Source of the DNA: a virus
Lineage: Duplodnaviria; Caudoviricetes
Strand: one strand, 5' to 3'
Virus record (IMG/VR): IMGVR_UViG_3300029305_002366
Span: 47,318 to 111,317 of that record
Length of the DNA: 64,000 nucleotides
Under the pieces are notes generated by a model. The model saw only the letters and a list, made by a program, of their open reading frames with translations. It searched no databases and had not been told where the DNA came from. The first letter of the stretch is position 1, and every line of letters starts with the position of its first letter. Positions 1 to 64,000 of this stretch are shown here, one piece after another. A program made the translations under genes and the position numbers.

Positions 1-117
1 TTTATACTGGTGTAGATTACAACATCATTGCAGTTGCTCTCTGCATATGGGGCATCATCAAGCCCCATCTCATCTTTTATTACTCGTTATGATTTGCAAC
101 GAGAACTATATAAACGG

Positions 118-552
118 TTATACCGTTATAGTCTTTTTCTCAATTTTAAATGGTACAATATTCTTCTTGGGGATAGCATATCCCATAGCCTTTTCAATAG
201 CATCTTCTTCAATGAAATATGCACTATCAATAAAACTATTTGCCTTGTCTGAATATATAACAGGTTCGCCAACAATAATAGAATTATTATTATAAACTGT
301 TATCATCATGTTTCCATCATGGTCTATCGCTGTCTTGATATCATCATCAAAATATTCTGCTGTCTCAATATCAGTAGCAAGCGACTTGCCATTCAGAACT
401 TTACCATTAAGATTTTCAATCACGCCTTGATAGTCTTTATAGTTAACTACAATGATTGCATGACCATTGTCCATTACAGTGAAAAGAAATTCTTCAATAA
501 ATTTGTCATAGGACTCATACTTTCGATAATTAGCATCAATCATTTGACTCAC
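118..552 (-). CDS. hypothetical phage protein
   Basis: 144 aa ORF overlapping the upstream gene in a co-oriented operon. Confidence 0.7.
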   Translation of the reverse strand: MSQMIDANYRKYESYDKFIEEFLFTVMDNGHAIIVVNYKDYQGVIENLNGKVLNGKSLATDIETAEYFDDDIKTAIDHDGNMMITVYNNNSIIVGEPVIYSDKANSFIDSAYFIEEDAIEKAMGYAIPKKNIVPFKIEKKTITV

Positions 553-907
553 CGCCTACAAGAATTATTTTATTGATTCCTTCATTTTCAACAAGAAATT
601 CCTCTGGTCTATGTGTGCCTATTGAGTTTTTATCAATAACATAAACACCTATTCCTCTGGCAATTCTTCCATCATCAAAATAAGCTTTCTGAATCCAGAT
701 AGTATTATCCTCGTCAAACGTAAGAAGAAATGCACCCTCATACCCATCCCACTCAGGGGATTCCAAATGTACACCTTCTATAATAGTATCAGGCAACGCT
801 ATAAGCATCTTAGCAACTTCTCTTACATTTTCAAAATTTGACACATAAGTTACAACGTTATCATTATGTGACTTAATCATCTTCTTGAATATTTTCTTTG
901 CTTTCAT
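536..907 (-). CDS. hypothetical phage protein
   Basis: 123 aa ORF overlapping both neighbours in the minus-strand operon. Confidence 0.7.
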   Translation of the reverse strand: MKAKKIFKKMIKSHNDNVVTYVSNFENVREVAKMLIALPDTIIEGVHLESPEWDGYEGAFLLTFDEDNTIWIQKAYFDDGRIARGIGVYVIDKNSIGTHRPEEFLVENEGINKIILVGGESND

Positions 908-1220
908 AATTGAAAGTCTCCTTTACAGCTTTAGTTAATTCCTTACCTGCCACAAAAACAGGACAGATTGTTGGTGGTTTAATTACCTTTTCGCCACGCT
1001 TACTTGGGTTTGCGTATGCTTTTGAATTACGATGTTTTATTTTAAAAGTTCCAAAGCCACGAATATTTACGTCATTACCGCTGACAAGAACATTTGTTAT
1101 TGCTGTTGCAAAAACATCTATTAAAATTCCACATACTCTTTTATTTAAAAATTCACCATCTGTCACTTCTGCAAAGGCTTTCTGCATTTCATCAATCAAT
1201 TGTTTTCTTTGCAGTTTCAT
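873..1220 (-). CDS. hup: HU/IHF family DNA-binding protein (SPbeta YonN-like)
   Basis: HU signature VNIRGFGTFKIKHRNSKAYANP...PVFVAGKEL; likely start ATG at 1220. Confidence 0.9.
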   Translation of the reverse strand: MKLQRKQLIDEMQKAFAEVTDGEFLNKRVCGILIDVFATAITNVLVSGNDVNIRGFGTFKIKHRNSKAYANPSKRGEKVIKPPTICPVFVAGKELTKAVKETFNYESKENIQEDD

Positions 1221-1230
1221 AATATCATCC

Positions 1231-2412
1231 TTAATGTAATGTAACAGGATATATACATTCAATACCCTCATGGTTACATATAGCAACTGTCTGTGAGGGT
1301 TTACCTGTTAATCTCTTTTCAATAGTGTAATCATCTCCACTACCGCCAAAAGAACCTGACCTTATAAATTTAATATCAGAGATATCGTCCATAGCCGCAG
1401 AGTGCATATGACCACAGAATACTCCTGATGGTTTATACCCCATAGCAAGAACAAGATTTGCTAATCCCTGTTTATTGAATGGGTCATAGTCTCCATGTAC
1501 CACCCAATACTTTTGACCACAAACATCAACTTCACCAAGACTTGTATCTTTGTTTTCTATATATTCAAAGTTGTCAAGATGGGAAAGTGATTTATTAACA
1601 TACCAACCGATAAGTTTATCAAGACGTTCATCTTTAAGAGCGTCATCTTTCTTATCAATTCTTGAATGATTTCCAGACACATTAACAAATCTAACAGAAA
1701 AATTCTTACATAGTTCTCCTATAAACTCTGAAATATATTCAGAAGCAAGAATAATCTGTTCGATAACAGTTTCCCTATTTGTGACCTGTATAGACTTATG
1801 GATAGAACCACTTATCAAATCACCAATTCCAAGAACCACGACATTATTAACGTTATGTCTTTTTCCAATAGACTTTACTTCCGAACAATACTCCGCAAGT
1901 CTACGTTCTGCAATATCAGAATTATATTTACCCCACATACTATTGTATTCTGCGCCAATATGTAGGTCACTCAGACATACTACCATTGTTTCATTACCAT
2001 TTAATACAAAAGGGGAGTAGTTAGGATTAAACTTACGTCTACCTGTTTCTTCAATAACCTGTTCAAGATAATCAAGTTTCTGTTCAATTCTTGCATCGGC
2101 ATAATTTTGTCTTTGCCATGCGTTACGTTCGTCACGAAACTGAATCTTTGCACGTTCAAGTTCACGCTTCTGAACATCAACCTCAGTTGTATCACCTGTG
2201 AAATCAGGGTCTATGTCTTTACAAGCTAACTTCATATCACAATATGACTGATATTTCTTTCGATACGTTGACTCATTATAATCTTTTTTTAGCCTTGTAT
2301 TTAATATGTCTCTGATTTTATTCCAATCTCCCGTAAGGTCTTTACGAGAACATACATCAAATATTTCTCGCAATTCGGATTGAGTAAACTTTTTGTTAGC
2401 CGAGATTCCCAA
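1231..2412 (-). CDS. calcineurin-like metallophosphoesterase (SPbeta YonJ-like)
   Basis: motifs SDLHIG, GDLISG, GNH, VHGD, GHMH; lies next to a YonK-like gene as in SPbeta. Confidence 0.85.
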   Translation of the reverse strand: MGISANKKFTQSELREIFDVCSRKDLTGDWNKIRDILNTRLKKDYNESTYRKKYQSYCDMKLACKDIDPDFTGDTTEVDVQKRELERAKIQFRDERNAWQRQNYADARIEQKLDYLEQVIEETGRRKFNPNYSPFVLNGNETMVVCLSDLHIGAEYNSMWGKYNSDIAERRLAEYCSEVKSIGKRHNVNNVVVLGIGDLISGSIHKSIQVTNRETVIEQIILASEYISEFIGELCKNFSVRFVNVSGNHSRIDKKDDALKDERLDKLIGWYVNKSLSHLDNFEYIENKDTSLGEVDVCGQKYWVVHGDYDPFNKQGLANLVLAMGYKPSGVFCGHMHSAAMDDISDIKFIRSGSFGGSGDDYTIEKRLTGKPSQTVAICNHEGIECIYPVTLH

Positions 2413-2424
2413 TCATATTCCTCC

Positions 2425-2616
2425 TTATGCAAGGTCAATACTTTCGTTAACAGAAAGACTTACTTCACAATTATTAAATGCTTCAAGATACTCCGAAATA
2501 GGTGTTGCTTCACCATCTTCATTTACAATATAAATAATCTTCTCATCGGCATCAATATTAAGAACACCTTTGAGACTAACTGTTGTTTTCTTTGTTGCCA
2601 TACTTGACTTACTCAT
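2425..2616 (-). CDS. YonK-like small protein
   Basis: 63 aa from ATG 2616 with GGAGG RBS; KKTTVSLKGVL...EVSLSV pattern and synteny with yonJ-like gene. Confidence 0.65.
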   Translation of the reverse strand: MSKSSMATKKTTVSLKGVLNIDADEKIIYIVNEDGEATPISEYLEAFNNCEVSLSVNESIDLA

Positions 2617-2814
2617 AGTTATATCCTCCAAATTTATTCCTTGTTTTAGTAATTCTGCGTTAATGTCAATGTGACCATACTTTCTTTTTAATTTGATGTT
2701 TTGTCCAATGAAAGGTTTATCATTTGGTATAGCATAAACAGCCATATAATCACCTACATATCGCATTATTTATTTTAATAGATTTCTGCAAAATTAAATT
2801 AGTGCAGAATAATA

Positions 2815-4239
2815 TTAGAATGTTATTTTATCACCCATAACAGGTGTGTGAACCTTTGAAGTTTTATTTGCTGAACTCAATTCTTTACGAAGCAATTCTG
2901 CAAATTCTTTCTTGCCATCACTCTCGCTATGAACAAGATATATTTTGTTATAATTCATTGAAGTGTATCTTTCAAGCAACTCGCTTCTACAAGCGTGACT
3001 TGAAAATGAAACTAATTGCATTACATTGGCTCTACTTCTTATTTGTTCTCCGTCAATGTTTACGTATTTCTTACTGTGCTGAATTTGATACGCAACGCTA
3101 TCTTTGTCACCTGCATAGCCACATAACATAACTCTCGCATTTTCATTCGGTAATATAGATTTGAGCCATGAAACAATACGTCCATTCTTTAAGAAATTGC
3201 TTGTACTAATTACTACTTGCGAGGTTTTTAACTTCTGCCATTCCTGAGAATTTTCAAAGCTATCAACCCATACAATGTTTTTCCAATTAATAACTCTTTT
3301 CCAAAGGTCATTATCCTTTTCAATTAACTTGTCCCATATGTCAGATACCTTTTTACCAAGTGGGGCATCAATAACAATTGGTGTCGCAAATGATTCATCA
3401 TCACCGTATATCTTGTATAATGTAGTTAATATATCTTGTAAACGATTCAAAGAGAATGAACCAAACAAAACCTTTTGTGTATCATATTGGCAACATTGGT
3501 CAACAACACATTTTATTTTTTCAATATCCTTATCTCTGTCTTTTTGTTTATGTGTCTTATGACTACCACCATAAGTACATTCAGCCAAGACAATATCAGA
3601 GTAGGGAAGTGGCTCATATGATAAGATATAATCTTTATCAATATCAGAACCAATATCTCCTGTGTATGATAATGTCTTTATAGTTTCACCAACCTTAAAT
3701 GTCAAATGAATCTGTGCGGCATTTACAATATGACTGGCATGATAATATTTCAAAATCAAATCATCAAACAGAACAATATTTTCACCGAATGGTAGTTCAA
3801 CCAAATGCTCCATTGCAACTTCTATATCCTCTTGTGTATATAATGGAGTAGCTTTCATATCGTAACGCTTTTCTAATTTTACACAATCACTTTCAAATAT
3901 CTTCAAACTATCTTCCCACATAATTCGTGCAAGATATTTATTTCCTTTTGGAATATAAATATTACCCTTGTAACCTCTTGCAAAAAGATAAGGTACAATT
4001 CCTATGTGGTCTATGTGAGCGTGACTAATTATCACAGCATCAAGGTCAGCAAATGGGACTTTATAATTCCTATGATTGACCTTATATTGTTTAAGGATAT
4101 CATCAGACGAGGTTTGATAAAGACCTGTATCGAGAAGTATTTGTTTATCGTTGAATGTGACGAAGTACATACTTCCTGTTACTCCGTCACCACTCTTGCC
4201 AACTATTTCAATTTTAATCTTATCCTTGCTTTTAGCCAT
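2815..4239 (-). CDS. metallo-beta-lactamase beta-CASP ribonuclease
   Basis: motifs LLDTG, SHAHIDH, YTGDIG, ECTYG, FSSHA, LVHSE all present. Confidence 0.9.
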   Translation of the reverse strand: MAKSKDKIKIEIVGKSGDGVTGSMYFVTFNDKQILLDTGLYQTSSDDILKQYKVNHRNYKVPFADLDAVIISHAHIDHIGIVPYLFARGYKGNIYIPKGNKYLARIMWEDSLKIFESDCVKLEKRYDMKATPLYTQEDIEVAMEHLVELPFGENIVLFDDLILKYYHASHIVNAAQIHLTFKVGETIKTLSYTGDIGSDIDKDYILSYEPLPYSDIVLAECTYGGSHKTHKQKDRDKDIEKIKCVVDQCCQYDTQKVLFGSFSLNRLQDILTTLYKIYGDDESFATPIVIDAPLGKKVSDIWDKLIEKDNDLWKRVINWKNIVWVDSFENSQEWQKLKTSQVVISTSNFLKNGRIVSWLKSILPNENARVMLCGYAGDKDSVAYQIQHSKKYVNIDGEQIRSRANVMQLVSFSSHACRSELLERYTSMNYNKIYLVHSESDGKKEFAELLRKELSSANKTSKVHTPVMGDKITF

Positions 4240-4250
4240 GAGGACATACC

Positions 4251-5009
4251 TCACTTTTCAGAACATTCATGTTCATTACAACAGTCACAAGACATATCAC
4301 TCATAAAAGAAAATATTTCTTCCATTTCAATATCCTTGCCAATGATACCATCGACCATCCCCATATCCACAAGGTCATCTGCAAAGAACCAACAATCATG
4401 CGGAGACATATCTTCAAGTTCCTTTACCGTAAATTTAGTTCTTGCCGCAATAGCCTTATTATATCTATTAGTCAGACGAGGGGAGAATTTAGCCCAATCC
4501 TGTGCCTTTGTTGTCGTAGATATAGGATTGTATTCATAACCATCATGTACCATAAATGTTGCATCTGCAACAGACAGCCTTGTATGGCAAACCGCAAATA
4601 CTCCAAAAGCCATGCTTGCACACATACCAAGACATACACCAATTACAGGAGTAATAGAACTCTGAATAGCGTTCACTAATGCCATACCTATAATTGCATT
4701 GCCACCAGAACTATTTATTACTAAAGTAATAGGCACTCTCTCGTCCCTTGACTTACCAGAATCTTCTCCGTTTATCTTGCATATTTGTAGAATAAGCGTA
4801 TGGAGAACATCATCGTCTACTTCTCCATCAAGATAAAGAATCCTATCTGCCCTATCTTCAAGGTAAAGTCTTTCAGCCAGTCCGATGCTCATTATGGTTT
4901 GCATACCACTCTGCATTTCTACAAGTTGCTCAGGTGTGATTTCTACATATCCCTCTGGAATATTAGTTGTTTCTTCAATCTTTGTTTCTGGTTTCTTTTT
5001 GTTAGCCAT
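4251..5009 (-). CDS. clpP: ClpP-family serine protease
   Basis: RILYLDGEVD, INSSGG, CASMA (Ser), FMVHD (His), GMVDGII. Confidence 0.9.
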   Translation of the reverse strand: MANKKKPETKIEETTNIPEGYVEITPEQLVEMQSGMQTIMSIGLAERLYLEDRADRILYLDGEVDDDVLHTLILQICKINGEDSGKSRDERVPITLVINSSGGNAIIGMALVNAIQSSITPVIGVCLGMCASMAFGVFAVCHTRLSVADATFMVHDGYEYNPISTTTKAQDWAKFSPRLTNRYNKAIAARTKFTVKELEDMSPHDCWFFADDLVDMGMVDGIIGKDIEMEEIFSFMSDMSCDCCNEHECSEK

Positions 5010-5078
5010 TAATATTTCCTCAATTCATTTAAGTTACTATCATTAAAGATAGCCCTCTGTGTATAACAGGGGATATTA

Positions 5079-5270
5079 TTACTTACTATTATTGCTAAAC
5101 TTTTCTGCCTGTTCCTTGCGATACTGTTCAAGTTTTCTGATAGCATCTGCTTCATTAGGACAGAAATACTTGCCACGCTTACTACCATCTCTTTTAAGTC
5201 TGCAAGTCTTTGGACAATGAATACCCTGAGACATAAGTGCCTGTGCTTCATCACGGTTAATCTGAATCAT
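5079..5270 (-). CDS. hypothetical protein
   Basis: 63 aa ORF heading the clpP operon. Confidence 0.6.
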   Translation of the reverse strand: MIQINRDEAQALMSQGIHCPKTCRLKRDGSKRGKYFCPNEADAIRKLEQYRKEQAEKFSNNSK

Positions 5271-5308
5271 TAATTATTTCACTACTTTCAATTTATTTAT
5301 CATACCTC

Positions 5309-5337
5309 TTGACTTTTTAACTTTGATATGGTATGAT
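5309..5337 (+). promoter_or_regulatory. sigmaA-type promoter on the plus strand, antisense to flanking genes
   Basis: TTGACT-17bp-TATGAT with extended -10 TG. Confidence 0.6.
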
Positions 5338-5501
5338 ATATTGGGAGATTGTACGTATAAAAAGATAAGAGGAACACAAGTTCTATCTTATGTTCCTCAT
5401 CACTTTAAGAGTTGCTTGTAACTTATGCGGTTGTACTTTCTCCATATAGCCCCAGTTTTTTGTTACGACACCCTTAACAAATGGCTATTTATAGGCGAAT
5501 A

Positions 5502-8138
5502 TCAAACATTTTCGGTGCGTGACATACTTCTTTGTTTACGTTTTCTTAATGTTGCTAATATTGTTTTTTGTTTCTTCTGACATTCTTCACATCTGCATTT
5601 ACCGTTTACTCTCTTTATCTCAGCACCACAATCAATACAAGTGTAGCCGTATTTAGTTTTGTTGGCTACAATGTTTTCATAAACAATATCACCATATATC
5701 GTAAAGAAGAACTCTTTATATCTAATGTCCTTAAACACCGTATGTTCCTTAAACATATCCTTGACAAGCATATCACATATTTCGTATTGAGCATAATCAA
5801 ATTTCTGCATTTCTGAAATAATATCATTAATAACTATTGCATTGGTTTCTTCTTCTTTATGTTTCTTTAATTTAGCAGTTGATACCATGTCACTATATGT
5901 TCTAAGTACATTCTCGTCTACTTCTATGTTAGGATTGTTCATAAGCATACGATAATCAAATCTTTTTTTATCTTCAAACGAAAGTTTAAATTCATTTTCT
6001 GGATATAGTGTAAAGATTCTATTTACAATACAATCATTAAGAGATTCTACCTGTGTTTCTTTCTTGTCCTTTGCGTAAGTAAAGAAAGCAGGTAATTTCT
6101 TATTGACATACTTTGATATTGTTTCCTTAATTTGCTTTGGCGGTGTACTCTTATATAAAGTCTTGGCAAAGTCAATTACTTCGTTATTTACCATACAAAG
6201 ATATTTCAAACAGTCAATGGCTTCTTGTCTTGTCTCAGGTGTTCTGATTTCCTGACTGTTTTTTATCTTACTGATATTATTTGACACTACTCCAATATTG
6301 CCACCTGTAAAGGCAGTTGATAGTCCTCTGTATCTGCTTTCGCTTGTAACCTGTTCTTTTGCCGCCTTACGCATATTATAGTACAAGGGAACAACACCCA
6401 TTTGATTTCTTTTTGCAACGCTAATAATATTATCATCCTGTAATATCAACGTCTTGTCTCCGTCTACATCGAATTGGAGAACCTTACTAATAACATCATG
6501 TGTACTTGTATAGCAAGCATTAGTTGTAAACCATTTCTGAATTTTAGAATTAACAACATTATTCCTTATAGCGTGTTCAAAATATAAATGAGGGCTTCTT
6601 AAACAATCAACTTCCTTATTAAATTCATGAAGATTACAATATACATCACCGTTTGCAAGCAAACCATTTGGTATTTGATTACCCTCAAATAACCATTCAC
6701 AAAAAGCATATAGGTCTGGCAAAAGGAAAGTGTAATATCCATTGACTCTAAACTTAGCCGAATATAAATCTTTGATAAGTTTCTTTCTGGAATCACGCAG
6801 TTTCTCTCTAAAAAAGTTATCCTTGATTAGTCCGTTATATTCAATAAGACATTTCTGCATACCATTGTACTTGTTATAAGATTTACCATCCCTAATACCA
6901 AACTGTTCAAGCTGAACTTGTTTATCAGTGCAAATGCCATTAATTAAACTCACGCTGTCAGCGCACATCTTCTTTAATTCAGAATCCTTATAATCAATAA
7001 AACTCTGAATCATCTGATAATTGATACTTGCTTTCTTGTAATAGTTTTCTTCAACATTACATTTACCTGCATGGCAATTATATTTTTTAAACCTATTCTT
7101 ATAATCTTCCCAACTGTCATAATAGGCATACATTTTAAGCTGAGATTTAGTAAGAATGATTTGAATATTATCTTCAATAATATCCCATTCCTTGCCCCAA
7201 ATATCTTTTACTATGGACGAACACTTGTTTTCAATAATAAATCTTTTGAAGTCAAATACCCCAAGTAATCCTTTGACCCACGGCATCCTGACCATAAAGT
7301 TTTTACTACTCAGTTCTGGACTTATCATTCCGCATCCATCGGTATGAGGAATTGGCACAGGCATAGTTTGACGAGTAATACTATAATCTCTATCGTCAAC
7401 ATAATCAACCTCAGTGATAACATTAGTTTCAAAATCATCAACAACAATACAACGGTCAATATCAAAGTCAGTCCATTCCTCTGTTGCTGAATTACAAAGA
7501 GCAAGATACGCATTGTATTTATTAAGATTCATACCACCCTTTTGATTAACTTCTTCGATTGAAAGACCGCATGATAGTCTATTCCAATTTAGGTTAAGCA
7601 AATCTTCTCTAACGAAAACAGCCTTCTTTGTTCGTATCTGACCTGCACTACTTGCAAAATACACATACTTATTTCCATTATAACCGAATCCACTATGAAT
7701 CATATTTTCAAGAACTTCAAAATAAAATACCGATATTACCATAATCTGCTCATTGACAGTTGTGTTTTCAACTGTCTGTCTTACATTAAGGTTTAAAGGT
7801 ATCATACCAAAACAACGAGTTAGTTCACTGTCGAATATAGATATTCTATTGCGAGGATTTAACTTTAAAGGATTAATGTATCTATAACGATTCATATTCC
7901 CTCTCATCATTGACAAGAGAATTTCTTTTAAAGTTGAAAGTTGTCTTGATACTTCCTTGTATTTTTTTTCCAAAACAAATCTTACGGCATCACAAATATT
8001 TTTATCTTCAAGCAATGTTTTATATTGATTCTTCTGTTCTCTTATTTTATACATTTTCTGCTCTACGTTTCTTTCATCGTCAAAGTAAAATGCAGAGGTA
8101 TCTATACCATAAATACAATACTGTTTATCTAATGCCAT
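5502..8138 (-). CDS. yonO: YonO-like single-subunit (two-barrel, RdRP-related) DNA-dependent RNA polymerase
   Basis: 878 aa; HTDGCG, LRSPH and catalytic DxDGD (QFDVDGDK); SPbeta-like context. Confidence 0.9.
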   Translation of the reverse strand: MALDKQYCIYGIDTSAFYFDDERNVEQKMYKIREQKNQYKTLLEDKNICDAVRFVLEKKYKEVSRQLSTLKEILLSMMRGNMNRYRYINPLKLNPRNRISIFDSELTRCFGMIPLNLNVRQTVENTTVNEQIMVISVFYFEVLENMIHSGFGYNGNKYVYFASSAGQIRTKKAVFVREDLLNLNWNRLSCGLSIEEVNQKGGMNLNKYNAYLALCNSATEEWTDFDIDRCIVVDDFETNVITEVDYVDDRDYSITRQTMPVPIPHTDGCGMISPELSSKNFMVRMPWVKGLLGVFDFKRFIIENKCSSIVKDIWGKEWDIIEDNIQIILTKSQLKMYAYYDSWEDYKNRFKKYNCHAGKCNVEENYYKKASINYQMIQSFIDYKDSELKKMCADSVSLINGICTDKQVQLEQFGIRDGKSYNKYNGMQKCLIEYNGLIKDNFFREKLRDSRKKLIKDLYSAKFRVNGYYTFLLPDLYAFCEWLFEGNQIPNGLLANGDVYCNLHEFNKEVDCLRSPHLYFEHAIRNNVVNSKIQKWFTTNACYTSTHDVISKVLQFDVDGDKTLILQDDNIISVAKRNQMGVVPLYYNMRKAAKEQVTSESRYRGLSTAFTGGNIGVVSNNISKIKNSQEIRTPETRQEAIDCLKYLCMVNNEVIDFAKTLYKSTPPKQIKETISKYVNKKLPAFFTYAKDKKETQVESLNDCIVNRIFTLYPENEFKLSFEDKKRFDYRMLMNNPNIEVDENVLRTYSDMVSTAKLKKHKEEETNAIVINDIISEMQKFDYAQYEICDMLVKDMFKEHTVFKDIRYKEFFFTIYGDIVYENIVANKTKYGYTCIDCGAEIKRVNGKCRCEECQKKQKTILATLRKRKQRSMSRTENV

Positions 8139-9033
8139 TTCCCTGTTCCTTCACTTTCTCCACAATTTTTTCAAATAGCCTTTCATCTTCTACAAACTGC
8201 CTATTGTATTTCGCCCACCACTGGGCTACAATATCACTTGGCTCAGTTTTTAATTCTCGTTCAAGATTCATATATCTTAATCTACATATTAACTTTCTAT
8301 CTTCAACGGACAACTTATAATAACCATGGTTTAATATCTCATAGTTTAATGTTCTTGCACACGATGCCTGCTCTATTGTAATCTTCCTCCAATATTCATT
8401 CCATTTATCTTCATTTTCAAACCAACGCTGTTTATATTCACCATGCATCCCCTCAGTAAAACCTACAAGAACAGCCGTATCTTTATAAGGTGATATTGTT
8501 TTGTATTCTTCTTTGCGATTCTTATTCCAGTTTATATTGCACCCTATATAATAATAACCATCTGTATCTTTCCATACTGTATATCCGTAAACTTTGCAAA
8601 TAGCTTTACCGCACAGCTTCTTAACTTCTTTCAAAGAGAATAACCAACCACACTTCTTATCAGGAACAGGTTTTAAATACATATCAACAAACTCATGCGC
8701 TGTACAAGTAGACCATAAGGCAGGTGCTATAAGTCTACCACCATTAATACGATATTGAACTAAGTCATAATATCTTCCGTCCGTTTCATCTTTACTGATT
8801 CTGTAAGTACAATAATTACAACCAATATTAACCTCTCTGTATTCTCTACCTTTATTGTCTCTGTGGACTATTGGTAATTCCGTAAGCCTATCAAACAATT
8901 CTTGTGGATAGGGGAGAGGTATAATATCACTTCCATTATCAATTGTACTTGAATATTTCTGTCTTACTTCTTCTGCCGTACTGCCATACAACATGAATGG
9001 TTTACCTAAGTATGTTACCTGCCAACGCTTCAA
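8125..9033 (-). CDS. hypothetical protein
   Basis: 302 aa ORF overlapping the yonO start. Confidence 0.7.
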   Translation of the reverse strand: MKRWQVTYLGKPFMLYGSTAEEVRQKYSSTIDNGSDIIPLPYPQELFDRLTELPIVHRDNKGREYREVNIGCNYCTYRISKDETDGRYYDLVQYRINGGRLIAPALWSTCTAHEFVDMYLKPVPDKKCGWLFSLKEVKKLCGKAICKVYGYTVWKDTDGYYYIGCNINWNKNRKEEYKTISPYKDTAVLVGFTEGMHGEYKQRWFENEDKWNEYWRKITIEQASCARTLNYEILNHGYYKLSVEDRKLICRLRYMNLERELKTEPSDIVAQWWAKYNRQFVEDERLFEKIVEKVKEQGNGIR

Positions 9034-9066
9034 TACAATTCACTCCTTGTATACAATTTACTCTTT

Positions 9067-9381
9067 CTACATATTTCCTCTCAATGTTATTATTTCTTTT
9101 CTTAGCAAATCATTTTCTTCTTGAATTAATTTAATCTGAGATTTTAATTCTGATATCTGTTCTCTCATTAAATTTGAATATTCTCCAAGAAATGATTCAA
9201 CTGTTTTATGAGCATCCGTGTTTTTAGAAGCCCAATTGCGCTTATTCATTTTCCTTCGGTAAGCCGCACACTCAGGGCAGTATTTAATTCTTATATGACT
9301 CATCCAATCCGTATTGGGGTCATTGATATCACTTATTTTTTTTCCACACATTTCACAAAACTTTACATCAGGACAATTCAT
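9067..9381 (-). CDS. zinc-finger plus coiled-coil protein
   Basis: CEMC...CPEC then heptad-rich C-terminus; GGAGG RBS. Confidence 0.7.
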   Translation of the reverse strand: MNCPDVKFCEMCGKKISDINDPNTDWMSHIRIKYCPECAAYRRKMNKRNWASKNTDAHKTVESFLGEYSNLMREQISELKSQIKLIQEENDLLRKEIITLRGNM

Positions 9382-9474
9382 ATACCCTCCCCTTTCGTCA
9401 ATAGTAGTTAAAAATTTATAGATTAATCTACCTCAAAGGTAAAAATACTTCTTTAGTTTCGGTAGGGGAGTGGC

Positions 9475-9963
9475 TTAAAAATATACTTTTGTATCATCAC
9501 CCAAAGTCTCAATATCTCTTGTTGGCTTTTCTGCTACATACTCATCATCTGTTTTAAACTCTGTTCCTACCAAGTTGCTTCTTAACTTCAACTTGTATAT
9601 ACCTGTTTTAATATCAGGCGCAAGGTTAGTCAACTCGATGTTCGCTAATTCAGTCAGGGCATTTGCATTAGCTGATTTCTTATCAGTGATATAAATATCG
9701 TAAGCATATATTTGACCGTCCATTTCTGATTTCCAAGATAAATTAAATACCTTGTAGTTTTCATTCTTTTTATCACATATGTTTACATCAGTAAGTAATC
9801 GGTGTAATGTCATTGCCCTATCTCGTTTTAACATTAAGTCTGAAACTTCTTGGTCAAACCTTACCACATCAAGCTGAGATTTTTTTAACTTGATGTATTT
9901 ATAAAGTTTGAAGCTACCCACTCCCACACCGATGTAGGTAAGAAGTAATAACAAATCGCCCAT
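9475..9963 (-). CDS. membrane-anchored hypothetical protein
   Basis: N-terminal hydrophobic segment followed by basic residues. Confidence 0.6.
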   Translation of the reverse strand: MGDLLLLLTYIGVGVGSFKLYKYIKLKKSQLDVVRFDQEVSDLMLKRDRAMTLHRLLTDVNICDKKNENYKVFNLSWKSEMDGQIYAYDIYITDKKSANANALTELANIELTNLAPDIKTGIYKLKLRSNLVGTEFKTDDEYVAEKPTRDIETLGDDTKVYF

Positions 9964-10460
9964 ATCATCACCCCCATTAAAACATACAAGAATAATCGCA
10001 CTACATAATTATATTGAGCCGCTATAAGAATATGTGGCATCCATCTTCTCATAAATACCAAACGTTTCCTGACCCATCGTCTGTAACGTTTGTATCTTTT
10101 GAACCGCCCTTCAAAGTTTCCATTAAGGGCAAATGATTTTAACATACTGCCAGTATCTTCCGTATTATATAACTCATCTGTCATTCTCATATAATATGCT
10201 TCTCTGAGAAACAACATTAATATTAATTTATCTCTATTAACAAAATAGTTTGTAAATAGAAATATTTCTTTTATACGAAACTTAAAACAAATCGAAGGTG
10301 TTTTGCTCCATGCTTTTTGTAAAGCCTTGCAATGATGCTTATGGGTTTCAAGGTCATGTTTGTGTTCTGCGAACCTTTTGGCAATCGAAACTGATTCCCC
10401 TATATACCTTTTGCCATTAATTCGATTTATTATTTGATAAACACCAACTATTTCAAACAC
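9885..10460 (-). CDS. GIY-YIG domain protein with C-terminal transmembrane helix
   Basis: GVYQIINRINGKRYIGES...RFAEH motif; hydrophobic C-terminus. Confidence 0.75.
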   Translation of the reverse strand: MFEIVGVYQIINRINGKRYIGESVSIAKRFAEHKHDLETHKHHCKALQKAWSKTPSICFKFRIKEIFLFTNYFVNRDKLILMLFLREAYYMRMTDELYNTEDTGSMLKSFALNGNFEGRFKRYKRYRRWVRKRLVFMRRWMPHILIAAQYNYVVRLFLYVLMGVMIWAICYYFLPTSVWEWVASNFINTSS

Positions 10461-11370
10461 CTCTTTTCATAGATGCGTCATAACTGAAAACACCAAAGTA
10501 TTTTTGCTCCGCTTCTTTTCTTGCAGATATAGCTTCATCAAGTGAAGCAAAACTTCCCAAGTGTATTCCCTTGTTTCTTATTCTTATTTGAGCCACCCAC
10601 CTGTTTGACCCATTCGGTTTATACACACCTACAACACCTGATGTGTTATTACTCTGCAATTTTCTGTTCATGTTGTTTTGTCTTACAGTTGCAATTCTCA
10701 GATTACTTTTACGGTTATCAGTTATATCATGATTGATATGGTCAACTACCATATCGTCAGGACAATTCATTATTAATCTGTGCAATAAAATTGGATTACC
10801 ATTATCTTGACTTTTTAAATATCCATCTCCGTCCTTTCTCCAACAATAATCTTTTACTTTCCAAAAATCATCTAAATCCACATCAAATGGCTCGTTTTTC
10901 AGTGTATACATAGTTACATAATTTCCACAAAATTCATAACGATTATACCTTCTACGATGTTCCGCTGAAAGACATCCACACGATTTAGAATTTCCACTTT
11001 TAAGACTTCTTTCCAATACTTCAACTTCGTTACCACAATCACAAATACATTTCCACTTAGAGTAATGGTGTCCCTTACTATTAATATAATCCTCTGCCCT
11101 CGACAAAACCCTAAGTTTACCAAATTTCTCACCTTCCAAATTGCTAAACTTTCTACGAGATTTGCTTAGGTCTGCTGAAAGGCATCCGCATGATTTGGTC
11201 TTGCCAGATTTTAAATCTTTAACCTGAGTGGTTTTTTCACCACCGCACTCGCACAAGCACTTACATCTTTTTCTATGCGTACCATTAGGTTCTACGTAAT
11301 CTTCTGCGTATTCAATAACTGTAAGCCTTCCAAATGTCATGCCTATTAAATCTTCTCTTGCTTTAACCAT
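10453..11370 (-). CDS. HNH-AP2 homing endonuclease with duplicated N-terminal domain
   Basis: two FGRLTV...CxCxCG...SCGC repeats, DHINHDITDNRKSNLR, AP2-like HLGSF...AISARKEAE. Confidence 0.9.
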   Translation of the reverse strand: MVKAREDLIGMTFGRLTVIEYAEDYVEPNGTHRKRCKCLCECGGEKTTQVKDLKSGKTKSCGCLSADLSKSRRKFSNLEGEKFGKLRVLSRAEDYINSKGHHYSKWKCICDCGNEVEVLERSLKSGNSKSCGCLSAEHRRRYNRYEFCGNYVTMYTLKNEPFDVDLDDFWKVKDYCWRKDGDGYLKSQDNGNPILLHRLIMNCPDDMVVDHINHDITDNRKSNLRIATVRQNNMNRKLQSNNTSGVVGVYKPNGSNRWVAQIRIRNKGIHLGSFASLDEAISARKEAEQKYFGVFSYDASMKRGV

Positions 11371-11485
11371 TTATTATCTCCTATGACATTCATTGCACAT
11401 CCATCCATATTCATCTTTGTGGCAGAAACAATTTTTCTTGGAACACCACTTGTAATCCGCACTATCACAAACTATTGAATACTTA

Positions 11486-14400
11486 TCAAATATCATTTCT
11501 TATTTCCTTCTTTCTTGTTTTTCTTACAATTACTCCATGTTTCTTTCGTGCCAATCTATATATACCCCATGTAAATGCTTCAACTCTGTATTCAAACGTC
11601 CAGAGCATATAACACAAGCATATAATATTAATTATTGGTATCAAGCCAATTATTAATATTGACACAAGTCTATCAAATTGATAATCACTATCAAACTTTG
11701 CAACACCCTTGCCATATAAAATATCTATTGCGATTATATCTACAATGTGATAAACTACAACAAGCATTATTGCGACAAATATATCAAGTAATAAATCAAA
11801 TAGAATAATTCTTATCAAACCTTTACCTCACCACTTTCAAGCATTGCAAGAAATTCTAATGCGGCAGTCTCAGGAATATTTTCAAGGTCATTAACTCCAT
11901 ACCAATCCATAAGTATTGTTAAAGTCTCATGCCTATCGGTCTTACTAAATGAAGCTATCTTTTTAGTAGTTGCTGAACACATTATTATCACTTCCTTTCC
12001 AACCAACTCTTAGCCATATCTTCTGTAATCTTGGTAAGGTCTTTGTTTTCTATATGGTAGTAGTCAAGTATCTCATTGAAAGCTGACCCGTGCTTATCAC
12101 CTTTATTAAGAACCTTCCTTAAAGTTTCAAATGTCAACTGCAATAACCCCCTGTCATATAACTTACATAATTCCTGTGTTAGTTTTAGTCCATCAGGTGT
12201 TTCATAAACTGTGCGATATTTTGAACAACTCTTTCTATCTGGAACTGAATAACATTTATGTCTCCATTTAAGAGAACCATCTTCGTTGATAAAAGTATTA
12301 TTATAAAAATCTGAGCCTAACACACAATACATTACATCTGTGTTTCCGTCAACATTAAGTCCAACACAAGCTAATTCTCCGCAAGGTATAATTTGCTCTT
12401 TGACCTCATCCCAATGATTATACAGCCACGGCACTTTCTTTTCATCTGGTTCAAAGTCAGCACAGGTGGTTATATCAAAACATCCACAATCGTAGGATTT
12501 GAAAATCTTTTTGGCAAATCTTAAATGCTTATGGTCTAATCTCTTACAGGTAGATTCAACACCGTCCATATCAGCATTAACTTTAAACCATTTACAATGA
12601 CCACATTCAATTCTGCACCATTCTTCACAGTTAGTATTCATATTACGTTACCTCGCAAAGAATTTGGCTAAACTCATACCTGCCAACATCAGTGACCAAA
12701 TAGCCATAGTCATAATAAAATCAAACTTGCCCTTACTATTGGTATGTCTACTAATGATAGTAGAACCTATTACAGATAACGTAACCGCTGATAATAAATT
12801 AATCATTTTCAAATCTCTCCTTTTCATTTTTATAAATCTCATAAGCATCACGATAATTCATGCAGGTAAATACTTGTTTATCATTTATCCAAATATGATA
12901 TATGGGTGAAGTCCAATTGTAGCATGGAACTCCATTACCTATTTTCTTCTTTGTCATATATAGTCCTGTTATATCTGATTCATGTTCAAGTCTCCATACT
13001 TCTATACCGTCTTGCTGACAGCGTTCAGCCCACTCATTTAATTCGTTCATACTCATTCTTCACGCTCTCTTTCGATTTCTCTCATTATTGTATCAACTTT
13101 AGTAATAGTTTCTGAAATTCCTCTGGAAGAACTAATTGTATATCTTACAAACTCAGGCACATCAATTTCTGATGTATAACACCATTCAAGAAGGTCATGT
13201 TTCTCTTTATCGGTATACTTTCCTGATTCATTGCATATGTCTGTTACAATTTCGGTAAGCATAGTATATACAGCATAAACATCTTCAACGTAGTTTATGT
13301 TATAACACCAATCCTTAAATATCATATCAAATGCTCGGTTTGCTATTCTTACTTCAAGTGGAAACGAACAAGTCTTAATCCTTTTTGCAAGAGGATTTAA
13401 TAAATTCAAATCATCCTTTATCGCATGAATCTCAGTCCAGTAATTTGTTGCTCCTTTAAATTCCCATGCTCTCTGTTTAATATCATTTATATCCATATTA
13501 TCTCTCCTTATCATTCTTCCTCATCTTCTTGTGCAAAGAAATCATATAAATCCCAATGGTCAAATTCAAAAGCAAGTTCTGGTATTTGTTGTAATCTATC
13601 GTCAGTAAGTTCATCTAATTTCCATTTATGGGGATAACCTAATAAGCATGGTTCATGCATATAGATATTCTTTTTAAACTTACAATGACTGCAATTATGT
13701 TTACTACAATCATCTTGAATCATTTTTAATAATCGTAGTAATACCACTGATAGTTTCATTTGTTTCTCTCCTCGTTTAACCAATCACACATACAATGATA
13801 GCAAGTATCAGTCATATCAGGGTCATTAATCTGTGAATACTTATCACATCTTGCAGACGAATAATGTTTTCCGAATAAATATAATGGACAACCGTCTGTA
13901 TGCTTTAATAGAATAAGTAGCTTATCTATCAATGCCATATTATTAAGCCACTGTCTGTTTGTCATTGCTCTTTTCCTCTTGTAGAATATATCTTGTGTAA
14001 GTTACCTTTTCGCCCCATCTGTTTACGTTCGTTTCATTAGTTGAAATAATATCAACACCTTTCTTCCTGAGAAGAAATACTGTAGCGGCTAATCTTGTAT
14101 CTCCAAGTTCCGAAATAGCATCCATTGAAGTAATACTACCAAACTCATGCAGGTATCTCATTAATCTTGTTTCTTTATTACTCATATAATTCATTCCTCA
14201 CAATCAGGATGCCACAGCTTACGCTCATCCTTTATCCACTGATATATTTCGTCAAGGTGTTCTCTTGCCAAATCTACAATCTGTTTTGATGAAGCGTATG
14301 AACGCATATCTTCTTTTCTGGCACACGTAATCAGTTCATATATAATATGTCTGTTAAACTCAGTCCAGTCTTTCAGATGTTCATATCGTTCATTATCTAC

Positions 14401-15125
14401 ATTTGTTTCTGCAATAGGACGAAAACATCCTAATACTTTATAACATAACTCTTGTACACTGAATAATTTCATATTAACTCCTTTCAATATTTTCCATCGT
14501 CAATCAACCAAAACGATATTGTTGTCATATCATGACAAGTGTCGTTACATGGACAATCACACGGTATAGTTTCATAGAAATCATTTAGGCATCTATCAAC
14601 CATATTGCAGTTATGACATTTATAGCAAATATCCCTACAACAATATTGCATGACTTCAATTAACAAATCCCCTTTGGTCATCATTCTTCTTCATCATCCT
14701 CGTCGCTATCTTCCTGACCGCACAAAGCATTAAATCTATTATTCATTTCATTCTCCTATTAACTTCATTGCTTCTTCTTTAAACTTCCATGTACATCTCT
14801 TATGTTTACCATTTCCAAGAGGACAAGAGTTACACGCATCATAAGGATTAGCATACTTCATAGCGTAGTCGCATACAATACATCTCTGTTCAAAACCTAC
14901 TACTGTGTCAAGCAGTTTATCAAAACTTTCAACTGCAATCTTCAATAATCTCTTGGCTTCTGTAAGTTCTTCTTCGTAATGAGCAATCTGTCTACATTCA
15001 TTCCAATGCTTATCCTGTAAATCAGAAATAGTTCTATCTGAATCAGAGATAGCTTCTTTTAACTGCTTGATATAAGCTGACAACTCAGGTTCTTCGTACC
15101 ATTTGTTTTCAATCCATATTCCCAT
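11486..15125 (-). CDS. run of about 12 small hypothetical phage ORFs (incl. membrane protein 11486-11818, Cys-rich proteins, HTH-like 13943-14194)
   Basis: tightly packed co-oriented ORFs with RBSs and overlapping stop/start codons. Confidence 0.65.
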
Positions 15126-15148
15126 AATATATTTTTCTCCTTTTATTT

Positions 15149-15868
15149 TTAATTTGTTTGACTGTTATCATAACTAAACTCTCCAAAGTATTTATTTTCT
15201 GCTTCTTTTCGAGCCTTGACCGCATCATCAAAATTAGTGAAATGTCCAAGAAAAATTGTTTTAGAATTTACACCTATCTGTACCTCCCACTTTTTTCTAC
15301 CTTTATTCCAGTATACCCCAGTAACTCCCGATGTATTATTGTCCTGTAACCCTCTATTCATGCTATTCTGACTTCTTGTAGCTATCCTAAGATTTGATTT
15401 ACGATTGTCCGATTTATCATGATTAATGTGGTCTACGTCCATACTATCAGGACAGTTCATAATAAATCTATGCAGTCCAACGTCTTTGCCATTTGTCCAT
15501 CCTATTACATATCCATTGAGGTCTATGTGCCAACATATATCTTTAACCTTATCAAAGTCCTCTAAATCAATATAGAATGATTTACCATTTAAATCATGCA
15601 TGATAACACAATCTTCTTGAACTTCGTAGTCATTATATTTTTTATTTTGCCGAATAATCTTTTCTGAGTTAAAACATCCACAAGAATAAGTAGACCCGTT
15701 TTTTAAATTATTTTCCATTACTGTAACATATTTATCATCACAACAAGTACACTTACACAAATATTTAGCACGATGCTTACCTTTAGGACTTACATAATCC
15801 TCAACCTATTCAATAACAGTCAGCCTACCAAACTGCTTGCCAACTAAACTTTCTTTTACTTTGACCAT
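15149..15868 (-). pseudogene. HNH-AP2 homing endonuclease with in-frame amber stop at codon 21
   Basis: ATG 15868 (GGAGG RBS) reads MVKVKESLVGKQFGRLTVIE*VEDYVSPKGKHRAKYLCKC...; TAG aligns with Gln in paralog 55277. Confidence 0.8.
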
Positions 15869-16132
15869 ATCATTACCTCCTATTCCTTTAATGTTTATGA
15901 GATTTGCAGTAGTTCAACACCAATTTGTATAGTAATCGTACCATGACCCGCATCCCTGATAGGTGTCATAGCAGTCATAATCGTTCTGTTGGTCATCTGT
16001 GTAATCACTCTCTGTGTTAGAGTTTAATACAGTCTGTAAGTAGTCAATCCAGTCTTTCAATAAGTTCACCACCTTTCTATTATACAATTTACTCTATGAG
16101 GGTTAAAATATAAATCGTTTACCTCTATATAT

Positions 16133-16161
16133 ATTATACTATAAAATTCGCTCTTTGTCAA
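16133..16161 (-). promoter_or_regulatory. sigmaA promoter with operator-like motif in the spacer
   Basis: TTGACA-17-TATAAT on minus strand; spacer AAGAGCGAATTTTATAG; second motif copy at 16081-16095. Confidence 0.85.
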
Positions 16162-16188
16162 GAGGGAAATGAAATTTTATATTTTTAA

Positions 16189-16566
16189 CTATTCTAAGTC
16201 ATCAAAATCTATTCCCTTATAATAAACTCTATTGCAATTCAAATTATAATCACGTTGTTTTAACATATCCCCTTCTGAACGAACAATTATTTTCTTACCC
16301 TTATCTATTTTCTTATTTTCATTAAATTCATCCCAATTAATATAAGGGAAATCCCCAATCATTAATCCTACATTCTTACAAGATATATTACCATCTTTGT
16401 CATAAAGGTTAATATCTTCACAGTTATTATTCTCGTTATAAAGGGTTACGTATACAGTGAGATTCTTTATAGTACAATTATTGTTTTTCAAAAACCTCCA
16501 TACTCCCTTACAAATATTAATAAATTCTCTGAATGTCTTAAACTCGTCATACACTTTTATTTTCAT
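16189..16566 (-). CDS. hypothetical protein
   Basis: 125 aa ORF with AGGAG RBS. Confidence 0.6.
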   Translation of the reverse strand: MKIKVYDEFKTFREFINICKGVWRFLKNNNCTIKNLTVYVTLYNENNNCEDINLYDKDGNISCKNVGLMIGDFPYINWDEFNENKKIDKGKKIIVRSEGDMLKQRDYNLNCNRVYYKGIDFDDLE

Positions 16567-17545
16567 AATAGTTCTCCTTTAGGTTAATATTTAATGCTTT
16601 ATTTTCTTTTATACACTTGTCAGCGATTATTGGTGCTATGTCCTCATTACAATAATAACCTGAGTAAAATTGAGGATTAATTGTAATGAATTTTCTTATC
16701 TTGTCATCCTTGACGTTTTGGATAATAGTAATTACACTTCTGCTACTTCCATCTTTATCTATAAAACAAATCTTAAATAAAGTGTCAATTAATCTTTTCT
16801 CTTGTCTTTCTCCAAGTCCAAGTAGCGACAGCATATCCTTTGTTGTCATTAAATCTATTTCATTCACATCTAATTCCAATGGATTCCTACAAAGCACATT
16901 GTATTTTACATTGATATACGGAATGAATCGCAGTAGCATTGCAAGATATTTTCGTGAGCGTGGTTCAGTCTTTTCATAAAGATATCTAACGCAATGTGAA
17001 AATATTTTTATAGCACAAGTATCTTCTCCAATATCTTTTTTTATACAACCCCTTTTAAAGTTTTCGGACACAGTTAGCTTACCATCTTCTTGTTCAGCGA
17101 CAATTTCAGTTTTAAGAAGTTCTTTCCAAAAACGAGCGAAATGAGTTTTATCTACACCAATAATCTTCTTCACATCTTCTTTGGTCATATAACGATAGGT
17201 TGAATAACAATCATCCCTAATAACTAAAACATTATCATTATATTTTAAATATGTCATTAGATACATTACTTGTACAAGCATACTATCGGATAAAGTAGGG
17301 TAGTATATTTCGATTGGATTATATATCCCCCAAAAGAAGTTTCCACCCAATTCTGATGTAACCATTTTTAAATTCTGTTTCTTTTCGTAAAACTCTTTTC
17401 TTATTTTTTTATTTTGACGTTCTCGCTCTTTTTCTTCTTCTCGTCCTTTGACCTCGGCAGCATATATATCTTCTTCTGTGTATGTGGTTTTTTCTGTTAT
17501 CACTTCTCCTGTTTCTTCGTTAATGTTTGTTGGTATTATCTCCAT
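16547..17545 (-). CDS. putative RepL-like replication/maintenance protein
   Basis: FIPYINVKYNVLCRNP and C-terminal INPQFY pattern typical of Firmicute RepL-like proteins; adjacent to direct repeats; start reassigned to ATG 17545. Confidence 0.5.
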   Translation of the reverse strand: MEIIPTNINEETGEVITEKTTYTEEDIYAAEVKGREEEKERERQNKKIRKEFYEKKQNLKMVTSELGGNFFWGIYNPIEIYYPTLSDSMLVQVMYLMTYLKYNDNVLVIRDDCYSTYRYMTKEDVKKIIGVDKTHFARFWKELLKTEIVAEQEDGKLTVSENFKRGCIKKDIGEDTCAIKIFSHCVRYLYEKTEPRSRKYLAMLLRFIPYINVKYNVLCRNPLELDVNEIDLMTTKDMLSLLGLGERQEKRLIDTLFKICFIDKDGSSRSVITIIQNVKDDKIRKFITINPQFYSGYYCNEDIAPIIADKCIKENKALNINLKENYYENKSV

Positions 17546-17600
17546 TAAACCAATCCTTTCAATTGTATTTATTAGAAACACTATGCGTTTCTGCAATTAA

Positions 17601-17629
17601 ATTATACTATACATTTTACTCCTTGTCAA
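17601..17629 (-). promoter_or_regulatory. sigmaA promoter with operator-like motif
   Basis: TTGACA-AGGAGTAAAATGTATAG-TATAAT. Confidence 0.85.
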
Positions 17630-17643
17630 GAGGTTTTTAAAAA

Positions 17644-17695
17644 TTTCGGACATTTCAGGCGAGAAACACCCCCTTTTTCGGACATTTCAGGCGAG
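17644..17695. repeat. two perfect 20-bp direct repeats (iteron-like)
   Basis: TTTCGGACATTTCAGGCGAG at 17644 and 17676, 32-bp period. Confidence 0.9.
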
Positions 17696-17983
17696 GGTGC
17701 AATTCCTAAAAAACCGCTATATATAGGCAAATAGTTCCGATTTTGGTCGTTTACGTTGCTCGTAATACACACACCCGATACGCTTGCCAATAATTAATAT
17801 ATAATATAATTAATATAAATATATATAATATAATTAATAATAAATAAAAAACAAAAAAGAGATGGAACAATAAGCCGCTTGCGGATTATTGTTCGTGAAG
17901 ATAAGTGAACGAACGGAGAGAATCGGAGTTCGGGCAATTATCTTCACAATATCCTACAATTATCATCTCACGTTCTAACTTAT

Positions 17984-18012
17984 ATTATAACATACAATTT
18001 ACTCTTTGTCAA
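17984..18012 (-). promoter_or_regulatory. sigmaA promoter driving a non-coding region
   Basis: TTGACA-AAGAGTAAATTGTATGT-TATAAT. Confidence 0.8.
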
Positions 18013-18694
18013 TAGACCGTTACAAAAATTGTTGCATAGCTACTATTAAGCATACCCCCAATTTTTTACATTGTCTGATTCTGCCGTGTATGAACATTCG
18101 CTTACGCTCGTTCATACACTCGCATAATCAGTTTTACCTTTAATCGTCTGCTTCGCATCCGTTTAAAGGTAAAAACTATCTGACCTGTTTTTATTTATTG
18201 AATGGGAAATGTTTTATAGTATTATAATACGCTTTTAAATGCGCTGTAAGGCTTTGTATTATTTGGAATATAGTTACACTACTTATGTTGTTAGAATTGA
18301 TTGTAGTTTATTGTAGAGCGAATAGGAGTATTATAAAGTGATTAATTATATAGATAATAAAATAATAGAATAGATACGTTCTTGATTGGATTAAATTAGC
18401 TTTTTAGGAATTAAGAGATGTTTATTTGAAATTTAATATTAGATATTATATTGAATGTATTAAGCCGATATCTGATAAGGGATAGTTCTGAGGGAGAGAG
18501 GTGAGGGAGAAGTAATAAGAATATGTGTGAAGTTATATGATTTTGAATTGCATTTTGGAATGTATGTGAAGTGTATATAAGGTGCATATGAAGTGTATGT
18601 AATTTTTTTGAAGGCTGTGAATGGAATACCTTTACCGTGTAAAACAGTTGTTAAAAGATTTTACGATGTAAACCAATCCCCGATATATCGCCAA

Positions 18695-18749
18695 GTTAGG
18701 GCTTGCTAACAGTAGATTCGCACATTTTCTACTGTTAGTACCGCCTAAC
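18695..18749. repeat. inverted repeat
   Basis: CTAACAGTAGA-N11-TCTACTGTTAG with outer GTTAGG/CCTAAC. Confidence 0.85.
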
Positions 18750-19500
18750 ACATTTCCCTTTTATATTATAATAGTATACGATAAATCCTTAACAATTGAA
18801 GAATCATTCATATATATTTTTTTAATGCTGTTATATGATATCCCTATACATATGTAAAGTAATTTTGGTTTACAGTGATTTTTGTCGGTCGTTTTGTTGC
18901 AATTGCAACACTTTTATTTTTTGATATCATTTTGATATCATACCGATATCAAAACATAACACATAACCAATGCACCAATAACATATAACCAAAACCAATA
19001 ACACAAATAAAATTAATAGTCTATACCTATAACACATTCACTTCAATAACAATCTGTATAAATACCATACAAATAAACAATAAGTAATAAACCGTTAAAA
19101 TATACACAAAATACTGAATATTCATATTCACAAAACCCTGATTCTATCCGAAATATAGGCATAAACTCCGAATCTATTCTCATGAATATTCACTACTTAA
19201 TGAATACATTTGTGCAATGTATACAACTTTCAACAATTAAAGCAAAGTTTTCAACAGCCTTCAAATGACCGTATATCGCTACAAAACAGCAAAATCGTTT
19301 CTAATGCCCTTTGTAACATATGGGTAATATAATATCATTCCGATAATAAAAAGCCGTTAAAAAGCATTTTAAAGGCTATTTTGAGACAGCACAACAAGAC
19401 TATTTTGTTTAATATCTTTACAAAACAGCCTGATATCATCTATTTAGTTTACTATGTTAACAATAATATTGATATTCAATAAACTGATGCTGAAAAATGC

Positions 19501-19707
19501 CTATTCTATGGGCTGTTTTGATATATCTATCATATTTTCATAACAATACAAAACACATTTTTGAATTAATGCAGTTTTAGAAATGCCTAAATTTTGGCTA
19601 TATTCCGTTATTATTTGCATATTTTTAGGTTTAATTTTAATACTACAACTTGTATAATTATCCTTATTGTATTGATTTACATATTTTGACTGATTAAATT
19701 TATCCAT
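19501..19707 (-). CDS. small Arc/RHH-like DNA-binding protein
   Basis: KYVNQYNKDNYTSCSIKIKP...LGISKTALI pattern; divergent from promoter at 19808. Confidence 0.55.
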   Translation of the reverse strand: MDKFNQSKYVNQYNKDNYTSCSIKIKPKNMQIITEYSQNLGISKTALIQKCVLYCYENMIDISKQPIE

Positions 19708-19807
19708 ATAGTATAATTCACTTCCTTTTTTAGTGCATTATGCACAACACAAGATATTGAAAAACAATAATTATATGTGCAAAACATAGAACGTCAAAAA
19801 AACATAT

Positions 19808-19836
19808 TGACATATTCGTGAATATGTGATATACTT
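19808..19836 (+). promoter_or_regulatory. sigmaA promoter
   Basis: TTGACA-17-TATACT followed by TAAACCATAG leader shared with other early promoters. Confidence 0.8.
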
Positions 19837-20251
19837 AAACCATAGAAGGGGCGAATTGCATACATACGCAAAAAATCAGGGGTTGACTTCCTGATATCGC
19901 TTTAGTAATTTAGTCAATTACGTTCCGTGTACTATGCCCTAAATGGGTCAACAAATAGTATCCGTTGTGCAGACAACGTAAAATAAACAGTGTTGTAACA
20001 GTGCTATAATTCTATCTATTTATCGAATAGTTGGCAATAGAATTATAGTCAATAGGTACTATGTTCTTACTGTGCAATAACACTAACTTTGTGCAGTATT
20101 ACCTTAAAACATAGGCGGTAAATTAAAGTATGCTATACCGTAAATTAGCAGTATATCAAGGTAATTTTGAAAGGTTTTTAACCAAGCATTTATTGCGGAC
20201 TGAATTAGAAAAACCTGTTTTTAACAATATACATAGAAAGGAGGGCGCAAA

Positions 20252-20332
20252 ATGGGTTTTGTAACCTTTTGGATATGTTTCAATATCTTTGGTGGTTTAC
20301 TTCTTAATCACTACAACAACCACAAAGACTAA
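20252..20332 (+). CDS. type I toxin-like 26 aa hydrophobic peptide
   Basis: AAAGGAGG RBS; MGFVTFWICFNIFGGLLLNHYNNHKD; convergent antisense promoter downstream. Confidence 0.6.
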   Translation: MGFVTFWICFNIFGGLLLNHYNNHKD

Positions 20333-20399
20333 AAGCTAATCCACAGGCAAGAGCGGATTTAACATCCGCTCTGTAAGTCCTGCGCCCTTCACACTTAAT

Positions 20400-20428
20400 A
20401 TTATAACATTTTTTGAATTATTTGTCAA
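20400..20428 (-). promoter_or_regulatory. sigmaA promoter for putative antitoxin RNA
   Basis: perfect TTGACA-17-TATAAT on minus strand with no ORF downstream. Confidence 0.75.
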
Positions 20429-20512
20429 GATTTATTCATGCTGAAACTGCCGTAAATCCGACAAAATCAGCACCAATTACATAGTCTTATGGACTTTAAA
20501 CGGAGGTATATT

Positions 20513-20830
20513 ATGACAAATGCAACTAAGGTAATTTTATTCTGTGGCTTATTCGACAAGGATTCAAAGGCTCAGGAAGTGTCAACTCTTGACGCTTACA
20601 AGGTGGCTTCAAACCTGCTTACCGAAATTATCGGTTTCGGCACTATTACCGAAGCCTGCGGAGTGTATACTCACGAAAATGGTGAGATTGTACAAGAGCC
20701 TACACTCAGAATCGAAGTGTCAAGCATTGACATTGAGAGCATGAAAAGACTGGCTCTCGCCTTAAAGCAAGCCTTCAACCAAGAGTCAATCGGATTCGAG
20801 GTTATAAAAAGCGACTTCTCATTCATCTAA
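20513..20830 (+). CDS. hypothetical early protein
   Basis: GGAGG RBS before ATG 20513. Confidence 0.7.
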   Translation: MTNATKVILFCGLFDKDSKAQEVSTLDAYKVASNLLTEIIGFGTITEACGVYTHENGEIVQEPTLRIEVSSIDIESMKRLALALKQAFNQESIGFEVIKSDFSFI

Positions 20831-21077
20831 TAGCAAAGAGCGAATTGTATAATAAAAAATGCAGACAGCGGAGGAAATTCCGTCAACTGAATATCATACC
20901 AACATTACGGAAAGCAAGGGAGGGAATATCCCACAACTTGCGGAACGTCCACCGAATACAGATACGAATACAGATAGGCGGTGCGGATGCACCGTTAATG
21001 TAGCTTGTTACCAGTCAAAAGGTCTAAAGCCCTGACTACTGGAAATACTACTAAATACATAACAGGAGGTAATTATC

Positions 21078-21659
21078 ATGAGTATTATCAAAACAGCTCA
21101 CGGATATAAACTTTTCAGAAAAGACAGCAAGGGAAATCTTCATCCCTTGTATGTCAATGCAAGTGAAATCCTTCCCATGAATACATGGATGTTCGCAAAG
21201 TGCGGAGAACGCACAAAGTCTGGCAAGGTTAAAAGCAAGCTTGGAGAACTTGCTTACCGTGGCGGTTGGCATTTAAACGATGAATGTCCGTATGTTACCC
21301 ATATATACGGAAAGCACTATTGCACTAACGGCACAGAACTGGAAAAGAATACAGGCAGAAGATTTAACAAAGTGCAGAAAAAAGACCATGTTTGGTGCTT
21401 AGTGGAATATGAAACAACTGTTGACTGTCAGCCTATGGCAAATGAAAAAGGCAGAAACAAACAGGGAAAAATCATTCCTAAAAATGCACAGCTTGAAATG
21501 GTAGACCTTCACGGATATTACCGTTACAAGACCAATCCAAATATGTTTGGAACTTGGATAATTGCAGGTAATATGCGTATTGTCAAGGAACTTACATACA
21601 ATGAAGTGGTCAGCAAATGTGCTGAATACGGATTAACACCAATGCCAATGGAGGGATAA
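21078..21659 (+). CDS. hypothetical early protein
   Basis: 193 aa, AGGAGG RBS. Confidence 0.75.
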   Translation: MSIIKTAHGYKLFRKDSKGNLHPLYVNASEILPMNTWMFAKCGERTKSGKVKSKLGELAYRGGWHLNDECPYVTHIYGKHYCTNGTELEKNTGRRFNKVQKKDHVWCLVEYETTVDCQPMANEKGRNKQGKIIPKNAQLEMVDLHGYYRYKTNPNMFGTWIIAGNMRIVKELTYNEVVSKCAEYGLTPMPMEG

Positions 21660-21863
21660 TATGAAATTAAAAGAACTCAAAAAGGGCGATTTATTCGCCC
21701 TTAAACCGCATGGAGAAAAGCACGTTACAGACAGTCAAGTTTACATCAAAGGAGAATATGACCGCACCGAAAAGAAGTATGACTGCGGAAGATGTGATGA
21801 TATCAGCTATTCACGATACTTTGACGGAAATAAGACTGTATACACTGACTTTGTGTATTGACA

Positions 21864-21902
21864 TTTTTCAAGCCTATCGGATTTTTCGATAGGCTTGAAA
21901 AA
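21864..21902. terminator. near-perfect inverted repeat, bidirectional terminator-like
   Basis: TTTTTCAAGCCTATCG-N-CGATAGGCTTGAAAAA. Confidence 0.6.
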
Positions 21903-21940
21903 GTGCCATTGCACTTAATACATATCACGGAGGTACTGTT

Positions 21941-23095
21941 ATGGAAATGACGATTTTTATGAACCGTTTGGAAGAACTGCAAAAGCAGTTTAACAGGTTC
22001 GCAAAAAAAGCTAATGCAATAGGTCTGGAAACATCATTGACTATAGGTGAACCATACGTTAAGGAACTCACCATATACGGATATGATGAAATCGCACACG
22101 CTACAATTGACAAGGGAACTGCTCATGTTGATGTAGTAAATGTTAGTGTTGTGTTCCCTGACTATAAACTCGGAGAATATGACGTTATCGGAGTTATTGA
22201 CCATACATTTTCAACAAAGGAAAATGCAGTATATCCGTGTGGTGATTGGAGTATTCCCACAAAATACCGCAAAGGTCAAGGAATCTGCGAACATTGCAGA
22301 ACGAACCACAAGAGAAGCAAAACCGTTCTTCTCATGAACAAAAGCGGAGAATATAAACAGGTTGGAACATCCTGTCTTAAAGAGTACACGGGAATAACGG
22401 ATATCGGTTTATTATCTTGTTTTCGTGCATTGGATGCACTGTTTGAAGAATGCAATATTGATACAGGTATGTATACAGGCAGACCGTCAAGGAAAATTCC
22501 TATTGAGGATTATCTTGCCGCTTGTGTGCATTACGTTAAGTCCAATGGATATACAAAGTCATTGAAAAATGAAGCTATGGATGATATATCACATAGAGAC
22601 TTGACAAAATCGGATTTTGAAAAAGCACAGGAAATCCGTGAGTATTTTAAAAACGGAGAATTTACAGACGATTTTCTTCACAATATCCATATGCACATGA
22701 TGAAGGGATATACTGAGGAAGATGGTTTGCTTGCCTATGCTCCAATTGCATACGCAAAGGAAATGGAAAAGGCAAGAGCAAAAGCCGAAAAGGAAAAGGC
22801 TAATGCAATGATAGAATATTACGGAAATGTAGGTGAAAAGGTCAAGGGTATAGCAGTAACAGGAAAATGCCTGACTTCATATACGAACTGTTACGGAAGT
22901 TTCTACAATGCAGTAACAACTTTTGTGTATCAGTTTACAAGTGGAAATCATGTGTTTATCTGGAAAACCGCAAAGGATATTCCGCTGAATGATGACGGAA
23001 TTTTTAACGGAGTTATCAGCGGAACTATCAAGGAACATTCAGAATATAAAGGAACAAAACAAACTGTATTAACAAGAGTGAAAGTGATTGGATAA
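21941..23095 (+). CDS. hypothetical protein with CxxC zinc motif and probable C-terminal OB-like domain
   Basis: CEHC...QVGTSC; C-terminal GTIKEHSEYKGTKQTVLTRVK. Confidence 0.7.
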   Translation: MEMTIFMNRLEELQKQFNRFAKKANAIGLETSLTIGEPYVKELTIYGYDEIAHATIDKGTAHVDVVNVSVVFPDYKLGEYDVIGVIDHTFSTKENAVYPCGDWSIPTKYRKGQGICEHCRTNHKRSKTVLLMNKSGEYKQVGTSCLKEYTGITDIGLLSCFRALDALFEECNIDTGMYTGRPSRKIPIEDYLAACVHYVKSNGYTKSLKNEAMDDISHRDLTKSDFEKAQEIREYFKNGEFTDDFLHNIHMHMMKGYTEEDGLLAYAPIAYAKEMEKARAKAEKEKANAMIEYYGNVGEKVKGIAVTGKCLTSYTNCYGSFYNAVTTFVYQFTSGNHVFIWKTAKDIPLNDDGIFNGVISGTIKEHSEYKGTKQTVLTRVKVIG

Positions 23096-23298
23096 TTCCA
23101 GTCACTTTCACAAATATCAAGGAGGACTGATTATGTACATAAGTTATAGGGAATATCTGAAATCACGAGGATATAAAGATAGTACATGGGCTTATAAGTG
23201 GTGGAGAATTGACATTTTCCATCAGTCGGAAAGGGATGCAATAAAATTCATGTTGAAAAATTATCAATATAGGGACTTAAAGTAAAGGAGGAATAATC

Positions 23299-23787
23299 AT
23301 GTTAAAAACTTTATTTATGTGTTTTTCACTTCTTGCAGGTACACCACAACCTGCGGAGAATTACAATTCATGGATATCCCCTGAGATATCAGATATTATA
23401 GTTGACTATGTTATCAAGGGAGAATATCACGAACACGTTGATTTTAACGGTGATGGAGAATTAACTATAGCCGATGCCGTGGGAGTACGTAAACGGTACG
23501 AAGATAACTGTACATACGGAAACGAAATCACGCTTGACAAGGAAACTATTGTCGATATAGCGTGGGAAAATTACACAACTGAATATATGGAGCGTGAAGA
23601 TTTTGTGGATAATCTTATGCTCTATTATGAGATAGACTTTGTAAATGGAGAGCCGTGCAGACAGTATGAACTGACTGTATCGGAAATTACAACAGCGCAT
23701 ATCTATTATGAGTTTACGGATGATACAACAGGTTCAATTGACATTGAGATTAATCCGTTTGAGGAAACTGTAAGAGTTACGGATTAA
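23299..23787 (+). CDS. putative secreted protein with a single dockerin/EF-hand repeat
   Basis: hydrophobic N-terminus; VDFNGDGELTIADAVGV matches dockerin DxNxDGxxxxxD. Confidence 0.65.
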   Translation: MLKTLFMCFSLLAGTPQPAENYNSWISPEISDIIVDYVIKGEYHEHVDFNGDGELTIADAVGVRKRYEDNCTYGNEITLDKETIVDIAWENYTTEYMEREDFVDNLMLYYEIDFVNGEPCRQYELTVSEITTAHIYYEFTDDTTGSIDIEINPFEETVRVTD

Positions 23788-23814
23788 TTAAAACAAAAAT
23801 ATTTTAAAAAGCTA

Positions 23815-23843
23815 TTGACAGAGCAAATTGTATATGATATAAT
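23815..23843 (+). promoter_or_regulatory. early sigmaA promoter with operator-like motif
   Basis: TTGACA-GAGCAAATTGTATATGA-TATAAT; inverted copy at 23861-23874. Confidence 0.9.
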
Positions 23844-24571
23844 ATAATCACAGCAAAGATATACAATTTGCTCTATGATACATAAGGAGGATTATTATGA
23901 ATAAAGCGGAATTTCTTGCAATGGTTAAAAACCATATGCGCAACTTCAAAAACGAATGGTTAAACGGAACTTTTGAAGTTGACAGTCATACCATAGGTAT
24001 TAAACTTTATGGAAAGTCTATTCAGAATATGACTATTGATGGATTCAGTACAGGCGGTATGTGGGATATTCCTACACAGAAAAGGGTACTGGAAATCATA
24101 TCGGAAAAGATAGGAGGATAATATCATGGAACAGAAAATACTTGAATATTATGCGGAATGTTTAAAGGCAGAGGAAGAAGCTGAAAAGGCATACGATGAG
24201 GACAGAAGAAGCGTTCGGAAAAGAGAGCAGTATCAGTGGTGTTCTGCACAGGTCATGACATTGGAAGAACTTATGGATAAACTTGATATTGACTATGATG
24301 ATTTGGAGGATGATGAAGAATGAAAACAGCATATACTTTCGGAGTTATCGGAAAACTCCCTGACGGTTCATATGATTATGTTTCACAGGTAGGAACATAC
24401 ACAACGGATAAACCAAGGGATGAAGCTATTCTGGAAATAGCAAAACTGCTTCATCGTGCGCCCTGTGATGTATTTGTGGATGCAGAAAACGACTGCTTTT
24501 TTGACAAACCACAGGGACTTTACGGAGAATGGGAGGGATAAAGTTAAAACAAAAAAATATATAAAAACTAC

Positions 24572-24600
24572 TTGACAAAGAGTGAATTGTATGATATACT
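24572..24600 (+). promoter_or_regulatory. early sigmaA promoter with operator-like motif
   Basis: TTGACA-AAGAGTGAATTGTATGA-TATACT. Confidence 0.9.
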
Positions 24601-24653
24601 TAAACCATAGCAAAGAGATATACAATTCGCTCTTTGGAAACGGAGGAACATAT

Positions 24654-25124
24654 ATGAATTTTTTTAAAGAAGTCAAGACACTGGATGAACTGAAAAAATT
24701 ATATCACAAGTTGTGCAGGAAATATCATCCTGACATGGGCGGTGATGTGGAAACTATGCAGAAAATCAATAGCGAATACGATGAAATGATTAAGTATTTC
24801 GCTACTCACGGAAACAAAAAGGAAAAGGAAAAAGCTTCAAAAGAAGTCCCTGAGAAGTTCAGAGGGATAATTGAAAAGCTGATACACTTTTCGGATATCC
24901 GTATCGAGATAATAGGCGGTTGGATATGGCTTGACAACGTAGGAAAGTATCTTGTAAAAATCAAGTCAATGGGATTCCAATATAGCACAAAGCAGAAACG
25001 CTATTACTTAGCGGATGATGAAACGAAGGGAGGAAGGGCTTCAAGATATTCCATGAACAGAATCCGTGATATATACGGTTCACAGTTCGTGGACACCATA
25101 AAGGTAGCAACACTCACTTGCTGA
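24654..25124 (+). CDS. DnaJ (J-domain) protein
   Basis: LKKLYHKLCRKYHPDMGG...MQKINSEY; HPD motif; start at ATG 24654. Confidence 0.85.
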   Translation: MNFFKEVKTLDELKKLYHKLCRKYHPDMGGDVETMQKINSEYDEMIKYFATHGNKKEKEKASKEVPEKFRGIIEKLIHFSDIRIEIIGGWIWLDNVGKYLVKIKSMGFQYSTKQKRYYLADDETKGGRASRYSMNRIRDIYGSQFVDTIKVATLTC

Positions 25125-25197
25125 CAAACAATAGCCATGCGGATTTTATATTCGCATGGCATAGAGTAAAATGTATACAATTTAGGAGGAAAATATT

Positions 25198-26055
25198 ATG
25201 GCAAATATTACAACAGCACAGGTACAGAAGTACAACGAAAAAATGTCAAACAATTGGAAGTTTGACCTGAGACATTTCTATATGCACAGCGGAGAAAAAC
25301 AGCCTGTTAAGGTTATTAAGCTGAGTGATACTGAGTATATCGAAGCACAGCTTTGGTTCTCGGAAAAGTATCAGAACTTTAGACAGGTAGGACTGGAAAT
25401 CAATCTGCATATCAGTAAATTCAGTTCTTGTGGAAATGGTATGGCTTCATCTTCTGGACTGGGATTGTTTAGAACAATTCCATACAGCAAGACAAGAAAA
25501 TCCTTTGCGGATTTACAGAAGTTAACAAAGGTGATTGATGATAAATATATTATGGACATTTACAACAGCGGAGACAATGCGGAAAGATGTGCAGATAATA
25601 TCCTTCTTGACAAAGACGGATGGCATATCCACGAGGTGTGAGAACTTTTATAATAGGGCATTGGAAATTCCGATGCCCTGATATAAGGTTTTTAACCTAA
25701 ATCAAAGGAGGAAATTACTATGAATAAAATCAAATGCTTATCAGTAGAGGTTTACAAGTTTCCATTAGGAGACTGCACCAATGGTGGTGTATCTGGAAAA
25801 TACAGAGAACTTCTGATTCCGTGTGATGATGGAAATGAGAGTGTGGACTTAGATAATCCACCTGAGAATTTCTGTATCGTGGAAAAGCGTATACTTTGGG
25901 GAGAAAAACATTATTATATTGTCCCCTATAATCTTAAACAGTCTGGAAGATGGGTTATGATGGGCGGTAATTTCGCCTATACTTGCGACTCACGTTTTCA
26001 AGAATGTACGGAATCATGGAATCCATTACCGATTCATGATAGAGTGGAGGATTAA
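25198..26055 (+). CDS. two hypothetical early proteins (25198-25641, 25720-26055)
   Basis: GGAGG RBSs, co-oriented. Confidence 0.7.
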
Positions 26056-26092
26056 GAAGAATTAATTAAAATAAAAAAATAATAAAAAACAC

Positions 26093-26121
26093 TTGACAGA
26101 GTGAATTGTATATGGTATAAT
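26093..26121 (+). promoter_or_regulatory. early sigmaA promoter with operator-like motif
   Basis: TTGACA-GAGTGAATTGTATATGG-TATAAT. Confidence 0.9.
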
Positions 26122-26181
26122 AAAACCATAGCAAAGAGATACAATTCACTCTATGATACATAAGCATAAGGAGGAATCAAT

Positions 26182-26361
26182 ATGTCAAACATTTATAAGG
26201 AAAACGGATATGAAAATCGCAAGGAATATCTTGAAAGTCTTGCGGATGATTACGGAATTGACTACGGAACAGTTGCAATGCTTGCAAGTATGTTAGGAGC
26301 ATCAGAGGATTTTGACGGACTTATATCTGCACTGGAAGATTATGAGGACTTTGATTTTTAA
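26182..26361 (+). CDS. small acidic protein (59 aa, not in ORF track)
   Basis: AAGGAGG RBS; MSNIYKENGYENRKEYLESLADDYG...EDFDGLISALED. Confidence 0.7.
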   Translation: MSNIYKENGYENRKEYLESLADDYGIDYGTVAMLASMLGASEDFDGLISALEDYEDFDF

Positions 26362-27749
26362 GGAGGAAATAATATGTTACATCACGGACAGAAAATCACC
26401 TGCGAAGGACAGGTCTACACAAGTTCATACAATGGAGAACCCACAACAAATATTAATTATTCGGATATCTTTACGGAACTTATACAGGCGGCAGGAATGA
26501 CCTGCGAATACTACGCAAGCGATTTATATTATACTCTGACAGCGATAGAGAAAGTCGTTCAGAACTTTGAAAATGATGTGCTTTACATCGGAATCAGAGA
26601 CAGCGGAGTTGATGGAAACTCTTTCGTAAAATCAAGACTTGAAAACTCATCTACCTATGGAACAAATAACTACATCAAAATGTATCGTTTGGAAATCAAA
26701 TCATACAACGATTTACAGACAATGGAATTACGAAGGGTTTCTGAATTGGATGTACGAAGCGAATTAGGAATCAAGTAAAAATATATTCGGAGAGTGAATT
26801 GTATAACAGTTCACTCTCCATAAGGAGGAAACATATATGAACATCAACTTAATCTTAAATGACCTTGCAAATAAATCATGGACTCACAGCGCAGTATATT
26901 ATACAAGCGGATATTTAAAGGGATATATACAGGGTACAGTTGAGGTCTTTGATGAAGAATCTGAGACAGCTTATACAGCGGAATTTCTTTTCAGAGTACA
27001 TGACCCCGAAAACGGAAATGCTTTAAGAATGGTCAACTTTTCAGAGATACCAAAACCAGAAATTAAAAATAAGGTTGATGAAACATGGAAGCTTTTAAGC
27101 GAACAGCTTACGGAAGTTTCTCTTAAAGCGAATTTAAAAGGACTTTTAACAGCGGATATTCCACACCTTTACTCATTGCATCGTTTTGATATCAAACAGG
27201 ATGAGACAGGATTTTATTTCTACATTGGGGGCGCAAGTGGATATTCACTTGACAAGTGGACAATCCCTGATGCTATTGCTTATCATCATACACCAGAAGC
27301 AGAACTGGAAAGAGATATAGCAGACCGTGAAGCATGGGGATATTACGATTAAGGAGGATTAAATTATGCGTGAATCATTTGAAATTAAGGATAACAAACT
27401 AATAGTTACAAGTATATTTAACACAAGAGAATTTGAGATTGTAGAAAAAATTCCTAAAGGATTTTTTATATGGAATATCGGAAATAATATGATAACGGAT
27501 GAATACATTCCGTTATGTGAAAGAGTAAGACCAAATGACCCTGAGTGTTTCGACATTAATGCTAATACATTAAAGGCAATACATCTTGATAAAGAAACAG
27601 TATATTTTTTAAGGGATATTTCTCATTACGGATGCAATTCTCTTGAATCGTGTATAACGAAGATGCATGACAAGAATAGTTCAGATGAGGAAAAAGCAAA
27701 CGCTTATAAAGCATATAACATATTTATCAAGATAACGGAGGATTAAACT

Positions 27750-28280
27750 ATGGCACAGCGTAAACTTAAAGACTATATGGAAAAGTGTATGAGGATGCTT
27801 GATGAACTGAACATCCCATACTGTAAGGATATCAAGGAACTTTCCGTATCTCATGCGGAAAGAAGATGGGGACAGACCTCATGGAGACAGAGTGTAGGCA
27901 CAGGAGAAAGAACAGATTTTAAAATCAGCATATCTTACAAGCTGATTAATGAGAAATATACGCCCACAGATGAAGGACTTATGAATACCATGATTCATGA
28001 ATTGCTTCATACTTGTCCTGACTGTCACGGTCATGGTACACAGTGGAAAGCATATGCTAAGATGGTTTATGACCGCTACGGAATAGATATAAAGCGTTGC
28101 GGAAACGATAACGACAAGGGAGTAGATGAGAAAGAACAGGACGTTGTAAAGAAATTTACATACGTAATACAATGTGAAAAATGCGGTGCAAAAATCGGAA
28201 GATACCGTATGAGTAAAGTGATAGAACATCCACAGAATTTTCGCTGTAAATGCGGTGGAGAACTTAATAGGATAAAGTAA
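27750..28280 (+). CDS. SprT-like zinc metalloprotease
   Basis: HELLH motif, HG..WK, C-terminal CxxC...CxC zinc ribbon. Confidence 0.85.
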   Translation: MAQRKLKDYMEKCMRMLDELNIPYCKDIKELSVSHAERRWGQTSWRQSVGTGERTDFKISISYKLINEKYTPTDEGLMNTMIHELLHTCPDCHGHGTQWKAYAKMVYDRYGIDIKRCGNDNDKGVDEKEQDVVKKFTYVIQCEKCGAKIGRYRMSKVIEHPQNFRCKCGGELNRIK

Positions 28281-29122
28281 GGAGAAACATTATCATGAAG
28301 GAAATTGTAATAAAGGAATCCAATGCAGAAAAGATTATGTCTGCGCTGAATGTAATACAGGGCAGAGCAACGGAGAGAATCTTCTATAGTTATTACCAAA
28401 TAGAAGGTATCTGTAATGATGTGGAAAAACGATTAAATATTATTCCATCGAGGGGATTTAAGAAAGCTGTTGAGGGAACGGAATTTGTTTATGACTTCCG
28501 TCAGCACTTTCCAAACTGTTACAGATGGACACCATATTCTTCATGGATAAGATGTAGATATCATAAGGGAACATGGAGATTAGTTTCGTTTGGTAGAGAT
28601 ATCTGTCCTAATAAATATGGATATCCATATGAACTACGGCTGTCAGAGACAGCAAAAGAAGCTGTCTTAAAGGAGTATGAGTGATGTATAAGGAGTTAAA
28701 GGAAAAGCTGAGACAAGAAGCTATTGAATGGCAGAATACAATGTCAGAGTTTCAGTTAAGCTATGAAGAACTTACGGAAATGCAAAGGTACTTTGAACGC
28801 ATGGGAAAGAAATTCGGACTTCTCAAAGAGTTCAGAGAGAACGGAATTATATAACGGAGGTAAAACAATGGACACAAGAAAAGTCACAAAAGTAAAGGTT
28901 GCGTTGGAAGATATGTTTTATAATGGAAATCTTAAACGTTACAAAATGACACCATCAGAAGCCCATGAAGCATGGGATGCAATGGTAGGGATTCTGAATG
29001 ACGGAGAAACCAGAACTATCAGCGAACGTGTAAAGGACTTCTATGTTAAGTATGGGTTCAACGTTCGTGAGGAAGGAATCGGATGGGTTATTAAGTTAAA
29101 ATAAAAATATTTCAATTTGCTC

Positions 29123-29151
29123 TTGACAGAGTGAATTGTATATGGTATAAT
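29123..29151 (+). promoter_or_regulatory. early sigmaA promoter with operator-like motif
   Basis: same 29-bp core as the promoter at 26093. Confidence 0.9.
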
Positions 29152-29391
29152 AGAATCATGAAAGGAGGAATTAAATGTCAAAGTACAGCATAGTATTTAC
29201 AAAAGGAAACGAAGAAATCCTTGTTGGAGAATGTGATACTCTTGATAAGGCTAAAGAAGCTATCAAGGAGTTAAGCAAGGAAACAAGGTACAGGGATGGA
29301 CTTCTTACCATCGAAAAGGATGGAAGAATCTATTAAGGAAACGTCAAGCACATTTTGGAATAAGTTAAAAAATAAAAATTTCAAAATGTGC

Positions 29392-29420
29392 TTGACAAAG
29401 AGCAAATAATATAGTATAAT
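29392..29420 (+). promoter_or_regulatory. sigmaA promoter
   Basis: TTGACA-AAGAGCAAATAATATAG-TATAAT. Confidence 0.85.
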
Positions 29421-29486
29421 AAAACCATAGCAAAGGACAGCAAGTCCGAAAATAAAATTTAAAGTTAATTTAGGAGGAAATTTATT

Positions 29487-30506
29487 ATGACAAGAGCAGC
29501 TTTAAACTGGAACATCAATCAGGTGGTAAAGGGTATTACAAACGGAACAATTAGTTCTGACAATGCAATTCAGAGAGGTTTTGTATGGGACAAAAAGAGA
29601 GGTTCACTTCTCATTGATTCCGTACTCAGGGATATGCCTATTCCTGCAATCTACACAATCAAGACTAATGAGACAATCAAGGTCAAGAACAAGGAAGTTT
29701 CCGTGTATGACCTTATTGACGGAAAGCAGAGAACAACTACATTCGCAAGATTCTTAAACAACGAGTTTGCACTGGAAGGACTTGAACCATTCATCACTGA
29801 CGATGAGGAAGTTGATATCAATGGACTTACATTTGACGAACTTTCTGAGGAAATGCAGGACACTATAAAGTCATATGGACTTACAGTTTACTACTTCTCA
29901 GATATCACAGATGAGGAAATCGCTGATATGATGAGCAGACTTAATAACGGTAAGCCACTGACAGGTACGGAAAACGCTCGTATCAAGGCAAAACAGCTTG
30001 ATACTATTAAGGGAATAGCATCACATAAACTGCTTATGGATAATCTTTCTGCAACTGCCCTCAGAGGGTATGCAAATGAAGATATCATTATTAAGCTTGC
30101 ACTTCTCCTTAATGACCAGAGCGAACTTTCTTCAAAGAATGTACGTCAGGCATATGAGACATTCACATTTGGAGAAAACACAGTTAATGAAATCAATTCA
30201 ATTCTTGACTTCACATACCTTGCAATCGAAGCGGCTACAGATGATAAGAAGATTATCAAGCGTATCACTTCAAAGGCAAATCTCATAACTGTTCTGTATG
30301 TAGCAAAGCAGTTCATGGATGAAAGCGAAGAAGAATACGAAGATAAAATATCAATCTACGGAGATAAGCTGTCACAGTTCTTTGATGGAACAGATGGTGC
30401 TACAGTAAGTGCGGATTATAATGAAGCCTGCACTAACGGAACTATGAGAGCATCAAATGTAATCACAAGAAATGATGAACTTTACAAGTTCGTTATGGAA
30501 GGTTAA
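29487..30506 (+). CDS. DUF262 (ParB/Srx-like, GmrSD N-terminal type) domain protein
   Basis: QRGFVW, LIDGKQRTTT, RLNNGKPL motifs. Confidence 0.85.
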   Translation: MTRAALNWNINQVVKGITNGTISSDNAIQRGFVWDKKRGSLLIDSVLRDMPIPAIYTIKTNETIKVKNKEVSVYDLIDGKQRTTTFARFLNNEFALEGLEPFITDDEEVDINGLTFDELSEEMQDTIKSYGLTVYYFSDITDEEIADMMSRLNNGKPLTGTENARIKAKQLDTIKGIASHKLLMDNLSATALRGYANEDIIIKLALLLNDQSELSSKNVRQAYETFTFGENTVNEINSILDFTYLAIEAATDDKKIIKRITSKANLITVLYVAKQFMDESEEEYEDKISIYGDKLSQFFDGTDGATVSADYNEACTNGTMRASNVITRNDELYKFVMEG

Positions 30507-30576
30507 TAATCAATACGGATTCTCACCTGTGCTTTAATAGCATGGGTGAGAAAATACATAAAACACAAGGAGGAAA

Positions 30577-32897
30577 TTGTATATGTTCAATAATAGATTC
30601 AAGGGATATACCTATACGGAATATCAGAACGAGATGTGTGATAAGGCGATTGAAAGTAACGAGAACGCATTGGAACTTTATAAAAAAGCAAGGGATGGTA
30701 AACCAACATCGTCATCAATAGGATTCATGGGCTTGCCCTCATATGCTCCACAGCTTATCGGAATATCTGAACTGAATAGAAGAATAGAGAAAACCGAAAA
30801 GGCTATCGAATATCTCAGAGCAATAAGGAATAGCAATGGTCAGATAATTGAACCAACGTACAAGAGATATTGGGATAACGTGTATAACAGATAAGGAGTG
30901 TATATCATGAGAGATAGATTAATAACTAAGAGACAGAAGAATAAAAAAGTCATTGGATATATCAGGGAAATTGAACCTTATCCAGTTTACTCATGCAAGT
31001 ATTGTGGAAAGTCTTATGCTTTATTCGATGCAAAGGGAAATCTCATTGCAGAAGATATGAACTATAACAATCTTCATAAGAAGTTATATGAAATGTAAGG
31101 AGGAAGTCTATGACTGACCGTGAAAAATTAAACTGCATATTTGATTACTTAGATGCATTTCATGTGGATTTATGGAATGAATTTATTAACGGCAATGAAG
31201 TAACAAGACCTATTATTGATGCTAAAAAATCTGTTATAGATGAAATAATAGATTATATAGAACGTAAGACAGGTGAAACGGTGATATTTTGGTGAACAAT
31301 TAAAAGGAGGAAATACTATGACAGTAAAGGAATTTTTTGAAAAATTTGATAGCTTAATGAAATTTGATGTTAATCTGTATGAAGTCAACGAAAATGTAGA
31401 AATTGACATGACAGCCAGTCAAATTAAACGAGAGGATGGGCTTCACGAAGAATGGAAAAATGCAAGAGTTTATGACTGGACTGTATGCGATAGGCAATTT
31501 AATCTGAATGTTATAAAGTAAGGAGGTAGAATGATTATGGCAAGAGTAAAATATCTTACAGTTGCAAGGGGAGAAAGACTTCATATAGAAAATTATCCCA
31601 ACTTTCACAAGTCAGGCAGTATCAAAGGAATGAAAGAAAAATACTATGGAAAAAATGCTCTGCTTGTACAGTGTGGCAGTTATATCTATAAAGTTCCGCA
31701 GAGAATATATGATATGGCAAAGTGAGGTAAGATTATGAGTGATTTAAAAAGGTTCTTATGGCAGAGTAATGGTGACGGAACTTATCTTGTCACTGATAGA
31801 ATGACAGGTAAGGAGTATGGAGTATCTAAAACAATAGGTGGAAAGTTTCACATAGACGGATGTACAAAGACGATGACAAATTATTACGGTCAGGAAACAC
31901 CATACTTTTTTAAGAATAAGTTTGAGGTAATGGAATATTTAAAGGAGGAAAAGTAAAATGGAAGAACGTATGAATCTTTATGATTGGTTAAAGGAAAAGG
32001 ATAATGACTATGATACATACGATACCGTATATGATATATGCGTGACAGTATGTGTTCCGTATGAGGGATTGTCTCCTGAGTGGTATGATAAATTTAGTGA
32101 CTTCGTTCTAAAACACGTTGATGTTATTGAGGAAACAAGTGATTATGAATGTATCGCTGACTGGAATAAGTTCATAGAGGACAACGCAGAAACATTTAAA
32201 AAGATAACAGAAGAATCATGGAGTTATATGCCTGATGATGAGGACTTCAATTATGAATGGATAAACGAAATTGACAAACTTCTTGCAGACTATGGCTCAG
32301 AAAAGACATATCATTATCTCATGGATATGTTTACAAAGAACACAAGGGAGGATTAAGTATGATGAGCTTTTACGAAAAGATGTTTGAGGTACACAAAGAA
32401 TTAGCTGTTAAGAAAATGTGTCACGGATGTATTTATTTGGTAAAACGTAAGGGCAATTATGGTTCACACATAAAAACCTGTGGAAAAATGGCTCAGAATA
32501 TTATATGGGATAAAGAGAATTGTCCTATGTTCTATCCATTACATCCGCATCTTTTGGATAACGATTATACTTTTGAGAAATTTTTAGAAGATATAAAGGA
32601 GGATTAAGTATGACTACACAGGATATAAACTGGACAATCAGGTTCGCAAGACTTTTCAAGGGACATATACTTGCCCTTGATATTGTGGAGTATTTAATAA
32701 ACAATAATGGAGAATACGTTGGCAGTTACTATACCTTTGCAGAGGAATTGCGAGGGGATAGAAATGCCGCAAGTAATGTCAGAGCCGCTTGTATATGGCT
32801 AAAGAGCAAGGGAATAGCTTACGCACAGTCTACTAAGGGAAAAGACGATTACAATACAATAATCGTTATGGATGCAAATTGGAGGAATAATATCTAA
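30577..32897 (+). CDS. run of small hypothetical early ORFs
   Basis: nine co-oriented ORFs of 61-132 aa with RBSs. Confidence 0.65.
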
Positions 32898-33421
32898 TGT
32901 TAAAGAAGTTTGAAAAGATAATTAATAAGGTTATCAATCCAAAGCATGAGCAGACAAAGAAGTTGGTATTCAAGGACGGATTCTATTATGCTACAGACGG
33001 ATTCAGAGTAGTTCAATTTGGAGTCGAAAATGTAATAGCAGACGCTCCTGTTTTTGAGGAAGGCGAAAATCAATACAATTGTAAGAGAGAGTACGAACAA
33101 GCAAACGAAATTGATTATGATTCATTGGAAATTCCCTATACTATAGAGCAGATAAAAGCATGGGTAAAGGAAACTAAAAAGACTCACAAAGGACTGAGAG
33201 TTCCGTTTAAGTTAGGAACAACAACAGATAGAATATGGATAGGTATTAATCCTAAGTTCCTTATAGATGCTATGGAAACAACAAAATCAAATATATTATT
33301 TGTGCCACATAAGGGAAAAAGATTATTGATGCAAGGCAATGGCTTCGCATGGCTTATAATGCCTGTTATGTTACAGGGATATGAAAGTGATAAACATATG
33401 ACAGAGATTCCAATTGAGTGA
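32897..33421 (+). CDS. beta-clamp-fragment-like protein
   Basis: YATDGFRV and IGINPKFLIDAM...LIMPV resemble DnaN segments. Confidence 0.45.
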   Translation: MLKKFEKIINKVINPKHEQTKKLVFKDGFYYATDGFRVVQFGVENVIADAPVFEEGENQYNCKREYEQANEIDYDSLEIPYTIEQIKAWVKETKKTHKGLRVPFKLGTTTDRIWIGINPKFLIDAMETTKSNILFVPHKGKRLLMQGNGFAWLIMPVMLQGYESDKHMTEIPIE

Positions 33422-33669
33422 GGTGTAATATTATGATTATGAAATATGTATATCTTCAAAAGAAATGGGATGGATGTGCAAATAACATATGGCTAACTGT
33501 AGACTACACAGGAAAGACATACGTAAAATCTATTACTCCCTTTTGTGATACAAGTAGACCATACGTATATGAGTTAATACGCAAATCGGATATCGAAAAG
33601 ATGATAGAAGAACTTACAAGAGTAGGTTTTGTGGAAATTAAATCTTAATCAAATGGAGGAAATTATATA

Positions 33670-35457
33670 ATGCAGATAGTTAATTATGTAGAGGATAAAA
33701 ATACATCAGAGTTCTATCCTACACCTGAGAATCTTATTCAGATGATGTATTCAAAAGTGAATTGGAATTATGTTAATACAGTTCTTGAACCGTCAGTAGG
33801 TAAGGGAGATATAGTAAGATACCTTAATCGCAAAACTGATGGAAAACTTGATATAGACTGCATAGAGATTGACAACAATCTGAGACAGATATTTCTGTAT
33901 ACTTTTTCTGAGGAAAATTCTAATAGACTGCTTGACGAAAAGAAGAAGATAACAAAGCAGTACAATGACTTTGATTCATGGAGTGAAAATTATAAGTATT
34001 ATAATCAGGAACTTAAACAGTATGTTCCTGTTCCAGAACCAGACAATTCAAGACTGAGAGCGATTGACACAGAGCGCAAGGAAGTAAAGGGAAAAAATGT
34101 TCATCTTGTTCATGATAATTTCCTCACCTTTACAGCATACAAGCAGTACAATGTTATTATTATGAATCCACCATTCAGCAATGGAGATAAGCATTTGTTA
34201 AAAGCATTGGAGATTCAGAAGTATGGAGGACAGATAGTGTGCTTGCTTAATGCGGAGACTATCAGAAATCCCTACACAGAGACACGCAAGGAACTTATCA
34301 AGATACTGAATGAGTATAATGCAAATATAGAATATTATAGCGGAGAATTTAATAACGCAGAACGTCAGACAGATGTAGACGTTGCTATGATTTATGTGAA
34401 TATTCCTATGAGTGTTAATGATAATGATGATTCTATATTCGATAAACTCAAAAAGGAAGAACACTACGAAGAACCCACAGCCGAAGAAGTAACCGCACTG
34501 GATGTTACAGATTATTTAAAGTCAGTTGTTAATAAATACAACATAGAAATCAAATCAGGAATTGAACTTATTAATTCCTTTGAACGAATGAAACCTTATC
34601 TTTCAAACTCTTTTACTGATGAGTATGCCTATCCTATCATACAGCTTGTAGATGGCTATGGAAAAGACAAGATGACTATTAATAAATATGTCAAGGCAGT
34701 TCGATATAAGTATTGGAGAGCATTGTTTTCAAATCCAAAGTTTACTGGAAATCTTACAAGTAAATTACAAGAACAGTACAGGGCGAAAGTAGAGACATTC
34801 TCTGACTATGACTTTTCTGAATTTAATATCAACAATCTTTATACAGAAATGAAAAGCAAGGTAAAGACAGGCATCGAGGATGAGATTGAAAAGATGTTCG
34901 ATAAGATGACTGTTGATTACGCTTGTTCAGACAATTCTAAATATCTTTATAACGCATGGAAAACTAACATTGGTCACAAGATTGGCAAGAAGGTTATTAT
35001 GCCGTTCTATGGTCTTTATGATTCAATCTTTGGTCACTTGGATTTATACAAGTTAAATGAAAGACTTTCTGACATAGAGAGAATATTGAATTACTTTGAC
35101 GGAAATATGACCGCTGACGTAGATATTTACAGCACAGTAAAGGAATACGCAGACAAGGGAATTACAAAGAACATTCCTCTTAAATACTTTACTATCAATC
35201 TGTACTTAAAGGGTAGTGTCCATATAACTTTCAATTGTCCAGAACTGATTCAGAAATACAATATCTATGTAGGAAAGAATCGTGGATGGCTACCTTTTGA
35301 TTTTGGTACAAAGACATACAAGCAGATGAATGAGGAAGAAAAGAAAGTTGTTGATAGCTTCTCAGGCGAAAGAGAGTATGACAAAATAATAGGTAATAGA
35401 AAGTATTATCTTGGTGGAATAAACAACACACAGGCTTTACTAAGCATTAACGCTTAA
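33670..35457 (+). CDS. N6-adenine DNA methyltransferase with DUF4942-like C-terminal region
   Basis: FYPTP, LEPSVGKG, IIMNPPF; C-terminal YFTINLYLKGSVHITF...GWLP. Confidence 0.85.
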   Translation: MQIVNYVEDKNTSEFYPTPENLIQMMYSKVNWNYVNTVLEPSVGKGDIVRYLNRKTDGKLDIDCIEIDNNLRQIFLYTFSEENSNRLLDEKKKITKQYNDFDSWSENYKYYNQELKQYVPVPEPDNSRLRAIDTERKEVKGKNVHLVHDNFLTFTAYKQYNVIIMNPPFSNGDKHLLKALEIQKYGGQIVCLLNAETIRNPYTETRKELIKILNEYNANIEYYSGEFNNAERQTDVDVAMIYVNIPMSVNDNDDSIFDKLKKEEHYEEPTAEEVTALDVTDYLKSVVNKYNIEIKSGIELINSFERMKPYLSNSFTDEYAYPIIQLVDGYGKDKMTINKYVKAVRYKYWRALFSNPKFTGNLTSKLQEQYRAKVETFSDYDFSEFNINNLYTEMKSKVKTGIEDEIEKMFDKMTVDYACSDNSKYLYNAWKTNIGHKIGKKVIMPFYGLYDSIFGHLDLYKLNERLSDIERILNYFDGNMTADVDIYSTVKEYADKGITKNIPLKYFTINLYLKGSVHITFNCPELIQKYNIYVGKNRGWLPFDFGTKTYKQMNEEEKKVVDSFSGEREYDKIIGNRKYYLGGINNTQALLSINA

Positions 35458-35479
35458 AACAATATTAATTAAAGGAGAA

Positions 35480-36028
35480 ATGATTATGAAAAAAGCAACA
35501 ATGATTTTATCAGCCATGCTTGCAATAGGTATGGCAACACCAATGACCACACACGCAAGACAGCATGATATGGGGACACTCCGATATGACGTTAATCTTG
35601 ATGGTAGAGTGGATGGTATTGATGCTTCAATGGTACTTACTGAATATGCGAGTATTTCAGTTGGGAATGAACGCTCGTTCACATCAACACAGCGTTGGCT
35701 TGCAGACACAAATTATGATGGAATGGTTACTGCCGTAGATGCAAGTAATATCCTTACACGATACGCTTATAACAGTTCACACGAAAAGCAGATGCCAGTT
35801 GTGACATTGACATTTAATGCGTACTGCATCCCAAAGGGAGAAGTGGGGACGGAAATAAAGCCCATGAACTATGAAGCGTATAACATTGAGGACGTATATC
35901 ATTTCATCGAATGTTCAAGAGACAGCTATCCAGAAACGGCAAAGTTCGTAATATCTATCAATGAAACTATTTGGGATAAGCCTATAACTCAGAGTGATAT
36001 ACTGTGTGATATGGAAGATTCGTATTAA
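35480..36028 (+). CDS. secreted dockerin-domain protein
   Basis: Sec signal peptide MKKATMILSAMLAIGMATPMTTHA; two dockerin repeats DVNLDGRVDGIDASMVL and DTNYDGMVTAVDASNIL. Confidence 0.9.
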   Translation: MIMKKATMILSAMLAIGMATPMTTHARQHDMGTLRYDVNLDGRVDGIDASMVLTEYASISVGNERSFTSTQRWLADTNYDGMVTAVDASNILTRYAYNSSHEKQMPVVTLTFNAYCIPKGEVGTEIKPMNYEAYNIEDVYHFIECSRDSYPETAKFVISINETIWDKPITQSDILCDMEDSY

Positions 36029-36038
36029 AAAAAATAAA

Positions 36039-36061
36039 TCCCTCAGTCATTTGACTGAGGG
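36039..36061. terminator. hairpin between convergent genes
   Basis: CCCTCAGTCA-TT-TGACTGAGGG preceded by an A-run. Confidence 0.6.
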
Positions 36062-36069
36062 TAAGACAA

Positions 36070-36285
36070 TTATTCTTTTTCTTTTATCCCACTTATATCT
36101 ATATTATTTTCAATAATATATTTGACAGCAGTATTAAAGAAAGATGATGAAGATGTAAAGTTGTGTTCACTCATATACTTTTCGATTGTCGGAACGTATT
36201 CAAGTCTTGTATTAATAGCATAACGCTTATACGTTTTAGCAATGTATTTTTTGTCTGCTCTTTTCTGTGCTTCACTTCTCGGCAT
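36070..36285 (-). CDS. small Arc/RHH-like regulator
   Basis: SEAQKRADKKYIAKTYKRYAI pattern; divergent from the recombinase gene. Confidence 0.65.
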   Translation of the reverse strand: MPRSEAQKRADKKYIAKTYKRYAINTRLEYVPTIEKYMSEHNFTSSSSFFNTAVKYIIENNIDISGIKEKE

Positions 36286-36320
36286 ACAATCACCCCTTTG
36301 TAGAAAATAAACAAATACAT

Positions 36321-36447
36321 ATCATAGAACATGATAAAATTTGTGTCTATAAACACTTGACAATTATCGTGTTCTATGATATAATCTAAACATAGAAACG
36401 ATAAGTTTTATCGTTTTTATTATAACACGAATAACCCATAAAGTCAA
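36321..36447. promoter_or_regulatory. face-to-face sigmaA promoters with repeated operator
   Basis: plus TTGACA(36357)-17-TATAAT; minus TTGACT(36447)-17-TATAAT; ATCATAGAACAYGATAA inverted pair at 36321 and 36364. Confidence 0.75.
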
Positions 36448-36463
36448 TAGACAGGAGGATAAT

Positions 36464-37426
36464 ATGATACATAAATTAAAAGAAAACGAATGTCAGATAA
36501 TTGACATATCAGACCGATTAGGTAATGATGATATTGATTTCGATGACCTTGTTCCCGATGTAAACATACAGGACGGAGACTATCAGAGAATCAAGGAACT
36601 TGAAAAGCGTAGGGCTGAAAAGATAGGCATGGATTCGCTACCAGAAGAAGTGTTTAATCAGGTACTTGAAACCTGTTTCAAACAAGGTGGTTATAAAGGA
36701 TTCAGAGATGCATTATTCTTTGTAACACAGGCAAACTGGGGAGTAAGATGCTCCGATGCAAGAATAATCAAGAGGATAGATTTTTTAAATGAGTATAACA
36801 AGTTCCGTGAAAGCTGTTTATTCTCAGAATTGAAAACAGGAAAGCCACGTACTATGTATATCAATGATGCTATAAAGATGTGTGTACTTATGGTAACATG
36901 GAGTGGTGATTTTTCTCCGCTTGATTGGCTCATTATCTCTGACGGTGGATATAAAAACTATCGCAAACTTAAAGACCCTAAGACTGGTAAACCTTTAAAA
37001 ATTAATGGTGACTTCCAGTATGAACTTGATGAGAACGGAAATAAAATTCTTGACCCATTAAGCTATTCAAGAATCTATAATCTTATGTCAAAAAAGTTAG
37101 TAGATGATTTGGGTATACAGCTTAAAGGTAGAGAAAACTGCACAGATGGTAAAGTAAGATACGCTACTCATTCATTGAGAAAATTATATTCTAATAAAGT
37201 TGAACAGCTTTTCCAAGAGATGTATGGCGATATGGGACAGGCTCACACAGCGGCTATGCAGTTCTTGAACTGGGATTTAAACCACAGCAATCTTGTTACA
37301 ACAAGTCGTTATTGTGGGGATTTTGAAAGTATTAAAAAGAATATAGATATGAATATGAATCTTGGTCTTAATGTTATAAAGAAATATTTTGAGGTAGAAA
37401 AGGAAAAGTATGTTAAAAGGTTATAA
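36464..37426 (+). CDS. tyrosine recombinase/integrase family protein
   Basis: GVRCSD (R), ELKTGK (K), THSLRK (HxxR), LNHS (H), TSRY (Y). Confidence 0.85.
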
Positions 37427-38522
37427 ATTCAGACTTTATCCAGATAAAGAACAAGAGTTACTTATACAGAAAACTTTTGGATGTGTACGATTTGTGTATA
37501 ATCAATGTTTAGCATATAAAATAAATAAGTACAAAACAGAAGAAATAACTTTGTCTAAAATTGATGTCAATAATTACAAAAATCGCACACTCAAATCTGA
37601 GTACGAATGGTTAAAAGAAGTAGATAAATTTGCTTTAGATAATGCTGTTATTAATCTCGATTCGGCATATCAAAAGTTCTTTAGGGAACACAAAGGATTC
37701 CCGAAGTTTAAGTCTAAGAAAAATAATCGCAAGTCTTATAAAACAAATTGTAATTATATTGGCAGACCTACAATAGAAGTTAATTTTGATAATCGCAAAA
37801 TAAAACTTCCTAAACTCAAATGGGTTAAAGTAAGAGGAATCAGAAAGTTTGACGGTAAAATCAAATCAGCTACAATAAGTCAAACTCCAAGTGGTAAATA
37901 TTATTGTTCTGTTTTAGTAGAGCAAGAGAACCACGAACCGTTTACAAGGACTGATTGCAATGTAGGCATTGACCTCGGTATTAAAGATTTTGCTATCACA
38001 TCAAATGGAGATAAAATATCAAGTCCCAAGTATCTTGCCAAATCAGAAAAGAAACTTGTTATGTTACAAAGACAGCTATCCCGAAAGTCAAAGGGTAGTA
38101 ACAATTGGGACAAAGCAAGAATCAGATTAGCAAGAGCATGGGACAAGATAACTAATCAGCGAACAGACTTCTTACAAAAACTCTCTACTGAATTAATTCG
38201 TAGATATGATGTAATCTGTTTAGAGGATTTGAACGTATCAGGCATGGTTAAAAATCATTGCCTTGCAAAGTCCATATCAGATTGTTCATGGTCTGAGTTT
38301 GTAAGGATGTTGCAGTATAAAGCTGATTGGTATGGTAGGACTATTTCAAAGATAGATAGGTTTTGTCCAAGTAGTCAAACGTGTAGTTGTTGTGGTTGTA
38401 TAAATCCTGAGACTAAGGATTTATCTGTAAGAGAATGGACTTGTCCTGAGTGCGGTGCAAAACATGATAGGGATATTAATGCGGCTAAGAATATTCTTAA
38501 ACAAGGATTATTAGCAGTCTAA
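37410..38522 (+). CDS. tnpB: TnpB RNA-guided endonuclease (IS200/IS605 family)
   Basis: HTH_OrfB N-terminus YKFRLYP; RuvC D (GIDLG), E (LEDL), D (DRDINAA); CSCC/CPEC zinc finger. Confidence 0.95.
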
Positions 38523-38650
38523 TAAACAATTAGTACGGTAGGAATTATCGGAATTTACGCTTGTGGAGTTAGTAGGTTGCGAGGACGTTGAAGCAAGAAA
38601 GAAGTCTTATTACAAGACAAATGGTTCAATCTCGGATATGATGTTATAAA
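38523..38650 (+). ncRNA. putative TnpB omega RNA 3' part and guide
   Basis: typical downstream pattern ACGCTTGTGGAG...GAAGCAAGAA...TTCAA (right-end at 38629), guide from 38630. Confidence 0.7.
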
Positions 38651-38765
38651 AAAGTATTATAACATTGAAAGAGAAAAATATTTACGTTCACATTCTAAAC
38701 ACTAAATGCACACAGAATGATTATAATTACCATTAAATTATAACATAATTTCCATCAATCTGCTA

Positions 38766-38794
38766 TTGACAAATAAGAACATCTGTTCTATAAT
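38766..38794 (+). promoter_or_regulatory. sigmaA promoter containing a Firmicute LexA (SOS/Cheo) box
   Basis: TTGACA-17-TATAAT with GAACATCTGTTC at 38777-38788. Confidence 0.8.
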
Positions 38795-38812
38795 TAAACA
38801 TAAGGAGGATAT

Positions 38813-39163
38813 ATGAGTTTAATAAGTAGAGGAAGTATTTATATGGCAAGACTACCCATCCTTGACGAACACAGTTCCGTACAAGGTGGACTCAGACCAG
38901 TATTAATTATTCAGAATGATATTGGTAATGCACACGCACCAACGGTACAGGTAATACCATTGACTTCAAAGAATAAAAAAACATTACCAATACATACGAC
39001 CATCAAAAGCGGAGGACTTCTTAAAGAATCCACAGCTTTAGCAGAACAAATACAAACGGTCAACAAAACGATACTTCGCCAGTATATAGGTAAGGTAGAC
39101 GATGAGACTATGAATAGAGTTAATGCTTGTATTATGATTCAGCTTGGTCTTATTAAAAATTAA
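38813..39163 (+). CDS. mazF: PemK/MazF family endoribonuclease toxin
   Basis: RGSIYMA...SVQGGLRPVLIIQNDIGN..PTVQVIPLTS...LAEQIQTV. Confidence 0.9.
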   Translation: MSLISRGSIYMARLPILDEHSSVQGGLRPVLIIQNDIGNAHAPTVQVIPLTSKNKKTLPIHTTIKSGGLLKESTALAEQIQTVNKTILRQYIGKVDDETMNRVNACIMIQLGLIKN

Positions 39164-39176
39164 GGAGGAAAAGAAA

Positions 39177-39530
39177 ATGGAAATTGTATCTTTACTTGGA
39201 GCGATTCTTGACAGGATGGCTTTTGAACAAGATGTTGACTGGGACTATGATTGTGATTCTATAAACATAATAGTCAAGGCAACATCTGAGATAAAAGACT
39301 ATGCGGAATCGCTCATTGACGAATGTACTGATAGCATTAATATAAATCGTAATCAGTACGATTATATAACAATGACATTAAAGAACAATCGAATAAATAA
39401 AGTATGTTATGGCAATGAAGAACATGACGTAAGAGATGATATTGACAGATATGTAAACGATTGGGATTTAGAAGATATCTATTCAGCAATGTGTAGAAAA
39501 ATAATGAATCTTTTGTATACACAAAATTAA
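39177..39530 (+). CDS. hypothetical acidic protein downstream of mazF
   Basis: AAGGAGG RBS, co-transcribed with mazF. Confidence 0.65.
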   Translation: MEIVSLLGAILDRMAFEQDVDWDYDCDSINIIVKATSEIKDYAESLIDECTDSININRNQYDYITMTLKNNRINKVCYGNEEHDVRDDIDRYVNDWDLEDIYSAMCRKIMNLLYTQN

Positions 39531-39598
39531 AATCTCTTGACATAGTGTGGATGCTTTGCTATAATTATACTGTACAATTATATCTTAGGAGGTATATT

Positions 39599-40648
39599 AT
39601 GGTATATTTAATAGATGAATATTATAAGCAACATCCAGAACGTGAGAATTTAATCAGACCTGTTTTTGATAAGTTTATAAGCGCAGAAAAGTATCTGCAC
39701 GAAATGTCATTAGATGAACTTAATGAGATAGTAAAAGATTGGGTACAAAAACCTAACACTATCGAAGCAAGAAGGGGAGCATTATCTTTATATCTTTATT
39801 GGCTTAAAGAGCAAGGAATAAATGCAAACCCTGACATAGCAAAGGGGATAGTTTTTTCTGAAAGAGAAAATCAATTTTTAATATACTCTACCGATGATAT
39901 TCATAGTATATGGAAAGACTTTGTTAGAGATATTGACATTACTGCTGAGAAGAAAGGAAAGGTATCAAGCACAGAACCTTTACTTGTATGTTATGTAGCA
40001 GGTATACTTGGATTCTATGGCATGACTAAACAACAGATTATGTCATTACAGCTTAGTGATGTTCAGAATGATGGTATTGTAGGGTATGATTTACCTTTGA
40101 CTTCAAAAGACAAAGAGGTATTACTTAAATATAAAGACCTTGATACACTTGCAAACAGACAGCCATTATTAGGAACAGGATATATTCGTTCATCAAGAAC
40201 AGAACATCCAAACGAACTTATATTAGATAAGGCACTTGGCAAGGTAGATTGTTCGCAAGAATCAAAACCACTCATGAGCCTGTTGACTTATTCAAGTTTG
40301 TATAAACTTGGACTTATGGGGAGAGTTTACGAATATGAAAAGACCCATAGACCAACTGTCGATAATGGCTTTACTATCCCCGACTGGTTTAAGGATATGA
40401 TAAATGAAAGCATGGGTAAAGTGGTAACATTAAGAACGATATCACAGTACAAACAGAACTACATTGCGTACCGTACAGAAAGAAACGCATATAAGAATGT
40501 GTTGAATAACAAGGTAAAGTACGCAAATTCTCAGAATGTAAATGATATTATTGTCAAACTTGATTCTATTATCAATTCTATCTCAGATGTAAAAATTCAA
40601 AATGAATTAAAGAATGTTCAGAATCAGATAAGAGAATTAGTTAAATGA
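39599..40648 (+). CDS. degenerate tyrosine-recombinase-fold protein, candidate YopR/MrpR-like repressor
   Basis: LGFYGMTKQQIMSLQLSDV resembles integrase box I without the catalytic Arg; own promoter at 39537-39565. Confidence 0.5.
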   Translation: MVYLIDEYYKQHPERENLIRPVFDKFISAEKYLHEMSLDELNEIVKDWVQKPNTIEARRGALSLYLYWLKEQGINANPDIAKGIVFSERENQFLIYSTDDIHSIWKDFVRDIDITAEKKGKVSSTEPLLVCYVAGILGFYGMTKQQIMSLQLSDVQNDGIVGYDLPLTSKDKEVLLKYKDLDTLANRQPLLGTGYIRSSRTEHPNELILDKALGKVDCSQESKPLMSLLTYSSLYKLGLMGRVYEYEKTHRPTVDNGFTIPDWFKDMINESMGKVVTLRTISQYKQNYIAYRTERNAYKNVLNNKVKYANSQNVNDIIVKLDSIINSISDVKIQNELKNVQNQIRELVK

Positions 40649-40669
40649 AAAAAATATATAATTTACCCC

Positions 40670-40698
40670 TTGACAAATAAGAAATAGTGTGCTATAAT
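40670..40698 (+). promoter_or_regulatory. sigmaA promoter of the tRNA/ncRNA cluster
   Basis: TTGACA-17-TATAAT followed by leader hairpin and operator-like motif. Confidence 0.85.
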
Positions 40699-40769
40699 AA
40701 TATACAGAGAGAGGGAAATAAAAAACCTAATCTCTGTATATTAAATAGTACAAAGAGTAAAATGTATAA

Positions 40770-40845
40770 TGTGGATTCGCCAAGCGGTGAAGGCACAGGA
40801 CTTTGACTCCTGCATACGTGAGTTCAAATCTCACATCCACAACCA
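40770..40845 (+). tRNA. tRNA-Gln(TTG)
   Basis: acceptor TGTGGAT/ATCCACA, anticodon arm CAGGA-CTTTGAC-TCCTG, T-loop GTTCAAATC, CCA. Confidence 0.92.
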
Positions 40846-41125
40846 ATGGGACAATTATGTGTTAAGAGAACCGTGTCTACTTCATCTCTCCAATAAATAA
40901 GAAGATGTGAAAGATTTACTTTCAAAAAAGGTAACGGTGTAGATAGACCTTCTTGCCAAAGGCTATTGAAATTCGGAATGGTAATTGACTATACTTGTCA
41001 GTGGAGTGGTCAATGATGTGATTCGCTGAAATGCGGATAGGATAGTGAACTGTAGGAACTGCGGATATGTGATAGATGGAGTTCGCAAGTGCTGTTTGGT
41101 TGGTGGTTTTGAACAGCATATTACT

Positions 41126-41199
41126 GGGAATATAGTTTAATGGTAAAACAAGTCCCTTTTAAGGATTAGTTGAGAGTTCGATTCTCTCTGTTCCCACCA
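41126..41199 (+). tRNA. tRNA-Lys(TTT)
   Basis: acceptor GGGAATA/TGTTCCC, AGTCC-CTTTTAA-GGATT, GTTCGATTC, CCA. Confidence 0.88.
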
Positions 41200-41339
41200 A
41201 TTAGATTGGGTACACAATAGCAGTCAAGCTGTTAGGGACAGTTGTGTAGTCCCCTCCAATCTAACACCAATAACCAGATGCATTTGTAACACCTCCTTTC
41301 TGCCTTGCGGTAGGGGCTAATCTACCGCATAATACATAT

Positions 41340-41454
41340 GACAGTATAGTTCAATGGTAGAACAGGTTTAAATTCTATCTTGTATAAGATAGTAACAGCA
41401 ATTATTCTGCGTACCAAGCACCTGACATGAGTTCGATTCTCATTACTGTCACTA
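41340..41454 (+). ncRNA. tRNA-like RNA with enlarged anticodon domain
   Basis: acceptor GACAGTA/TACTGTC, D-arm GTTC-AATGGTA-GAAC, T-arm ATGAG-TTCGATT-CTCAT, about 50 nt in place of the anticodon loop. Confidence 0.7.
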
Positions 41455-41458
41455 TTAT

Positions 41459-41647
41459 ATGAGAGCCTTGTCAGTTATAGGTAAGCCTGTCGATGAGGAA
41501 GATAGGTGAAATAAACTATGGGTCATTAAACTCAAAATGGCTTCTGTATTATGGTGAACGTAATGCGGAAAGATTGCGTTCCTGATTCTTGCAAGTCGAT
41601 ACAGTTTAAACATAGTTTCGGTGGTGCAACTCCACCCTCTCATACCA
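41459..41647 (+). ncRNA. long tRNA-like RNA (acceptor stem + T-arm + CCA enclosing about 155 nt)
   Basis: ATGAGAG/CTCTCAT-A-CCA; GGTGG-TGCAACT-CCACC T-arm-like hairpin. Confidence 0.6.
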
Positions 41648-41778
41648 ATATCTTCACTTATTATGCTTGTCATAGTAAGACACCTCCTAAGATGCCCTGA
41701 TTGTCAGGGCAAGCAATCTTCACACGTTCTGACATAACGTGTTCCTCCATATAGCCCTACTTGGTAGGGCATACATAA

Positions 41779-41861
41779 GTCCTCTTGATGGAATTGGTAG
41801 ACATGGCTGATTCAAAATCAGTTGCGAAAGCGTATGAGTTCGACTCTCATAGAGGACACCA
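41779..41861 (+). tRNA. tRNA-Leu(CAA)
   Basis: GTCCTCT/AGAGGAC, GCTGA-TTCAAAA-TCAGT, variable arm, CCA. Confidence 0.92.
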
Positions 41862-42035
41862 ATAGGAATATCGCTTTTCCTTTAAGAAAGATGGGATGAC
41901 ACCAACGTTGCAACATTTTTGGTGTGTAAATCGTTCCCTACTTTAAGCGGTGGTGTTAATGGATTCCAAGAGCAATATCCATATCGTATACGCAAGATAT
42001 TGGGGACTTGACTTGTAAAAAGAAGTCTCATTAAT

Positions 42036-42125
42036 GGGGCAATGGCGAAGTTGGATGAAACGCATTGGTCTTAAAAACCAATACCCATGTGGTAAACACC
42101 GAGGGTTCGATTCCCTCTTGCCCCA
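42036..42125 (+). tRNA. tRNA-Leu(TAA)
   Basis: GGGGCAA/TTGCCCC, TTGGT-CTTAAAA-ACCAA, long variable arm, GGTTCGATTCC; no encoded CCA. Confidence 0.85.
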
Positions 42126-42485
42126 CTTTATTTTTTTATATCAAAACAAGGAGTGAATTGTAAATGAGTAGATTCTACAAATTGAATAGTCGTGACGAGT
42201 TTATTTCTTTTGTGGAAAAAATGAGAGATAATTTTGATTGTCCCGAAGATTGGGAGCAGTTCTTTGGGATTAGATTAAAAACCGATGAAGAAGGAAATGA
42301 ACTTGAAACTCTTAGAGAGTATGCACAAGAACATAATATTGATAGTGAGCCGTGGAGTTATGAATATCCAGTTATTCTTTATTGCAATATAGCTTATGAC
42401 CGTGATAGGTTTGGGAGATGCGGTATAAGGATTCTCGAAATGGAATCTTTAAATAATTTATAATTTTATAAGGAGGAAATAAGAA

Positions 42486-42821
42486 ATGAGTAAATTAAGA
42501 GTATGGTGGGTATCACAGATGGGAACAGATGCTATTCATATTCCTGTACAGTCAGTGAAAGAAGCCAAGAAAACAATGGATTTACTTTCATATTTTGATT
42601 GCTTTCAGTATAATCAGCATATCAGACCTGATTATAGTAATACAGGCGGTCTTGAAATGTATGATGAGGAAACACAGGAATGGTGTGACTGGGTATACGA
42701 AGATGATAATGAATATATCGAGGACATTGATGAATGGTGCGAGAAGTTCCTTTCAAAAGACGAACAGGAAGAACTTAAAAATTATGAGAACACACTTCGC
42801 TCTCAGGTAAGATTTGATTAA
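42486..42821 (+). CDS. P22 gp17-like (superinfection exclusion-related) protein
   Basis: KLRVWW.SQ...FQYNQHIRPDYSNTGGLEMYD...WCDW pattern. Confidence 0.6.
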   Translation: MSKLRVWWVSQMGTDAIHIPVQSVKEAKKTMDLLSYFDCFQYNQHIRPDYSNTGGLEMYDEETQEWCDWVYEDDNEYIEDIDEWCEKFLSKDEQEELKNYENTLRSQVRFD

Positions 42822-43653
42822 GGAGGAAATAGTATGATGACCATTGTCGAAAGGATAGAATTACTTGAATCACAGATAGCAGAAACCAATAAACTGCTTG
42901 CAGAGATAAAGAAAGAAAGGGAAAACGAAGAAAAGGAAAACACAGAAAGCGTTCTTGCTGAATACTGGGATGCTATTAATAATAAGGATAATTACTATAT
43001 AAATTCATTTAATAATATTCTTAAATGTGAAGCTAATAACAGTATTGATGAAGATGATTACTCCAATTATCCTACAAAAGAATATGCAGAACAGGCACAG
43101 AAGATAAAAGAGTTCAATGATAAACTCTTGGCTTTCAAATGGTGTTATGACAGAGACTATAAGCCTGTTTTCTCAGGTGATTACGATAATCGTGCCTACT
43201 ATATATATTTTGATTCGGAATATGGAAAGTATGATTGGGACTGGGAAAGTGTATGTGATAGAAATGTTATTTATTTCAGTTCAAAAGAAATCATACAGAA
43301 ATGCTGTGATTGGTTAAACGCAGAAATGGAGGAAGAATAATTATGGAAAATACAATTACAAACAATGTTGTGCTTGAAAAGAAAATGGATTGTTATAGCA
43401 ATAATAATCTTGATAACTTTACAGCACCACAGGAACTTACAGTTACGGTTACACTTCACGAATACCGTAACCTTGTCGAAGAAGTAGCAACAAAGAAACA
43501 GGATATTGATAAAGCTAATCGGGACAAGTACGAAAGAGACTGTGAGAACAGAAAACTCAAAGAAGAAGTGGCGAAACTCAAAGAGGAAATATATAATTTA
43601 AGGTCTGAATCAACACCAAAGGTTGATAATCCTGCGGAAAGGGGTGAGTTTTA

Positions 43654-44184
43654 ATGAGCAAAACAGTAATCAGAAACGGAATGTTTGAGACAAATAGTTC
43701 AAGTGTACATTCGATATGCATTTCAAAGAAGCCAGTTGGTGATGTTAAGGGAAAGAAAATCTCTTTTTATCTTGGAGAATATGGATGGGAAAATGAGACT
43801 GTTGATACACCAGATTATCTTTATACTGCTATTATGTGCCAGAGCCTTTCCGATTATCTTCTCGATAAGCTGAAATCAATTCTTGACAAGTATGAAATTG
43901 ATTATACATTTCAGCCAGAGGAAAAGGCTTCTCGTTGGTGGGGAATTGACCACTCAGAAGATACAATTGATTTCATAAATGCTGTACTTGAAGATGAGGA
44001 TTTACTTCTTAGGTGTTTGTTTAATGATGATTCTGTTGTATATACAGGAAATGATAACTGTGGTAGCAAGAATTATCTTGATACTTGTTTTATAGGTGAA
44101 GAATATTACTGGGGTGATGGTGGTGAAAAACCTAATCCATATCACGATTCAGAAAACTTTGATTATTTTGTAAAGGGAAACTAA
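43654..44184 (+). CDS. FETNSSSxHS-motif protein
   Basis: N-terminal IRNGMFETNSSSVHS. Confidence 0.75.
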   Translation: MSKTVIRNGMFETNSSSVHSICISKKPVGDVKGKKISFYLGEYGWENETVDTPDYLYTAIMCQSLSDYLLDKLKSILDKYEIDYTFQPEEKASRWWGIDHSEDTIDFINAVLEDEDLLLRCLFNDDSVVYTGNDNCGSKNYLDTCFIGEEYYWGDGGEKPNPYHDSENFDYFVKGN

Positions 44185-44196
44185 GGAGAGATAAGC

Positions 44197-44508
44197 ATGA
44201 AAGAAGTAATTCGCAGAGGTATTTTTGAAACAAACAGCAGTTCAGTTCATTCGCTTACAATGTGTTCTGATGATGAGTATACGAAGTGGAGAAATGGTGA
44301 AGCATATTATGATAGATATGCAAAGCAAATTGTTGAATCAACTGAGGAAATTGAAAAGGAAAGAGAAAATGATGGAAGATATTCACAGTATTTAACATAT
44401 GATGAATTTCATGATTGGGACTATATTGAATACGAAACATTTTCAGAGAGATATACTACACCTAATGGTGAAACAGTTGTTGCGTTTGGTTACTATGGAC
44501 ACGATTAA
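44197..44508 (+). CDS. FETNSSSxHS-motif protein (paralog)
   Basis: N-terminal IRRGIFETNSSSVHS. Confidence 0.75.
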   Translation: MKEVIRRGIFETNSSSVHSLTMCSDDEYTKWRNGEAYYDRYAKQIVESTEEIEKERENDGRYSQYLTYDEFHDWDYIEYETFSERYTTPNGETVVAFGYYGHD

Positions 44509-44581
44509 TAATTAATATAGGAGCGTATGCTCCTAATACATACTCCGTTTTAGGAGAAGAAATAATTTAGGAGGAAATACT

Positions 44582-45490
44582 ATGAAACTTTTAGCAAGAT
44601 ACAAGAATGGAAATGTAAGTGTGATACGTTGGGATGATGGTACAACTGTTAGACGTACTGAGGATGATGAGTTCAGACCTGTCTTTGCAGAAAACGTAGA
44701 TTGTAAGATTACGGATAGATGTGATGGCGGTTGTCAGTTCTGTTATGAGGGTTGCACTACGTTAGGTAAGCATGGAGATATAATGAATGATAAGTTTATT
44801 GATTCACTTCATCCGTATACAGAAATGGCTCTCAACGGCAATGACCTTTCACATCCATACCTTATAGCTTTTCTTTCAAAGTTAAAGGAGAAGAAAGTTA
44901 TTGCAAATCTGACAGTAAACCAGATTCATTTTGAAAGATTCTACTATTTTATCAAGGAACTTCTTGATAAGAAGTTAATATGGGGACTTGGTATTTCTTT
45001 AAGAGAACCTACGGATGCTTTTATCAATCTTGTAAAGACCATTCCTAATGCGGTTATCCATACTATCAATGGAATCCTTACGGAGAATGACCTTGATAGA
45101 CTTGCCAATCACGATTTAAAGATTCTGATACTTGGATATAAAACAACAGGCAGAGGTCTTGAATATCGTTCAAACAATCTTAAAGAACTCGGAAAGAACA
45201 CAACTTATCTTGGATTTATGCTCCCTACAATTGTAAAAGAAGGATGGTTTAAGAATCTTTCATTTGACAATCTCGCAATTAAACAGCTTGATGTTAAGCG
45301 ATTAATGAGTGAAGAAGAATGGGAAAGATTCTACATGGGTGACGATGGTACGTTTACCTTTTATATTGACCTTGTTAATCAGACATTCTCAAAGAACAGT
45401 GTTATTGCAAAGGTAAAGAGCATACCGATTAACGGAATGACCATTGATGAAATGTTTGAGATTGTAAAGACTACAAATTGGGAGGATTGA
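44582..45490 (+). CDS. radical SAM protein
   Basis: CxxxCxxC motif CDGGCQFCYE. Confidence 0.88.
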   Translation: MKLLARYKNGNVSVIRWDDGTTVRRTEDDEFRPVFAENVDCKITDRCDGGCQFCYEGCTTLGKHGDIMNDKFIDSLHPYTEMALNGNDLSHPYLIAFLSKLKEKKVIANLTVNQIHFERFYYFIKELLDKKLIWGLGISLREPTDAFINLVKTIPNAVIHTINGILTENDLDRLANHDLKILILGYKTTGRGLEYRSNNLKELGKNTTYLGFMLPTIVKEGWFKNLSFDNLAIKQLDVKRLMSEEEWERFYMGDDGTFTFYIDLVNQTFSKNSVIAKVKSIPINGMTIDEMFEIVKTTNWED

Positions 45491-45879
45491 GATGGTTAAA
45501 ATCTTATTGGGGCTTCTTACGCTTGGCGGTTGTTTTATCATACTACTTATTATCATGGCTATATTTTATCTAATGGTATTATTGGCAATCGAGATTAAAG
45601 GTGTAATCGAAGAACTGATGGATAAGGAATAATGAACCAAGATAAATATGAGGATTAGTAAGGAGGTTGTGTTATGAGCAACACAAAAAAGATTAAGAGA
45701 AAATATTACAGAAAATGTGGGCTATGTGGTGAACGCCACGAACAGTCAGAGATGATACGCACAGAGTGTTCTCCTAATGGGTGGATTTGTAAGGAGTGCA
45801 GGTGGAAAGAACACCCAGAATATGAAGTGGAGTTCGATGACTAAGAAATAGAAGTCTTGTTTAATTATGAGGTGATGAT

Positions 45880-48228
45880 ATGCCAAACGATGTTTGGTTT
45901 TATTGCAAAGTGGATTTGACAGTATTAAGACATAAAAGCACAAGTTATTCGCTTGGGAATGATGGGTATTGGTATCCTTGTATTTCTAAAAGTTGTGAAG
46001 GGTATATAGCTATCTTTAAAGACGGTTACAGCGAAAAGGTTACAGTTTTCAAAAATTCTTATGAACATCCTTGTTCTGTAAGACTAAAGTTTGACATAGA
46101 AACAAGAACACTTTATATAGATACTTCAAGTATGTTTGGTTGTGGTAGAGTTTCTTTCAAGATTATAGAATATAAATCCGATATGATTAAATGTTATGTT
46201 CCAAGAGCAACACAATTATTGAAAGAATATAAAGAGTTCAAAATAAAATTAAGAAAAATAAAAGAATGATTTTTAAGGAGAGTAAAATGAGCAGTTTTTG
46301 TTTAAGACAAGAAGAACCACATATCGGTGATACCGCAACGCATACTTTATATGGAACTGTTTACTTAGTAGGTAAACTTAAAGTTGAAGATAGCCATGAA
46401 ACCTTCTGGCTTGTTGAACTTCTTTATGAAAATAATGAATTAAAAATCGTGCGAGAAAACGACCTTGAAGATATAGGTTACTATGGGGATTGAGATGAAA
46501 GGAGTATTTTTATGGATGAGAGACTTAAAGCAATATTGGAGCAAGCAAATGAAAATTATACCAATGGTGCGAAGGTAGCTTTAAAAATCGTATCTGAACA
46601 GTCACCCACCGCTACCGAAAAGCTTTTAGGTACGCTTGTACAGATAGAAGTAACTAACGGTTGCATATTAGCAGAGATATTATCATTACTGAATACACCA
46701 AAGGACGGTGATACTAATGGCTGAGTATGAGTATTATATACAGGACAAAACGGCAGAACTTAATAAGCGTGTTAACGATGCGTTTACAGAACTTGATACT
46801 CAGAGAAACAGAATGAGTGGACTTACAAAAGAGTGTAATGAACTTAAACAGGAACTTTTACATTTACAGGAAGAACAGAAGTCAAACCTTTTTCAGACAC
46901 GTATTCTTACAGGAGTATTGGTTGGATTTGCAATTATGAGATTAGTATTATTATTCATATAATAGAATTTCACTTTTATGAGGAGGTTTAAAATGAAAAA
47001 ATATCCATTACCACCAGAAGATAGGATTGCTTCGCTTTATTCAAAATTTCAAAACGAGAAGCCAGTCATAAATCCAACTTCAAGATTTTATACAGATTGT
47101 GCAGAGTGTGCCGCAGAACACCGTCAACTGGTAAAGACCACAATAGATATGTTTTACGAGATGGCTTTAATGGCGTTTTACGATGGTCATATAGCAATAT
47201 ATGTCGATAATAAAGAAGCGGCTGATGTTCTTTATAGATTTTGTTGGGACTATCCAATAGAGATGGATTACCCTAACGGAGAAGGTCACGGAATACAAAT
47301 AGATTACACTTATAAGGTCGCATTTGTCGAATATGTTAATAGGCACACAGGTCAGAAGGGAACAAGACGTATACTCCTACGATATAAAGGCAAAAATGAT
47401 GCGTGTCAGGTTGATATTCTTAATGCAGGAAATGTGTTTAGGGAGGATTGAAAATGACACTTGATGAAGCAATAGAAGAACGTTTGAAAGTTATCAAAGT
47501 ACAAGAAAAACTATATGAAGAATCTTATTCCGATGAATCAAAGGAAATAATAAAAAGTGCTATAGATAATGACCGTCAGCTTGCAGAGTGGCTTATGGAA
47601 GCTAAAGACCTAAGAGAAGAAAACATATATCTGATAAGCGAGTTCGACAGACTGATAAAGGAAAATGGAGAGCAGATAGCAGAGTACAAGCGACTTCTGA
47701 AAGCGGCGGTTGAGGATATTCATGATGTGCTAAGTAGTCAAATAAAAATCACAAACTATACACTCTGCGAGAAATGTAAACATTATCTGAACTGTAATTG
47801 TAAAGACAAATGCATGGCGAGATATAATTTAAAACAATGGCGTTTTGCTGATGAAGCCTTAAAGCTGATAGGAGATGAATCAAGTGGGGTATAAATCATA
47901 TAGTGATAGCTACCTTATGTCACTAACAAAGGCTCAGATTATAGAACTTCTAAGAGTTGCAGAGCATAACTTCTTCACAACAGAAGAAGCCTTAAACAAT
48001 TCAGTAAAGACAGGAACGGAGATAGCGGAGAAGTTTGATAAGGCGAAGGAACTGCTGAAAGCGGCAGTTGAGGATTTTAATAAATCTCTCGGTGCTATGT
48101 ATACTTGTCCTTATTGTAAATACGTAAAGAGAAAACGTGAAGTATGTGCATCAAGAAAAGAACAATATTGTGGAGACATATGCGAATGGAGATACGCAGA
48201 CGAAGCGTTAAAGATTGTAGGAGAATGA
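45880..48228 (+). CDS. run of small hypothetical ORFs incl. two Cys-rich paralogs (47448-47894, 47875-48228)
   Basis: co-oriented ORFs; shared LLKAAVED...CxxC...W.ADEALK.GE motif. Confidence 0.65.
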
Positions 48229-48229
48229 T

Positions 48230-48622
48230 ATGGAACATATAGTTAAACTTAATATAGATGAATGGCAGTTATTTGAAATGCTATGCAAAGAACTTCACAT
48301 GGGTTTTGTTCTTGATACTGAAAGAAAATTTTATATTAACAATGGTCAGGTATGTAGCATGGAGAATGGTGCTGAAAAGGTATACGATGATAGGGCGAAT
48401 TTGTTTGTCGCTTTAAGAAATACGTTGGTGCAAATGAGTCCTAATTCAGAGTGCAGAAGTGAAAAACATATTTTTAATTACGAATACTGTGGTGACATAA
48501 AGATTGCAATGCCAAAGATAGGCTGTGGCTTAGACAGACTTAAATGGAATGATGTAGAACAGATTATTAAAGAAGTATTCGCTGATACAGATATTGAAAT
48601 TCTTGTGTGTGATTGGAAGTGA
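48230..48622 (+). CDS. protein with partial C-terminal macrodomain segment
   Basis: IAMPKIGCGLDRLKWNDVEQIIKEVF. Confidence 0.6.
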   Translation: MEHIVKLNIDEWQLFEMLCKELHMGFVLDTERKFYINNGQVCSMENGAEKVYDDRANLFVALRNTLVQMSPNSECRSEKHIFNYEYCGDIKIAMPKIGCGLDRLKWNDVEQIIKEVFADTDIEILVCDWK

Positions 48623-48626
48623 TTAT

Positions 48627-49034
48627 ATGAGAGAAATATTATTCCGAGCAAAACTTAAAGATGATTATTTTAACAAAGGGTGGCAGTATGGTTTTGTTCA
48701 TTGTACTTGGTTTACAGGCAGTATATTTAAGTATTGGCTAACCCCTATTAAAAAAGAAAATTTAACCACATCTGATACTGTGTGTGTGAATCCCGAAACC
48801 ATATGTGAATATACAGGTTTAACTGATAAGAACGGCACTAAGATATTTGAGGGAGATATTGTAAAAACAAATCAATACCAACGGTCAATTGGCACTGATA
48901 CATTTATTATTGAATTTGTCGAAGGCAATTATTATCTATGTCATGACGGATGTACATTATGGACATTACGTTCGTTTATAGAAGAAGTGGAAGTAATTGG
49001 AAATAAATATGATAATCTCGAATTAATAAGTTAG
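48627..49034 (+). CDS. YopX family protein
   Basis: MREILFRAK...EYTGLTDKNGTKIFEGDIV...EVIGNKYDN. Confidence 0.9.
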   Translation: MREILFRAKLKDDYFNKGWQYGFVHCTWFTGSIFKYWLTPIKKENLTTSDTVCVNPETICEYTGLTDKNGTKIFEGDIVKTNQYQRSIGTDTFIIEFVEGNYYLCHDGCTLWTLRSFIEEVEVIGNKYDNLELIS

Positions 49035-49055
49035 AATAAAGGAGTGTGAATTAAT

Positions 49056-49667
49056 ATGAGTTTATCAGGTGGTCAACTTTCGGGTGGTAATTCAAATACC
49101 CAAAGGGCTGAGAATGATTTTTATGCAACAGACCCAGTAGCAGTTGTGGATTTGCTTGATTCTTTTCACAAAGATGGGGTATATTATAGCCACAACAATT
49201 GTCTTGAACCTTGTGTTGGTACAGGAAATATTATAACAGCAATGGATGCAATTGACATATGCCCTCAATGGACTTATCTTGATATAGTAGATAGAGGTTA
49301 TCTTGGCACATTGATTCAAAATTATCTTACGTGGGAAACAGATGAAAGGTTTGATTTTATAATTACAAATCCACCATATTCTTTAGCATCTGAGTTCGTA
49401 GAAAAGAGCATGAAGCTACTTGACAATAATGGTATGTGCTGTATGTTCTTGAAGCTACAATTCCTTGAAGGAGCAAAACGTAAAGAGTTGTTCAGAAAAT
49501 ACCCACCAAAGTACATTTACGTTTTTAGAAACCGTATGGCTACATGGAAGAACGGATTTAAGAAGAATCCTGATACTGGCAAAAAGTGGGCTGAAACAAT
49601 TTGTTTCGCATGGTTCGTGTGGGTTAAGGGAAGTTTTACTGAGCCTGTAATAAGGTGGATTGATTAA
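49056..49667 (+). CDS. N6-adenine DNA methyltransferase
   Basis: DFYAT, LEPCVGTG, IITNPPY, FAWFVW. Confidence 0.9.
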   Translation: MSLSGGQLSGGNSNTQRAENDFYATDPVAVVDLLDSFHKDGVYYSHNNCLEPCVGTGNIITAMDAIDICPQWTYLDIVDRGYLGTLIQNYLTWETDERFDFIITNPPYSLASEFVEKSMKLLDNNGMCCMFLKLQFLEGAKRKELFRKYPPKYIYVFRNRMATWKNGFKKNPDTGKKWAETICFAWFVWVKGSFTEPVIRWID

Positions 49668-49696
49668 GTTAAAATAAAAAAATATTTCTTAAAGGG

Positions 49697-49725
49697 TTGA
49701 CAAAGAGTGAATAATATAGTATAAT
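49697..49725 (+). promoter_or_regulatory. sigmaA promoter of the replication operon
   Basis: TTGACA-AAGAGTGAATAATATAG-TATAAT. Confidence 0.85.
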
Positions 49726-49833
49726 ATATATGTAGTCAAGATGATTTATTTCTTAACTACAAAGAGTAAAATGTATATTACGGTTTAACCGTTTTATAAA
49801 TATCAATTATATTTTAAAAGGAGAAGATAAACT

Positions 49834-50880
49834 ATGGCAACAAAGAATCCCAATCATGATTTACAGCAGACCAATGGCTCGTTTCAGTTCAGAGGAATTG
49901 TAACAGGCACAGCAAAGGATGGCTTTTACAAGGAGATTACTACCAAGAGCAATAAGCCAATGAGAATGGTGAACTTCGGTGTTGAATATGACAAGGATAA
50001 GAGGTCATTCATTTCACTCAATGGTATGGTAAAGGACAAGGTTCATTTCTCAAAGCAGACTGAAAAGGATGGAAAGAAAACAACAGATGTAAAGCCTGTT
50101 GACTGGTCAGATAGATTTAACTTTAACGAGGAAGGATATAACCTTATCGGTGTTCGTCTTGGTCTTGAAAAGATTACTGATGATAATGGCAAGACTGCCA
50201 ATAAGAAGGAAACTCTTTCCGAGTATGATGCTTGTGGTGCAATCGGAACTAATCTTAATGATGGTCAGAGCGTGTTTATTAAGGGCAAGATTGAGTATAG
50301 CACATATAAGGAAAAGCACCAGAGCAAGTTCGTTCCACAGCAGATAAGTCTTTGTTCAAGTGATATTGATTTCGAGGACGAGAAGTTTGAATCTGTAAAT
50401 AACTTCACTCAGCAGATTGTCTACATGGGTATCGCAAAGGACAAGGAGTGCAAGGACAGAGATAAGTTTATTATTTCAGCCAAGATTATTGGCTATTCTT
50501 CCATTGAAGATTTTGAATTTGTAACTTATCACGCTAAACTGGCAAGCAACTTAAAGAAGTTAAAGCCATATACTGCAATTACTGTGTATGGTGATATCGA
50601 AACTGTAACATCTGTTGAAGAAGTTGAGGATGAAGATGACGGTTGGGGCGAATCAAATAAGATGGAGCGTGTTAATCAGCCATTTGTACAGGAACTTGTT
50701 GTTACTGGTGCAGACAAGGATAGTATTGATACAGAACTTTATTCTGAGGAATCTGTTGAAGGTGCTATTGCAAAGCTGAACGCTAAGAACAAGGCACAGA
50801 ATGAGTTCAGTGGTAAGGATTCTGATGATGACTGGGGTTCAGTTGGAAGTAAGGCTACAGATGAGGATGATGAATGGTAA
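49834..50880 (+). CDS. putative ssDNA-binding protein (SPbeta YorF-like)
   Basis: OB-like segments, acidic DDDW tail, first gene of the replication block. Confidence 0.55.
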   Translation: MATKNPNHDLQQTNGSFQFRGIVTGTAKDGFYKEITTKSNKPMRMVNFGVEYDKDKRSFISLNGMVKDKVHFSKQTEKDGKKTTDVKPVDWSDRFNFNEEGYNLIGVRLGLEKITDDNGKTANKKETLSEYDACGAIGTNLNDGQSVFIKGKIEYSTYKEKHQSKFVPQQISLCSSDIDFEDEKFESVNNFTQQIVYMGIAKDKECKDRDKFIISAKIIGYSSIEDFEFVTYHAKLASNLKKLKPYTAITVYGDIETVTSVEEVEDEDDGWGESNKMERVNQPFVQELVVTGADKDSIDTELYSEESVEGAIAKLNAKNKAQNEFSGKDSDDDWGSVGSKATDEDDEW

Positions 50881-50955
50881 TTAATTTTACCATTCATCAT
50901 AGAGTAAATTGTACACGTAGAAAGTATTTATAAAATCAAAGGAGAATGATTAATT

Positions 50956-52131
50956 ATGGCAACAGCAAGAAAGGCATCAGCAACACAGAGTAAGTTGGCT
51001 ATGGTACTTTACGGAGAACAGTTCACAGGCAAGTCTACAATGGCTATGCAGTTAGCTTATTTTAAGCGACCAGATGGTAAGCCATTCAGAGTGCTTTATC
51101 TTGACCCTGAGAGTGGTTCAATTGATGACTACCTCCCTGACCTTGAAGAAAACGGAATTGACCTCGGCAATATTTATATCGTTTATACTCAGTCGCTTGG
51201 CGAAGTACAGGAGTATATTAAAAAGGCAAAAACAGGTGAAGATTATTACGAACTTGACGAAGATGGTAATGAAACAGATGAGGTTGTAACTGATGCTGAC
51301 GGAGAACCATTCAGACCAGATGCTATCGTAATTGATGGTACGACTATTCTTAACCTTTCTACTAAGCAGAGCCTTGTAGAATTTTCTAAGAAGCGTAATT
51401 CAGTTAAGGCAAAGGCACAGGGACTTGTTGGTGATGAGAGACTTGTTAAGATTGAAGGTGCAGGTCTTGAACTTAAAGATTACAATACTATTAACTTTAA
51501 GGGACAGGATTTAATTCTTGACCTTATGGGATGTGGTAAGCATTTCATCGTTACTGCAAGAGAAACAGACGAAAAGGTATCTGTAAAACAGCCTGATGGT
51601 TCTGTAACAAGTGTAGTTACTGGTAGAAAGAAGCCTGATGGATTTAAGGATTTAGGATATAATGCCAAGACAGTAATCCGTATGTTCCGTGATGAAGATG
51701 GCAATGTGTGTGGACACGTTGAAAAGGATAGAACTCACGTACACGAAGATAACGCAATTCTTGTTGACCCAACTCTTGTTGATTGGCAGAGTGTAATTGA
51801 CAAGACCGCTAAAAATAAGGAATTTGCTGTCAAGAACAGCCTTGTGCAGAGCGTAGAAAAGGAACAGGATATCTATTCAAGAGAGGTTCTTGGCACAGCA
51901 GGTAAGCCAATTGATAAGACAGATAATACAACAAAGGAAACTGAAACAACCACAAGCGAAGTCGATGATATCAAGGCACAGATTTCAGTAAAGCAGAAGT
52001 CACTTAATCCAATGCAGAAGTCAAAGGCAAAGCAGGCTCTTACAGATGCAGGACTTCCTACAGCCACAAAGAACATTGATGATATTGAGACTTTAAAGAA
52101 GTATCTTGATACTATTTCAAGTATTAAGTAA
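50956..52131 (+). CDS. AAA_24/Sak4-like ATPase (YorG-like)
   Basis: Walker A GEQFTGKST, LYLDPE, Walker B IVIDG. Confidence 0.8.
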   Translation: MATARKASATQSKLAMVLYGEQFTGKSTMAMQLAYFKRPDGKPFRVLYLDPESGSIDDYLPDLEENGIDLGNIYIVYTQSLGEVQEYIKKAKTGEDYYELDEDGNETDEVVTDADGEPFRPDAIVIDGTTILNLSTKQSLVEFSKKRNSVKAKAQGLVGDERLVKIEGAGLELKDYNTINFKGQDLILDLMGCGKHFIVTARETDEKVSVKQPDGSVTSVVTGRKKPDGFKDLGYNAKTVIRMFRDEDGNVCGHVEKDRTHVHEDNAILVDPTLVDWQSVIDKTAKNKEFAVKNSLVQSVEKEQDIYSREVLGTAGKPIDKTDNTTKETETTTSEVDDIKAQISVKQKSLNPMQKSKAKQALTDAGLPTATKNIDDIETLKKYLDTISSIK

Positions 52132-52192
52132 TAACATTATGGAATGGGGCAAGGCAATAGTCTTGCCTGTTATTCCATGAAGGGAGTTTGTT

Positions 52193-52690
52193 ATGGCAAA
52201 TAAATCAAAAACTGATAAGCCTAAAAGATATAAACGAACAAGGGAAGAAATAGAGTGTTGCGATAAACTGTATGATTTTATTTACAAAGAATATAATGTG
52301 TCCACACTTCCTCAATATGTATTTATGCAAATAACCTCACTATACAAGGGTGAGTACACTAAGAATACAAAAGAGCCATTACAAATATCAATCTTTGATT
52401 TATACGATATGTGGCAACGCAAAATGGATTACTTGAAGCAGACGTATGAGTATAACAAAACTCACGGTAAGGATATGTACGGAGCAAACAGGGTATGTTA
52501 TGACCTTGCTATTCTAATTAATAAGTACGATTCATATAAGCGTTGGAAAGAAAAGCAGAACGCAATTCACGAACAGGAAAAGACTTTCGCAGAACAGACC
52601 AAACGAATGAAAGCTATTTCAGTAGTTAAGCCTATACAGATACAAACTCCAAATGAAACAGATATATCCGATATAATAGATGAGATATGA
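52193..52690 (+). CDS. YorH-like hypothetical protein (possible helicase loader)
   Basis: position between the ATPase and helicase; DISDIIDEI tail. Confidence 0.55.
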   Translation: MANKSKTDKPKRYKRTREEIECCDKLYDFIYKEYNVSTLPQYVFMQITSLYKGEYTKNTKEPLQISIFDLYDMWQRKMDYLKQTYEYNKTHGKDMYGANRVCYDLAILINKYDSYKRWKEKQNAIHEQEKTFAEQTKRMKAISVVKPIQIQTPNETDISDIIDEI

Positions 52691-52699
52691 GGTGGTAGT

Positions 52700-54223
52700 A
52701 TAGAAGCCGTAAGCAATGTAACAAATGAGATTATGTTTGTAGGTAGTATTTATTCTAATCCAGAACTATTAGTAGAATATATACAGCTTGTAAAAAGCAA
52801 ATATGATTTCTATGATGAATCCACAAGATTCTTTTATGATTGTGCTGAGACAATGTATCAAACACGTTCTCAGGAGTTTAAAAATAATACTATCGTAGCC
52901 TTTATGTCAGAGGATAAGGAACGTCTTGACCTGTTTAAGAAGTACGGTGGTATCAAACTCATCGACAGTTGGAAGAAACTTTCTCAACCTGAGAATCAGA
53001 AAAACTATTATGATATTCTTAAAAAGTATTCATTGCTTAGAGAGTATCAGCGTAAGGGTTTTGATATTACAGGTATATTAAAGCATAGCAAGTTTGAGAC
53101 ATTTACTGCTAATGATATTTACAGGTTGGTTCGTGGCAAGGCAGATAAGATTCACACAGTTATCCTCGGTAGTTCTGAGACTGAGGTTTTAAATAAAGGT
53201 ACAAAGAAAACCTTACTTGACCATATGGCAAAACCGAGTATGGGATTACCAATGCCATTTTCTTTGTTGAGTGAAGTATTCAGAGGAATGAAACTCAAAA
53301 CACTTATGGTTGGTGGCATGGTATCTAATGCAGGTAAAACAAGATTTATGGTATTGCTTATCGCATATATCGCATTAGTTTTGCGACAAAAAGTTTATGC
53401 AATGGTTAATGAAATGGATATTGCTGAGTTAAGAGATTGCTTAATTTGCACAGTCATTAACAACTCTGAGTTTCAAGCACTTCATGGTTTTGATATAAAA
53501 AAGAATGAATCAGAATTGGACATGGGTTTGTATAGAGATAAGAATGGAGATTTTATTTATCGTAAGGTTAATGACGAGGGTGAGCCATTAGAATCTGATG
53601 ATGATTTCATAAGACGAGTTGAAAAAAATAGTGATGAGTTTAATCAGATAATGCAAGTAGCAGAATGGATTGATTCTGAATTACAGACTTCGATATTCGT
53701 TGATGATGTTTCTGATGCTTATGATGATAAAACGCTTGAATTTAAAATCCGCAAGGCAAAAATGACACTGGGTTGCAATTACTGGTTCTACGACACATTT
53801 AAGTCAGACACGGATGATACTGGTGACTGGGCGGCAATGATGAACTCTGCTACTAAGTTGGCTACGGTAGCAAAAGAAACTGAAACATTCGGTTATTTGT
53901 CAATACAGCTTCTTGATGAGATAGCAAGTGTTGACCCTGATAGAGTTTCATCTACACATATCGCAAATTGTAAGGCAATTAAACGTGTTATGTACACCAT
54001 GATGCTTTTTAAGGAGATTCTTGCAAACGAGTTTAATAGATATGAATATCTTCAAGTTGATGAAGATTGGGGAGAGCCACAACGTAAACCATTGGAACAG
54101 GGTAAACGATATTATTGTTGCAACGTAGATAAAAATAGATTCGGAAAGAAGCCAAAAGTTCTATTTGAGTTAGACTTGGACAAGAACATATGGATTGAGC
54201 GTGGAGAACTTGTGAGAAAATAA
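52700..54223 (+). CDS. dnaB: DnaB-like replicative helicase (YorI-like)
   Basis: Walker A variant SNAGKT, YDTFK, IQL, VDKNRFG; start possibly ATA 52700. Confidence 0.85.
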   Translation: MEAVSNVTNEIMFVGSIYSNPELLVEYIQLVKSKYDFYDESTRFFYDCAETMYQTRSQEFKNNTIVAFMSEDKERLDLFKKYGGIKLIDSWKKLSQPENQKNYYDILKKYSLLREYQRKGFDITGILKHSKFETFTANDIYRLVRGKADKIHTVILGSSETEVLNKGTKKTLLDHMAKPSMGLPMPFSLLSEVFRGMKLKTLMVGGMVSNAGKTRFMVLLIAYIALVLRQKVYAMVNEMDIAELRDCLICTVINNSEFQALHGFDIKKNESELDMGLYRDKNGDFIYRKVNDEGEPLESDDDFIRRVEKNSDEFNQIMQVAEWIDSELQTSIFVDDVSDAYDDKTLEFKIRKAKMTLGCNYWFYDTFKSDTDDTGDWAAMMNSATKLATVAKETETFGYLSIQLLDEIASVDPDRVSSTHIANCKAIKRVMYTMMLFKEILANEFNRYEYLQVDEDWGEPQRKPLEQGKRYYCCNVDKNRFGKKPKVLFELDLDKNIWIERGELVRK

Positions 54224-54242
54224 TAGTAAAGGAAGTAATGGC

Positions 54243-55265
54243 ATGGATATACCAATGATGAAAGAATATATTTTAGAAAATGGTTATGTTGAAACCATAT
54301 TAGAAAATTTGGGATGCCATCATATCAAGGACAAGGGTGATTATATCACCTGTGGTAATGCTGACGGTGGTGACAATCCTTGTGCCGTTACTGTTTATCT
54401 TAATACCAACCTTACGGTTGTTAATTATACACGTTCATTAAATAACAAGAAGTGCCATGACATATTTGACCTTGCTGAATTTTATTTGAAAATAAATTTC
54501 TTTGAAGCGGTCAAGCAATTGTGTGATTGGATAAGTCTTGATTATTATAAAGACTGGAATGAGGATTTACCAGAAGCTATAAGGTTAACCAAGCTATTAT
54601 TAGAACTGGATAGCGGAGTAAATACAGAAGAAGATAATGCTCCGCTAAAACCAATTCCAGAAGTAATACTCTCATATTACTATCCTTATGTAAATAATAT
54701 GTTTAAAAAGGATGGTATTTCATATGAGGTACAGAAGTTATTTGAAATAGGATATGATGATTTCACAAACAGAATTACCATACCTATTAGGGATGAGTTA
54801 AACAATCTTGTGGGGGTTAAAGGAAGGTTGTTTCAAGAAGAACTAAGAGAAGATGATTTAAAATATCTGTACATCGAACCTTGTAACCGTAGTAGAATTT
54901 TATATGGGTTAAACTTATCGCTACCATATATTCAAAAAGAACAATGTGTTTATGTAAATGAATCAGAAAAGGCGGTTCTTCAATTATGGAGTGCAGGTAT
55001 TTGTAATAGTGTGGGTATTGGTGGAAAAAAAGTTTCACAGCATCAAATAGACATGATAACACGTTTATGTTGTGATGTTATAATTTGTTTTGATAAAGAT
55101 GTGTCAGAATTGGAAATAAAAGAACTTGCAAGTAGATTTATAGACAATATAAAAATTTATGCAGTTATTGACAAAGATAACATTTTAAATGAAAAAGAAA
55201 GCCCATCTGATAACATAGAAAAGTTTATGCACCTTGTAAAACATAATAAATATTTAATTAAATAA
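54243..55265 (+). CDS. dnaG: DNA primase (YorJ-like)
   Basis: RITIPIRD...VGVKGR, LYGL, TOPRIM ESEK and FDKD. Confidence 0.85.
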   Translation: MDIPMMKEYILENGYVETILENLGCHHIKDKGDYITCGNADGGDNPCAVTVYLNTNLTVVNYTRSLNNKKCHDIFDLAEFYLKINFFEAVKQLCDWISLDYYKDWNEDLPEAIRLTKLLLELDSGVNTEEDNAPLKPIPEVILSYYYPYVNNMFKKDGISYEVQKLFEIGYDDFTNRITIPIRDELNNLVGVKGRLFQEELREDDLKYLYIEPCNRSRILYGLNLSLPYIQKEQCVYVNESEKAVLQLWSAGICNSVGIGGKKVSQHQIDMITRLCCDVIICFDKDVSELEIKELASRFIDNIKIYAVIDKDNILNEKESPSDNIEKFMHLVKHNKYLIK

Positions 55266-55276
55266 GGAGGATTGTC

Positions 55277-56008
55277 ATGGTTAAAGTTAGAGAAGATTTA
55301 ACAGGTAAAAGATTTGGCAAACTTACTGTCATTAAGCAAGTAGAAGATTGCATAAATCAAAAGGGTGGGCATAGAGCAAAATGGAAATGTGAATGCGATT
55401 GTGGTAATATTATTGAAATTTTGGGAGTTTATTTAAAGAACGGTAACACTAAATCGTGTGGGTGTATGCGAAAGGAAACCATTCACAAGAAATTAAAGAA
55501 ATATAATCATTATGAATTTGTTGACAATTATGTTGTTGGCTATACATTTAATGGAGAGAAATTTTATTTTGATATAGAAGATTACGATAAGGTTAAGGAT
55601 ATATGTTGGTGGCAAAGAACGGATGGATATATTACAGGTCATTCGTACACTAATAATAAAGATGAATTAGTTTTATTTCATCAGTTAATATTTAATTTTC
55701 CAACCAATATAAATATCGACCATATTCACGGAGAGAAATCAAGAAATGATAATAGAAAATCTAATTTGAGGTTGGCAACAACAAGTCAAAATGGGATGAA
55801 TAAAAAATCTATGAGCAATAATACATCAGGTGTAACAGGAGTAGTTTGGGATAAAAATAATAAAAAATGGATGTCGCAAATTTGTGTTAATCAAAAAACT
55901 ATATTCTTAGGCAGATATAAAAATAAAGAAGATGCTGTTAAAGCAAGAAAAGAAGCAGAAGAAAAATACTTCGGTGAATGGAGTTATGATAATAGCCAAA
56001 GTACCTAA
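55277..56008 (+). CDS. HNH-AP2 homing endonuclease
   Basis: FGKLTV, CECDCG, DHIHG...DNRKSNLR, FLGRY...AVKARKEAE. Confidence 0.9.
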   Translation: MVKVREDLTGKRFGKLTVIKQVEDCINQKGGHRAKWKCECDCGNIIEILGVYLKNGNTKSCGCMRKETIHKKLKKYNHYEFVDNYVVGYTFNGEKFYFDIEDYDKVKDICWWQRTDGYITGHSYTNNKDELVLFHQLIFNFPTNINIDHIHGEKSRNDNRKSNLRLATTSQNGMNKKSMSNNTSGVTGVVWDKNNKKWMSQICVNQKTIFLGRYKNKEDAVKARKEAEEKYFGEWSYDNSQST

Positions 56009-56050
56009 TCAAATAAGGTTAGTTAAAATATAAAAATATATTCCAAACCA

Positions 56051-56079
56051 TTGACAAAGAGGAAAATGTATAGTATAAT
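56051..56079 (+). promoter_or_regulatory. sigmaA promoter with operator-like motif
   Basis: TTGACA-AAGAGGAAAATGTATAG-TATAAT. Confidence 0.85.
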
Positions 56080-56158
56080 ATATATGTAATGTTAATGGTT
56101 TGGATTTTTTCTTTTTACCATGCATAGAGCAAATTGTATAAAGAAAGGTTTGGTATTA

Positions 56159-57865
56159 TTGAATTATAAAATATTAGGAAATGGAAGTTATGATACTCCA
56201 TTGGAAACATTTCTTGAAAATAGAGGTATCAAGGATATCAATGGTTATATAAATGTAAGTGAAGATATACTTATTCCTTATCAGAACCTTGATAACATTG
56301 ATAAGGCAGTAGAGGTATACAAGTCACACATTGAAAACAATTCAAATATAACAATAATAGTTGATTGTGACGTTGACGGATATACCTCCGCTTCAATAAT
56401 TTATGCGTACACTAAGAACTTAAATCCTGAGTGTAAGCTAACATACTTACTTCATACAGGTAAACAGCATGGACTTACAGAAGATATTGAGATTCCAGAA
56501 GATACACAGCTTCTTATCATTCCCGATGCAGGTACAAATGATACAGAACAGTGTAGGGTTCTCAAAGATAAGGGTATTGATATAATTATATTAGACCATC
56601 ATGAAAGAGAGATGGACAATCCCTATGCAATTGTTGTAAACAATCAATGCAGTTCTAATTATACAAATAAGAATTTGTGCGGTGCAGGTATAGTCTATAA
56701 GTTCTTACAGGCAGTAGACGAAGAAATGTGGTGTGATGAAGCTGACGATTATCTTGACCTTGTTGCACTTGCTAATATCAGTGATAACATGGATATGAAA
56801 GAATCAGAAACAAAATATCTTGTTTCAAAGGGACTTGATTTTATTACAAATGCTTTCTTTGAAGAAATGTTAAAGAAACAGTCCTATTATTTTCCAGATG
56901 GCACAACAATCATAGGAGTACAGTTCTATATAACACCACTCATTAATGCTCTGATTCGCATAGGTTCTCAGGAAGAAAAGGATATTTTATTCAGAGCATT
57001 TATTGGTGATGAATCTGAAACTTTCGATTACACAAAGCCAAGAACAAAAGAGCAAATAACAGAAAATATATATGAAAGAGCAGTTCGTTTCTGTTCTAAC
57101 GCAAAGGGCAGACAGAAAACAATTGTTGATAAACAGTTACCGCTTATCATTAATCATATAAAAAATAAAGGACAAGACAAACACGAAGTTATAGTTACAA
57201 ATGTAACAGATTATATCGAATCCACTATGACAGGTGTTGTTGCTATTAAGGTGGCAGGTGCATTTCATAAGCCTACTATTTTATTAAGAGATAAAGGAAA
57301 TGATGTATATGGTGGCTCAGTGAGAGTTCCTGATACAAGTCCAATAGAGAACTTTAAGAATATGTTGAACACCATGACATTCTTCTCTGCACAGGGTCAC
57401 GCATCAGCTTGTGGAGCAGAAATATTTAAACATAATATCAAGGAAAGCATAGAGTTTCTTGATGATTATATCCAAGAGATGAATCTTGTAGACGTTGGTG
57501 ATATTCCTGTAGATTTTGAAATAGATTATAACGATTTGGATATTAGTCTTTTTAGAGACATTGCAGAACTAAAACCATATTATGCTACTGGATTAAAAGA
57601 GTGTAATGTGCTTGTAAAAAATATCCCTATTAACGCTGATGATATAGTTATACAAGGCAAGGGTCAAGATACTTGGTGTACTATGATATGTGATGAATCT
57701 ATTAAACTCATTAAGTTCAAGTGTCCAGAAGATGACGTATTCTTAGATGCACAGGGAGTATACAAGATAAACGTTATCGGCAAGTTTGGATATAGCTTTT
57801 TCAATGGCATAAAGACAGCACAGATTATTATTGAAGATTATGAGGTGACTTACGAAGATGATTGA
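56159..57865 (+). CDS. recJ: RecJ-like DHH single-stranded DNA exonuclease (YorK-like)
   Basis: DCDVDG, PDAG, LDHH, CGAG, QGHASACG; probable TTG start at 56159. Confidence 0.9.
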   Translation: MNYKILGNGSYDTPLETFLENRGIKDINGYINVSEDILIPYQNLDNIDKAVEVYKSHIENNSNITIIVDCDVDGYTSASIIYAYTKNLNPECKLTYLLHTGKQHGLTEDIEIPEDTQLLIIPDAGTNDTEQCRVLKDKGIDIIILDHHEREMDNPYAIVVNNQCSSNYTNKNLCGAGIVYKFLQAVDEEMWCDEADDYLDLVALANISDNMDMKESETKYLVSKGLDFITNAFFEEMLKKQSYYFPDGTTIIGVQFYITPLINALIRIGSQEEKDILFRAFIGDESETFDYTKPRTKEQITENIYERAVRFCSNAKGRQKTIVDKQLPLIINHIKNKGQDKHEVIVTNVTDYIESTMTGVVAIKVAGAFHKPTILLRDKGNDVYGGSVRVPDTSPIENFKNMLNTMTFFSAQGHASACGAEIFKHNIKESIEFLDDYIQEMNLVDVGDIPVDFEIDYNDLDISLFRDIAELKPYYATGLKECNVLVKNIPINADDIVIQGKGQDTWCTMICDESIKLIKFKCPEDDVFLDAQGVYKINVIGKFGYSFFNGIKTAQIIIEDYEVTYEDD

Positions 57866-60800
57866 AAACTATACTTCCCTTCACAATCATTCCTTTTATT
57901 CGCTTCTTGATGGGTATTCCTCACCAGAGGAATACCTTAACAGAGCAAAAGAAATAGGACTTAAAGCATTTGCTATCACTGAACATGGTAATGAATATTC
58001 GTGGTGTTATTTCGATAAGCTAAAAAAGAATTATCCTGATATTAAAATGATTTATGGTGTTGAAATGTACGAATGTTTTGACCGCAATATCAAGGATAAA
58101 AATTCAAAATACTTTCACTTACTTGTTCTTGCTAAGAACGAGCGTGGAAGAAAGGCTCTTAATCACCTTGTAACATTATCAAACCTTGAAGGATTCTATT
58201 ATAAACCACGTATAGAACTTTCTGATTTTAAGGGATATGGTAATGATTTAATTGTATGCTCTGCTTGTCTCGCTTCTAAGATAGCAAGAGAAGAAGATTA
58301 TCAGAAGTGCGTTGAATATGTTAAAGAATACAAGAATATGTTTCCTTATTTTTATCTTGAAATGCAGTCACATAAAAGTAAAGAACAGGCTGACTATAAT
58401 ATGAAGATATTACAGTTATCAGAAGATACTTGTACACCATATATTATTACTACTGATAGTCATGCCGCAAGAAAAGAAGATTTGTATTATCAGGGTCAGC
58501 TTGTTAGAATTGCAAGGGATAACGAAACTGCTTCTGAGCCTTATGAGGGTTGTTATTTACAGACCGTAGAAGAAATCCATGAGACAATGGATTCTCAAAT
58601 TGGATATGAAAATGTAGAGATTGGCTTAAAGGAAACTAATAATATTGCTGACCTCATTGAGAATGTTGATATGCCGTTTCAATCTCCACAGTTACCTACA
58701 TTTCCACTTCCAGATGGTTTTAATGATAATTATTCTTATCTGAAATACCTTACAGAAGAAGGATGGAACAAAAGACATATTAACACATACAATAAAAATG
58801 AACAACAGATTTACCGTGACCGTCTTGACTATGAAATGAACATCATTCACACGATGGGATTCGATGGTTATTTTCTTATTGTATGGGATTTTATCAACTG
58901 GGCTAAAACCCATGAGGTTAAAGTTGGTGCAGGTAGAGGAAGTGGTGCAGGTAGTCTTGTATGCTATCTTATGGGAATCACAGACCTTAACCCCATCAAG
59001 TACAATCTTATTTTTGAAAGATTCCTTAATCCTGAGAGAATTAGTATGCCTGACTTAGACATTGATTTGTCTGATAGAAGCAAGGTTGTTGAGTATTTGG
59101 TAAATAAATATGGTAGTGACAGAGTATGTCAAGTAATTAACTTCTCTTATATTACACCTGTTGTTGCAATTAAGGACGTAGGCAAGACATTAGGATTTTC
59201 ATACAAAGAAATGGACAAGTTAAGCAAAAAGTTTTCATATCCTACATTTGAGGAATGTCTTGAACATAATAATACACTTCTTATTGAACATCCTGAGTAT
59301 AAAGAGTTATTTGATATTGCAAGTCATTTAAGCGGTAGAGTAAAGACAGTATCTATTCATGCAGGTGGTGTTGGTATAGTCGATACTACTATGGATGATT
59401 ACATGGCTATGAAACTTGGCACTGATGGCGAACACGTTATACAGGTTGACAAGCGTATCATTGAAGAAATAGGTATCATTAAATTTGATTTGCTTGGTGT
59501 TGCTACACTTAATCTCCTTACCGAAGTACAAGAAGATACAGGACTGACTAACTGGGATATTGATATCAATAATCCTGAGTTTGAACAAGATACCTCTCCT
59601 TATGAAATTCTTTGTAAGGCTCTTACGGATGGTGTGTTTCAAGTTGAAAGTGCAGGTATGAAAGACTTGTTATCAAGACTGAAACCGTCAAGCATGGAAG
59701 ATTTATCAGCGGTACTTGCTTTGTATCGTCCTGATAGCATGGGAGCGTTGGAAGAATTTATTGAGTGCAAGCATGACCCTTCGAAGGTCAAGTATATCCA
59801 CCCTGATATGAAACCTATTCTCGAAAAGACTTACGGCTGTATGATATATCAGGAACAACTCTTGGATATAGTTCGTACATTTGGTGGTAGAACTTACGGT
59901 GGTGCTGACCTTTTCCGCAAGGCGATTGGCAAAAAGAATATCGAACTTGTAAAACAGGAATCGGCAAAGTTGTATCAGGAAATTATTGATAACGGTTATA
60001 GTAAGGAACTTGCAAAGACTATCAGTGATGAATTATCCACCAAAGGTGGTTATCTGTTTAATAAATCACATAGCTTTTCGTATGCGGTATTATGTTTCCA
60101 GACAGCTTTCCTCAAACAGAATTACCCCTTGCAGTTCTTTAAGGCTTTGCTTAATTTAAACAAGGATAAAGCAGGTATGGTTAACAAGTATATTCTTGAT
60201 GGAAAGAGTTTTAATGTCGAAGTTATTGCACCTAACATTAATAAATCTGTAATGAATTTTTCAATTTACGATAGCAAGATTATGTTTGGACTATCTGCAA
60301 TTAGTGGTATAGGCGAAAGCCTTGCTAACACTATTCTTGAAGAACGCAAGTGCGGTAAGTTTGTAAGTATTGATAATCTTACAGAAAGAGTTTCAATTAC
60401 TAAGGCTCAGATTGTTTCTTTAATTAAAGCAGGTGCTATACCAACAAAAAATAAAAAGCAATGCTTAATAAATTATTTAAAGTCTCAATTCGATATATCA
60501 CCATTTGAATATACACCAGTAAAGACATACAAGACAAAGAAAGAAATGTTAGAAGTATGGGGCATTGGTGTTGACAAATACAAGATTGGTAATAAGGTAG
60601 ACAAACAGGCTGTGCTTGTAGAATATAATAAGAAGAAAGAACAGAAAGAAAAGACAGACTATTACACCAAAAAGGAAATTGAATATCAAAAGTACATTAC
60701 AGAGTGTAGTGAAAAGTATTTGCAAAATGAACAGTTTTGGGACTTTGAAGCATTACAGATTTTCTTAGGTGAGAACCCTTTTGAAAAGGCTTATGAATAT

Positions 60801-61109
60801 ATTGATACAAGTTTCCAAGATGTACAGGAAGGTGATACCTGTATAATCATAGGTGTAATCTCAAAGGTACAAAAAAAGAAAACTAAAACTGGACAGCAAT
60901 TTGCTTTCGTAAATATCTACTCATCATTTGGTCTTATTGAAGCCGTGGTATGGAGTTCACAGCTTAAAGAATATGAGGACTTGATTAAAAAGGGTAGTCA
61001 GATTGCTATGCTTTGTAAGAAGGATAGTGAAACCAATGTAGTGTGCAATCAAATGCGTTCATATGATTCGTGGTTAAATTATATCAAGAAGAAAAAGGAG
61101 AAGAAATAA
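57858..61109 (+). CDS. dnaE: DNA polymerase III alpha subunit (YorL-like)
   Basis: PHP LHNHSFYSLLDG, GRGSGAGS, FERFLNPER..MPDLDID, KFDLLG, FNKSHS. Confidence 0.95.
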   Translation: MIENYTSLHNHSFYSLLDGYSSPEEYLNRAKEIGLKAFAITEHGNEYSWCYFDKLKKNYPDIKMIYGVEMYECFDRNIKDKNSKYFHLLVLAKNERGRKALNHLVTLSNLEGFYYKPRIELSDFKGYGNDLIVCSACLASKIAREEDYQKCVEYVKEYKNMFPYFYLEMQSHKSKEQADYNMKILQLSEDTCTPYIITTDSHAARKEDLYYQGQLVRIARDNETASEPYEGCYLQTVEEIHETMDSQIGYENVEIGLKETNNIADLIENVDMPFQSPQLPTFPLPDGFNDNYSYLKYLTEEGWNKRHINTYNKNEQQIYRDRLDYEMNIIHTMGFDGYFLIVWDFINWAKTHEVKVGAGRGSGAGSLVCYLMGITDLNPIKYNLIFERFLNPERISMPDLDIDLSDRSKVVEYLVNKYGSDRVCQVINFSYITPVVAIKDVGKTLGFSYKEMDKLSKKFSYPTFEECLEHNNTLLIEHPEYKELFDIASHLSGRVKTVSIHAGGVGIVDTTMDDYMAMKLGTDGEHVIQVDKRIIEEIGIIKFDLLGVATLNLLTEVQEDTGLTNWDIDINNPEFEQDTSPYEILCKALTDGVFQVESAGMKDLLSRLKPSSMEDLSAVLALYRPDSMGALEEFIECKHDPSKVKYIHPDMKPILEKTYGCMIYQEQLLDIVRTFGGRTYGGADLFRKAIGKKNIELVKQESAKLYQEIIDNGYSKELAKTISDELSTKGGYLFNKSHSFSYAVLCFQTAFLKQNYPLQFFKALLNLNKDKAGMVNKYILDGKSFNVEVIAPNINKSVMNFSIYDSKIMFGLSAISGIGESLANTILEERKCGKFVSIDNLTERVSITKAQIVSLIKAGAIPTKNKKQCLINYLKSQFDISPFEYTPVKTYKTKKEMLEVWGIGVDKYKIGNKVDKQAVLVEYNKKKEQKEKTDYYTKKEIEYQKYITECSEKYLQNEQFWDFEALQIFLGENPFEKAYEYIDTSFQDVQEGDTCIIIGVISKVQKKKTKTGQQFAFVNIYSSFGLIEAVVWSSQLKEYEDLIKKGSQIAMLCKKDSETNVVCNQMRSYDSWLNYIKKKKEKK

Positions 61110-63400
61110 TGGCTGATGAGCGTGAGTATTCATTTACAGTAGAGGTTATAAGAGAGTTGTATTATAGTGATGCAACCTCTTACGGTGTTTACTCTTTTAA
61201 GACACCTGATGAAATGCCAGAACTTGAAAGGCAAATTTCAATCGGTAGAAACATTGACTGGGGAGAAGAACATACAGATACTATTTATAATGGAGTCCTG
61301 TCGGGACGTATGCAGAGACTTTATGAAGGTGACAAATATGATGTTGTTGCTAAACTTGTATTCAGCAAGAAGTATAACAAGTATCAGTATGAGCCTATAA
61401 GAATCAATTCAGCCGTTCTTAAAACGGCAGAAGAACAGGAATCATTCCTTCTTTCAATTCTTACCGAGAGCCAAGCTAAGACATTGATAACCGCATATCC
61501 TAATATTGTTGAAGATATTATGGATGGTAAGGACAATGTTGATTTCGATAAACTTCAAGGTATTGGTAAGATAACATATGATAAGATAAAAGAAAAGGTA
61601 ATCAATAATTATGTTATTTCTGACATTCTTTCCATGTTACAGCCGTTGGGAGTTACTCTTAATGCAATTAAAAAACTCACAACCTATGAACCTAATGCAG
61701 TTCTACTCAAAAAGGAATTAATTGAGAACCCCTATATACTTACAAGTATCAGAGGTTTTGGTTTCAAAAAGGTTGACACTCTTGCGATTAAATTAAATCC
61801 TGAGTTAAAGGAATCTGATAAAAGATTAAAGGCTTTTATCAGATGGTTCTTGACAGAAACAGGCGAAGGTAGTGGTCATACATGGGTTGACAAGGGAGTA
61901 TTGGAAGAAGAAATTATCAATAATGTCAGAGAGTGTCATAAATATCTTGACGAGTGTTATCAAGAAAATGAAGAATCAGACAGACCGTTTCTTCACATTG
62001 AGGGACGTAAGATAGGTTTACAAAAATATTATGATATGGAATACAGGATTATTGAAAAGCTGAATGAAATCTCTAATCAGAATCCCTTATCGGTTAGTGA
62101 AGAAAACATAAGAAACGGTATCATTAAAGCAGAACAAGAACAGGGATATTCTCTTACAGAAGAACAAATGGCAATTGCTATGGATTCTTTAAATAGTAAT
62201 GCTGTTGCTATTTGCGGTAAGGCAGGTACAGGTAAAACAAGTTCTGTTCGCACTATTTTGAACATATATAAAGAAGCTAATTGTTCAATTGCTTGTTGTG
62301 CGTTATCAGCTAAAGCCGTAAAGGTTATCGAAGAATCTACTGGATTCCAAGCTAATACAATTCATAGATTATTGGGGAGCAACGGACTGAACAAGTTCAC
62401 ATATAATGAAAATAACCCTTTGCCATATAGTGTATTACTTATTGATGAAGGTTCTATGAATAGTACAGAAATCTTTTATTATTTGCTTCGTGCTGTAAGA
62501 CCCACAACTAAGATAATTATTTGCGGTGATAATCGTCAGTTACCACCTATCGGATATGGTAATACCTTTAATGATATTGTTTTAAACAATGTTATTAAGA
62601 CATTTACACTTACAAAGGTATTACGTCAGGCAGAGAAGTCAGGAATACTGTCAGATGCTAATAAGATTAGAGATGGTATTAATCCGATAGCAAAGCCTGA
62701 GTTAAAGATAGTAACAGGTGAACTCAACGACATGACCTATATGTTTCGTGATGATAGAGATATGCTTAACGGCATTGCAATTAAATCATTTATGGGTGCG
62801 GTTAAGAAGTACGGAGTTGATGATGTTCTTATTGGTGTACCTCGCAAGAGTAATTGTACTAATTGTACCGCTTCACTTAATGAAAAGATACAGGATTTAC
62901 TTCTTCCTAACGAAACCAGATGTATTGTATATGGTACACGTAAATATAAACTGGGAGCAAAGGTAATCCAGAGAACAAACGATTATGAAAAAGATGTGTT
63001 CAATGGAGATATTGGATATATCATAGACATATTCCAAGAAAAAGAAGGAAATAAAATGGTTAATAAATTTACCATAGAATTTGCTTCGGGCAAAGAAAAC
63101 AAACAGGTAGTTTATATGCAGAGCGAGGTAGACCAAATTGACTTAGCTTATGCTATGACAATTCATTCTTTACAGGGTTCGGGATATAAGGCTGTAATCA
63201 TTATTATTGATAATACTCATTATGTTCTGCTTGACAATTGCTTGCTGTACACGGCTCTTACAAGAGCAAAAGAAAAGTGTTTATTACTTGCTGAACCTTC
63301 TGCTTTTAAGAAATGTATCAACACAAATAAAACTGTTGCAAGACAAACATGGACAAAAAATATTTTAGAAAATTTTAAAAAAGGTATTGACAAAGAGTGA
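61109..63400 (+). CDS. recD2: RecD2-like SF1B helicase
   Basis: HhH motifs, GKAGTGKT, IDEGSM, GDNRQLPPI, AYAMTIHSLQGS, YTALTRAK. Confidence 0.92.
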   Translation: MADEREYSFTVEVIRELYYSDATSYGVYSFKTPDEMPELERQISIGRNIDWGEEHTDTIYNGVLSGRMQRLYEGDKYDVVAKLVFSKKYNKYQYEPIRINSAVLKTAEEQESFLLSILTESQAKTLITAYPNIVEDIMDGKDNVDFDKLQGIGKITYDKIKEKVINNYVISDILSMLQPLGVTLNAIKKLTTYEPNAVLLKKELIENPYILTSIRGFGFKKVDTLAIKLNPELKESDKRLKAFIRWFLTETGEGSGHTWVDKGVLEEEIINNVRECHKYLDECYQENEESDRPFLHIEGRKIGLQKYYDMEYRIIEKLNEISNQNPLSVSEENIRNGIIKAEQEQGYSLTEEQMAIAMDSLNSNAVAICGKAGTGKTSSVRTILNIYKEANCSIACCALSAKAVKVIEESTGFQANTIHRLLGSNGLNKFTYNENNPLPYSVLLIDEGSMNSTEIFYYLLRAVRPTTKIIICGDNRQLPPIGYGNTFNDIVLNNVIKTFTLTKVLRQAEKSGILSDANKIRDGINPIAKPELKIVTGELNDMTYMFRDDRDMLNGIAIKSFMGAVKKYGVDDVLIGVPRKSNCTNCTASLNEKIQDLLLPNETRCIVYGTRKYKLGAKVIQRTNDYEKDVFNGDIGYIIDIFQEKEGNKMVNKFTIEFASGKENKQVVYMQSEVDQIDLAYAMTIHSLQGSGYKAVIIIIDNTHYVLLDNCLLYTALTRAKEKCLLLAEPSAFKKCINTNKTVARQTWTKNILENFKKGIDKE

Positions 63401-63415
63401 AAAGTATAGTATAAT
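63387..63415 (+). promoter_or_regulatory. sigmaA promoter with operator-like motif
   Basis: TTGACA-AAGAGTGAAAAGTATAG-TATAAT; second motif near 63474. Confidence 0.85.
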
Positions 63416-63505
63416 AGTAAATGTAAGGAGAACAAGTGCGATATAAAATCGCACTACTCTCTTTACTTTAGCATAGAGTAAAATGTATATTAAAGGAGAA
63501 ATCAT

Positions 63506-64000
63506 ATGAGTAAATTTAAAATCGGAGATTGGGTAAGATGTACACAAACAATTCCATTCCTTGATAAAGAGGTAGGAATAGTGAGGGCTATTGATGGCAA
63601 TTCGTTTGGAGTAGAGTTTAAAAATCCTAACGAAAATCTGCATACTTTGGGCGGTAGATGTAAAGATTGTCACGGTTGGTGGGTTGAAGAAAGTGACCTT
63701 GAACTTGTTGAACCTGTTGCTCCAACATTCTCTAAAATTAAAGAGAAGGAAATAGATTGCCTGATTCACACAAGAACACAGCGAGATGCAGATATACTGT
63801 TTATCAGACTTGAAGCCGATGGTATGTGGTCTGCTGATAAGTGTTGGACACCTTATGGAAACAATACGGCATATCATATTGAAGATGGAAAGATTAATAC
63901 TTACAGTGATATTAATTGGTATAAAACCAATCCTCCGTACTCAGAACTTCCGATATATGAATTTGACGATATATACAACGAGAATGAACTTGGACTTGTC
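63506..64000 (+). CDS. hypothetical protein, truncated by window end
   Basis: AAGGAG RBS; MSKFKIGDWVRC... open to the end of the window. Confidence 0.7.
   Translation, partial: MSKFKIGDWVRCTQTIPFLDKEVGIVRAIDGNSFGVEFKNPNENLHTLGGRCKDCHGWWVEESDLELVEPVAPTFSKIKEKEIDCLIHTRTQRDADILFIRLEADGMWSADKCWTPYGNNTAYHIEDGKINTYSDINWYKTNPPYSELPIYEFDDIYNENELGLV

Follow-up and report, generated by a model that had tools for sequence, protein, structure and literature searches.

CCUCC-bearing spacer units of a phage tRNA array and their possible generic pairing with Shine-Dalgarno sites

Three short units, each reading CAT, 8 or 9 nt, CCTCC and then a hairpin, lie among the tRNA genes of a tailed gut phage (Caudoviricetes), and we conclude that they are real and not a product of chance. 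They were found in a stretch of 64,000 nt, here called the window, which forms the final 64 kb of a 111,317-bp virus record (IMGVR_UViG_3300029305_002366) with a completeness rating of 100%. Judging from sequence comparisons and predicted folds, we tentatively read the units as spacer RNAs from a transcript punctuated by tRNAs; their exposed CCUCC would pair generically with Shine-Dalgarno (SD) sites and not with those of chosen genes, a proposal to which we give somewhat less than an even chance.

The units and the array that holds them

All three units were found where the first-pass annotation had placed them, with each CAT, spacer, CCTCC and hairpin confirmed (Table 1). The opening shared by units 2 and 3, ATCTTCAC, was also confirmed, the copy in unit 3 starting 3 nt inside the start claimed for that unit. 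A second hairpin (hairpin A), absent from the earlier annotation, holds the CAT in units 2 and 3, and in the predicted fold the CCUCC of both units is unpaired between hairpin A and the hairpin already described (hairpin B). In unit 1, CACCUCCUUUCU (12 nt) was likened by eye to what we take to be the consensus 3' tail of 16S rRNA.

Table 1. Features of the tRNA array (window positions)
Feature	Position	Strand	Description
Sigma-70-type promoter of the tRNA operon	40670-40698	+	TTGACA-17-TATAAT with TG, 12/12 matches
tRNA-Gln(UUG)	40770-40845	+	tRNA search and Rfam
tRNA-Lys(UUU)	41126-41199	+	tRNA search and Rfam
Minihelix	41203-41270	+	Paired ends, then CA-CCA; contains the fourth CCTCC of the array (41253)
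Unit 1	41271-41338	+	CAU-N8-CACCUCCUUUCU (CAT 41281-41283, 8 nt, CCTCC 41292-41296), then hairpin 41306-41329 (TGCGGTAGG 41306-41314 / TCTACCGCA 41321-41329); next tRNA 10 nt on
tRNA whose anticodon arm is enlarged by about 41 nt	41340-41451	+	Rfam 49.3 bits; missed by ARAGORN
tRNA-like RNA, 190 nt	41459-41647	+	Paired ends, T-arm-like hairpin, A-CCA 3' end; fold z -3.0
Unit 2, family A	41650-41715	+	AUCUUCAC (ATCTTCAC 41650-41657); hairpin A 41657-41679 (41657-41665/41671-41679); CAT 41671-41673, 9 nt, CCTCC 41683-41687; unpaired ACACCUCCUAAGA; hairpin B 41693-41711 (TGCCCTGA 41693-41700 / TCAGGGCA 41704-41711); R1 E 1.3e-16
Unit 3, family A	41716-41778	+	AUCUUCAC (ATCTTCAC 41716-41723); hairpin A 41722-41742 (41722-41728/41736-41742); CAT 41733-41735, 8 nt, CCTCC 41744-41748; unpaired UCCUCCAUAUA; hairpin B 41754-41770 (GCCCTAC 41754-41760 / GTAGGGC 41764-41770); tRNA-Leu(CAA) 8 nt on
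tRNA-Leu(CAA)	41779-41861	+	tRNA search and Rfam
tRNA-Leu(UAA)	42036-42126	+	tRNA search and Rfam; last gene of the operon, then T run

On the plus strand, CAT-N5-10-CCTCC occurs 12 times in the entire 111,317-bp genome; nine of these sites lie in the region of minus-strand genes and are thus ordinary gene starts read backwards, and the other three are the units. The 43,001-nt block of plus-strand genes contains seven CCTCC (4.0-4.8 expected), four of which fall within the 1,481-nt array, at 41253-41748 and hence in less than 500 nt, where 0.5-0.8 would be expected. No GGAGG is present in the array. The units share their strand with all five tRNAs, and a consensus promoter lies upstream; since their folding energies are similar on the plus and minus strands, the assignment of strand rests on this context and on a few wobble pairs.

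Between about 21000 and 63400, all open reading frames (ORFs) of at least 150 aa are on the plus strand; at the 3' end of the window, two ORFs on opposite strands overlap. The promoter marks the beginning of a 1.5-kb non-coding stretch that is mostly spacer and not tRNA, and promoters of like kind precede the arrays of the related phage G001 and of the related loci L127 and L178. Four of the five tRNAs were detected by ARAGORN and the fifth by Rfam only. This fifth tRNA has 52 nt where the Rfam model has 11, and the insert could be an intron, a decoy or part of a non-standard tRNA. Similar tRNAs with an oversized anticodon loop stand right after tRNA-Lys in G001 (L008:1937-2025) and L127. In the 190-nt element, a T-arm-like hairpin (GGUGG-UGCAACU-CCACC) lies beside an acceptor-like 3' strand; it matches no Rfam family, and its predicted fold resembles that of a tRNA-like domain into which 150 nt have been inserted. 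Every tRNA or tRNA-like 3' end of the window's array reads CCA-AT. The minihelix, too, has a counterpart directly after tRNA-Lys in a relative (L128:3717-3790), likewise with paired ends followed by N-CCA.

An Rfam search over 40600-42200 returned tRNA as the only family at E < 0.001, with nothing relevant in 41271-41772. The units contain no terminator-like site, and on neither strand does a T run come after any of their hairpins; within the array, only weak promoter matches were seen on the plus strand. The array itself was found, at half or more of the sampled words, in 15 public runs from feces, bovine gut, gut, anaerobic digester and activated sludge.

Family A in related phages and natural variants

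The closest cultured relatives by DnaE are phages of Bacillota (30-35% identity), and a search for cultured relatives gave tRNA matches and nothing more. Six records are related by DnaE at 57-84% identity and 80 more at 55-68%. In the phage studied here (G000) and in G001, the array lies between orthologous genes, the flanking proteins being just 37-47% identical. The relatives' arrays (L104-L123, L127, L178) carry the same small tRNA set of Gln-UUG, Lys-UUU, Leu-UAA and Leu-CAA, often with Pro-UGG. In some of them, ORFs, e.g., an HNH-like one, are inserted between the tRNAs.

Units 2 and 3 belong to a family (family A) that reads (CCA)AAUCYNC, hairpin A and (U)GA-CCUCC-N3-6, followed by a GCCC-stem, a triloop and a stem-GGGCA that together form hairpin B. 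The triloop is UUG in five of seven distinct units, and CUG and ACG in the remaining two. Other members are G001u (L008:2774-2834), L127u, L128u (also in G051), L178a and L178b. One copy lies 4-8 nt 5' of tRNA-Leu(CAA) in G000, G001, L127 and L178, and one copy stands at the end of the array in L128 and L178. The pattern CCTCC-N3-6-GCCC-N7-13-GGGC was present in G000 (twice), G001, G049, G050 and G051 among 50 related records, with one non-hairpin match in G022; the reversed pattern, used as a control over the same 50 records, gave no matches. The covariance model R1 (37 records) gave eight matches at E <= 3e-6, in G000, G001, G049, G050, G051 and G054, those inside fetched arrays being all on the tRNA strand. 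The family as defined is based on six records, two of them nearly identical. Weak R1 matches had no hairpin B, and two or three of them, aligned by eye, resembled antisense copies of gene starts.

Beyond family A, the phage G002 carries a looser unit (CAU-N10-CCUCC, then a hairpin) after a tRNA-Asn/Glu array, and CAT-N5-10-CCTCC was found on the tRNA strand in none of 20 arrays of more distant relatives. A pattern scan of viral sequences gave 102 stretches; 80 were folded, and among the top 30 by hairpin energy, which were inspected, only L218, L159, L175 and L178 were real units. In a scan by flanking proteins, one search came back empty and the metagenome scan gave no more than two loci, of which a single one was new.

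The CCUCC does not vary among the eight family-A matches, with a predicted unpaired probability of 0.72-1.00. Hairpin B is paired in 100% of cells, and three of its seven pairs are changed on both sides; its covariation score of 0.386 (shuffles, 0.141 +/- 0.037; reached by 0 of 500) comes from an alignment that was fitted to the model and has no more than six rows, all of them related and two almost the same. Hairpin A varies in sequence and is kept as a hairpin; between unit 3 and L178b, a single A to G change keeps a U-G pair on the plus strand only. In the comparison of orthologous clusters that the first-pass annotation had called for, its supposed antisense segment is hairpin A, kept by compensatory or wobble changes. 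A conserved and single-stranded seed between stems that vary, as predicted here, is what characterizes trans-acting anti-SD or C-rich small RNAs (sRNAs). CAU stands at the SD-AUG distance in units 2 and 3, G001u/L127u and L178b and is missing in two of the six distinct family-A units, L128u and L178a. Unit 1 has its own homologues (L128:3800-3866, L178:7560-7626 and, in G001, L008:1795-1860), which keep UCCUUUCUG or UUCUUUUUCUG together with a UGCGG hairpin. All three are without CCUCC and without CAU at the SD-AUG spacing, so the perfect start-site mimic of unit 1 is peculiar to this phage.

Spacer RNAs of the array behave as movable cassettes and are modular in natural variants. The four sequencing runs in which these were examined consist of unstranded contigs, and material from RNA libraries may be DNA. 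One variant is without 41406-41649 (joint 41405>41650) and hence without the 190-nt tRNA-like RNA. Other variants carry a 14-nt insertion within the 41459-41647 element, in a 72-aa minus-strand frame, or a 1-nt insertion in a 21-aa frame. For a diverged copy of units 2 and 3, the listed changes are three substitutions (41680, 41691 and 41714) and two insertions (behind 41710 and 41741), all of which lie in linkers or where stems end; the contig has five more differences that the list does not include.

The spacer 41862-42029 is precisely missing in variants of two DNA runs (joint 41861>42030); it is kept in L127 and L178, before tRNA-Tyr or tRNA-Leu-UAA. A 250-nt RNA-library contig, 40857-41102, covers just the 280-nt spacer between tRNA-Gln and tRNA-Lys (40846-41125); being unstranded, it is no proof of a discrete RNA. 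An 887-nt contig, 41141-42004, ends in adapter and, like the stretches of the runs that are without cover, shows neither transcription, strand nor ends.

Generic pairing, specific targets and competing readings

In the generic scheme that we propose, host RNA polymerase would start at the promoter and make one long precursor, in which tRNAs and tRNA-like, CCA-ended elements would punctuate folded spacer RNAs. RNase P cleavage at the next tRNA, together with trimming at the preceding CCA, would then yield a unit RNA of 60-70 nt whose 3' end may be capped by hairpin B; release of this kind is plausible because the units lie between a CCA end and the 5' end of the next tRNA. The CCUCC, often extended to ACCUCCU(U), would be single-stranded in the linker between the two hairpins and could pair with the SD of many messages, damping translation initiation broadly, with the CAU of some copies adding a start-codon contact. 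The messages affected may be those of the host, the phage's own early ones, or both.

On their sense strand, array spacers have more anti-SD-like pentamers than expected, both in the close clade (26 vs 4.9 +/- 2.4, a count that includes related sequences) and in 20 arrays of distant relatives (14 vs 6.4 +/- 2.8, a number reached by 4 of 300 shuffles). SD-like pentamers showed no enrichment in array spacers. Exact complementary runs of at least 7 nt were found at 33 of the phage's 53 GGAGG...ATG sites for unit 1, at 10 for unit 2 and at five for unit 3; such counts prove nothing, since any CCUCC pairs with any SD by definition. A generic anti-SD RNA would also strike the phage's own GGAGG starts, and the CCUCC could instead be a site for a protein or a nuclease.

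Phage tRNA clusters are usually read as aids to codon usage or as a means of restoring tRNAs that host defence destroys. More broadly, and with greater doubt than for the units themselves, phage tRNA operons might be tRNA-punctuated sRNA operons, with a mimic of the anti-SD tail, competing with the 30S subunit for SD sites, as a recurrent cargo. If this were true, RNA made in bulk from a consensus early promoter could switch off translation in the host or silence early genes of the phage itself. It would be an RNA counterpart of phage T4 RegB, a protein that shuts off early messages by cutting GGAG in the SD. Should the modules indeed attach to ribosome-binding sites, the processing of tRNAs would at the same time deliver translation-control RNAs, and an entire class of phage "spacers" would need gene annotation. 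Our search of the literature on phage tRNA clusters, spacers, small RNAs and anti-SD motifs found no paper describing such elements in phage tRNA operons.

The first-pass annotation had gone further and pictured a programmable array, each unit being an antisense RNA that occludes the SD and AUG of one host or phage message; we now regard this as very improbable. An SD-AUG-like spacing (6-10 nt) does occur antisense of units 1-3, G001u/L127u, L178b and the unit of G002. The best single case is ACCUCCUAAGAU of unit 2, which is exactly complementary to 12 nt in the start region of a 349-aa gene at 39599; the same unit matches the start at 29487 over 8 + 13 nt around a 4-nt gap. Such matches are, however, no better than those that starts show to each other, as for 81-91% of real starts another start matches as well or better (start-versus-start null). 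The search of the rest of the phage that the annotation had asked for gave no start that matches the units beyond this background, and its remark that the window holds no matching gene start can be extended to the entire phage genome. When scored without gaps against the phage's own starts, the reverse complements of the units reached 18-19 at best, against a null median of 20 (G001, 18 vs 21). Gapped alignment with 275, 342, 270, 80 and 103 SD-led starts of five genomes gave tied best scores of 12-15, and the top genes were non-orthologous across G000, G001, G050, G054 and G049; the GGAGGTCA starts, to which the unit of G001 would be suited, do not include that of the G001 orthologue of the gene at 39599. 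The supposed guide, from the CAU to the 5' end of the unit, is not free either but self-paired, locked in hairpin A. The units that are without CAU, together with the unit 1 homologues, also argue against a programmable array. Among phage starts, we found no complementarity that extends beyond SD and AUG and is kept across relatives. Energies of unit-target duplexes were discarded because they ignore self-structure.

Two further ideas about the units and starts were dropped. Family A might have originated from the start of the conserved gene MTNAQKIILFLGLFDK (window position 20513 in G000), but this start was not ranked first in any of the five genomes. Starts with AGGAGGTCA number four in G001, two in G054, one each in G049 and G050 and none in G000, and they fit the UGACCUCCU units of G001, G054, G049 and G050; they are too few to establish co-variation between units and starts. 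In G000, GGAGGTG occurs only antisense to units 1 and 2, and its absence elsewhere is not striking, given that a T follows GGAGG in only 10 of 53 starts.

The main rival to generic SD pairing, which we consider possible if doubtful, is that the units are purely cis-acting modules of the precursor and that their likeness to an anti-SD is incidental. Their hairpins would insulate the tRNAs as they fold, give RNase P its distance and shield cut ends from exonucleases, and the single-stranded pyrimidine tract before hairpin B would be a protein site or an entry point for an endonuclease such as RNase Y, whose cleavage sites are said to lie immediately 5' of a stem-loop. Leader hairpins are indeed general in these arrays. 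In the close clade 14 of 20 tRNAs, and in distant relatives 29 of 53, have a stable hairpin 2-12 nt in front of them, compared to 137 of 1000 random positions (13.7%). Hairpin B may thus be the local form of a general leader hairpin, and a role in processing would explain it without any action in trans. A cis role also accords with the unit 1 homologues, which keep pyrimidine tract and hairpin without CCUCC, and with the gain and loss of modules as blocks at the joints 41405>41650 and 41861>42030. It accounts less well for a CCUCC that stays invariant while the flanking stems vary and for the enrichment of anti-SD-like words in spacers even of distant relatives, which suggest that processing is not the entire story; moreover, we know of no tRNA-processing enzyme that needs CCUCC. 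There is also little to recommend the reading of the units as starts of minus-strand micro-ORFs (19, 72 and 21 aa), unlikely in spite of a strong SD, good spacing, an ATG, a few weak R1 matches that look like antisense copies of true gene starts, and an ATGA overlap by which the stop of the 21-aa frame and the start of the 72-aa frame would be coupled. The peptides of homologous units are unrelated (MSERVK..., MPKT-stop, MSNVSG...) and do not exist in L128u and L178a, so that neither frame nor peptide is conserved at homologous loci as would be expected of a small protein or type I toxin. The variants described above have insertions in the 72- and 21-aa frames or have lost 41406-41649. Furthermore, neither peptide matches Pfam, no minus-strand promoter of at least 9/12 was found downstream of 41772, and the neighbouring genes are all on the plus strand.

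Equally remote, in our estimate, is the idea that the units are decoys or substrates of a MazF-type RNase that cuts the 16S anti-SD tail, either the phage's own PemK/MazF-like protein (38813-39163) or an abortive-infection toxin of the host. The PemK/MazF-like gene lies 2 kb upstream of the units, and CUCCU is present in eight of the nine CCUCC-bearing units compared, unit 3 being the exception. Removal of the 16S anti-SD by a Mycobacterium MazF has been reported (PMC12274833). The decoy reading is countered by G001, which has a unit and no toxin homologue at E < 1e-5, and by the position of the toxin gene: together with a TnpB gene it occupies, in G000, an interval whose flanking genes have homologues about 100 nt apart in G001.

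Known RNAs compared and genes nearby

Non-tRNA products of tRNA transcripts have precedents. In Escherichia coli, 3'ETS-leuZ is a regulatory RNA that is cut from a tRNA precursor and acts in trans after processing; unlike the units, it is not of phage origin, lacks an anti-SD motif and acts, together with Hfq, as a sponge of specific sRNAs. The tRNA cluster of phage T4 makes stable RNAs that are not tRNAs, "species 1 and 2" (rnaC and rnaD), for which we know of no assigned function or anti-SD motif.

Two groups of bacterial sRNAs resemble the units more closely in their presumed action. The alpha-r14 or "cuckoo" sRNAs of Alphaproteobacteria (NfeR1, CcsR1-4) are described as carrying an identical anti-SD motif in unpaired regions with stems of differing sequence, and are predicted to pair with many ribosome-binding sites (PMC10746234). 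The units share with them the repeated hairpin modules, the identical unpaired anti-SD and the variable stems. The alpha-r14 motif is CCUCCUCCC, placed in the loops of three hairpins of a stand-alone bacterial sRNA gene, whereas the units have CCUCC (at most CACCUCCUUUCU) in a linker and lie in a phage tRNA operon without a terminator of their own; they show no such loop motif and no match to an Rfam covariance model. RsaE/RoxS are reported to have unpaired C-rich motifs that bind SD sequences and block initiation (PMC6158497). These and other C-rich-motif sRNAs of Bacillota resemble the units in their unpaired C-rich tracts and probably in host range, the latter because the nearest cultured DnaE relatives (30-35% identity) infect Bacillota. 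RsaE, on the other hand, is encoded by the host and has a promoter and a terminator to itself, neither of which was found in the units, and the two are related neither in sequence nor by Rfam. By motif placement and for want of an Rfam match, the units are members of neither group.

Some genes around the array merit mention. The segment 37410-39163 contains the genes for TnpB (OrfB_IS605 plus a Cas12f1-like TNB domain) and the PemK/MazF-like toxin, with no obvious antitoxin upstream. A 128-aa ORF overlaps the toxin gene downstream; by eye, its positional counterpart in G001 shares an N-terminal LLGxILD, and tblastn against G001 gave no match for it at E < 1e-5. On the minus strand, at 5502-8138, an 878-aa protein matches Pfam RdRP (PF05183, 9e-15) and is a candidate YonO-like single-subunit RNA polymerase, so that part of the phage may use promoters other than those of the sigma-70 type.
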